Shown here: piece after piece, positions 1 to 32,000 of the stretch
Position numbering within the stretch: the first letter of the stretch is position 1
How the letters are laid out: each line of letters starts with the position of its first letter
Source of the DNA: Candidatus Methylomirabilis limnetica
GTDB lineage: Bacteria > Methylomirabilota > Methylomirabilia > Methylomirabilales > Methylomirabilaceae
NCBI RefSeq assembly: GCF_003044035.1
Contig: NZ_NVQC01000013.1
Location: 120,001 to 152,000 of the forward strand
Direction of reading: 5' to 3'
DNA: 32,000 nucleotides
Translations under genes and position numbers: made by a program
Notes under the pieces: generated by a model
The model's input: only the letters and a program-made list of their open reading frames with translations
Told to the model about the DNA's origin: nothing
The model's database searches: none

Positions 1-1334
1 TGAAGGCATTTGGAGACGTCCAAGGGGTCGCAGAGGCATTCCGTGACCTTGCGAAGACGGGGCGAACGGTATTCCTGGGCTACGAGTGTCTCGATCTGCA
101 AGCGTCGGTAGTTGCGGTTCTGGCAGATGGGAAACAGGTCGATCGGATCGATGTGGGGCAGGAGGGAGATGTCGTCCTCGACCAAACTCCTTTCTATGCA
201 GAATCTGGTGGTCAAGTGGGTGATACCGGGTACCTTCGTGGTGAGGCGCTTATCGCGGAGGTCCTGGATACCAAACGGCCGCTTACTGGATTAATCGTTC
301 ACCGAGTCCGGGTAAAGCGGGGCGACATCAGGAGAGGTCAGCGGCTCACGGCTTCGGTTGATGCATGCCGGCGCGACACGACGGTCAAGAACCACACAGC
401 AACCCACCTCGTCCACGCGGCCCTCCGGCAGATCCTCGGAGACCATGTGCGACAGGAAGGCTCGCTGGTTGCGCCGGACCGCTTGCGCTTTGACTTCCGG
501 CACTACGGGCCTCTGAGTCCCGCCGAGATCACTCAGATCGAGGAGATAGTCAATACTAGGCTCTGGGCCAACCAGCCGGTTGTGATCGAAGAGATGCGGA
601 TGGACGAGGCACTGGCCAAAGGCGCACTGGCCTTCTTCGGTGACAAGTATGGAGACGAGGTACGGGTAGTCAGTATCGCCGACTTTAGTATCGAGCTGTG
701 CGGAGGGGCCCACACCAAGGCCACAGGGGAGATCGGCCTATTTAAGATCTCGCATGAGACCGGCGTCGCTGCCGGCGTACGGCGGATCGAGGCTCTGACC
801 GGCCCTGGGGCCTTTCAGCACCTGAAGCGTGAGGGCGAGGTTCTGCAGGAATCGGCTGATCGGCTGAAGAGTAAGCCTCTTGAAGTTCCCGAAAAGGTTG
901 ACCGCCTCTTCGACGCGACACGCGCCCTCGAGCGAGAGGTCCAGCAGCTTCGGGCCAAGCTGGGTGCGGAAATGGCGGAGGAGTTGCTGAAGAAGGCGAC
1001 CCAAGTCTCCGGCGTCACGGTGGTGACGGGTCTGGCCGAGTGGTGTGATCAGCGGGCCCTACGGGAGCTCGCAGATAGACTGAGGGCCAAGATCAGCAGC
1101 GGGGTGATCGTTCTGGCAACGTCCTCGGATGGACGGGTAAGCTGGGTGGCGGCCGTGACACCCGACCTCACCTCGCGGCTGCACGCCGGCAAATTGGTGA
1201 AGGAGGTGGCAAGTATTACGGGTGGGAGCGGAGGCGGCCGGGCCGATCTCGCCGAAGCCGGCGGGAAGGATCCTGATAAGCTGAATCTGGCGCTCCAGCT
1301 TATCCCGGACTTGGTTAGACGGTTTCTCGCATGA
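1..1334 (+). CDS. alaS: alanine--tRNA ligase, C-terminal ~440 codons (5' end lies outside the window)
   Basis: The frame starting at nt 3 is open from the window edge (KAFGDVQGVAEAF...) into ORF 153..1334. AlaRS editing-domain motifs NHTATHLVHAALR and CGGAHTKATGEIG are present, plus a C-terminal GGGRADLAEAGG segment. Confidence 0.9.
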   Translation, partial: KAFGDVQGVAEAFRDLAKTGRTVFLGYECLDLQASVVAVLADGKQVDRIDVGQEGDVVLDQTPFYAESGGQVGDTGYLRGEALIAEVLDTKRPLTGLIVHRVRVKRGDIRRGQRLTASVDACRRDTTVKNHTATHLVHAALRQILGDHVRQEGSLVAPDRLRFDFRHYGPLSPAEITQIEEIVNTRLWANQPVVIEEMRMDEALAKGALAFFGDKYGDEVRVVSIADFSIELCGGAHTKATGEIGLFKISHETGVAAGVRRIEALTGPGAFQHLKREGEVLQESADRLKSKPLEVPEKVDRLFDATRALEREVQQLRAKLGAEMAEELLKKATQVSGVTVVTGLAEWCDQRALRELADRLRAKISSGVIVLATSSDGRVSWVAAVTPDLTSRLHAGKLVKEVASITGGSGGGRADLAEAGGKDPDKLNLALQLIPDLVRRFLA

Positions 1335-1429
1335 GCCCATTGTTGACCCTATTTCCCTTGGCGATCGCCGCCAGCCATGGTATCAATGACAAGAATCACT
1401 GATCAAATACCCTTTTGTGGGCAGCGTAG

Positions 1430-2059
1430 ATGACGATACCTCTTGCACGAGAAGGGTGGCCATTTATCCTAGCACCGCTGGGCCTGGCTGCCATCCTATG
1501 GGTTGCAGGGTGGCATGGTGGTGGCGTTGCTGTACTTGTTTTGGCTGTGTTGGTGGCGTTATTTTTCCGTGACCCACCCCGCGACGTCCCGCAGGGCAAG
1601 GGGTTGCTCCTTGCCCCTGGCGATGGGACCGTTGTCCAGGTTATCCCGTATCTTGGCCACGAGTTGCAAGAACCGGCCACCCAGATCAGCATCTTCCTAT
1701 CGGTTTTCAATGTACACATCAACCGTGCCCCGTTTCCCGCGGTGGTCGAAACGGTTGAGTACAAACCGGGGACATTTCGCCCCGCATGGGAGTCTAAGGC
1801 GTCGACAGGCAATGAACAGAACCTCATCATACTGAAGGCGCCGGAAGGCCGACTATTGGTGAAACAGATCGCAGGCTTGATCGCAAGGCGCGTTGTATGC
1901 CGGGTCGTTGCCGGGCAAAAGCTTGAGGCTGGAGAGCGATTCGGGCTGATTCGGTTTGGGTCGCGCGTAGATCTGATCGTTCCGGCACGTGCGGAGCTTT
2001 CCGTGAAACGCGGAGATCGTGTCAAGGGAGGAATCACTGTGATGGGGATGCTCCGATGA
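1430..2059 (+). CDS. psd: phosphatidylserine decarboxylase family protein (short type)
   Basis: 209-aa ORF with an ATG start and an N-terminal TM segment. It has the FGSRVD self-cleavage-type motif near the C-terminus. Its stop overlaps the pssA start (ATGA at 2056-2059). Confidence 0.85.
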   Translation: MTIPLAREGWPFILAPLGLAAILWVAGWHGGGVAVLVLAVLVALFFRDPPRDVPQGKGLLLAPGDGTVVQVIPYLGHELQEPATQISIFLSVFNVHINRAPFPAVVETVEYKPGTFRPAWESKASTGNEQNLIILKAPEGRLLVKQIAGLIARRVVCRVVAGQKLEAGERFGLIRFGSRVDLIVPARAELSVKRGDRVKGGITVMGMLR

Positions 2060-2856
2060 GCAAGGGCCGTCGCCGGCGGGGGGTCTACCTCCTACCAAGC
2101 CTGCTGACCATCAGCAATCTGCTGTGCGGGGTCTACGCTATCGTCGCCGTGCATAATGACGAGTACACCCGCGCAGCCATCGCTATTCTCATTGCGCTGA
2201 TTATGGATGGCCTCGACGGGGCCGTGGCTCGGCTCACCAACACCCAGAGCGACTTTGGAGTGCAGCTCGATTCGTTAGCGGATCTGGTTGCTTTCGGCGT
2301 CGCGCCCGCCATCCTCACCTATGCGTGGGCGATCAAACCCTACAGCAAGATGGGATTGCTGTTCGGATCGATCATCCCGACGGCGCTGTTCGTTTCGAGT
2401 GGCGCCTTCAGGTTGGCGCGTTTCAACGTTCAGACGCGAATTCTCGACAACCGCTATTTTGTCGGCCTCCCGATTCCGGCGGCCGCAGCGGTTATCGCCT
2501 CCTTCGTGCTCTTCATGCGAGAGTCGCCTTCGCTGATCCTCTTTCAGCGTGAGTTGCTCTCAGATCGGGTGACGTCTGCGCTCATGGTCGTCATCGTCTA
2601 CGCGCTATCGTTCTTGATGGTCAGTCCCCTCCGGTACCGCAGTCTGAAAGGGATCGAGATCAAGAAACGTCAACCCTTCGCGCTCCTCATCGGCCTGACA
2701 CTTGTGGTCTCGGTCATCGCTTCAGAGCCAGGATTGGTGGCCTTTTTCTGCTTCTTTCTCTATGCCATGTCTGGCGTCATTCGCATGATTCCGTCAATTA
2801 GAAGACACGTATCAGAGCCGGTGGAGCACGTGATCGGCGGGGAAGGTGGACCGTAG
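2056..2856 (+). CDS. pssA: CDP-diacylglycerol--serine O-phosphatidyltransferase (CDP-alcohol phosphatidyltransferase family)
   Basis: 266-aa polytopic membrane ORF carrying the CDP-alcohol transferase motif DGLDGAVARLTNTQSDFGVQLDSLADLV. It is translationally coupled to psd. Confidence 0.85.
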   Translation: MSKGRRRRGVYLLPSLLTISNLLCGVYAIVAVHNDEYTRAAIAILIALIMDGLDGAVARLTNTQSDFGVQLDSLADLVAFGVAPAILTYAWAIKPYSKMGLLFGSIIPTALFVSSGAFRLARFNVQTRILDNRYFVGLPIPAAAAVIASFVLFMRESPSLILFQRELLSDRVTSALMVVIVYALSFLMVSPLRYRSLKGIEIKKRQPFALLIGLTLVVSVIASEPGLVAFFCFFLYAMSGVIRMIPSIRRHVSEPVEHVIGGEGGP

Positions 2857-2957
2857 GGCAGGGCGGAAGGCTCGTTCCGTCGCCGCGAGAGGCAGCAACA
2901 GAGGATCAGTGAAGCGGAGATAGTTAGTTGTGTACGTCTCATGCTTCTGTGTATTTA

Positions 2958-3035
2958 CCGTTCGCCCTGAGCTGGTCGAAGGGTGAAGCATTTCGACAAG
3001 TTCCGTTCATGGTTCGACCAGCTCACCACGAACGG
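2958..3035. repeat. GC-rich palindromic REP/MITE-like element upstream of leuA
   Basis: CCGTTCG...CGAACGG termini. Internal perfect 12-nt arms GAGCTGGTCGAA (about 2969-2980) and TTCGACCAGCTC (about 3013-3024). Lies in the intergenic region. Confidence 0.7.
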
Positions 3036-3063
3036 AATATAAAGGGATACCCTAGAGGATAAG

Positions 3064-4611
3064 ATGGGCAATCGTATTATGATCTTCGACACCACGCTCC
3101 GGGATGGCGAGCAGGCGCCGGGCTGCAGCATGAATACCAGGGAGAAGCTGGAAATGGCCCGGCAACTGGCGCGTCTTAAGGTGGACGTGATCGAGGCCGG
3201 CTTTGCTATCGCCTCCGAAGACGACTTCGAGGCGGTCAAGACGATCGCCCAGAACCTGAAGGACGGACCGATCATTGCCAGCCTCTGCCGAGCTCGCGAT
3301 ATCGACATCGATCGCTCCTGGGAGGCGTTGCAATATGCTGAGCGCTCACGGATTCATATCTTCATCGCCACCTCCGAAATTCATATCACCTACAAGCTGA
3401 AATCAACCCATGAGGATGTCCTGCAGGCGGCTGTTACGGCAGTCAAGCATGCCAGGCGCTATACCGACGATGTCGAGTTCTCACCAGAGGACGCTCATCG
3501 GAGCGAGCAGGATTATCTCTGTAAGGTTGTTGAGGAGGTGATCAAGGCTGGCGCCACCACGATCAACATTCCAGATACGGTCGGCTATGGTGTCCCCTGG
3601 GAGTTTGGAGCCCGGATCAAGAATCTGTTCGATCGGGTGCCCAACATCGACAAAGCGGTGATAAGCTGCCACTGTCATAACGACCTTGGGCTGGCGGTGG
3701 CGAACTCGCTGGAGGCGATCAGAAACGGGGCCAGACAGGTTGAATGTACCATTAACGGAATCGGTGAGCGTGCCGGAAACGCCTCTCTGGAAGAGATCGT
3801 AATGGCGCTGCGGACACGAAAAGACCTGCTGGACTTCGAGGTCGGGGTCAATACGGAGGAGATCTACCGGTCCAGCAAGCTCCTGACCAGCATCATCGGG
3901 ATCCCCGTCCAGCCGAATAAGGCCATCGTCGGCGCCAACGCTTTCGCGCACGAGGCCGGTGTACACCAACACGGCATGCTGCAGAAGCCGCTCACCTATG
4001 AGATTATGACCCCCGAATCAGTGGGGGTGCCTCAGAGCCGACTGGTTCTGGGGAAGCACTCCGGGCGGCACGCCTTTAAGAAGCGGTTGGAGGAGCTGGG
4101 CGTGATGTTGGCTGAAGAGGCCTTAAACAGGGCCTTCATCCGGTTCAAGATCGTGGCCGATAAGAAAAAAGAGGTGTTCGACGACGACCTGCTGGCCATC
4201 GTCGAGGAGGAGGCCCTGGCTGCCGGCGAGACCTATACCCTTGAGTATCTGCAGTTCACGAGCGGTATCAACATCGTCCCCACTGCCACCGTGCGGCTCA
4301 AGCGAGAGAACGAGATCTTCCAGGAATCAGGCTGGGGGGATGGCCCGGTGGATGCGGCCTACAAAGCGATCGACCAGATCACGAAGATCCAAGGGCGGCT
4401 GGCTGACTACTCGATCAGGGCCATCACCGCCGGGAAGGACGCGTTGGGCGAGGTGGTCCTGAAGCTGGAAGTCAATGGCCATACCGTAATCGGCAGAGGA
4501 ACCTCTACCGATGTCATCGAGGCCAGCGTGAGAGCCTACCTGAACGCGATCAATAAGATTGTCGGCGCGGCTCGGCCTCCCAAAGATATGGCCGCGCCAA
4601 GGGGACTGTGA
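3064..4611 (+). CDS. leuA: 2-isopropylmalate synthase
   Basis: 515-aa ORF with ATG preceded by AGAGGA. Motifs [14 protein letters not shown] and [12 protein letters not shown], plus a C-terminal LeuA-type regulatory domain. Confidence 0.93.
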
Positions 4612-4626
4612 CCGCGAGGACGTGAC

Positions 4627-5649
4627 ATGGCGAACAGAACATACACGGTAGCGGTCGCCGGAGCCACCGGCGCGGTCGGAGAGACAATGCTTCGACTGCT
4701 CGAAGAGCGGAACTTTCCCGTCCGACGACTGAAGCTCCTGGCCTCCGAGCGCTCAACCGGGAAGAGCCTCACCTTCAAAGGGGAGGAGATCAAGGTCGAG
4801 CGGCTGGACGATGGCTCGTTCCAGGGGATTGATATCGCCCTCTTTTCGGCCGGCGCCACCCGCAGTCAGGAGTTCGCCCCGGCGGCTGTCAAGGCGGGCG
4901 CGGTCGTCATCGATAACAGCTCCGCGTTCCGGATGCAGTCCGATGTCCCGCTCGTCATTCCGGAGATCAACCCGGACGCGATTGCCGGGTATCAGGCTCG
5001 TGGCATCATCGCCAACCCCAACTGCACCACGATCGTCATGCTCATGCCGCTCAAGCCGCTGCACGACTATGGCCGGGTCAGGCGTGTCATCGTTTCGAGC
5101 TACCAGGCAGTGTCCGGTGCGGGGGCGAAGGGGATCGAGGAGTTGAGACGGCAGACGTTAGCCTGGGCCAGGGGCGAGCCGATCGAGGTCAGCGCCTTCC
5201 CCCAGCAGATTGCGTTCAACCTCATTCCTCACATTGACACGTTCCAGCCGAATGGCTACACGAAAGAGGAACTGAAGCTTGTCTTTGAGACCCGGAAGAT
5301 CCTGGGAGACGAATCGATCGGGGTCTCTCCCACTACCGTACGCGTCCCCGTCTTTACAGCCCATTCAGTTTCCATGAACGTCGAGACGGAACGAAAGATT
5401 GGGGTAGATAGGGCAAAGGAGTTACTCTCGAAGATGCCGGGACTTGTTGTGATCGATGAGCCAGAAGCAGGCCGCTACCCGATGCCGATCTTCGCGGCCG
5501 GCAAGGACGACTGCTTTGTCGGTAGGATCAGAGAAGATCTTACGAATGATCATGCCCTCAACCTCTGGGTGGTGGGAGACCAGCTTCGAAAGGGGGCGGC
5601 CCTGAACGCCATTCAGATCGCTGAGCTGTTAGTGGACCGCTATCTTTGA
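4627..5649 (+). CDS. asd: aspartate-semialdehyde dehydrogenase
   Basis: 340-aa ORF with N-terminal Rossmann motif VAGATGAVG, active-site IANPNCTT, and SYQAVSGAG. It starts 15 nt after leuA. Confidence 0.93.
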   Translation: MANRTYTVAVAGATGAVGETMLRLLEERNFPVRRLKLLASERSTGKSLTFKGEEIKVERLDDGSFQGIDIALFSAGATRSQEFAPAAVKAGAVVIDNSSAFRMQSDVPLVIPEINPDAIAGYQARGIIANPNCTTIVMLMPLKPLHDYGRVRRVIVSSYQAVSGAGAKGIEELRRQTLAWARGEPIEVSAFPQQIAFNLIPHIDTFQPNGYTKEELKLVFETRKILGDESIGVSPTTVRVPVFTAHSVSMNVETERKIGVDRAKELLSKMPGLVVIDEPEAGRYPMPIFAAGKDDCFVGRIREDLTNDHALNLWVVGDQLRKGAALNAIQIAELLVDRYL

Positions 5650-5683
5650 ACAGCCAACCCTTGATCTTCAAAGATAATCCATG

Positions 5684-5719
5684 ACAGGAGCGCTGAATCG
5701 GCGCTCCTGTTCGTCTTTT
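5684..5719 (+). terminator. rho-independent terminator downstream of asd
   Basis: Perfect 10-bp stem ACAGGAGCGC (5684-5693) / GCGCTCCTGT (5701-5710), a 7-nt loop, then TCGTCTTTT. Confidence 0.8.
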
Positions 5720-5775
5720 AGGACAATACCTCATTAAACTTTTATTTGCCCTTAGAGATGAACACCAGGACCAAT

Positions 5776-5830
5776 CACCCACTCCCCAACCCTCCCCCCT
5801 CGGAGGGGGAGGGGACGGGTGGGGGGGACT
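5776..5830. repeat. G/C-run hairpin element
   Basis: CCCTCCCC..tcgga..GGGGAGGG hairpin (about 5790-5814) flanked by C-runs and G-runs. Intergenic between the asd terminator and truA. Confidence 0.55.
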
Positions 5831-5842
5831 TTCGAAGCAGTG

Positions 5843-6637
5843 ATGCCTACCTTCAAATTGACGATCGAATACGATGGGACAGACTATCATGGCTGGCAAG
5901 TTCAGCCTGGAATGACCACCATTCAAGGAACGCTACAGAAAGCGGTCAAGCGGATTGTCGGGAAGGGCGTCCACGTCATGGGTGCAGGCAGAACCGATTC
6001 CGGCGTCCACGCCCTCGGTCAGGTCGCCAGTCTTCGAGCTGAATTCAGCCATCCACCAGACATTCTCCGGCGAGCCCTGACCAGTGTTCTGCCGCCCGAT
6101 ATCGTCGTGACGGCGGTGGAGGAGATGGACAACGACTTTCACGCTCAGCTCTGGGCGAAGTGGAAGCGGTACCGGTATACCATCCTTACGCGCCCATACC
6201 CATCCGCCCTCGAGCGTCGATACACCTTATTTGTCCCTTACCCACTCAAGATAGATGCCATGGCTGATGCCGCGAAGACCCTGATCGGTACCCACGATTT
6301 CAGCGCCTTTCAAGCGGCTGGTAGTTCCGTAAAATCTTCGATCCGAACGGTATTGGTAGCTGAGTTACGGCAGGAGGGGGATCACCTGTTGCTTGAGATC
6401 GTGGCGAGCGGGTTTCTCCGCCACATGATTCGGATCATCATGGGGACTCTGCTGGACGTTGGGAGGGGAAGATTACGGCCTGAAGATCTTAAAGCGATAC
6501 TTGAAGGAAAAGATCGCAACAATGCATCTAAGACTATTTCTCCACATGCACTATGTTTGCTCGAAGTGGGCTACCAGCCGTTCACGCCTCACGCCTCACG
6601 CCCTCACGTCCTTTCGCAGGAGGTTTGCTTCCCATGA
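5843..6637 (+). CDS. truA: tRNA pseudouridine(38-40) synthase
   Basis: Motifs FKLTIEYDGTDYHGWQVQPG and GAGRTDSGVHALGQV (catalytic Asp). I prefer the ATG at 5843 over the GTG at 5819, which lies inside the G-run repeat. Start is uncertain by a few codons. Confidence 0.88.
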   Translation: MPTFKLTIEYDGTDYHGWQVQPGMTTIQGTLQKAVKRIVGKGVHVMGAGRTDSGVHALGQVASLRAEFSHPPDILRRALTSVLPPDIVVTAVEEMDNDFHAQLWAKWKRYRYTILTRPYPSALERRYTLFVPYPLKIDAMADAAKTLIGTHDFSAFQAAGSSVKSSIRTVLVAELRQEGDHLLLEIVASGFLRHMIRIIMGTLLDVGRGRLRPEDLKAILEGKDRNNASKTISPHALCLLEVGYQPFTPHASRPHVLSQEVCFP

Positions 6638-8235
6638 GTGAAGCTACTGATCTCTCCAGGAGAAGGCTATTGCAATACCTCGGTCTCACCGCAGTGGCTA
6701 CGGCAGTAGTGCCGGAGTGGTTATTTGCGGCGGACGAACAGGGTTCCCAGGAACGCTCGGGTCAGTCGGAGCCGGATATCGAGGTCGGAATAACAGCCCA
6801 GCCAGCAGAGAGTCCGATCCTACCGGGTCGTCCGACAAAGGTATGGAAGTTCTCGGGGGAGTTGGTCAAGGGGCCGCCCGGCACCGTGGAGGATATCCCG
6901 GATAGCTATCTCGGCCCCATACTACGGTTGCGCCAGGGGCAAAAGGTCCGCATCCGTTTCCACAACAAACTGCCAGAACCCTGCGTGATCCATCAACATG
7001 GCCTGCATGTGCCTGAGAAGGCGGACGGCCACCCTCGGCATCAGATAGGCAGCGGTCAGACCTCTGTGTATGAATTCACGGTCCTCGATCGAGCCGGCAC
7101 CTATTGGTTCCACCCGCACACCCACCATCGGACCGCTGAGCAGGCCTACTACGGTCTGTCGGGTTTGATCCTCGTGACTGATGCTGAGGAGCAGTCACTG
7201 GATCTGCCGCGCGATGAGCATGATATTCCATTGGTCATTCAGGATCGCAGCTTTGATGACCACAACCAACTGCGCTATATCGGACATATGCATGATCGGT
7301 TCAGGGGGTTCTTGGGCGATCGGGTGCTGGTCAACGGCAAACCGGATTTTGTCCTCCCGGTGGCTACCCGAGTCTACCGCCTTCGGATCCTCAACGGATC
7401 GAATTCCCGCATCTACAAGTTGGCCTGGAACGATGGGAGCCCGTTGACCGTGATCGGCACTGATGGGGGGCTTCTGGAAAGCCCGGAGGTCCGCAACTAT
7501 CTGATGCTGGCCCCCGGTGAACGAGTAGACCTTTGGGCAGACCTTCGCGGCCGAAAGCTCGGTGACGAAATTACGCTGCGCAGCGCTGCCTTCTCTGGTG
7601 TGATGCCCATGATGGGCATGGGCGGCGGCATGATGGGGATGGGGCGCGGCATGCGAGGCGGGATGATGGGCGGGATGGGCGCCGCACTGCCTCACGGGGC
7701 GGAGTTCTCTATCCTGACAGCTCGCATTGTACGGGAGGAACGTGATCAGCGTGTCCTCCCGCGCCGCTTATCGCAGATTCAGCGGTACCGGCCGCAAGAT
7801 GCTGCCAATGCCCAGAAGCCCAAGTCCATTCATCTGTCCATGAGGGGTATGTCGCCACGACTGAACGGCCGCTCGTTTGAAATGACCAGGGTAGCTGAAG
7901 AGGAGATCATCCCGCTGAATACCATGCAGCTACTGGAATTCGTGAATCGGGACCACCGTGCCCACGGGATGATGATGGCCCACCCGATGCATATCCATGG
8001 TCAGCAGTTTCAGGTGCTCAAGCGAGAGATGGCCCCCGGATTTGAACGACATTACTCTTCGGTCAGTCAAGGGTTCGTAGATAATGGTTGGAAGGACACG
8101 GTGCTTGTGATGCCGGGGGAAAAGGTCACGATCCTCAAACGCTTTGACCATTTCACGGGCCTGTATCTTTATCACTGTCACAATCTCGAGCACGAGGACC
8201 TGGACATGATGCGAAACTTTCTGGTCCAGGCTTAG
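6634..8235 (+). CDS. Tat-exported multicopper oxidase (CueO/CopA-like) with a Met/Gly-rich insert
   Basis: The ATG at 6634 overlaps the truA stop (ATGA) and follows GCAGGAGG. Twin-arginine signal SRRRLLQYLGLTAVA. Copper ligand motifs HQHGLH, WFHPHTH, HPMHIHG and HCHNLEHEDLDMM. Insert MPMMGMGGGMMGMGRGMRGGMMGGMG lies at about 7600-7680. Confidence 0.88.
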   Translation: MSEATDLSRRRLLQYLGLTAVATAVVPEWLFAADEQGSQERSGQSEPDIEVGITAQPAESPILPGRPTKVWKFSGELVKGPPGTVEDIPDSYLGPILRLRQGQKVRIRFHNKLPEPCVIHQHGLHVPEKADGHPRHQIGSGQTSVYEFTVLDRAGTYWFHPHTHHRTAEQAYYGLSGLILVTDAEEQSLDLPRDEHDIPLVIQDRSFDDHNQLRYIGHMHDRFRGFLGDRVLVNGKPDFVLPVATRVYRLRILNGSNSRIYKLAWNDGSPLTVIGTDGGLLESPEVRNYLMLAPGERVDLWADLRGRKLGDEITLRSAAFSGVMPMMGMGGGMMGMGRGMRGGMMGGMGAALPHGAEFSILTARIVREERDQRVLPRRLSQIQRYRPQDAANAQKPKSIHLSMRGMSPRLNGRSFEMTRVAEEEIIPLNTMQLLEFVNRDHRAHGMMMAHPMHIHGQQFQVLKREMAPGFERHYSSVSQGFVDNGWKDTVLVMPGEKVTILKRFDHFTGLYLYHCHNLEHEDLDMMRNFLVQA

Positions 8236-8275
8236 CGTAATCAGGCTTCTGAAACCAATGAGTAAGGAGTGTATC

Positions 8276-9343
8276 ATGCTGTTAGTGGGAAAGAGCAGAT
8301 CTGAAGGCCGGGCCATTGCGATCGGCGTAGCCTTTCTCTTATGGGCAGTTCTATTTGAGCAGTCTGCGTTTGGTGGGGGGCCGCCAGCCAAATCGGTAGA
8401 TCCGGGAGTGGCTGCAAAGGTGGGTGACCAGATAGTCACGCTAGATGAGCTCGAGAAGGCGCTGGCCCCGCAGCTTGCCAAGCTGCAAGATCAGAAATTC
8501 CAGCTCATGGCGTCGAAGCTGGAGGAACTGATCGCGGGGCGCCTTCTGGCACTCGAGGCTAAGCGGCGCGCGATCACGGTTGAGGAGCTATTGAAGGCCG
8601 AGGTTACTTCGAAGGCGCCTGGGGTCACTGACACAGAGGTCACGGCATTCATAACGCAGAATAAGGCGCGGCTTCAGGGGCAGGAAGCCGAGATTCGCCC
8701 TAAGGTTCGCGAGCACCTGGTGGGTCAGAAACTACAAGAGACGCGCAGTACCTATCTGGCCGGCCTCCTGCAACGCGCCAAGGTTGAGCGCTTCCTGGAG
8801 GAACCAGAGCCGATTCGGATCCCGGTGAGTGCGGAAGGGGCCTTTGCTCAAGGCCCAAAGGATGCGCCAATCACCATCGTTGAGTTCTCCGACTTTCAAT
8901 GTCCGTACTGCAGTCGGGTCATCGCGACACTGAAAGAGGTGGTGCGGCTCTATCCTAAGCAAGTACGGTTAGCGTTCCGGGATTTCCCGATCGCCGGTCT
9001 TCATCCTAAGGCATTGAAGGCGGCTGAGGCGGCGCGATGCGCTGGCGAGAAGGGAAAGTTCTGGGAATACCACGACCTCCTCTTTGAGTCTCAGGCTCAA
9101 GCGACGCCCGCAGACTTCAAACGATTCGCTGAGCAGTTGAAGCTCGATGCCAACAGCTTCGCTACGTGCCTGGACAGTGGAAGGCACGCAGCAGCGGTCG
9201 CCGCTGATGTCCAGGAAGGGACGCGCCTCGGTATCACCGGGACCCCGACCCTTTTTATCAACGGGCGGTTTGTCGTTGGCGCCCTGCCATTGGAGGCCTT
9301 TCAGGGGATCATTGATCGCGAGCTTCGCCGCTCCTCGAAATAA
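8276..9343 (+). CDS. DsbA-family thiol:disulfide oxidoreductase with a long N-terminal helical extension
   Basis: AAGGAG lies 7 nt upstream of the ATG at 8276 (alternative ATG at 8258). N-terminal hydrophobic anchor. Thioredoxin-fold active site FSDFQCPYCSRV in the C-terminal half. Confidence 0.82.
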   Translation: MLLVGKSRSEGRAIAIGVAFLLWAVLFEQSAFGGGPPAKSVDPGVAAKVGDQIVTLDELEKALAPQLAKLQDQKFQLMASKLEELIAGRLLALEAKRRAITVEELLKAEVTSKAPGVTDTEVTAFITQNKARLQGQEAEIRPKVREHLVGQKLQETRSTYLAGLLQRAKVERFLEEPEPIRIPVSAEGAFAQGPKDAPITIVEFSDFQCPYCSRVIATLKEVVRLYPKQVRLAFRDFPIAGLHPKALKAAEAARCAGEKGKFWEYHDLLFESQAQATPADFKRFAEQLKLDANSFATCLDSGRHAAAVAADVQEGTRLGITGTPTLFINGRFVVGALPLEAFQGIIDRELRRSSK

Positions 9344-9397
9344 CCTTCAGCCTTCAGCCTAAACCCCTAAACATCACTCATGTTCAGGAGGCATGAA

Positions 9398-9847
9398 ATG
9401 TCGACCGAAGAGAACAAACGTTTGGTGCGTCGTCTCTACGAGGAAACCGATAAGCAGAATTTCGCGGCGATGGATGAGTTCTTCTCCGCCGATCTGATCG
9501 ATCACGACCCACCGCCGATCCCTAATCTTCAGCCCGGGCTTGAAGGGATCAAGCAGGCGTTCAGGGTGTTCGCGACCGCGTTCCCAGACGGCACCCATGT
9601 CATCCACGATCTGATTGCCGAGGGAGACCGGGTGGTGATCCGAGTGAGCGGAATCGGAACGCATCAAGGCGAATTCAAGGGTATCAAGCCAACTGGGAAG
9701 CCGGTCGAGATGACTGGCATTGCCATCTACCGTATCGATGGAGGGAAGATCGTGGAGCGATGGGCGCAGCACAACTTCCTTGGGTTCGTCATGCAGCAAT
9801 TGGGGGTGATCTCCGCTCACGGGCATGAGTCCTCACCCCCATCCTGA
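9398..9847 (+). CDS. SnoaL-like / predicted ester cyclase (NTF2 fold)
   Basis: CAGGAGG lies 6 nt upstream of the ATG at 9398. Sequence MSTEENKRLVRRLYEE...AFPD...IAEGDRVV...GTHQGEF.GI.PTGK...GKIVERW matches the ester-cyclase pattern as I recall it. Confidence 0.7.
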   Translation: MSTEENKRLVRRLYEETDKQNFAAMDEFFSADLIDHDPPPIPNLQPGLEGIKQAFRVFATAFPDGTHVIHDLIAEGDRVVIRVSGIGTHQGEFKGIKPTGKPVEMTGIAIYRIDGGKIVERWAQHNFLGFVMQQLGVISAHGHESSPPS

Positions 9848-9992
9848 CCAGCTCAAACTACATGCGCCCTCTACGCCTAACGGTCGAGATTACTCGCCAG
9901 GGATGGCGGCGAGCGACGTTGAATGTACGCGCATGCTCCCTCTTGATGGGGGAGGGTGGGAAAAATGGGCGGGTTCTTTTACTGGCGTGAGA

Positions 9993-11360
9993 TCAGCTCT
10001 TCTCGCGGATCTGTAGTTCTTTGATCAGGCGGGCAAGGTCGGTCCGCTGCAGGCCAAGGGCGCTCGCAGCCTTCGATTGATTGCCTCCTGAGCGGTACAG
10101 GGTCTCCCGGATGACCTGTCGTTTGTAAGCCACCACAGTTTCATGGAAGTCGCGAGGCGCTTCTCCAGCAGGCGACTCCGGTGCGCCGGCAAGGACAGTC
10201 AGTGGGAGGTCTTCCGAGGTGATCCGATCGCGGGTACTCAGGACAACGGCCCGCTCGATAAAATTCGCCAGCTCTCTCACATTGCCTGGCCAGTGGTAGT
10301 GTCGCAGTAACTCCCATGCGTCCGGAGTGATCTCCTTAATTCGCTTTCCCATGCGGTCGCAGTATTGGGTGAGGAAGTGATTGGTGAGGGAGACAATGTC
10401 CTCCAGGTGGTCTCGGAGTGGGGGGAGCGAGACGGTAATGACATTGAGACGGCGGTAGAGATCCTCACGGAACAACCCCTCGCGGATCGCCTTGTCCATG
10501 CGGCGATTCGTGGCGGCAACGAAGCGGAGGTCGACCCGTATCGGCCTCGTCCCGCCGACCCGCTCAAACTCGTGCTCTTGAAGGACACGGAGCAGCTTTG
10601 CCTGTAGGTGCGGCTTCAGATCGCCGATCTCATCGAGGAAGGCCGTCCCGCCGTCGGCCAGCTCCAGCTTCCCGCGCTTGCGCTGGTGCGCGCCCGTAAA
10701 GGCTCCGCGCTCATGCCCGAACAAATCGCTCTCAAGCAGATCTTCCGATACTGCCACGCAGTTCACCACCACAAAGGGCTGATCCCGCCGCTGGCTCCAT
10801 TGATGGATAGCTCTCGCGAATACCTCCTTGCCGGTTCCAGTCTCCCCCTGCAGGAGAATCGTAGAACTTCTGGCCGCCGCTCGTTTGGCGGCCTCGATGG
10901 CATTCAGGATCGACGGGCTGTGCCCGATGATCGGCCGATCTTGTCCCCTGACCTCCCCTGACAGTAGGAGGTTGTCCCGCTTCAACGCCTCCCGTTCTAG
11001 CGCCTTGCCGATAACCACTTCCAGATGCCCCGGGCTAAACGGTTTGGTCAAGAAGTCGTACGCGCCGGCCCGCATCGCCTCCACGGCCTTATCGATGGTG
11101 CCATACGAGGTCATTACGATAGTTGTCGTCTCGATCCCCTCATCGCGGATCGCCTTCAGCACCTCGAGGCCACTCTTCTTCGGCATCATAAGATCAAGGA
11201 GGGTGATGGTCAGCGAGTTCTCTCTCAGCCGCGTCAGCGCCTGCACACCATCTTCTGCCTCCACGACCTCGAACCCCATGGCCTTCAGCCGATCACGCAC
11301 CACCTCCCGAATGTCGGGGTCATCGTCCACGATCAGGATCTTGCTATGACTGGGGATCAT
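9993..11360 (-). CDS. sigma-54-dependent Fis-family response regulator (NtrC/AtoC type)
   Basis: 455 aa. REC domain (ILIVDDD...LLDLMMPKKSG), AAA+ Walker A GETGTGKE, sigma-54 contact loop GAFTGA, and a C-terminal Fis-type HTH (AASALGLQRTDLARLIKEL). Confidence 0.92.
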   Translation of the reverse strand: MIPSHSKILIVDDDPDIREVVRDRLKAMGFEVVEAEDGVQALTRLRENSLTITLLDLMMPKKSGLEVLKAIRDEGIETTTIVMTSYGTIDKAVEAMRAGAYDFLTKPFSPGHLEVVIGKALEREALKRDNLLLSGEVRGQDRPIIGHSPSILNAIEAAKRAAARSSTILLQGETGTGKEVFARAIHQWSQRRDQPFVVVNCVAVSEDLLESDLFGHERGAFTGAHQRKRGKLELADGGTAFLDEIGDLKPHLQAKLLRVLQEHEFERVGGTRPIRVDLRFVAATNRRMDKAIREGLFREDLYRRLNVITVSLPPLRDHLEDIVSLTNHFLTQYCDRMGKRIKEITPDAWELLRHYHWPGNVRELANFIERAVVLSTRDRITSEDLPLTVLAGAPESPAGEAPRDFHETVVAYKRQVIRETLYRSGGNQSKAASALGLQRTDLARLIKELQIREKS

Positions 11361-11448
11361 TGTGATTGCTCCGCGTCAGCGAGGGTTGTCGTTACATTGG
11401 TCTGCGCCAGGGGCCGCCTGGGCAGGGTCATGTAGTGCCCCCCTGAAA

Positions 11449-11545
11449 GTCATTGGGGACGACGCGCTGCATGAGCGACACGCACTCGCGCCGAAGTCAC
11501 TTCCGCATACGGCGTTGTCTCTACCATCTGGTTCTCCCCATGAGG
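11449..11545 (-). pseudogene. decayed 3' fragment of a hepT-like gene
   Basis: 11449-11500 aligns by eye with the 3' end of the intact hepT (15636-15687), with a few mismatches and one 1-nt indel. Weaker similarity continues up to the edge of the repeat. No intact reading frame. Confidence 0.45.
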
Positions 11546-11735
11546 CTAACAGATATTAGCCGACAGTTCTTAGGCGGACTCTACGATATTGGTGTGTGCA
11601 ATGCAACACGATACTCGTGACACACTCCTTGGAACACTCTTGAACAAAACGCTTGCACGGGAACCCACTGTTGGATAGCCTGTTCGTCAGCTAGGGATGA
11701 TACCCAATGCCTCAGGTGTGGACCCGTCGCCCCCT
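11546..11735. repeat. ~190-nt repeat, copy A
   Basis: Starts CTAACAGATATTAGCCGACA and ends CGCCCCCT. Shares conserved blocks with copies B (15422-15612) and C (16408-16597). Confidence 0.9.
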
Positions 11736-11893
11736 TGCCCCAGATTCCCGGTGGCCAGCAGGGTACTTGCAGGTGGCCATAGACTCTTTTCTCCAGGCGC
11801 TGACAAACGATTCGGTGGTTGCTGTGGTAGAGGCCGACCGGTTGCTCGGTGGGGCCGTCAGGTGTTGGCCATAGCAACGGAGGTGAGAGACTG

Positions 11894-12376
11894 ATGCGGC
11901 GAGCGTTGACCATCGCGGGCTCCGATTCCGGCGGTGGAGCGGGGATCCATGCCGATCTGAAAACGTTCACAGCCCTTGGTGTGTTCGGGACATCGGCGAT
12001 TACGTCGGTTACGGCCCAGAACACGATCGGCGTCCATGGGGTGCACGATCTGCCGCCGGAGTTCGTAGGGGGCGCCAGATCGACTCGGTCCTTGACGATA
12101 TCGCCATCGACGTGGCCAAGACCGGGATGCTTTCGAGCGCAGCGATCATCGAGGTGGTCACGGCGAAGGTGAAGGCGCATGCGATCCAGCGGTTGGTAGT
12201 CGATCCGGTGATGGTGGCCAAGAATGGGGCGCCGTTACTTCGGTCTGATGCCGTGAACGCGCTCATTGAGCGTCTGCTGCCCCTTGCCCTTGTTCTCACG
12301 CCGAATGTGCCGGAGGCTGAGGCGCTCACAGGGCTGACGATCACTGAGCTCAATGGGATGCGTCAGGCGGCGCGGC
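11894..12376 (+). pseudogene. thiD: thiD 5' fragment, 3'-truncated and frameshifted
   Basis: [25 protein letters not shown]... parallels the intact thiD. There is a 2-nt insertion at about 12067-12072 (GTAGGGGGCGCCAG vs GTCGGGCGCCAG). The reading continues in another frame (ORF 12112..12393). Homology stops at about codon 160. Confidence 0.85.
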
Positions 12377-12406
12377 CTACAACAGGCGGATAGAAAGGTG
12401 GAAGAC

Positions 12407-13837
12407 ATGAATGTGCGTTCAATCCTGACAATTGTAGCCACGCTCGCGCTGGCGTTACCGGCACAGGCGGACGATGAAGGCGTCGCGCTGACGATCTACA
12501 ATCAGAGCTTCGGGGTCGTGCGCGAGAAACGAGGCGTCGAGATCAAGGACAAGCTTGGCGTGGTCCGGTTCACGAACGTGGCGGCGCAGATTGACGGCAC
12601 GAGCGTGCAATTCAAATCGCTCACCGATCCCGCCGCGCGTGTGCTGGAGCAGAACTACGAGTATGACCTCGTCTCCGCGGACAAGCTCCTGCACAAATAC
12701 ATCGACAAACAGATCGCGGTGCTCACCAAGGACGGCTCGCGCTATTCCGGCAACCTGATGAGCTTCGACGCGAACCAACTCGTCATCCGGCAGTACGGGG
12801 AGAAGGGCGAGATCGTGATGGTGCAGCGCGGCGACAACGTCAAAGACATCCAGTTTGGCGCGTTACCGGAAGGATTGATTGCGAAGCCGACGCTGGTGTG
12901 GAAGCTCGCGACAGAGAAACCAGGCACGCATCTCGTCGAGGTCGCCTATCAGACCGGCGGCTTGAACTGGCAGGCCTCTTACAACGCCGTGCTCAACGCC
13001 AAGGATACCGGGCTGGACCTCGGCGGCTGGGTGACAATCAACAACACGTCCGGCGCGACCTATAAGGACGCGAGGCTCAAACTTATTGCCGGAGACGTGC
13101 GCCGGGTCCAGCCGCCGTCTCGCGCATACGCCATAAAAGGCGCGATGGCGATGGAAGCGGCCGCAGCGCCACAATTCGAGGAAAAAGCGTTCTTCGAGTA
13201 TCACCTGTACACGCTGCAACGGCCCAGCACGGTCGCCGACAACCAAACGAAGCAGATCGAATTGCTTAAGGCGGCGGACGTACCGGTCAAGAAGGTGTTG
13301 CTCTACGAGGGCGCGCCGCAATTCCGGTTCTACGGTGGACTGCACACGTCGGCGGAGTATGGCAGCCAGGAGTTCAACAAGAAGGTCAACATCATCATCG
13401 AGGTCAAGAACTCGAAGGACAATCACATGGGCATGGCACTGCCGAAGGGCAAGGTGCGACTCTACAAACGCGACGAGGCCGATGCGGCGCTGGAATTCAT
13501 CGGCGAAGACGAGATTGATCACACGCCGAAGGACGAGACGATCAAGCTGCACATCGGCGACGCGTTCGACGTCGTCGGCGAACGCAAGCGCACCGATTTC
13601 CGCGTGGACAGCGGCCGGCACGTCATGACCGAGAGCTTCGAGATTCGCATTCGCAACCACAAAGACGAACCCGTGGACGTGCTCGTCAAAGAGACGCTCT
13701 ATCGCGGGAACAACTGGGAGATCACCGCGTCGAGCCACAAGTGGACCAAATTCGACTCCGGCACCATCCACTTCCCGATCACCGTAGCCAAAGACGGCGA
13801 GCGGGTCGTGACGTACACGGTGAGATATACGTGGTGA
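12407..13837 (+). CDS. secreted DUF4139-like protein
   Basis: AAAGGTGGAAG RBS precedes the ATG at 12407. Signal peptide MNVRSILTIVATLALALPAQA/DD. The N-terminal LTIYNQSFGVVREKR...IDGTSVQF pattern resembles DUF4139/DUF4140 proteins from memory. The CDS call is strong; the family call is moderate. Confidence 0.75.
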   Translation: MNVRSILTIVATLALALPAQADDEGVALTIYNQSFGVVREKRGVEIKDKLGVVRFTNVAAQIDGTSVQFKSLTDPAARVLEQNYEYDLVSADKLLHKYIDKQIAVLTKDGSRYSGNLMSFDANQLVIRQYGEKGEIVMVQRGDNVKDIQFGALPEGLIAKPTLVWKLATEKPGTHLVEVAYQTGGLNWQASYNAVLNAKDTGLDLGGWVTINNTSGATYKDARLKLIAGDVRRVQPPSRAYAIKGAMAMEAAAAPQFEEKAFFEYHLYTLQRPSTVADNQTKQIELLKAADVPVKKVLLYEGAPQFRFYGGLHTSAEYGSQEFNKKVNIIIEVKNSKDNHMGMALPKGKVRLYKRDEADAALEFIGEDEIDHTPKDETIKLHIGDAFDVVGERKRTDFRVDSGRHVMTESFEIRIRNHKDEPVDVLVKETLYRGNNWEITASSHKWTKFDSGTIHFPITVAKDGERVVTYTVRYTW

Positions 13838-14060
13838 TGTCTGAGGCGTTGAAGCTTTTAGCCGAGTGAAGCGAGTCGCCGCTCACCCAAGGCGGTCTGG
13901 CAAGACTGGTGAAGTCCAGCCAGTCCAGGGTCGCCAAGATGGAAGCCGACGATCCCTCGGTGTCTTGGACCTGCTCATTAGAACCCTTCTGGCGCTGGGA
14001 GCCTCGAGTCGCGAGATAGCGAGAACCTTCGCGCCCTCTCGTCGCGCCACGGCGGCCTAA
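13837..14060 (+). pseudogene. XRE-family HTH (antitoxin-like) pseudogene
   Basis: The ATG overlaps the DUF4139-like stop (TGATG). It reads MSEALKLLAE, then an in-frame TGA (13867-13869), then SESPLTQGGLARLVKSSQSRVAKMEADDPSVS. A 1-nt frameshift near 13962 is needed to continue LDLLIRTLLALGASSREIARTF. Confidence 0.6.
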
Positions 14061-14134
14061 CGCTCCGCTTCATCTGCGGGCGCTCACGCCTCATCAATGG
14101 CGAGCCGTCAACTGCAAGCGGTAGTTAGGTCTTT

Positions 14135-14461
14135 TCACGAAAACAGTTCCGCCAAAGTCGAGAAAACCGCCGACTGTGTTTGCGGCCCAACTTTCCCCAA
14201 TCTTTTCACCAATCTTGATTTGTCGACAGTTCGAATCTGGTCGAGAACAATCTGGGCTTGCTTGCCTTGGGAAACACAAGAAACCCGAGAGGGATAATCT
14301 CGCCCCTTCGTGGTCATTGGGGCAACTATGACTGTGGCAATGAAACGGTTTAATTCGTCCGGCGAGATGATCAGACAGGGGCGACTCTTCTTGATCTCGC
14401 TTCCAACAGTAGGGTCCAGGTTTACCAGATAGACTTCAAACCGTTTCACTTCCATTCCCAT
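14135..14461 (-). CDS. mazF: MazF/PemK-family endoribonuclease toxin
   Basis: 108 aa: KRFEVYLVNLDPTVGSEIKKSRPCLIISPDELN...VAPMTT...VLDQIRTVDKSRL. The start overlaps the mazE stop. Confidence 0.9.
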   Translation of the reverse strand: MGMEVKRFEVYLVNLDPTVGSEIKKSRPCLIISPDELNRFIATVIVAPMTTKGRDYPSRVSCVSQGKQAQIVLDQIRTVDKSRLVKRLGKVGPQTQSAVFSTLAELFS

Positions 14462-14703
14462 TCTTCCTTATCCCAGGAAGTCTGGCTAGCCGCATCCGCA
14501 TCCAACAACTTGTCATCGCCCCTTGCCGCCATGGCCCGGAACTTTTCCGCCCAGCCTTCGCGCGGCTTTTTCACTGAGCGAATGATAATCTGGCGGTCCC
14601 CAACCTGAAGCTCAACCTCGCCACTCAGATGGGTCTGCTCCAACACCACTTTGGGGATTCTAATGCCTTGGGAATTACCGATGCGAACGATGCTTGCCTT
14701 CAT
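14446..14703 (-). CDS. mazE: AbrB/MazE/SpoVT-family antitoxin
   Basis: 85 aa: MKASIVRIGNSQGIRIPKVVLEQ (SpoVT-AbrB fold signature). GGAGG RBS. Overlaps mazF by 16 nt. Confidence 0.88.
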   Translation of the reverse strand: MKASIVRIGNSQGIRIPKVVLEQTHLSGEVELQVGDRQIIIRSVKKPREGWAEKFRAMAARGDDKLLDADAASQTSWDKEEWEWK

Positions 14704-14733
14704 CGAATACCACCTCCAACCAACCTTGATATA

Positions 14734-14767
14734 ATTACAATGTAATCACATCGTACTCTTTCGTCAA
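14734..14767 (-). promoter_or_regulatory. putative mazEF promoter with overlapping palindromic operator
   Basis: On the - strand: TTGACG (plus 14762-14767), 17-nt spacer, TACATT (plus 14739-14744). The palindrome ATTACA-A-TGTAAT (14734-14746) overlaps the -10 box. The site lies about 30 nt upstream of the mazE start. Confidence 0.45.
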
Positions 14768-14787
14768 TAGTGAAATAGGCCCAACGT

Positions 14788-15411
14788 TCACGTCAACCGG
14801 CGCGCGCCGCTCTTGCGCGCGTCCGTGTTGGGCGTGCTGTTAGGGTGCCCTCGCTGCTCAGTGGGCTTGCCGACAATTGAAGGCGTCGACGCAAAGTCCC
14901 AGTTGTCTTCATACACCGAAGCCAGCGGTGCAGGGACGGCGATCGGGCGATCATTGGGAAGACCGATGCGAAATAGACGCCGGTCGCTGGTGCGGTGCGC
15001 CGGGTTGTCTTTGAGCCATAGTTGATGCTCGTCTCGCACGTATTTGGCAACGACGACACTCGGGACGATAAAAAATCGCAACGCGTACTTCGACAACTCA
15101 GTCCGGCTCGAATTGATGTGCACGAAGCAGTAGAACAGGTTCGGGTCAATGACGCCTTCGTGCTTGGCGCTCATCTGCCAATCGGTAACGAATGTTTCAA
15201 AGAGCCTTGAATCACTGTCGCGGGTGCGAGTCTCGAGGTTTGTCTTAACCTCGACTTCGTAACGTGCGCCCCTGCGGGGGTCGAGCACCAGGATGTCGAT
15301 GTTCTTCGTATGACCCAGAGTCATGCCTGCGTCGTAGCCCCGCAGTGTCAATTGCGATAGGACGGCAAATTCTCCCGCGAGCCCTACTGAATTGGGTGGA
15401 ATTCGCGCCAT
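14788..15411 (-). CDS. hypothetical protein with a PD-(D/E)XK nuclease-like N-terminal core
   Basis: 207 aa with an ATG start. GLAGEFAVLSQLTLRGYDAGMTLGHTKNIDILVLDP..GARYEVEVKT fits the G..GE...(D)...(E-x-K) layout of Hjc/PDDEXK-type nucleases. C-terminal tail is low-complexity and basic. No obvious SD sequence. Confidence 0.6.
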   Translation of the reverse strand: MARIPPNSVGLAGEFAVLSQLTLRGYDAGMTLGHTKNIDILVLDPRRGARYEVEVKTNLETRTRDSDSRLFETFVTDWQMSAKHEGVIDPNLFYCFVHINSSRTELSKYALRFFIVPSVVVAKYVRDEHQLWLKDNPAHRTSDRRLFRIGLPNDRPIAVPAPLASVYEDNWDFASTPSIVGKPTEQRGHPNSTPNTDARKSGARRLT

Positions 15412-15421
15412 ATTGAGTGCC

Positions 15422-15612
15422 CTAACAGATATTAGCCGACACTTCTTGGACGGGCTTTACGATATTGGTGCGTGCTATACCAACACGATACTCGTGACAC
15501 ACCCCTTGGAACATCCTTGAACAAAACGCTTGCACAGGAACCCCCTGTTGGATAGCCTGGTCGTCAGATATGGATGATACCCAACACCTCAGGCGTGGAC
15601 CTGTTGCCCCCT
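15422..15612. repeat. ~190-nt repeat, copy B
   Basis: Same ends and blocks as copies A and C. By my hand alignment it is about 88% identical to A. It lies ~10 nt from the start of the 207-aa ORF and 11 nt from the hepT stop. Confidence 0.9.
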
Positions 15613-15623
15613 CCAACGCGGTG

Positions 15624-15986
15624 TTAGCCCACCTCGTCATTGGGGGCGACGCAAGGCATGAGCGACATGCACTCGCGCTGAAGCACCGATACATCGTGTT
15701 CGACGATCGCCCACACGACAGCGTCATCCACGGTCGGGTACTCGTGGGTAAGCTGGTTGCGGAAGTCCACGATCCTCCGTGCCCGCGTGATTGCATCGAA
15801 GGCATCCGGTGCGACTCGGCCGAGTGCCGCGGCCGCCTCTCCGATGATGATGAACTCGCGCTCGACCGAAGAGCGGACGAGGCGATTGCTTTCATACCCG
15901 GCGAGATTAAGGTCTCGAACCGCGACGGTGATCGCGTCGCACGACTCGATGATGTCGGCCAAGTAGGCACGCGCATCACGCGGCAT
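15624..15986 (-). CDS. hepT: HepT (DUF86) HEPN-domain toxin
   Basis: 120 aa with the Rx4HxY motif in FRNQLTHEY. Overlaps the upstream mntA by 11 nt. Confidence 0.88.
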   Translation of the reverse strand: MPRDARAYLADIIESCDAITVAVRDLNLAGYESNRLVRSSVEREFIIIGEAAAALGRVAPDAFDAITRARRIVDFRNQLTHEYPTVDDAVVWAIVEHDVSVLQRECMSLMPCVAPNDEVG

Positions 15987-16284
15987 AAAGCATCTGCCTC
16001 GTACGCTCGATGTCGCGGGCGATGTACGGGTTTTTGATGGCCCCCACCATGACCAAGTCGATCTTCAGGCCTAATACGGTCCGGAGTTCTTCCAGCATGC
16101 CGAAGTAGGCCTCGACTCGAGCGTACGGCTCCATCGGCCCGAACTCGACCAACAGGTCCAGGTCGCTCTCATCCGGTTTGAAGTCATCATGCAAAGCCGA
16201 ACCGAACGCGTACAGCCGTACCACACCATGGCGCACGCAGGCCGCAGCTATCGCTTGGCGATTGTTCTCGAGAACACCGATCAT
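15976..16284 (-). CDS. mntA: MntA-type nucleotidyltransferase antitoxin
   Basis: 102 aa with the minimal NTase motif FGSALHDDFKPDESDLDLLV (GS...DxD). GGGAGA RBS 6 nt upstream of the ATG. Confidence 0.88.
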   Translation of the reverse strand: MIGVLENNRQAIAAACVRHGVVRLYAFGSALHDDFKPDESDLDLLVEFGPMEPYARVEAYFGMLEELRTVLGLKIDLVMVGAIKNPYIARDIERTRQMLYAA

Positions 16285-16346
16285 GACGTGTCTCCCACGT
16301 TCATCGTACCTACAGCGGGTGAGGCGCGCACCGGCCAGGAACGATC

Positions 16347-16407
16347 CGCGCCGAAGTCACTTCAGTGTGCGGCGTTGTCTCTACCCTCTGGTTCCCCCCC
16401 GATGGGG
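16347..16407 (-). pseudogene. second decayed hepT-like fragment
   Basis: CGCGCCGAAGTCACTTC..CGGCGTTGTCTCTACC.TCTGGTTC matches 11487-11545. It lies between repeat C and the mntA upstream region. Confidence 0.4.
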
Positions 16408-16597
16408 CTAACAGATATTAGCCGACACTCCTTGAATGGACTCTACGATATTGATGCATGTAAGGCAACACGATACTCATGACGCGCCAATTGGACAACT
16501 TTTGAACAAAACGCTTGCACAGGAAGCGACCGTTGGATAGCCTGTTCGTCAGATATTGATGATACCCAACAACTTAAGCGTGGACCAATCGCCCCCT
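16408..16597. repeat. ~190-nt repeat, copy C
   Basis: Same ends and blocks as copies A and B. By my hand alignment it is about 82% identical to A. Confidence 0.9.
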
Positions 16598-16836
16598 TTA
16601 ACCGAGATCCCCGGTGGCCAGCATGGTACTTGTAATTGGCCATGGGGTCTTTTCTTCAGGCGGAGACCAACGATCCGGCGGTTGCTGTGGCAGAGGTCGA
16701 CCGGATGCTGGATGGGGCGGGCAGTCTCCGGTGGAGTACGTGGACGATATCCAGAGGACGTCGGCCGGGCAAGCACCCGTGCGTGGTTTGCTATGTCCCG
16801 CCAGTATAGTGTCCCATAAGTCCCTTTACAGTGATT

Positions 16837-16951
16837 GTCATTCTGGGCTTGACAAGCCTGCCCCGTACTTGATACGGGGGAATCCAGTCTTTCTGTGCTG
16901 GATTCCCGCTCCCCGCTTAAGGCATGCGGGGACAAGCTTCGCGGGAATGAC
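16837..16951. repeat. palindromic MITE-like element inserted in the thiD leader
   Basis: GTCATTC...GAATCCAG arm (16837-16887) and its inverted partner CTGGATTC...GAATGAC (16898-16951). Each arm contains its own CCCCG..CGGGG hairpin. The element is absent from the paralogous leader at 11736-11893. Confidence 0.75.
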
Positions 16952-16980
16952 GGCTTCGGTACAACGGAGGTGATAAACCG

Positions 16981-17775
16981 ATGCGGACGGCGCTCACGAT
17001 AGCAGGCTCCGATTCCGGGGGTGGAGCGGGGATCCAGGCTGATCTGAAGACCTTTGCCGCCTTGGGTATCTTCGGGACATCGGCGATTACGTCGGTCACT
17101 GCCCAGAACACGGTCGGTGTCCAGGGGGTGTACGATCTGCCGCCGGAGTTCGTCGGGCGCCAGATCGACTCGGTCCTGGAAGATATCCACATCGACGCGG
17201 CCAAGACCGGGATGCTTTCGAGCGCAGCGATCATAGAGGTGGTCGCGGAGAAGGTGAAGGCGTATGCGACCATGCGGCTGGTGGTCGATCCGGTGATGGT
17301 GGCCAAGGGTGGGGCGTCGTTACTTCGGCCTGATGCCGTGAAGGCGCTCGTCGAGCGTCTGCTGCCCCTTGCCCTTGTTCTCACGCCGAATGTGCCGGAG
17401 GCTGAGGCGCTCACAGGGCTGACGATCACCGAGCTCAATGGGATGCGTCAGGCGGCGCGGCAGATCCACGGCCTCGGCCCGAGGTACGTTGTCCTCAAGG
17501 GGGGCCACCTTGGCGGTCGCGCGATCGATCTCCTGTTCGACGGAAGTCACTTCACGGAGTTGGATGCCGAGCGGATCGATACGCCGCACACCCACGGGAC
17601 CGGATGCGTCTTCTCTGCGGCCATCACCGCGGAGCTGGCCAAGGGCAGTCCGGTTCCAGAGGCAGTTGCCATCGCCAAGCGCTTCATCACGGCTGCAATC
17701 CACTATGGGTTTCGGCTTGGCAAGGGATTCGGTCCGACCGATCCGATGGCGGCCGCAAGGAGCCTCACGCCATAA
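16981..17775 (+). CDS. thiD: bifunctional hydroxymethylpyrimidine kinase / phosphomethylpyrimidine kinase
   Basis: 264 aa: [59 protein letters not shown] upstream. Confidence 0.92.
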
Positions 17776-17808
17776 GAACAGGGTAGAGGGTTTAGGGTAT
17801 ATTGAATC

Positions 17809-17979
17809 ATGCGCAACCGGACTCTGCAACGATGGGACGTCTCACCGCAAGAGGCCATAGCGATCCAGCTCACACTGCGTTCCCATCTTTGTCTGCACGG
17901 TACAGGATCTTTTGCCACAGTCGCAGGGGTAGATATCGCGTATGATGAGACCACAAAGTTGATGTACCCTTCATAGGGT
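17809..17979 (+). pseudogene. nfi: N-terminal remnant of endonuclease V
   Basis: A 56-codon ORF, below the cutoff of the supplied track. MRNRTLQRWDVSPQEAIAIQLTLRSHL...FATVAGVDIAYDE resembles the first ~50 residues of Nfi (W..s..EA..iQ..L...V....v.G.Dv.y). It stops after PS; full-length Nfi is about 220 aa. Confidence 0.5.
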
Positions 17980-18028
17980 GTGGGGGATAGGGTCTAGGGT
18001 AAAGTGAGAGCGTAAAGGAGGGGGCAAC

Positions 18029-18799
18029 ATGGAGTTGGGGTTGCGTGGGAAGGTTGTGATGGTGACCGGCGGAAGCCGAGGGATCGGCAGGGCGATCGCC
18101 CTGGGTTGTGCCGAGGAGGGGTGCCGGCTCAGTATCTGTGGTCGAGGCCTTATAACACTGGAAGAGGTGGCCGAGACGATCAAAGCCTACGGGGTCGAAC
18201 TCCTCACGGTGTCCGCCGACCTCACCGACCCTCATGGGGCCGAGCGCTTTGTGCAGGCGACGCTCGAGCGGTATGGCCGGATCGATGTGCTGGTGAACAA
18301 TGTCGGCGGGTCACGCCGCGGGGAGCTGGAGGCCCTCTCGGAGGAGGATTGGCGAGAGGTGTACGATCTGAACTTCTTCTCGACGCTACGGATGGTCCGG
18401 CTGGTGGTGCCGGTGATGAAGCGGCAGGGCGGAGGCCGGATCATCAACATCGCCTCGATCTGGGGGCGAGAGTCGGGAGGGGCGATGACCTACAACGCGT
18501 CTAAGGCGGCGGTGATCAGCCTCTCCAAGTCACTCGCCAGGGAGCTGGCCCCTCACAATATCCTGGTCAACAGTGTGGCGCCTGGCTCGACACTCTTTCC
18601 GGGTGGCTCGTGGGACAAGCGGCAGCGCGAGAACCCGAGCCAGATGGCCCAGTTTATCAAGGACGAGCTTCCGCTTGGCCGATTCGGCCGTCCCGAGGAG
18701 GTCGCAGCCGTAGTGGTCTTTCTGGCGTCCCAAAAGGCGAGCTTAGTGACCGGAGCGTGCGTTACGGTCGATGGCTGTCAGTCGCGGTCGCTTATCTAA
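18029..18799 (+). CDS. SDR-family oxidoreductase (FabG-like)
   Basis: 256 aa with cofactor motif TGGSRGIG, NNVG, and catalytic YNASK. AAAGGAGG RBS. Confidence 0.88.
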   Translation: MELGLRGKVVMVTGGSRGIGRAIALGCAEEGCRLSICGRGLITLEEVAETIKAYGVELLTVSADLTDPHGAERFVQATLERYGRIDVLVNNVGGSRRGELEALSEEDWREVYDLNFFSTLRMVRLVVPVMKRQGGGRIINIASIWGRESGGAMTYNASKAAVISLSKSLARELAPHNILVNSVAPGSTLFPGGSWDKRQRENPSQMAQFIKDELPLGRFGRPEEVAAVVVFLASQKASLVTGACVTVDGCQSRSLI

Positions 18800-21309
18800 C
18801 CGGTCGCATCGGGTGGGCTAGAGGATGGCTTGATGTTCCAGATCTCCCGGGCGTACTCAGCGATGGCGCGGTCGCTGGAGAATTTGCCCGTCCTGGCAAC
18901 GTTTAAGATGGCCTTGCATGTCCAGCCCACGGGGTCTTTGAACGCTTGAGCCACCCGTTCCTGGGTCTCGATATACGACTCCAGATCGGCCAAGTGGAAG
19001 TATGGGTCCCCCCGGTCCAGGACCGACTCATAAATCCAGCGAAACCGGCTTGGCTCATCCGGGCAAAACAGGCCGGACGCAAACGTGTCCATGAGCCGTC
19101 GTATATCGGGGTTGCGATGATAGTAGGTTCGAGGATGATACGACCCTCCCGCACGCATCTGCCGGATCTCTTCGACCTGTAATCCGAAGAGAAAGATATT
19201 CTCCTGACCCACCTCATCCATGATCTCTATCGTGGCCCCATCATGAGTGCCGATGGTGAGCGCCCCATTCATCGCGAACTTCATGTTCCCCGTGCCTGAA
19301 GCTTCCGTCCCAGCCATGGAAATCTGCTCGCTCACATCCGTAGCGGGGACGATCTGCTCCGCCAGAGAGACTCGATAGTCGGGCAGGAAGACCACTTTGA
19401 TCAACCCCTGCACCCGGGGATCGGCATTGATAACCTGGCCCACGCTGGTGATTAATTTGATGATCTGTTTCGCCGCCCAATACCCCGGCGCCGCCTTACC
19501 GGCAAAGATGTATACGCGAGGTACCGGCGGCGTTATCCCGTCTTGGATCATGCGCAGATACTGGTGGATGATCTGCATGACGTTGAGCAATTGCCGTTTG
19601 TACTCGTGGATCCGTTTGACGTGAACATCAAACAGCGCATCCGGACTGACGGCCACTCGACAGCGGTCATAGATGATCTGAGTGAGGAGCGTCTTGCTGG
19701 ATCGCCTCACCATCATGAATGCTTGTTGGAAATCCGGATCCTGCGCATAAGGTTCCAAAGCCCTGAGCTTGCCAAGGTCAGTAATCCAATCGCTCCCAAT
19801 GGTGCTGGTAATGAGATCGGCTAACAGCGGATTGGCTTGAAGCAACCAGCGTCGCGGCGTGACCCCATTTGTCTTCGTGTTAAATTTCTCCGGCCAGAGT
19901 TGATAGAAATCTGGCACCAAGGAGGTTTTCACTATTTGGGTGTGGAGAGCCGACACCCCATTTGTAGAATGGCTGCCGACAAGCGCCAGGTTCACCATGC
20001 GCACAGCTTTCTGCTCCCCTTCCTCAATCAGGGACATGCGTCGCAATCGCTCGTGGTCATCTGGCCACACGGAGGCCACCTGCGCGAGGAACCGGTGGTT
20101 GACCTCATAAATGATCTGAAGATGCCGTGGCAAGACGTACTCTAATAGCGAGACCGACCACTTCTCTAACGCTTCAGGCATCAAGGTGTGATTGGTATAC
20201 GACAGTGTGGCCTGAGTCGTCTCCCAGGCTTTCTCCCATGGTTGGGCATGTTCGTCGACCAGAATGCGCATCAATTCTGCGACGGCCAGGGCTGGATGGG
20301 TATCGTTGAGGTGAATGGCGACCTTGGAGGCGAACTGGTCAAAGGTGGCATGACTCTTTTCATAGCGCCTGACAATGTCTCGAAGGGTGCATGCCACAAG
20401 TAGGTATTCTTGAACCAGTCGCAGTTCCCGACCCGCTTCGACCAAGTCAGAGGGGTAGAGGACCTTTGAGATGGTCTCCGAGGCGATCTGCTGCTCGACC
20501 GCTTTCAAGTAGTCCCCCTCATTAAAGATCTGCATATCAAATTCCGCGGACGATCGCGCCGAGTACACTCGCAGCACATTCACCGTCTGGCCACCGAACC
20601 CCACGATCGGCATGTCGTGCGGAACGCCGACGATGATCTTCCAATCCATCCACATGGGGTTGTATTGGCCTGCGCGGTCGATGCCGTGTTCGATGCGACC
20701 GTATAGGGGAACGATGCAGGCCTCATCGGGACGCTCAATCTGCCAGGGGCTTCCGTGGATCAGCCAGTTGTCCGGTTTTTCCTTCTGGTACCCATTGTCA
20801 ATGTCCTGTTTGAACAAGCCATACTCATAGTTAAGTCCGTATCCGTACCCCGGCATACCCATGGTGGCTAGGGAGTCCAGAAAACACGCCGCCAAGCGAC
20901 CGAGCCCGCCATTTCCCAGGGCGGCCTCACATTCACCTTCCATCACCTCCTCAAAATCAACGCCCATCTTGCGCAGCGCATCTCGGCAAAGATCGAGCAT
21001 CCGCAGATTGCTCAGGTTATTTTTCAAGGACCGACCCAGGAGATACTCCATAGAGAGATAATGCACGCGCTTGGGATCGGTCTGTTGATACCGATCCTCG
21101 GTCTCCAACATTCTGTCGATGAGGGCGTCTCGAACAGCTAACGCGACAGCCGTAAAAAGTTCGCGACCGGAACAGAGCCCCCACCTTTTGCCCAACGAGT
21201 ACCGGGCATGATAGCGGATAGTATCTAGAAAGGCAGGTACGGTAAGGGCCACATCGCTATGCTTTTTAGATGTCAGCCGCGCTTGCTGCTCAGGCCTTCT
21301 GTTCGACAT
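18796..21309 (-). CDS. glgP: glycogen/alpha-glucan phosphorylase
   Basis: 837 aa with the PLP-lysine motif EASGTGNMKFAMNGA and typical LGNGGLGRLAACFLDS. Its 3' end overlaps the convergent SDR gene by 4 nt. Confidence 0.93.
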   Translation of the reverse strand: MSNRRPEQQARLTSKKHSDVALTVPAFLDTIRYHARYSLGKRWGLCSGRELFTAVALAVRDALIDRMLETEDRYQQTDPKRVHYLSMEYLLGRSLKNNLSNLRMLDLCRDALRKMGVDFEEVMEGECEAALGNGGLGRLAACFLDSLATMGMPGYGYGLNYEYGLFKQDIDNGYQKEKPDNWLIHGSPWQIERPDEACIVPLYGRIEHGIDRAGQYNPMWMDWKIIVGVPHDMPIVGFGGQTVNVLRVYSARSSAEFDMQIFNEGDYLKAVEQQIASETISKVLYPSDLVEAGRELRLVQEYLLVACTLRDIVRRYEKSHATFDQFASKVAIHLNDTHPALAVAELMRILVDEHAQPWEKAWETTQATLSYTNHTLMPEALEKWSVSLLEYVLPRHLQIIYEVNHRFLAQVASVWPDDHERLRRMSLIEEGEQKAVRMVNLALVGSHSTNGVSALHTQIVKTSLVPDFYQLWPEKFNTKTNGVTPRRWLLQANPLLADLITSTIGSDWITDLGKLRALEPYAQDPDFQQAFMMVRRSSKTLLTQIIYDRCRVAVSPDALFDVHVKRIHEYKRQLLNVMQIIHQYLRMIQDGITPPVPRVYIFAGKAAPGYWAAKQIIKLITSVGQVINADPRVQGLIKVVFLPDYRVSLAEQIVPATDVSEQISMAGTEASGTGNMKFAMNGALTIGTHDGATIEIMDEVGQENIFLFGLQVEEIRQMRAGGSYHPRTYYHRNPDIRRLMDTFASGLFCPDEPSRFRWIYESVLDRGDPYFHLADLESYIETQERVAQAFKDPVGWTCKAILNVARTGKFSSDRAIAEYAREIWNIKPSSSPPDATG

Positions 21310-21312
21310 CGG

Positions 21313-21792
21313 TCACCCTTTCAATGGTCCGTCTTTGGCTTGACACGGTCCGAAAAACCTGGTCAAGGTCAGGATATTTTTCCCCTCGCAGGTGGTATAC
21401 GTCACATCGTCCATCGTTGCCTTGATAATCGCGAGCCCCAACCCCCCTTCTGGAATACTGCTCAGGCGACACGGATCGAAATCGAAGGGTGATGCCGCCT
21501 GAGGCTTGAGGTGCTTCGGATCCATGGCCATTCCCGTGTCACAGATCTGAAGGGTCAGGTGGTCGGGATACTGCCAGAAGAGTACCTCCACCTCATGTCC
21601 TGCCTCATTGCCGTAGGCGTGCAAGATGGCATTGTTGACAGCCTCGACAACACACAGCGCGATCCGGTGTGATTCGACATCGGACAGTGGGATGAGGGAG
21701 CAAAACCGCTCTACCGCCTGACCGATAAGCGGCACATTCTGCAGATCGCTGGTGATGGCTAGTGTGATCCGTTTTCCGCTCAACTTGCCCAA
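21313..21792 (-). CDS. RsbW-like anti-sigma regulatory factor / serine protein kinase (HATPase_c)
   Basis: N-box EAVNNAILHA, then DTGMAMD and GGLGLAII. The start is a TTG (21792, or 21783 with better spacing from AAGGA). The stop lies 3 nt from the glgP start. Confidence 0.8.
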   Translation of the reverse strand: MGKLSGKRITLAITSDLQNVPLIGQAVERFCSLIPLSDVESHRIALCVVEAVNNAILHAYGNEAGHEVEVLFWQYPDHLTLQICDTGMAMDPKHLKPQAASPFDFDPCRLSSIPEGGLGLAIIKATMDDVTYTTCEGKNILTLTRFFGPCQAKDGPLKG

Positions 21793-21799
21793 TCCTTGT

Positions 21800-22138
21800 T
21801 TAGCAGCCTAAGGCTGATATGGCCTGCTGCTCATTGCCAAAGACCTGAAACACCCGGTCCATCCTAGTGAGCCGGAACATGGTCATGGTGGTTTCCTGCA
21901 ATCCGCATACGACCAGATCCCCTTGTCCCCCCATGCGTTTCAGGCTCGAGACGATCGCCCCCAACCCACTGCTGTCGATGAACTCAACCCTGGAGAGGTC
22001 CAGCACGATCTTCGTATTCCCCGAAGCGATCAGTTCGGCCATCCGCTCCTTAAAATCAGTCGCGACCCTGGCATCCAGTCGATCCTCTAGCGGCGCAACC
22101 ACCAAGGCCTCGCCTGCTCTCCGCTGCTCAAGCTGCAT
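21800..22138 (-). CDS. STAS-domain anti-sigma-factor antagonist (RsbV/SpoIIAA-like)
   Basis: I prefer the ATG at 22138 (AAAGGAG upstream, 18 nt after the Hpt stop) over 22216. Conserved phosphorylatable-serine context FIDSSGLGAIV. Confidence 0.82.
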   Translation of the reverse strand: MQLEQRRAGEALVVAPLEDRLDARVATDFKERMAELIASGNTKIVLDLSRVEFIDSSGLGAIVSSLKRMGGQGDLVVCGLQETTMTMFRLTRMDRVFQVFGNEQQAISALGC

Positions 22139-22155
22139 CGCATGTGCTCCTTTGC

Positions 22156-22470
22156 CTATACCTGCCCCCGGACCTGAACTGTTACAGCCGCAAGGTACGC
22201 TGCCAGCCGCTCGCACAGTGTCGTGATGGCCTTCCGATCGCCCCGCACACTCGCCTCCTCGATCCCCCGTCCTATCTCGCTGATCTCTGCGAACCCATAG
22301 CCGCCACCGGTCCCTTTCATCGTGTGGCCTAACCGCGTGAGCTCCTCATGGTTGCCTTCCTGGACCAGCCGCGTGATCGTCTCAACATCCCGTCGCCGAT
22401 TCTCTAAAAACTCCGGGATCAGGTCTGCCAGTTCTTCGTCAACAAAGACAACAGTCGTCTGTTCCCCCAT
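22156..22470 (-). CDS. Hpt histidine phosphotransfer protein
   Basis: ATG at 22470 is preceded by GGAGGGAGGTGAAA. Hpt motif HTMKGTGGGYG (HxxKG). Confidence 0.8.
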   Translation of the reverse strand: MGEQTTVVFVDEELADLIPEFLENRRRDVETITRLVQEGNHEELTRLGHTMKGTGGGYGFAEISEIGRGIEEASVRGDRKAITTLCERLAAYLAAVTVQVRGQV

Positions 22471-22498
22471 TTTCACCTCCCTCCGAAAATCCCACTTA

Positions 22499-25400
22499 TC
22501 AAATACCACCGTGGCCCCCCTTTGCTAAAAGGGGGGGTGGGGGGTTTTCGTAATCGGCCAGATAGCGGGCCACCGTCGCAAGCAGGAGATCCTTCTTCAG
22601 CGGCTTCGTGAGGTAGTCATCCATTCCTAGCTGGAGACACTGCTCTCGATACCCCGCGATTGCATGCGCTGTCAACGCGATAATGGGCGTCCGTCCTACG
22701 TTATGCTCGCGTTCCCATGCCCTGATGGTTCGAGTGGCCTCAAACCCGTCCATTTCCGGCATCTGCACGTCCATCAGAATGAGATCATAGCGGGCCTGCC
22801 GCACGGCGCTCACTGCTGCTACCCCATTTCCCGCAATGACGACCCAGTACCCAGCCTTCTCCAGAATCCTTCTCACCAGGTTCTGATTGTCCACGTTGTC
22901 CTCGACCAGCAGGATGTGTTGCTGGATGGTGGGGCGCATTGCCTTCGGGATCGCCGGCTCAGCGAGTGTCACCGCTTCCTCCGGTCTTCGTAGCAGCCCC
23001 ATCAACATATCGAAGAGCTTCGACTGTTTGACCGGCTTGGTCAGGACCACCGTAATCCCCAGTTCCTCCCTTACGCCGGCGAGCAGCCCCTCCCAGGACG
23101 AGAGCATCACCAACTTGATCCCCTGGAGCTTTGGATCGTGCCGGATGGCTCGTGCCACGTCTACCCCATCCATGTCCGGCATCTGATGATCCAGGATGAC
23201 GACCTGAAAGTGCGTGTGCGACGTACGCAATAACGCCAAGGCCTCCTCCCCCCCGGATGCTTCCCCTACGGAGGTGCCCCACGCTTGCAGCGTCCTGCGC
23301 AGGATCAGGCGATTGGTCGGATTGTCGTCCACCACCAACACCGCCACGTCGCGCAGATCGGGATAGACCTCGCCCTCCACCCGCAGTATCTCAGCTTCAG
23401 GCTCCGCCAAGGATACCGCAAAATCACAATGGAAGGTGGACCCCTTTCCGATCTCGCTCTGCACCCATATCCGCCCGCCCATTAGCTCGACCAGGGACTT
23501 TGAGATACTCAACCCCAATCCGCTTCCCCCGAATCGCCGCGTCGTGGTGGAATCCGCCTGAGCGAATGGGTCAAAGATCCTGGCTTGTTGATGCGTGGGA
23601 ATGCCGATCCCGGTATCGGCCACCGAAACATGGAGCCCAACTCGTCCAGGCGCGGCGGCAGCGGCCTGCTCAACTTGAATGGCTACCTCCCCGCGCTCCG
23701 TGAACTTGATGGCATTGCCCACGAGGTTCACCAACACCTGCCTCAGGCGAGTGGGGTCGCCGAGCACTCGAGATGGCAGCACCGGATCCACATAGCACGT
23801 CAGCTCTAGCCCCTTTTTCTGGGCCCGGATGCTCAGGACCTCGGCCACACCTTCCACGACTTCACGCAGGTGAAAGCCCACATCCTCAATGACCATCTGG
23901 CCCGCCTCAATCTTGGAGATATCGAGAATATCGTTAATGACCGTCAGCAGCGCTTCAGAGGACGACAGCACGACCTGCAAGAACTCTCGTTGCTCCGCAG
24001 TAAGCGCGGTGTCGAGGGTGAGCTCCGTCATACCAATGACGGCGTTGAGCGGGGTCCGAATCTCGTGGCTCATCATGGCCAAGAACTCACTCTTGGCGCG
24101 GTTGGCCGTTTCGGCGGCGGACTTCGCCTGTTGGAGCTCTATCTCCGCCCGCTTGCGCTCTTCAACCTCTCGTCTCAGCTCTTCGGCATGACGTTGCACT
24201 GAGTTGTACATGCGGCTATGCTCAATGACAATGGCCACCTGGTCAGCCAGAGGGAGCAGACGCTCAATGTCTCGTGCGGAGTACGTCCCGGCCGTCAAAC
24301 TATCGAGGAAGAAGACCCCCACTGCCCTCCCTCCAACCAGAAGCGGGAGCTCAATGGAGGACCGGACGCCCTCCTGCACCATATACATCTCATCGTGGAA
24401 CCTGGCCTCCTTTACCATGTCGCGCACAAGTCGAGGCTCCCTCTGGGTGAGCATCCACTCGATCGCCGTGTCGTTCGTCTTTGGCCAGCTCTGTCCCTGG
24501 TAGGCGGCGAGTGGGGGGTTCGCCACGGAGTAGGCCACCCGGAGCTGGTCGACTTCCGGGACGATCACCCCCAGCCGGTCATACGGGACGTAGGACTCCA
24601 CCGCCTGGGCAAACGTCCCAAAGACCTCGTTGAGTTCGAGCGATCGGTTCAGCAGTCGGCCCAGCGTGAAGAGCGCCTCCCACCGCGCGGCGTGGTCCTT
24701 CGTCGTCTCATACAATTCGGCGAGATCGGCGTGGGCGGCTCCTAGGTCAGCGTCTGCCTGCTTGCGGGCGGTGACGTCCTGTTTGACCGCGATGTAGTGG
24801 GTGATCTGACCTCGGCTGTCTCGGACGGGGGCGATGGCCTGCTCCTCGGTGTAGAGGCCCCCATCCTTACGCCGATTAATTATCTCCCCGTGCCAGACCT
24901 GTCCGGCGAGAATCGTTGCCCAGATCTGCTGGTAGAACGCGGTGTCGTGCTGGTCTGACTTGAGGAAACGCGAATTTCGGCCGAGCATCTCTTGGGCTGT
25001 GTAGCCGGTGAGCTGGGTGACGGCGGAATTGACCCAGGTGATCGTTCCCTCTCGGTCAGTGATCATGATGCCGTTGGCCGCCGCCTCCAATGCAGTGTGT
25101 TGCAGGTGCAGTTGAGCTTCTGCCTGCTTACGGGCGGTGATGTCGCGGATCGCGCTCATGGCGATACCGCCATCTTTGGTGGGATAGTGACTCAGCTTGA
25201 TGTCAACGGGAAACTCACGCCCATCCTTGCGCACGGCGTATAATTCCAGACCCACCCCCATGGGTCGCGTCACAGGGGTGGTGGTGTAGGTAGCGCGATG
25301 CTCTGTGTGCTGGCTGCGGAGACGCTCTGGCACCAGCATCTCAACTGGTGCGCCCAGCAACTCTTGCTGCGCATAGCCGAATATCCTCTCCGCTTCTTCA

Positions 25401-26254
25401 TTTGCGAGCACGATGCGTCCTGCCTTGTTGACGAGCAGTATGGCGTCCGGCGCAGCATTCACCAGCCCGCGAAACTTGTCCTCGCTTTCGGTAAGGGCGT
25501 CGAGCATCTCATTCAGAGAACTGGCCAGACGGCCAAGCTCATCGGCAGCCAAGACCGGGGCGTACGCCGTCGCCTCACCCGCCGTGCGGGCATCCATGGT
25601 TGCACGAATGGTACTGACCGGACGTAGGATCAGCCGCTGGAGCAGCGTCCAGGCGAACAACAGGGTCAGCAGGATGACCGTGAACAGGATGGCGCGCACT
25701 TGCCACATGGCCCGGGACACCTGGCGCTCGATCGGGTGGGCGTCCAGACGGACCATGACCGCCCTATCCGCCCTGTCCCTTGGGCTGGCTCCTGCGCCAT
25801 CTAGGTCGAAGGGTAGTATGAGCTCGAACTCACTGGTCTCGGTGTGAAAGTGAAGGTGCTCCTGTTGGGTCGCCATCGTGTTGGTCAGGTGCTGAGTCGC
25901 GTCCTTCTCAGGAAGATCAGAAATGGACCGGCCGATCCAGGCCTGCTTCGTTGCAGCCAAGACGCGAAGGGTCTCCCCGCTTGCTACAACAATGAAGGTG
26001 ACGTCCGGCTCCTCACCCAGGGCGTGGACAATCCGCATGAGCTCCGTCGGCTCGCCCGCGATCCTCGCGACAGCCTTCACGGCGCTCGCCAGATGGTGCA
26101 CACGATACGCTGCCTGTTCTTCAAGCCGCTCCGCGAACAGTCGCTGGGTCACCCACATGCTCAGCGCCACCAAGAGGGCGCTGATCACGAGCAGCGGGAT
26201 GACGATCTTGGTCTCGAGGGAACGGAATGGGCTGGGAGGTGAGTTGAGCTGCAT
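22499..26254 (-). CDS. hybrid sensor histidine kinase (TM sensor, HAMP, multiple PAS, GAF, HisKA, HATPase_c, two REC domains)
   Basis: 1251 aa with H-box [12 protein letters not shown], then DTGIGI and GSGLGL. Two receivers ([10 protein letters not shown]...[11 protein letters not shown]; [10 protein letters not shown]...[12 protein letters not shown]). PAS-like blocks (e.g. [20 protein letters not shown] boundaries). Confidence 0.92.
22515..22550. repeat. C6/G6 hairpin element overlapping the 3' end of the kinase ORF
   Basis: CCCCCC-TTTGCTAAAA-GGGGGG(G)-T-GGGGGG-TTTT. Same architecture as 31370-31408. Confidence 0.6.
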
Positions 26255-26270
26255 CGATGTCCTCTAGTCG

Positions 26271-27458
26271 CTACACCCGCTCAAGCGCCAAAAGCGTGAT
26301 ATCGTCTTCGAACTCATTGCTGCCCCTCCAGCGCTCTAGTGTTTGCTCTATACCCGCCATCACCTCCCGTAACGGACGGTCTCGCCATTCTTCCAAGAGG
26401 GTCATGAGGCGGTTGACGGAAAAATGCTCTCCATGCTTACTGGTACATTCTGTAATACCGTCGGAGTACAGGAAGAGGCGGTCGCCCGGTTGGAGGGTGA
26501 GGTCGAGTTCCCCATACTTGGCATCAAGCAACATTCCCACAGGAAACCCCCCTGTTCCCAGCAGCTCAGCTTTGGCCCCCCTGGGTTGATAGATTGGGGA
26601 TGGATGACCGGCCTGAGTGAGCAGCATTCTGGCACTCCGAGTCTCGACGATGCCATAGACCATAGTGAAATAGTGCATCGCATCATCCTCGGACTGAAAC
26701 AGTTGGTTGAGGGATTGGACAGCCTCTGCAGGCGTCGCGATGTCGTAGTGGGGTGGGTCTGAGACGAAACGCATCAATGGACTGCCCTGACTGGATATGG
26801 GGGAGAGGACCTTACTCAACGTGACCGACAGCATCGCCGCAGGAATCCCGTGACCGGCAACGTCAAGGATGTAAAAGCCCACCTGATGTTCATTGAGCTG
26901 AAAGAAATTAAAGATATCCCCCGCGACGAAATGACAGGGAGTGAATATCCAATCAAACTTGAACCCAGGGATGGTCAGCGCACTGCTTGGCAGGAGACCT
27001 CGCTGCATCTTCACCGCGGCATCAAGGTCCTCACGAATCCTGGAATAGGCCTCCTGTAGCTTTTTATTCTGCTCTTCCAGATTACTTTCCAGTGTGACGA
27101 TCCGTTCCCCAGCTCTGATACGGACCTTGAGTTCACCGGCATTGAAGGGTTTGATCAAAAAATCGTCGGCCCCGGCCTCCATCCCCGTGATGAGTTCATC
27201 CTTCGCATTCTTGGCCGTCAGGAGGATGACGTAGATGTATCGTGCGAATTTCGCCTCTCTGATCCGGCGGCAGAGCCCCAAACCGTCGAGATTCGGCATG
27301 GTCCAGTCAGTGATCACAAAACTAATCGGTTCGTTCTGGAGACGCTCCCACGCTTCCACTCCATCGGCCGCAGGGACGGCGTCGTATCCCCATCGTTGGA
27401 GGGTTCGCAGAAGCAGCTTCCGCATATCCACATCATCGTCAACGATCAGAATTCGCAT
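26271..27458 (-). CDS. response regulator with PP2C/SpoIIE-type serine phosphatase output (RsbU-like)
   Basis: 395 aa. REC domain (ILIVDDD...ITDWTMPNLDG) followed by PP2C blocks (GDIFNFF, LDVAGHGIPAA, LYSDGITE). Its stop lies 16 nt before the kinase start. Confidence 0.9.
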   Translation of the reverse strand: MRILIVDDDVDMRKLLLRTLQRWGYDAVPAADGVEAWERLQNEPISFVITDWTMPNLDGLGLCRRIREAKFARYIYVILLTAKNAKDELITGMEAGADDFLIKPFNAGELKVRIRAGERIVTLESNLEEQNKKLQEAYSRIREDLDAAVKMQRGLLPSSALTIPGFKFDWIFTPCHFVAGDIFNFFQLNEHQVGFYILDVAGHGIPAAMLSVTLSKVLSPISSQGSPLMRFVSDPPHYDIATPAEAVQSLNQLFQSEDDAMHYFTMVYGIVETRSARMLLTQAGHPSPIYQPRGAKAELLGTGGFPVGMLLDAKYGELDLTLQPGDRLFLYSDGITECTSKHGEHFSVNRLMTLLEEWRDRPLREVMAGIEQTLERWRGSNEFEDDITLLALERV

Positions 27459-27536
27459 CGTAAGCTCCCGCTACATGCTTTGTCGGCGCACCCATGGTCC
27501 TGGAAGCCAGCGCCTTGCCTCCCTCAGCCTTCCCAT

Positions 27537-27593
27537 TGTAGGGGCAGGCCTTGTGCCTGCCCAGATCGGGCGACCACGAGGGCCGCCCCTACA
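27537..27593. repeat. GC-rich palindromic element upstream of the REC-PP2C gene
   Basis: Outer arms TGTAGGGGC (27537-27545) / GCCCCTACA (27585-27593). Inner hairpin GGCAGG..CCTGCC (about 27543-27561). Confidence 0.65.
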
Positions 27594-27805
27594 TCGGGAC
27601 GGGTGATGGAGAACTTTCAAAGTAATAACAATAATAGTGTAGGACGAGGAGGGCCGGGATGCAACTGCATGATGCAGCCGCGATAGACAATAGATCAGTT
27701 CTGTCCGAGGCTGAAGGTAGATAGACTGAAGATGTTAAGGATTCTTCAGCCTTCGGTCTTCAGTCTGAATACCTGCTTTTGGCGCTGATTGCTGACCGCT
27801 ACTTT

Positions 27806-29017
27806 CTAGCGAACGATGGAGAAATCAAAATGGTCGAGCGTAGTTTGAACGTGGTTGAGGAAGGCGCTGGCGTAGGCGCCGTCGATGAGGCGGTGATCGT
27901 AGGAGAGGCAGAGGTAGGCCATCGAACGGATGGTGATGGCATCGTTGATCACGACCGGCCGCTTCACCACCTTGCCGAAGCCTAAGATTCCCGCCTGCGG
28001 CTGAACAATGATCGGCGTCCCGATCAGGGTCCCTAACGCGCCGAAGTTATTCACTGTGAAGGTCCCTTGGTGGACCTCCTCAAGACTGATCCGCTTGTCG
28101 CGTGCCCTCGCGGCCAGGTCGGCTAGCTGTTTCGCCAGGGTCAGGAAGCTCTTTTTGTCAGCCTCCCGCAGCACCGGGACGATGAGACCCTCCTCCAGAG
28201 CCACGGCAATCCCGATATTGACCGCTTGTTTGACGATGATCCCCTCACGGGTGTAGGAAGCGTTCATAAGCGGATAGGCGCGCAGGCCATCCGCAGCGGC
28301 CTTCACCACGAAAGGCAGAAAGGTGAGCGTAATTCCGGTCTGCTTGAGGAAGGTCTCTTGGTGGGCCTGCCGGTATCCATCGATGGCCGTCATGTCGACC
28401 TCGTAGATCTGCGTCACGTGAGCAGCGGTTCGCTGACTCCGGACCATATGCTCAGCGATTGCCTTTCGCATAGGGCTGATCGGGAGGATCTGGTCCTCGG
28501 TAGCGGGGGCAGGAGGTTGGGGGCCCACTCCGGGCGGCTGTACAGTTACCTGTGGTCGCTGCGCGATGAAGTCTAGCAGATCCTTCCGCGTGATGCGTCC
28601 ATCCGTACCGGTTCCTCTCACCCGGGTAAGGTCCACGCCGTGCTCCTTTGCCAGATCGAGGACGACGGGCGAGTACCAGTGCGTTGTCTGCGTCGCAGCC
28701 TCTGCTCCGAGCGCAGTGGCCTGAACGCCCTCCCGCCGCTCTACCACCGGCCTGCCTGGCGGGACCGTATCGGCGTGAGAAGCCTCGCTGATATAGGCCA
28801 GCACAGCTCCGACCGACGCCGTGCCCCCATCCTGGACGACGATCTCAGCGAGTACTCCAGCGGCAGTGGAGGGGATCTCGACATCTACCTTGTCTGTGGA
28901 GATGGCCACCAGTGGCTCATCCTTGGCGACCAATTCACCGACCTTCTTCAGCCAGGCGATGACCGTCCCCTCCGCAATACTCTCGCCCATCTGTGGCATT
29001 ATGACTTGAATGTGCAC
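27806..29017 (-). CDS. 2-oxoacid dehydrogenase E2 (dihydrolipoamide acyltransferase)
   Basis: 403 aa, GTG start with a GAGG RBS. Lipoyl domain (ISTDKVDVEIPS), E3/E1-binding domain (SPVVLDLAKEHGVDLTRVRGTGTDGRITRKD), catalytic DHRLIDGA. Confidence 0.9.
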   Translation of the reverse strand: MHIQVIMPQMGESIAEGTVIAWLKKVGELVAKDEPLVAISTDKVDVEIPSTAAGVLAEIVVQDGGTASVGAVLAYISEASHADTVPPGRPVVERREGVQATALGAEAATQTTHWYSPVVLDLAKEHGVDLTRVRGTGTDGRITRKDLLDFIAQRPQVTVQPPGVGPQPPAPATEDQILPISPMRKAIAEHMVRSQRTAAHVTQIYEVDMTAIDGYRQAHQETFLKQTGITLTFLPFVVKAAADGLRAYPLMNASYTREGIIVKQAVNIGIAVALEEGLIVPVLREADKKSFLTLAKQLADLAARARDKRISLEEVHQGTFTVNNFGALGTLIGTPIIVQPQAGILGFGKVVKRPVVINDAITIRSMAYLCLSYDHRLIDGAYASAFLNHVQTTLDHFDFSIVR

Positions 29018-29026
29018 GGTCGGACC

Positions 29027-29998
29027 TCAGAAGCTGGCCAGTTCTCTTGCCTTACTGGCGATGGTTTCGGCATTGGGCAAGTACGCCTCCTCCAGCACGG
29101 GACTATAGGGGATAGGAGTGTGGGGGGGCGCCACGCGGGCGATAGGGGCATCCAGATAGTGAAAGAGCTCCTCGGCGATCCGGGCTGCGATCTCGCCGCC
29201 TATGCCACCGGTCTTTTGGGCCTCATGCACCACCATTACTCGTCCTGTCTTCTTGACTGAGGCGGCGATTGCGGCCATATCGAGGGGCTGGAGCGTGCGG
29301 AGGTCCACTACCTCCAAGTCAATCCCTTCCGACATGAGTAGCTCCGCCGCTGCGAGCGACTGCTGGAGCATGGCGCCGTAGGTGATCACGCTGACGGTAC
29401 TGCCCTGTCTTTTCACCTCTGCCTGGCCGATCGGCACGATGATGTCTCCTTCCGGCACATTCCCCTTGATGTGACGATAGAGGTACTTGTGCTCAAAGTA
29501 GATCACCGGGTTAGGATCGCGAATGGCTGCCTTCAGCAGACCTTTCGCATCGGCAGGGGTGGAGGGGGCCACAAGCTTCAGGCCCGCCACATGAAAGAAC
29601 CACGCCTCTGGACATTGGGAATGGAACGGTCCCGCGTGGATGCCGCCTCCATAGGGGGCCCGAATCACCAGGGGGACCGGTTCACCGGTGCGGTAGTGAT
29701 GTTTGGCCGCCATGTTGACGATCTGGTCAAAGGCGCAGGCAATGAAGTCGGCGAACTGCATCTCGACTACCGGTCGCATCCCCATGAGGGCGGCGCCGAT
29801 CGCGGCTCCGACGAACCCAGACTCAGACAGCGGCGTGTCGATCACCCGCTCCGGCCCGAACTTGTCGAGAAACCCCTTTGTCACCTTGAAGGCGCCGCCA
29901 TAGACGCCGATATCCTCTCCGAGCATGAAGACGCGCTCGTCCCGGTCCATTTCTTCCCACAAGGCTTGTCGAATCGCTTCGAGGTAGGTGATCTCCAT
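29027..29998 (-). CDS. 2-oxoacid dehydrogenase E1 beta subunit
   Basis: I prefer the ATG at 29998 (GAGGAAGAGG upstream) over the TTG at 30010. Transketolase-like pyrimidine-binding and C-terminal domains (MEITYLEAIRQAL...GEDIGVYGGAFKVT). Confidence 0.9.
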   Translation of the reverse strand: MEITYLEAIRQALWEEMDRDERVFMLGEDIGVYGGAFKVTKGFLDKFGPERVIDTPLSESGFVGAAIGAALMGMRPVVEMQFADFIACAFDQIVNMAAKHHYRTGEPVPLVIRAPYGGGIHAGPFHSQCPEAWFFHVAGLKLVAPSTPADAKGLLKAAIRDPNPVIYFEHKYLYRHIKGNVPEGDIIVPIGQAEVKRQGSTVSVITYGAMLQQSLAAAELLMSEGIDLEVVDLRTLQPLDMAAIAASVKKTGRVMVVHEAQKTGGIGGEIAARIAEELFHYLDAPIARVAPPHTPIPYSPVLEEAYLPNAETIASKARELASF

Positions 29999-30030
29999 CC
30001 TCTTCCTCAAACCCGGCTGATAGCTGTTAG

Positions 30031-31002
30031 CTAGGAGGCGTAGACTCCATCGAGAAGTTCCTTCGCATCCGGAAACGGGCTCGATTCCGCGAATAAAACG
30101 GCCTCCTCGATTTCCCCGGCAATGCGGTCGTCGATCGCCTTGACGGATGCGTCGTCAAGGACCTTCTGATCTCGCAGGTACGCGACGAATCGATCGATTG
30201 GGTCTCGCTTTCGCCACTCCTCGATCAGGGCAGGCGGGACATACGAGGCGTCGTCATGCTCGGAATGACCTCGCATCCGCATCGTCTTACCTTCTACGAG
30301 GGAAGGGCCTTCGCCTGATCTCGCGCGAGCGGCCGCTAAAGAGACGGCCGCGCGGACGGCGAGCACATCGTTACCATCCACGCTGACGCCCGGCATCCCA
30401 TAGGCCTTGGCACGATCAGCGACATGCTCGATGGCCATCTGACGGGAGACCGGGGTGGAGTAGGCGTACTGATTGTTATGACAGATGAAGATGACGGGCA
30501 GTTTCAGCACGGCAGCGAGGTTCAGGGCTTCGTGGAAATCGCCGCGACTTGACGCGCCGTCGCCGAAAAAGGCCGCGACCACGCGGCGCTCGCGCCGAAG
30601 CTTGAAGGCTAATCCGACGCCTGCCGCCACCGGCAGCAGGTCGGCCATCGGACTGATGAATCCGATGATGCCCCGTGTGATATCGCCGAAATGGACATTG
30701 CCGTCACGTCCCCTGGTCAGTCCGGTCTGTCTGGCCAGGTACTGGGCCATAAATTCCTTCGGTGTGATTCCCTTTACGAGATTCGCGCCGAGGTCCCTAT
30801 GGGTTGGGGCGATGACGTCGTCGGGCTCGAGTGCGACGGCACTCCCCACCGCGATTGCCTCTTCCCCTGTGCCAAGGTAGACGCCACCCACGATCTTGCC
30901 CTGTCGGTAGAGAGTGATGACCCGCTGCTCCAGCCCGCGGGTGAGCTTAAGGAAGTAACAGATATTGAGCAGCTCGTCTGGTGTGGGTTGCTGAACCCCC
31001 AT
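30031..31002 (-). CDS. 2-oxoacid dehydrogenase E1 alpha subunit (TPP-dependent)
   Basis: TPP-binding motif GDGASSRGDFHEALNLAAVLKLPVIFICHNN. ATG at 31002 with a GAGGGGAGAGG RBS (alternative GTG at 31041). Substrate (branched-chain, pyruvate or acetoin) cannot be assigned from sequence alone. Confidence 0.88.
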   Translation of the reverse strand: MGVQQPTPDELLNICYFLKLTRGLEQRVITLYRQGKIVGGVYLGTGEEAIAVGSAVALEPDDVIAPTHRDLGANLVKGITPKEFMAQYLARQTGLTRGRDGNVHFGDITRGIIGFISPMADLLPVAAGVGLAFKLRRERRVVAAFFGDGASSRGDFHEALNLAAVLKLPVIFICHNNQYAYSTPVSRQMAIEHVADRAKAYGMPGVSVDGNDVLAVRAAVSLAAARARSGEGPSLVEGKTMRMRGHSEHDDASYVPPALIEEWRKRDPIDRFVAYLRDQKVLDDASVKAIDDRIAGEIEEAVLFAESSPFPDAKELLDGVYAS

Positions 31003-31146
31003 GATGCCACCTCTCCCCTCTGTTGTGAAAAGCGGCTTCACTCTAACTGGTAGCAGTATAATCTGTCCAAACCGAGTTTGTAAATCATTTCATCGCGCAT
31101 ACGACGATTTCTCGCCGTCTGCTGAACAGGCTTTCCCCGGCTGTTC

Positions 31147-31260
31147 TCAGCGCCCCATAGCGAACATCATCAGGACGATCAAAGCAACAGTGACAGCGGC
31201 CACAATCAGGAGTAAGCGGGTGGCCCTTCGTGTGTACTTGCGTATCTGTCGTTGTGACAT
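31147..31260 (-). CDS. possible 37-aa single-pass membrane peptide
   Basis: MSQRQIRKYTRRATRLLLIVAAVTVALIVLMMFAMGR: a basic N-terminus followed by a hydrophobic helix. GGAG lies ~6 nt upstream of the ATG. It is too short for the supplied ORF track and has no other support. Confidence 0.3.
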   Translation of the reverse strand: MSQRQIRKYTRRATRLLLIVAAVTVALIVLMMFAMGR

Positions 31261-31369
31261 CTCTCACTCCACCGCAGTAACGATCTCCCCACCGACTTTC
31301 CTCCATGACCGCTTTTACCATAGCATACGGCCCTTGGACTCCGCTACAGTAGATCACTCCTCATCACCC

Positions 31370-31408
31370 AATCCCCCCCTTTCAAAAAGGGGGGCGAGGG
31401 GGGATTTG
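31370..31408. repeat. C/G-run hairpin element
   Basis: AATCCCCCCC-TTTCAAAAA-GGGGGG-CGA-GGGGGG-ATT. Same family as 22515-22550. Confidence 0.6.
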
Positions 31409-31443
31409 GCGGTGACACTGATTGGAAAGTCTCCCCCACCCGC

Positions 31444-31542
31444 GTCACCGCGAGGGAGCGGAGCGACCGAAGCAATCCCATCGTTCTTCACACCCTCAAG
31501 GACATTCAGATTGCCACGCTCCCTTCGGTCGCTCGCAATGAC
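31444..31542. repeat. imperfect inverted-repeat MITE-like element
   Basis: GTCACCGCGAG...GCAATC vs GATTGC...CTCGCAATGAC termini. Internal complementary blocks GAGCGACCGAAG / CTTCGGTCGCTC and GGGAGCG / CGCTCCC. Confidence 0.65.
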
Positions 31543-32000
31543 GAGCCAGTGAGTGGCATAGTCTGGCTTTAAACTTTCATACCCAAGAGCGCCCTATATC
31601 CACATGGCTGCCAACACACTACGACGATCTATACCCATGTAATGAACCGAAGGGACAAGGGAATCCACAGCCCAGTCGATAGGCTCGAATTTAGCTAGGG
31701 CAGTTCGCTGTGGGAAGGTTGAATAGGCTGACCTGGGTGCAGCGTTTGCCGTCATCAGGATTTATAAGAATGTATTGCTAACTACGCGATAAGGCTGTAC
31801 TATTTGCTCTGACCTAAAAACGGTTGGTCTGGATATACTGGTCAGCATACATAATAGTTGGGCAACATGTACCCCAGTGTTGTCTGACTCTTTAATCAAG
31901 GGGAAGGGAGAGCAATATGTTTTGTCTAAAGTGCGGCAAGGAAAACTCTAACGACGTAAAGTTTTTCGTCTTGACCGTGTAGAAAGATCTGTGGTGTACT

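Follow-up and report, generated by a model that had tools for sequence, protein, structure and literature searches.

Phage 21 and e14 are integrative elements that target icd and replace its end. In homology-facilitated illegitimate recombination (HFIR), by definition, homology anchors one end of the DNA while the other end is joined illegitimately; the classical form usually removes recipient DNA. Single crossover of DNA with one-sided homology in E. coli gives 109-950-bp duplications of the homologous locus (PMC3240628), and sequential displacement at T6SS and Rhs loci leaves orphan fragments (PMC5361080). The thiD locus of Candidatus Methylomirabilis limnetica that we analyzed within a window of 32,000 nt (the whole stretch of DNA under study) resembles Campbell-type and HFIR events, both in its apparent combination of one homologous exchange with one non-homologous joint and in its product, foreign DNA flanked by a direct, partial repeat of the homologous locus. 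Unlike the experimental examples, the event at thiD is natural, old, and later decayed and gene-converted, and unlike in classical HFIR the locus was duplicated instead of losing recipient DNA.

Within the window, 11487-12376 and 16347-17461 are paralogous segments, collinear and in direct orientation (~82-95% identity), as the original prediction held except that it placed the right end at 17460. Local alignment pairs them as follows, left copy first.

11487-11539 with 16347-16399, both plus strand: left spacer and its homologue, the right, mntA-upstream spacer, 89% identity
11540-11734 with 16402-16596: 81.5% identity
11735-11846 with 16598-16709: 82% identity
11903-12066 with 16990-17153: 86% identity
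12069-12184 with 17154-17269: 91% identity
12189-12376 with 17274-17461: 95% identity

The homologous block common to both copies measures 0.9-1.8 kb. Past 12376/17461 homology is lost abruptly, with mismatches at 19 of the 24 following bases, and the pairwise alignment ends on the left exactly where thiD' is cut off. The flank and the duplicated features are these.

9993-11360, minus: NtrC-type sigma54 response regulator, core of the left flank (Pfam)
11437-11496, minus: hepT C-terminal remnant at the left edge of the duplicated block (88% nucleotide identity to 15636-15683)
11546-11737, plus: thiD-upstream element copy 1, the "190-nt repeat" (1 unique substitution in its 134-nt core)
11738-11893, plus: left leader, ~224 nt shorter than the right leader (alignment)
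11894-12376, plus: thiD' pseudogene, codons 1-160, ending abruptly at 12376 (alignment)
12268-12376, plus: near-identical tract, 1 mismatch in 109, paired with 17353-17461
15421-15613, plus: element copy 2, with no leader or thiD behind it (90% core identity to copy 1)
16408-16599, plus: element copy 3, the most decayed (12 unique substitutions in 134 nt)
16600-16980, plus: right leader with a REP-like element and with 16710-16961, missing at left (alignment)
16981-17775, plus: intact thiD, HMP/HMP-P kinase (Pfam Phos_pyr_kin E = 1e-99; Ca. Methylomirabilis orthologues)

The left thiD is both truncated at its 3′ end and frameshifted, as had been claimed, the latter by a 2-nt insertion at 12067-12068; once the frame is corrected, its translation shares 87.5% identity with the right ThiD, which is complete, also as claimed. 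The statement that the last 109 nt differ at a single base is likewise true once the right coordinates are moved by one base: the sole mismatch lies at 12345, the longest perfect runs are 77 and 31 nt, and the probability of at most one mismatch against a 12.9% background is 5e-6. Homogenization of this junction-proximal tract by gene conversion, the explanation offered at the outset, is well supported. The tract had also been put forward as a substrate for loop-out of the insert, but the product would retain the left copy's 2-nt frameshift and thus a dead thiD, so that loop-out is not a neutral excision route.

Identical sequence in a metagenome assembly, here a shared perfect run of 77 nt, is also what a chimera would leave had two strain variants of the thiD region been collapsed or joined at the 109-nt tract. 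We regard this as extremely improbable. The same order is present in three other, independent assemblies made with different assemblers: L002 (99.1% identical over 12209-17798), L003 (99.9%) and L098 (94.8%). L002 and L098 are continuous across 12376|12377, and typical final k-mers exceed the identical run in length. Moreover, the joint is inherited, since L098 has it at 95% identity.

With a near-identical tract beside one of its junctions, the topology recalls attL/attR with an element-borne gene end, and toxin-antitoxin and nuclease genes abound in the cargo, which raises the question of whether the locus is the remnant of a site-specific integrative element that targeted thiD, brought a replacement 5′ end and lost its integrase, the 109-nt tract being its att core. 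As with phage 21 and e14 at icd, the intact gene would be partly incoming, the far side of the insert would hold a displaced, diverged fragment, and there is an identical tract at the exchange point. We nevertheless consider such an element very unlikely. In agreement with the original prediction, Pfam searches of all island ORFs and the other large ORFs tested in the 32-kb window found no integrase, transposase or recombinase; the window contains no tRNA or tmRNA, frequent though not obligatory targets of such elements (ARAGORN), the island has no att or attC features, and phage or plasmid similarity is limited to a 120-nt mazF match. In three other Methylomirabilis lineages, thiD 5′ remnants also occur, but with other lengths and other cargo, and unlike at icd the breakpoint varies among lineages, falling at codon ~25 in L006, ~56-57 in L094, ~98 in L011 and 160 in the window. 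The homology is also very long, including upstream non-coding DNA and a toxin-antitoxin pair, and runs ~0.9-1.8 kb upstream of thiD, far beyond att size. Finally, conversion explains the identical tract better than an att core does, because the L098 copy has already diverged.

The DNA between the two thiD copies holds the following genes.

12377-12406, plus: first bases past the non-homologous joint, among them the DUF4139 ribosome-binding site (same joint in L098)
12407-13837, plus: secreted DUF4139 protein (Pfam)
13837-14061, plus: dead HTH gene, Y4mF/HipB-type antitoxin-like (premature TGA and 1-nt deletion relative to L002)
14135-14703, minus: mazE (14446-14703) and mazF (14135-14461), type II toxin-antitoxin pair (Pfam)
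14788-15411, minus: 207-aa protein of predicted PD-(D/E)XK fold (alignment, model, Foldseek)
15624-16284, minus: hepT (15624-15986) and mntA (15976-16284), type VII toxin-antitoxin-like pair (Pfam)

The cargo is composite. The named best homologues of the DUF4139 protein are from Verrucomicrobiae (75-80% identity; unnamed metagenome proteins reach 84%), and its similarity to L099 (83.6% nucleotide identity) is confined to the CDS; the gene is foreign and Verrucomicrobia-like in origin. The HTH gene, correctly called dead in the window, is intact in the sister strain L002. MazF (PemK/MazF, PF02452, E = 1e-29) and MazE (AbrB/SpoVT-type, PF04014, E = 2e-7) are encoded by adjacent genes with a 16-nt overlap, as in type II MazEF systems, and both genes are AT-richer than their surroundings, as suspected (GC of 49% for mazF and 55% for mazE versus 58% for the window). 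The gene for the 207-aa orphan starts ~10 nt off the edge of element copy 2. The family of this protein has 578 representatives. D39 and K56 are near-invariant in the alignment; E54 was taken from the window sequence. Pfam PDDEXK_5 matches weakly in 4 of 43 relatives, and the structure model (pLDDT 87) matches I-Ssp6803I, EcoRV and Hjc at a Foldseek probability of 1.0 with modest TM-scores of 0.42-0.59, as well as SPARDA nuclease domains. Together with the D39/E54/K56 motif, these matches bear out the suggested PD-(D/E)XK-like orphan and place the modeled protein in that superfamily, whose hallmarks are an alpha-beta-beta-beta-alpha-beta core and a D...(D/E)xK motif. HepT and the MntA-type nucleotidyltransferase are encoded by adjacent genes and both Pfam domains score above cut-off, predicting a pair, with a PADLOC match of MntA to PDC-S09 and a HepT-MntA NCBIfam equivalog score of 34 bits, below the cut-off of 60. 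Pfam bears out the gene list given originally for the insert as regards DUF4139, MazF, MazE, HepT and the MntA-type protein, but not for hepT-mntA as cargo.

The assignment of hepT-mntA follows from the left edge of the block. There, the hepT remnant (translation LRRECVSLMQRVVPND, versus LQRECMSLMPCVAPNDEVG* at the intact HepT C-terminus) joins the spacer at a 10-nt microhomology, CGCGCYGAAG; the corresponding spot on the right has only the microhomology, and so the hepT-like remnant predicted for each segment exists at left alone. The left copy is thus the right block 15627-17461 minus ~663 nt, comprising the 5′ part of hepT and mntA, and hepT-mntA is part of the duplicated unit and lies outside the cargo. 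This argues against the proposed capture of the ~4-kb interval 12377-16346 as a unit, as do L098, in which the same thiD'|DUF4139 junction is followed by other DNA from 13882 onward, and the HTH gene, intact or dead depending on the strain. In the leader, 252 nt on the right (16710-16961) stand opposite 28 nt on the left, and the size gap is probably a deletion in the left copy because related genomes contain the 16710-16961 stretch.

The ~190-nt repeat is a conserved element that directly precedes thiD in all Ca. Methylomirabilis genomes sampled, including three without a thiD' remnant (L005, L095 and L096). Direct copies of ~130-190 nt between short cassettes with toxin-antitoxin genes recall integron arrays and CALINs, and by eye the ends of the element core resemble the RYYYAAC and GTTRRRY boxes of attC. 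We rejected an attC or CALIN site: DNA folding of four copies on both strands gave no hairpin better than shuffles (z -0.77 to +0.18), no covariation was seen in the element, no IntI was found, and most genomes have the element as a single copy upstream of thiD. The element has no Rfam match. Rfam covariance models returned nothing in the window at gathering thresholds, and no TPP riboswitch matched at E <= 5 within 11300-17100.

We favor, with moderate confidence, a homology-anchored insertion in which one homologous and one illegitimate join stacked alternative upstream alleles, after which the locus decayed and was gene-converted. We infer the order of events and the donor and recipient roles as follows. 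The resident locus, arranged as ntrC ... hepT-mntA - spacer - upstream element - leader - thiD, would have taken up DNA from a close strain whose own upstream allele differed (DUF4139 - HTH - ... - element - hepT-mntA - spacer - element - leader - 5′ part of thiD). Two joins would have fixed this DNA, a homologous exchange within thiD or downstream of it and an illegitimate one at codon 160 of the resident gene (12376|12377), possibly through single crossover of a circularized fragment or an HFIR-type event, pushing the resident 5′ block left as a truncated copy. The left copy may then have decayed, gaining the 2-nt insertion and losing ~663 nt of hepT-mntA through a microhomology deletion and ~224 nt of its leader, while toxin-antitoxin modules were swapped, the HTH gene died, and conversion homogenized the junction-proximal 110-190 nt of both copies. 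Neither the donor allele nor an uninterrupted recipient allele was found in the genome and metagenome collections scanned. Of the Campbell-type topology first proposed, the partial direct duplication of the thiD 5′ region around accessory genes and the non-homologous joint survive, and the single captured unit does not.

The varying breakpoints favor illegitimate joins, which predict such variation, and the foreign cargo (DUF4139, low-GC mazEF) supports an insertion. So do the loci of L094, L006 and L011, which stack different alleles rather than forming A-A duplications. DUF523-DUF6308-element-thiD' (56 codons) makes up the left part of the L094 locus; it is 91% collinear with the functional L011 arrangement and is interrupted by cyt c/DUF1264, followed by a second element and thiD. 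L006 and L011 contain the same pair of blocks in swapped order, A-thiD'-B-thiD in L006 and B-thiD'-A-thiD in L011. Unconverted sequence supports an insertion as well: over thiD nt 1-120 the copies are 81.7% identical to one another, whereas each is 88.3% identical to L010, and element plus leader are 82% identical between left and right.

In-situ tandem duplication of a ~5.1-kb segment (equivalent to 12377-17461, with a joint at 17461|12377), the second mechanism originally offered, is also a live candidate, although we think it less likely. The left unit would have been mostly deleted, from DUF4139 through hepT, and the rest would have decayed; in a variant, two full-length thiD paralogues existed and the left was later truncated by deletion. 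The identical hepT(-mntA)-spacer-element-leader-thiD order in both copies is explained equally well by duplication. The copies have a dS of 0.27 (codons 1-124), below the 0.40-0.51 to L010 or L005, the nearest sampled lineages, a difference that gene conversion could also cause; their dN/dS of 0.38 fits one copy drifting after the split, and mobility genes are absent. The junction is old, predating the split from L098 (window versus L098 dS 0.14), and most of the divergence may have come later. A homeologous donor, as first invoked, is not needed, because a junction age of at least dS 0.14 between strains can cover most of the left-right divergence (~18% in non-coding DNA). Branch-specific changes (6 synonymous to 7 nonsynonymous on the left, 8 to 11 on the right) do not separate insertion from duplication. 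Duplication, however, requires at least two extra large deletions that end exactly beside the ntrC promoter region. It would yield A-A repeats, not the different alleles stacked in L094, L006 and L011, and it sits poorly with unconverted 5′ parts closer to L010 than to each other and with an element copy 3 that decayed beside the working thiD while copy 1 was conserved. The left unit retains just ~0.9 kb of the 5.1-kb period, with collinearity and a single joint, and no related genome sampled has two full tandem units.

The left flank has a history of its own. Native DNA upstream of ntrC reaches ~11430-11452, being collinear with L102 (87.6% nucleotide identity, to 11428) and L100 (to 11452) and diverging beyond. 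ntrC is not the ancestral neighbor of thiD in the genus, and this side too has been rearranged compared with other genomes, so events were more complex than a single insertion.

If insertion is correct, the locus is comparable in layout to Rhs, CDI and T6SS effector-immunity arrays, where modules enter via a conserved anchor and displace older truncated gene ends and their partners, leaving strings of orphan fragments that vary between strains; thiD' remnants and upstream-element copies are the equivalents here. Unlike in those arrays, the polarity is reversed, with 5′ ends displaced upstream instead of 3′ ends downstream, and a housekeeping kinase gene serves as the anchor in place of a toxin; the displaced thiD pieces are putative scars with no sign of function or selection. 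The locus may well be a chromosomal, non-mobile "5′-displacement" scar, lying within an islet of variable content that precedes thiD in Ca. Methylomirabilis. The partial duplication of thiD is real and recurs in related genomes, and it represents ordinary genome plasticity rather than a new type of element: as accessory genes were added upstream, the start of thiD stayed behind as a second, decayed copy.

The thiD region carries one block twice in direct orientation, with accessory genes (the cargo) between the two copies. The features of the window are as follows:

11437-11496: C-terminal end of hepT
11487-12376: left copy, ending in the truncated thiD′
11546-11737: copy 1 of a 190-nt repeat, hereafter the element
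12067-12068: 2-nt insertion in thiD′
12376|12377: joint, where the end of thiD′ meets the DUF4139 side
12407-13837: DUF4139 gene
14788-15411: I-Ssp6803I-like, predicted PD-(D/E)XK gene
15421-15613: element copy 2
16347-17461: right copy, with the working thiD
16408-16599: element copy 3
16810-16960: REP-like palindromic element in the right thiD leader
17809-17976: nfi remnant

Local alignment shows that the two copies are collinear, with identity climbing from 82% in the element and leader through 86% and 91% to 95% before the likeness ends abruptly at 12376/17461. Over the final 109 nt of the left copy, the only mismatch to the right copy is at 12345 (P = 5e-6 at a 12.9% background). The left thiD′ is truncated at its 3′-end at 12376 and frameshifted by the 2-nt insertion; after frame correction, it yields 160 residues with 87.5% identity to the right ThiD, which is intact by Pfam. 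The direct duplication, the broken left and complete right thiD, and the graded divergence were all as originally predicted. A chimeric assembly had been raised as a point to check, and the joint is crossed in independent assemblies of sister or near strains: L002, made with a different assembler (99.1% identity), runs from 12209 across the joint to past thiD, and L098 (94.8% identity) likewise reads through 12376|12377. Another such assembly, L003, spans 14537-17798, and the ENA metagenome contig L001 is 100% identical to the window. The duplication is real and not an assembly artefact, an explanation that we consider highly unlikely.

The left copy begins earlier than the predicted 11487, with the hepT C-terminal end at 11437-11496, which has 88% nucleotide identity to 15636-15683 and translates to LRRECVSLMQRVVPND versus LQRECMSLMPCVAPNDEVG* in the intact hepT. 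This remnant and the spacer meet at CGCGCYGAAG, a 10-nt microhomology that occurs again at 16347. On this comparison, the left copy is the right block 15627-17461 minus ~663 nt (the 5′ part of hepT and mntA). Because the left copy keeps the hepT remnant, hepT-mntA is part of the duplicated unit and not, as had been proposed, cargo of the insert. A 252-nt stretch of the right leader (16710-16961) corresponds to just 28 nt in the left leader, and since relatives carry it, its equivalent was probably lost from the left. The REP-like element lies in this leader and gives a weak, sub-threshold Rfam match to 'Transposase-2 RNA' (16859-16912, minus strand; 22.6 bits, the gathering score being 42.7). 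The leader of the relative L011 has a related stretch, and a short piece matches L005 elsewhere (6631-6669); an 88-nt insertion within the L005 element copy looks palindromic by eye. Comparison with two other genomes shows native ntrC upstream DNA reaching ~11430-11452, and the duplicated block begins directly at its end.

The gene content of the intervening DNA was largely predicted correctly. Pfam confirms DUF4139, MazF, MazE, HepT, and an MntA-type nucleotidyltransferase; mazEF is AT-richer than the window as a whole (GC 0.49 and 0.55 versus 0.58); and the XRE-type HTH gene is dead in the window and intact in a sister strain. The PD-(D/E)XK-like orphan, a 207-aa protein, has a family of 578 representatives, in whose alignment D39 and K56 are near-invariant; E54 fills the motif in the window protein. 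A single-sequence model was discarded (pLDDT 36), and the alignment-based model (pLDDT 87) gives Foldseek matches to the homing endonuclease I-Ssp6803I, SPARDA nuclease domains, EcoRV, and Hjc, so that the protein is predicted to have a PD-(D/E)XK fold. For DUF4139, the nearest named homologues are from Verrucomicrobiae (75-80% identity), other metagenome proteins reach 84%, and no Methylomirabilis name occurs among the top 120 homologues. A non-NC10-like contig, L099, has 83.6% nucleotide identity to the gene across the CDS only; its DUF4139 relative has ordinary chromosomal surroundings. To judge by its homologues, the gene seems to have been acquired across phyla. The cargo had been described as a single ~4-kb captured insert, which does not fit with the duplicated hepT-mntA or with L098, where the same joint is followed past 13882 by a different toxin-antitoxin-like segment. 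The cargo is composite. A plasmid or phage origin was rejected, the only match being 120 nt of mazF.

Comparison with relatives places this layout in a variable islet. The window is chromosomal DNA from a relative of Candidatus Methylomirabilis (NC10), the group in which the best named homologues of ThiD and the NtrC-type regulator occur. A metagenome scan with ThiD was uninformative, all its loci being from other phyla and 50-65% identical. Among relatives, the downstream order thiD-nfi-SDR-glgP is kept and the upstream side varies. The thiD upstream region is readable on the contig in seven Ca. Methylomirabilis lineages, of which four carry thiD 5′ remnants, each with other cargo and a different thiD breakpoint.

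Arrangement upstream of thiD in lineages with thiD 5′ remnants (left part / cargo / right part)
Window: thiD′ (160 codons) / window cargo / thiD
L094: DUF523-DUF6308-element-thiD′ (~57 codons) / cytochrome c, DUF1264 / element-thiD
L006: element-thiD′ (~25 codons) / glycosyltransferase, Mur ligase, CapK block / thiD
L011: CapK block-thiD′ (~98 codons) / HTH, DUF4160/DUF2442, DUF523, DUF6308 / element-thiD

The left part of L094 and the functional arrangement in L011 are 91% collinear, and L006 and L011 have the same two blocks, in reversed order. The relatives' layouts are stacks of different upstream alleles and not tandem repeats of one allele. The ntrC-thiD adjacency (window 9993-11452 versus the ntrC-region contigs L100 and L102) is specific to the window's lineage, and hence a larger rearrangement has a breakpoint at the islet; in GCA_028870115, ntrC (beside lexA and imuA-imuB-dnaE2) and thiD lie on separate contigs, and elsewhere in the genus gcvTHP, toxin-antitoxin genes, or DUF523 precede thiD. 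The downstream side is also variable in some genomes, since Ca. M. lanthanidiphila has an IS200-type Y1 transposase and an MntA-like nucleotidyltransferase just 3′ of the SDR gene (L096 13378-14713; L097 9159-10494). In GCA_028870115, a reverse transcriptase (RVT_1) beside an HTH gene lies 3′ of the SDR gene (L095 14245-15443) and could be a retron or other RT-based system. The window's nfi is a 55-aa N-terminal endonuclease V remnant between thiD and the SDR gene, where every related locus has an nfi gene of 167-236 aa; alignments of the sister assemblies L002 and L004 with the window break at 17798-17801.

We favor, at about an even chance, a homology-anchored insertion. The incoming DNA would stem from a close relative whose upstream allele differed; homologous exchange within or past thiD, together with one illegitimate join at resident codon 160, would have fixed it and displaced the resident 5′ block leftwards. 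Arguing for this are the foreign cargo, the alleles stacked in L094, L006, and L011, the fact that the unconverted 5′ parts are more deeply diverged, and two precedents: in experiments, DNA with one-sided homology yields mostly single-crossover products with 109-950-bp duplications of the homologous locus (PMC3240628), and sequential displacement arrays, the closest described pattern to the thiD islet, are known at T6SS and Rhs loci (PMC5361080). An in-situ tandem duplication followed by deletions is possible, at a clearly lower probability; it accounts for the hepT-mntA-spacer-element order common to both copies and for their lower overall dS. For codons 1-124, the copies differ by dS 0.27 and dN 0.10 (dN/dS 0.38), and each differs from L010 and L005 by dS 0.40-0.51 (dN/dS 0.11-0.15). 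Identity between the two copies by thiD segment runs 81.7% (nt 1-120), 91.7%, 87.9%, and 99.1%, and over nt 1-120 either copy is 88.3% identical to L010. Raw codon-position counts had suggested selection on the left copy, an idea dropped because branch-specific changes (left 6 synonymous to 7 nonsynonymous, right 8 to 11) look relaxed on both branches; these counts give the same picture under either model. A decayed site-specific element is unlikely, to a degree that leaves it well behind both; as the original prediction had noted, no integrase or transposase is found among the window ORFs tested, nor is there a tRNA in the 32 kb. Outside 11.4-17.0 kb, most of the ORFs tested have housekeeping or regulatory roles (alaS, psd, pssA, leuA, asd, truA, multicopper oxidase, dsbA-like, ntrC, SDR, glgP, PAS kinase, and 2-oxoacid dehydrogenase E1/E2).

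L098 also dates the joint, which must be at least as old as the DUF4139 divergence between it and the window (dS 0.14). Because several bases in the last 41 nt of L098 thiD′ already differ from the window, the 109-nt near-identity points to later gene conversion, as predicted, and not to a relic of the original exchange. Loop-out through this tract, also proposed, would have its substrate in the longest perfectly matching runs of the two copies, 77 and 31 nt. Both lie downstream of the left frameshift, upstream of which the longest run is 26 nt, so RecA-type loop-out would usually leave thiD frameshifted, and excision by way of the tract would disable the gene; the island is thus unlikely to be lost readily. 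In its second frame, the thiD′ ORF stops at 12391-12393, just 5′ of the ribosome-binding site of DUF4139, whose start codon (12407) is 30 nt from the joint; the displaced promoter region of thiD may therefore drive DUF4139, and such a role would be consistent with element copy 1 being conserved.

By nhmmer, all the Methylomirabilis loci sampled have the element directly 5′ of thiD (L005, L006, L011, L094 twice, L095 at 9787-9929, and L096/97, in L096 at 9744-9930). Its 134-nt core has the edges AACAGATATTAGCCGACA and TTGGATAGCCTG. Copy 3 fronts the working thiD yet is the most decayed, with 12 unique core substitutions against 1 in copy 1 and 3 in copy 2, which are near the genus consensus. 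A scan of a genome collection with a 22-base element pattern gave a single relevant contig, L011. Several candidate identities were rejected. The element has no Rfam match, which speaks against a known RNA (TPP riboswitch, sRNA, omega-RNA), and no TPP riboswitch precedes thiD in the Methylomirabilis genomes compared; RNAalifold on eight homologues and both strands gave -13 to -15 kcal/mol without real covariation; and the DNA folds no better than shuffles, which speaks against an attC site. A small ORF is opposed on the minus strand by amino acid identity (~72% by eye) below nucleotide identity (82%) and on the plus strand by a 1-nt indel in copy 2. A terminator-like hairpin is confined to copy 3, a strict sigma-70 scan found no promoter inside the element, and a supposed fourth copy left of the hepT remnant scored like shuffles. 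Given its constant position upstream of thiD and its lack of Rfam match, structure, or better-than-shuffle folding, it is a genus-conserved, thiD-proximal upstream element and not a mobile repeat or attC site; a promoter or operator region is the simplest reading. Every additional copy shows where the front of thiD once lay.

In two genomes, mutually unrelated nuclease-type genes start ~10-20 nt from the element's left edge: the PD-(D/E)XK gene beside copy 2 in the window and an HNH endonuclease gene (8900-9766) in L095. Other genomes have DUF6308, DUF523, GDT1, or DUF2264 there. We speculate, with considerable doubt, that either the element (~135-190 nt, apparently unstructured) marks a genus-wide recombination hotspot at which upstream islets are serially stacked, possibly promoted by these adjoining free-standing homing-type nucleases, or it is a so far undescribed cis-regulatory unit, with a working copy that here no longer stands before thiD. 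Hotspot stacking at thiD would be the 5′-end counterpart of Rhs/T6SS C-terminal displacement.

The feature is real, well documented, and ordinary in nature: a scar left by recombination in a variable islet of the chromosome, which adds an example to a known kind of event and leaves the understanding of recombination unchanged. Modest extra interest comes from the repetition of the process at one gene across several lineages and from the conserved upstream element. In annotation, the thiD′ fragments and surplus element copies belong under pseudogene and relic, being neither additional thiamine genes nor mobile-element repeats. The locus is a clean natural case in which toxin-antitoxin pairs, a nuclease, and a cross-phylum gene enter a chromosome without mobile-element machinery, leaving as a scar the truncated 5′-end of a housekeeping gene. 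Because such remnants recur in four of the seven readable lineages, the thiD upstream region is a useful strain-level recombination marker for a group without genetics and with few closed genomes.

Follow-up and report, generated by a model that had tools for sequence, protein, structure and literature searches.

The repeat and its extent

What kind of element is a sequence of about 190 nt that occurs three times within 5 kb of the Candidatus Methylomirabilis limnetica genome? The window (the whole 32,000-nt stretch of contig NZ_NVQC01000013.1 that was analyzed) contains three direct copies, and both the copies and the coordinates given in the initial annotation were borne out. Proteins encoded in the window are identical to database entries for this organism. 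The repeats are very probably three copies of the platform of a chromosomal integron with a decayed integrase gene. Each is composed of an attI site, a region with two predicted promoters facing away from each other, and ~15 initial codons of a dead integrase gene (intI). The element is of a known kind, but its threefold occurrence is unusual. A cassette junction and a recombination site had been among the options of the initial annotation, and the two combined were essentially right, as the repeat amounts to attI plus a divergent promoter region.

11546-11735, plus strand: platform copy A, with attI, the divergent promoter region, and the beginning of the intI pseudogene; still homologous to copy C as far as 11861 and then through thiD'
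15422-15612, plus strand: platform copy B; its intI remnant ends after about 17 codons and is joined to the 3' end of a hepT cassette
16408-16597, plus strand: platform copy C; its intI remnant extends to 16724

Within the window, TTGAACAAAACGCTTGCAC (19 nt) and CTAACAGATATTAGCCGACA (20 nt) are each found exactly three times, where none would be expected by chance, and pairwise identity is 88.5% between A and B, 81.6% between A and C, and 83% between B and C. Both ends had been described as sharp. This holds for the left (CTAAC) end in the three window copies and in five further copies from other assemblies, but the right end (...GCCCCCT) owes its apparent sharpness solely to the truncation of copy B; homology between A and C runs ~130 nt past it, through the integrase remnant, and resumes in the 5' end of thiD. 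Identity between A and C is 82% in the platform, 82% in the neighboring pseudogene, and 84-93% in thiD; platform conservation does not exceed that of its surroundings and so gives no sign of selection on the element as a whole. Divergence among the window copies equals their divergence from copies in other Methylomirabilis genomes, so they did not arise by a recent duplication in place.

An attI site at the left end

In class 1 integrons, the simple site of attI1 consists of two inversely oriented integrase-binding boxes around a G|TT crossover. The left end of the repeat has a comparable layout.

11544-11561, strand not assigned: attI core of copy A, GGCTAA-CAGATA-TTAGCC, an inverted box pair, identified from homology among eight copies and an invariant run
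15420-15437: the same core in copy B
16406-16423: the same core in copy C

In an alignment of eight copies from six genomic contexts, homology starts exactly at AAC, which in copy A places the crossover between 11550 and 11549 (G|TT, minus strand). The four bases that precede AAC (GGCT, CCCT, GGCT, GCCT, ACCT, GCCT, ACCC, and ACCC) are RYYY-like, and the DNA outside AAC is unrelated among the copies, corresponding to six different first cassettes. The identity of the platform parts and the position of this junction can be stated with assurance. The longest invariant run among the six full-length copies is CTAACAGATATTAGCC. Copies A, C, and that of related locus L021 have inactivating intI deletions in common and yet different first cassettes, each joined exactly at G|TT. 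The GCTAA-CAGATA-TTAGC sequence, previously noted as a hairpin, is present as described and is reassigned here as the inverted pair of putative integrase-binding boxes flanking the crossover. Slightly farther in, at 11570-11575, there is another TTRRRY-like direct repeat (TTAGGC or TTGGAC), which we take to be a counterpart of that in attI1. Outside the core boxes, themselves putative binding sites, the repeat presumably has no sequence similarity to attI1.

Remnants of an integron integrase

The last ~45 nt of each repeat are the start of an integron-integrase pseudogene, which was missed in the initial annotation, as were the attC sites downstream.

11693-11861, plus strand: intI remnant of copy A (tblastn of P0002, E 5e-4, and alignment); start codon changed to AGG, a frameshift, a 36-codon deletion, and a second deletion
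15570-15621, plus strand: intI remnant of copy B, an ATG and ~16 codons (MDDTQHLRRGPVAPSN) up to the hepT-cassette junction (DNA alignment)
16555-16724, plus strand: intI remnant of copy C (tblastn of P0002, E 1.25e-6); ATT at the start codon, an in-frame stop, and deletions as in A

The tblastn query, P0002, is the intI 5' ORF adjoining the same repeat in locus L014, and its matches span 16555-16686 in C and 11731-11823 in A. The match to B (15570-15617) covers only 16 residues and is not significant alone (E 0.39), so the assignment of B relies on the eight-copy DNA alignment. The 36-codon deletion is common to A, C, and L010, and L021 is colinear with these at the DNA level. P0002 has 267 homologues, among them the full-length P0026 (516 aa), which scores 443 bits against the TIGR02249 'integron integrase' model (cut-off 265) and has many relatives of ~500 aa annotated as integron integrases by their sources. 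L017 has the same N-terminal piece and, after it, a C-terminal fragment that matches TIGR02249 and the structure of Vibrio cholerae IntI4 (2a3v, E 2e-32), including the IntI-specific stretch. Sequence comparison thus shows the remnants and the N-terminal extension of one large IntI subfamily to be homologous; full-length members of this subfamily pass TIGR02249. Neither an integrase catalytic domain nor an IntI-specific one was found beside any of the three copies, and the link to IntI is therefore made through the N-terminal extension domain and the related loci.

The thiD neighborhood and related loci

11895-12369, plus strand: thiD', a frameshifted pseudogene fragment of ~158 codons (two split Phos_pyr_kin ORFs; duplication)
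16981-17775, plus strand: intact thiD downstream of platform C, the conserved platform neighbor in related genomes

The thiD' fragment and the 5' part of intact thiD are duplicates of each other, and copies A and C lie within a longer old duplication that includes this 5' fragment. When 185,579 species genomes and 241 million metagenome records were scanned for exact words, only three other loci with the repeat were recovered. In L003, L012, and L021-L024 (the last four recovered via thiD and assigned to Methylomirabilis by a near-identical thiD), the repeat is upstream of thiD or a thiD fragment, while L010 and the protein-derived L014 end before the plus-strand neighbor. L021-L024 represent the single-copy state, with minus-strand cassettes, attI, the intI remnant, and thiD in that order. 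The suggestion of a mobile element fares poorly here, as the known plus-strand flank outside the window is always thiD or a fragment of it.

Cassettes and predicted promoters

11449-11545, minus strand: remnant of the first cassette of A, in which a leader like that in C adjoins only the final ~50 nt of hepT (repeat-family comparison)
14055-14778, minus strand: second cassette of B, with mazE (14703-14446), mazF (14461-14135), and an attC-like site (sequence, fold)
14779-15425, minus strand: first cassette of B, with a 14-nt leader, a 207-aa ORF (15411-14788), and an attC-like site (sequence, fold)
15622-16411, minus strand: first cassette of C, with a 127-nt leader, mntA (16284-15976), and hepT (15986-15624) (Pfam NTP_transf_2, HepT-like; sequence)

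The cassette content, with MazEF, MntA-HepT, Mrr, and ORFs without a family, is typical of chromosomal integrons. The truncated hepT that was thought to abut A and C exists in A only (11449-11496 matches 15636-15683 at 88%), ~50 nt from the repeat; the piece that abuts the CTAAC end in both is a shared 53-nt cassette leader (11487-11539 and 16347-16399, 89%). The remnant beside A looks like the product of a deletion with the short repeats GTGACTTCGGCGCG and GTGCTTCAGCGCG as its endpoints. The hepT stop codon of the mntA-hepT cassette lies inside an R''-like GGCTAAC and the remainder of the attC is missing, so this cassette has no complete attC.

The attC-like site at 14833-14779 is 55 nt long (GCCCAAC...GTTGGGC) with a DNA fold of -20.9 kcal/mol (z -2.8), and that at 14130-14055 is 76 nt long (ACCTAAC...GTTAGGC) and folds as R''/L''...L'/R', with L''/L' pairing of CCGCTT and AAGCGG. 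These are the only two in the window, and the second passed only a relaxed scan, the criteria of which also yield chance hits. The strict scan, a home-made heuristic distinct from the IntegronFinder model, looked for RYYYAAC...GTTRRRY sequences whose ends pair and whose DNA fold is stable. Over ~70 kb it called six distinct sites, five within ~0.7 kb of a platform on its cassette side and the sixth (L010 260-324) ~1.6 kb away, and none elsewhere; ten shuffled 32-kb windows gave two hits.

The promoter region spans ~145 nt between attI and the intI start and contains two divergent promoter-like motifs.

11578-11606, minus strand: putative Pc of copy A, TTGCAT-N17-TAGAGT (from sequence)
11653-11681, plus strand: putative PintI of copy A, TTGCAC-N17-TAGCCT (from sequence), with 11 nt between its end and the former start codon of intI

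The motifs quoted in the initial annotation are present. TTGCAC-N17-TAGCCT occurs in all three window copies (15530-15558 in B, 16515-16543 in C), and the minus-strand motif is found in A and in C (16440-16468, TTGCCT-N17-TAGAGT), with a weaker version in B (15454-15483, TTGGTA-N18-TAAAGC). The putative Pc -10 retains TA...T in seven of eight copies, and the PintI motif is retained upstream of thiD in L003, L012, and L021 despite the intI deletion there. Only ~6-7 of 12 positions match the sigma-70 consensus, and a consensus promoter scan called neither motif. From their sequence and placement we infer promoter activity, with the motif directed into the cassettes acting as Pc and the other as PintI. 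Most first cassettes, five different ones, have their start only 12-24 nt past the crossover, which leaves no room for promoters of their own, and they would therefore have to depend on a promoter in the platform (Pc).

Alternative explanations

Three other identities for the repeat can be weighed against an integron platform. A structured small RNA on either strand, regulating the adjacent genes, would fit the alternation of conserved blocks with variable patches and the two small hairpins, and had been offered in the initial annotation. One of the 'hairpins', however, is the attI inverted repeat and the last ~45 nt are coding remnants. A search of Rfam returned no match at gathering thresholds and none within the repeats at E up to 10, and RNAalifold on six copies (156 nt, both strands) gave weak consensus folds (-13.9 and -14.5 kcal/mol) with unfavorable covariation terms (+0.78 and +1.17), only one or two compensated pairs and many broken ones. 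We regard an RNA as very unlikely. The initial annotation could name no family for the repeat. It is part of a known system, the integron, which comes close to the clear match with a known attC, insertion sequence end, or RNA family that had been named as grounds against the first proposals. An insertion sequence end or MITE targeting sites upstream of genes would account for several copies in 5 kb, a sharp end, and toxin-antitoxin genes of a mobile type nearby. Yet the repeat is not part of any terminal inverted repeats, its flanks show no apparent target duplication, and an integrase gene starts at one of its ends. The scans found few other loci, and those with a known plus-strand flank have thiD or a thiD fragment there, making this reading scarcely credible. 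An unusually long attC in place of attI is suggested by the RYYYAAC-like box at which the repeat starts and, in B, by a GTTAGCC 11 nt beyond the other end, and highly conserved attC repeats are possible in chromosomal integrons. But the two ends lack complementarity and form no stem, the strict scan called short, different attC sites nearby and not the repeat, and the far end enters the intI frame in A, C, L010, L021, and L014, which is the position of attI; a long attC is highly improbable.

A more substantial alternative accepts the identification and holds that the platforms are pure fossils, inert leftovers of segmental duplication around thiD that play no part today in transcription or recombination and whose neighbors use their own signals. 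All three intI copies are dead, the platform is no more alike between A and C (82%) than the flanking pseudogene is, the hexamers of the predicted promoters are weak, the CACGA-TAC-TCGTG palindrome is decaying in C, L021, L014, and L012, and the 127-nt leader of mntA-hepT could hold its own promoter. Against this, the attI core is the longest invariant run in six copies, and the plus-strand motif upstream of thiD was spared by every independent intI deletion (L003, both L012 copies, and A/C/L021). The tight spacing of five different first cassettes and the exact G|TT joints of different cassettes in A, C, and L021, which have the same inactivating deletions, also speak against inert remains. 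We consider the fossil explanation unlikely, though more probable than the three above.

Proposed history of the locus

Under the integron reading, cassettes would have been inserted at G|TT with their genes on the minus strand, pointing away from the platform, and attI may still recombine. PintI would once have driven intI and, with intI a remnant, probably now reads into thiD. As for the route to three copies, A and C may be the two ends of an old duplication, or of a recombinational stacking, of a unit made up of hepT-mntA, attI, the intI remnant, and the 5' part of thiD. B would be a further platform copy, cut at about codon 17, that with C brackets mntA-hepT as attI-gene-attI; no canonical recombination site coincides with its right-hand junction (15621/15622). 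The earlier caution that B could be only a leftover of a further duplication was partly true, in that B is a truncated extra platform copy.

Comparison with known systems

The locus resembles sedentary chromosomal integrons such as the Vibrio cholerae superintegron (general architecture in PMC4889954) in the divergence of intI and cassettes, the G|TT crossover in a GTTRRRY box that has an inverted box beside it, cassettes that carry attC hairpins and point away from intI, a content of toxin-antitoxin cassettes and ORFs of unknown function, and promoters (here predicted) in the short interval between intI and attI. It differs in that only a 5' remnant of intI is left, the platform occurs three times within 5 kb, the integrase comes from a subfamily with an N-terminal extension of ~100 aa, and the host belongs to NC10 (Ca. 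Methylomirabilis). A limited search of the literature found no integron described in Methylomirabilis, and the attI sequence is unknown for most integrons (PMC4889954).

Loss of intI is one proposed origin of CALIN elements, and recognizable intI pseudogenes were found near only 15 of 279 of them using the C-terminal domain (Cury et al. 2016, PMC4889954). A test of that kind would miss the 5'-only remnants described here. Unlike in CALIN elements, attI and the 5' end of intI survive at this locus, so that an origin by integrase decay is visible. Work by Nemergut et al. in 2008 is reportedly relevant to CALIN elements and intI pseudogenes as well.

The placement of mntA-hepT between two attI sites recalls the Delta-attI-type or attI-gene-attI cassettes treated by Gonzales Machuca et al. 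2026 (PMC12901181), according to whom such architectures in class 1 integrons are recombined by IntI1. In contrast to those, the downstream attI here is accompanied by the whole promoter region and 17 intI codons (~200 nt) and is not a short fragment, and the outer junction is non-canonical, the context chromosomal, and the integrase dead.

Results

The repeat and its copies

The ~190-nt repeat that had been described initially as unclassified is real and was correctly observed, and it is very probably part of a known kind of system, an integron platform with a decayed integrase. The platform comprises an attI site, two divergent promoter-like motifs and the start of an intI pseudogene, and occurs as three direct copies:

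11546-11735, copy A, direct copy of the ~190-nt sequence
15422-15612, copy B, direct copy of the ~190-nt sequence
16408-16597, copy C, direct copy of the ~190-nt sequence

Pairwise identity is 88.5% for A-B, 81.6% for A-C and 83% for B-C, and the 19-mer TTGAACAAAACGCTTGCAC and the 20-mer CTAACAGATATTAGCCGACA each have exactly three occurrences in the window and about zero in shuffled sequence. Sharp ends had been reported for every copy; this holds for the left end (CTAAC) throughout and for the right end in B only, as the homology between A and C runs ~130 nt past the right end of the repeat and resumes across the 5' part of thiD.

The left end is an attI site

The attI alignment consisted of eight copies, the three of the window and those of five related loci in other assemblies (L010, L021, L014, L003 and L012). 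Homology starts exactly at AAC in all eight, corresponding to G/TT on the minus strand (the slash marks the crossover). The four bases before AAC vary in an RYYY-like fashion (GGCT, CCCT, GGCT, GCCT, ACCT, GCCT, ACCC and ACCC), and beyond them lies unrelated DNA with six unrelated first cassettes.

First cassettes of the platform copies
Copies A and C: mntA-hepT leader
Copy B: 207-aa ORF
L010: 225-aa ORF
L021: 188-aa ORF
L014: Mrr-type endonuclease
L003 and L012: 201/205-aa ORF

The site lies next to the 5' end of intI with its cassette junction at the G/TT of GTTRRRY, the position and junction by which an attI is recognized. With the crossover between G and TT, the RRRY is supplied by each incoming cassette, and the sharp AAC junction is, as read from the alignment, the signature of attI x attC recombination. 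The distance from the crossover to the former intI start codon is 143-145 nt, and the attI core, CTAACAGATATTAGCC, is the longest invariant run across six full-length copies. The GCTAA-CAGATA-TTAGC 'hairpin' of the initial annotation is present and contains the crossover; by comparison with attI1, we take GGCTAA-CAGATA-TTAGCC to be the inverted pair of putative integrase-binding boxes of the attI simple site and not an RNA hairpin.

The right end is a probable integrase remnant

In L010 an ORF continues past the repeat, and a search with this ORF returned two proteins, P0001 and P0002, both with an integrase SAM-like N-terminal domain; the L010 contig itself stops within the integrase remnant. 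The P0002 gene directly follows the repeat copy in L014, with its ATG inside the repeat. Using tblastn, P0002 matched the window at copy C (16555-16686, E 1e-6), copy A (11731-11823, E 5e-4) and copy B (15570-15617, the first 16 codons, E 0.39), the assignment in B being based on the DNA alignment and not on this E-value. The start codon is now AGG in the copy A remnant, which also has a frameshift, and ATT in the copy C remnant, which has one in-frame stop. A 36-codon deletion in intI is common to A, C and L010 by tblastn, with L021 colinear with them in DNA; two inactivating deletions are common to A, C and L021, the 36-codon one being that found in L010.

An exhaustive search with P0002 recovered 267 homologues, mostly fragments, including the full-length, 516-aa P0026, which scored 443 bits against the NCBIfam model TIGR02249 'integron integrase' (cut-off 265). 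Many of its ~500-aa relatives carry the source name integron integrase. In the related locus L017 the same N-terminal piece precedes a C-terminal fragment with matches to TIGR02249 and to the Vibrio cholerae IntI4 structure 2a3v (E 2e-32); the matched part takes in the RRHH stretch of the IntI-specific insertion. In the window, no remnant of the catalytic or IntI-specific domains was found between the repeats and thiD, and what persists is a 5' remnant only, homologous to the N-terminal extension of P0026-type proteins. By protein homology, the right end of the repeat is most probably where an integron-integrase gene once began. In an intact family member (L025), a candidate attI, TGCCAAC, occurs as a single copy ~130 nt upstream of the intI start codon.

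Elsewhere in the window, ~15 kb from the array, a 31-residue stretch, LYPHGCQHTTTIYTHVMNRRDKGIHSPVDRL (31594-31686, plus strand), is similar to the very C-terminal end of integron integrases (E 0.001 in tblastn with P0026 and with the L017 fragment) and may be a second decayed tyrosine recombinase.

Cassettes and attC sites

Sites were called with a strict heuristic scan for RYYYAAC...GTTRRRY in which the ends had to pair and the DNA had to fold stably. Six distinct sites were found in ~70 kb, five of them within ~0.7 kb of a platform copy on its cassette side and the sixth (L010 260-324) ~1.6 kb away; the scan of these ~70 kb gave no site away from the cassette side of the platform copies. 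Shuffled controls gave 2 strict hits in ten 32-kb windows (0.2 per 32 kb). The attC-like sites of the window are:

14833-14779, minus strand, attC-like site at the end of the 207-aa ORF; fold -20.9 kcal/mol, z -2.8
14130-14055, minus strand, attC-like site after mazEF with R''/R' and L''/L' pairing; relaxed criteria only

Further attC-like sites occur in L010, L021, L003 and L012, all on the cassette side of a platform copy. By this heuristic scan, there are cassettes that end in attC and point away from intI. The hepT stop codon lies inside an R''-like GGCTAAC, with the remainder of the attC missing. A 51-nt 'attC' at 15579-15629 was called under relaxed criteria only, is weak (-8.8 kcal/mol) and was treated as a chance occurrence. 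The repeat itself was also considered as an attC and rejected; no inverted repeat joins its ends, its consensus folds are weak and the strict scan made no call.

PADLOC and Pfam searches of the cassette ORFs named only the toxin-antitoxin (TA) pairs, the Mrr-type endonuclease and a sub-threshold match to DUF6308. In L003, a 2-thiouracil desulfurase ORF and the attC overlap, and this ORF may not be a cassette. Adjoining the attC at 14055-14130, a fragment of an HTH/XRE antitoxin-like frame (13866-14050, plus strand, containing LTQGGLARLVKSSQSRVAKMEADDPSVS), read from the translation, is probably a decayed cassette gene.

Promoter-like motifs

Both motifs are in the expected places and orientations for an integron, yet are weak relative to the sigma-70 consensus, and a consensus scan did not call them. 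The plus-strand motif, TTGCAC-N17-TAGCCT, ends 11 nt before the former intI start codon and is the predicted PintI; the minus-strand motif, TTGCAT-N17-TAGAGT, lies 28 nt inside the crossover, is directed into the cassettes and is the predicted Pc. Five of the six first cassettes begin 12-24 nt past the crossover on the minus strand (the mntA-hepT leader is 127 nt), and leaders of 12-24 nt, with no space for promoters of their own, argue for dependence on an upstream promoter. Three different intI deletions (L003 and L012 copy 1; L012 copy 2; A, C and L021) have all spared the plus-strand motif upstream of thiD, suggesting that this motif now serves thiD.

Between the divergent motifs lies a palindrome, CACGA-TAC-TCGTG (11607-11619, 15485-15497 and 16469-16481), intact in A, B and L010, nearly so in L003 and mutated in C, L021, L014 and L012. 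Speculatively, it may once have served the integron promoters as an operator, for instance for an SOS-type repressor.

Relatives and distribution

Proteins encoded in the window are identical to entries of Candidatus Methylomirabilis limnetica, and the DNA of the window matches contig NODE_42 of ERZ4201063. An exact 19-mer scan of a species-genome collection, in which the source genome is not included, returned six loci, of which five were chance matches and only L003 was real; the same scan of a metagenome collection returned five loci, with L010 and L012 real. The repeat lies upstream of thiD or a thiD fragment in L003 and L012, and four loci found through thiD relatives (L021-L024) have one repeat copy between a minus-strand ORF and thiD. 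These four were assigned to Methylomirabilis, a placement that rests on near-identical thiD. Outside the window, the repeat occurs upstream of thiD wherever that flank is known. The contig of L003 (DATMXF010000064.1) is labeled 'Patescibacteria group bacterium', yet its platform and thiD are 80-90% identical to those of Ca. Methylomirabilis, and it is likely mis-binned.

Three related Methylomirabilis contigs (L018-L020) have an IS630-type (DDE_3) transposase gene directly upstream of thiD; in the ~1-1.6 kb preceding thiD, a BLAST search with the repeat detected no platform copy. The starts of these contigs and of the L021-L024 contigs all lie no more than ~1.6 kb upstream of thiD, which is what a variable or repeated region would be expected to give. 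In the window, G-rich palindromes (CCCCCCTTT..AAAGGGGGG) occur in both orientations at 22506-22548 and 31367-31407 and may be REP- or terminator-like elements.

Discussion

Among the readings proposed at the outset, a structured small RNA is contradicted by the RNA searches. A TPP riboswitch is expected upstream of thiamine genes; Rfam at gathering scores gave no match in the whole window, TPP riboswitch included, and at E-values up to 10 there was no match within the repeats and nothing relevant across 11300-17100. Consensus folds of six copies were weak on either strand, with unfavorable covariation terms, many broken pairs and no covariation, and the small-RNA idea was dropped for that lack of covariation. 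A MITE or IS end was likewise rejected, as the repeat takes part in no inverted repeats and its flanks show no visible duplication.

The history of the triplication, like promoter activity and present-day recombination, is something we infer. Copies A and C bound a duplicated unit that runs from the hepT 3' end through mntA, attI and the intI remnant to thiD codons 1-158 (matching spans 15636-17454 and 11449-12369). Relative to C, copy A is without most of mntA-hepT, a loss that would be consistent with deletion between short repeats, and without a ~250-nt MITE-like stretch that C has at 16725-16975. The interval from A to C contains DUF4139, an HTH pseudogene, two attC-bearing cassettes and platform B. 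In copy B, intI breaks off at about codon 17, where the hepT cassette follows with its R'' box adjoining the junction. This gives the order attI(C)-mntA-hepT-attI(B), in which the crossovers are 985 nt apart. A right junction of B made by IntI at GTTGGAG was rejected; the preceding 5 nt still match intI (4/5), such that the break adjoins the R''-like GGCTAAC, and the junction looks illegitimate from its bases. A platform remnant beyond the copy A hepT fragment (11340-11440) was also rejected, its local alignment being no better than shuffles.

The 16725-16975 stretch, between the intI remnant of C and thiD, is absent also in L021 and partly present in L003. Inverted repeats occur within it (GGAATCCAG...CTGGATTCC and GTCATTC...GGGAATGAC), Rfam gives a sub-threshold match to Transposase-2 RNA (16859-16912, E 0.28), and the stretch looks like a small MITE- or REP-like element.

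Divergence among the copies in the window is as great as that between them and the copies of other genomes; copy A is 90% identical to L010 and L003 and 82% to C, and the 5' part of the duplicated thiD fragment is 87% identical to L021 and L003 and 84% to the resident thiD. Truncated thiD 5' fragments occur beyond variable DNA in three lineages (window 11895-12369; L012 8243-8415; L003 3441-3603), which suggests repeated integration events anchored in thiD. Together, the divergence and the thiD fragments would fit repeated, thiD-anchored recombinational import better than a recent tandem duplication, and the import could have taken the form of Campbell-type integration of related DNA.

We consider it unlikely that orphan attI platforms stay in use after the death of their own integrase. 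Copies A, C and L021, with the same intI deletions, and L010 have different first cassettes, all joined exactly at G/TT, and in this genome a TA pair lies between two attI copies (attI-mntA-hepT-attI). Under continued use, an IntI acting in trans would still load orphan attI sites, and whole modules of platform plus TA pair would move or stack as units. Alternatively, Methylomirabilis lineages exchange arrays through homologous recombination with thiD as the anchor, in which case thiD 5' fragments would remain behind, as they do in three lineages. The triplicated platform and the recurring 5' pieces of thiD constitute a small natural experiment in how arrays change after integrase loss.

A repeat that was formerly unclassified is resolved into a well-understood system, and the region 11.4-16.7 kb deserves annotation as a degenerate integron with cassettes, and not as unrelated TA genes and hypothetical ORFs. 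In a limited literature search, no account of a Methylomirabilis integron came up. The current understanding of integrons is unchanged by the platform triplication and the attI findings. For most integrons attI has no known sequence and hence cannot be searched for (Cury et al. 2016, PMC4889954), and a comparatively defined attI sequence is gained here for the long-N-terminus IntI subfamily.

The architecture of the array is that of the integron as defined in PMC4889954: intI, PintI, attI, Pc and attC-bearing cassettes read divergently. Two attC-like sites (heuristic calls) lie 650 nt apart, and the 32-kb window contains no intact integrase; in the categories of PMC4889954 the array would be reported by software as a CALIN, because the C-terminus of the integrase is gone. 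The intI 5' remnant and attI can reveal the origin of a CALIN by integrase decay where the usual C-terminal test finds nothing. Architectures of the form attI-gene-attI, recombined by IntI1, are known from mobile integrons (PMC12901181). Compared to cases described so far, the array reported here stands out in its host lineage, in the survival of attI and the intI 5' remnant and in the presence of three platform copies.
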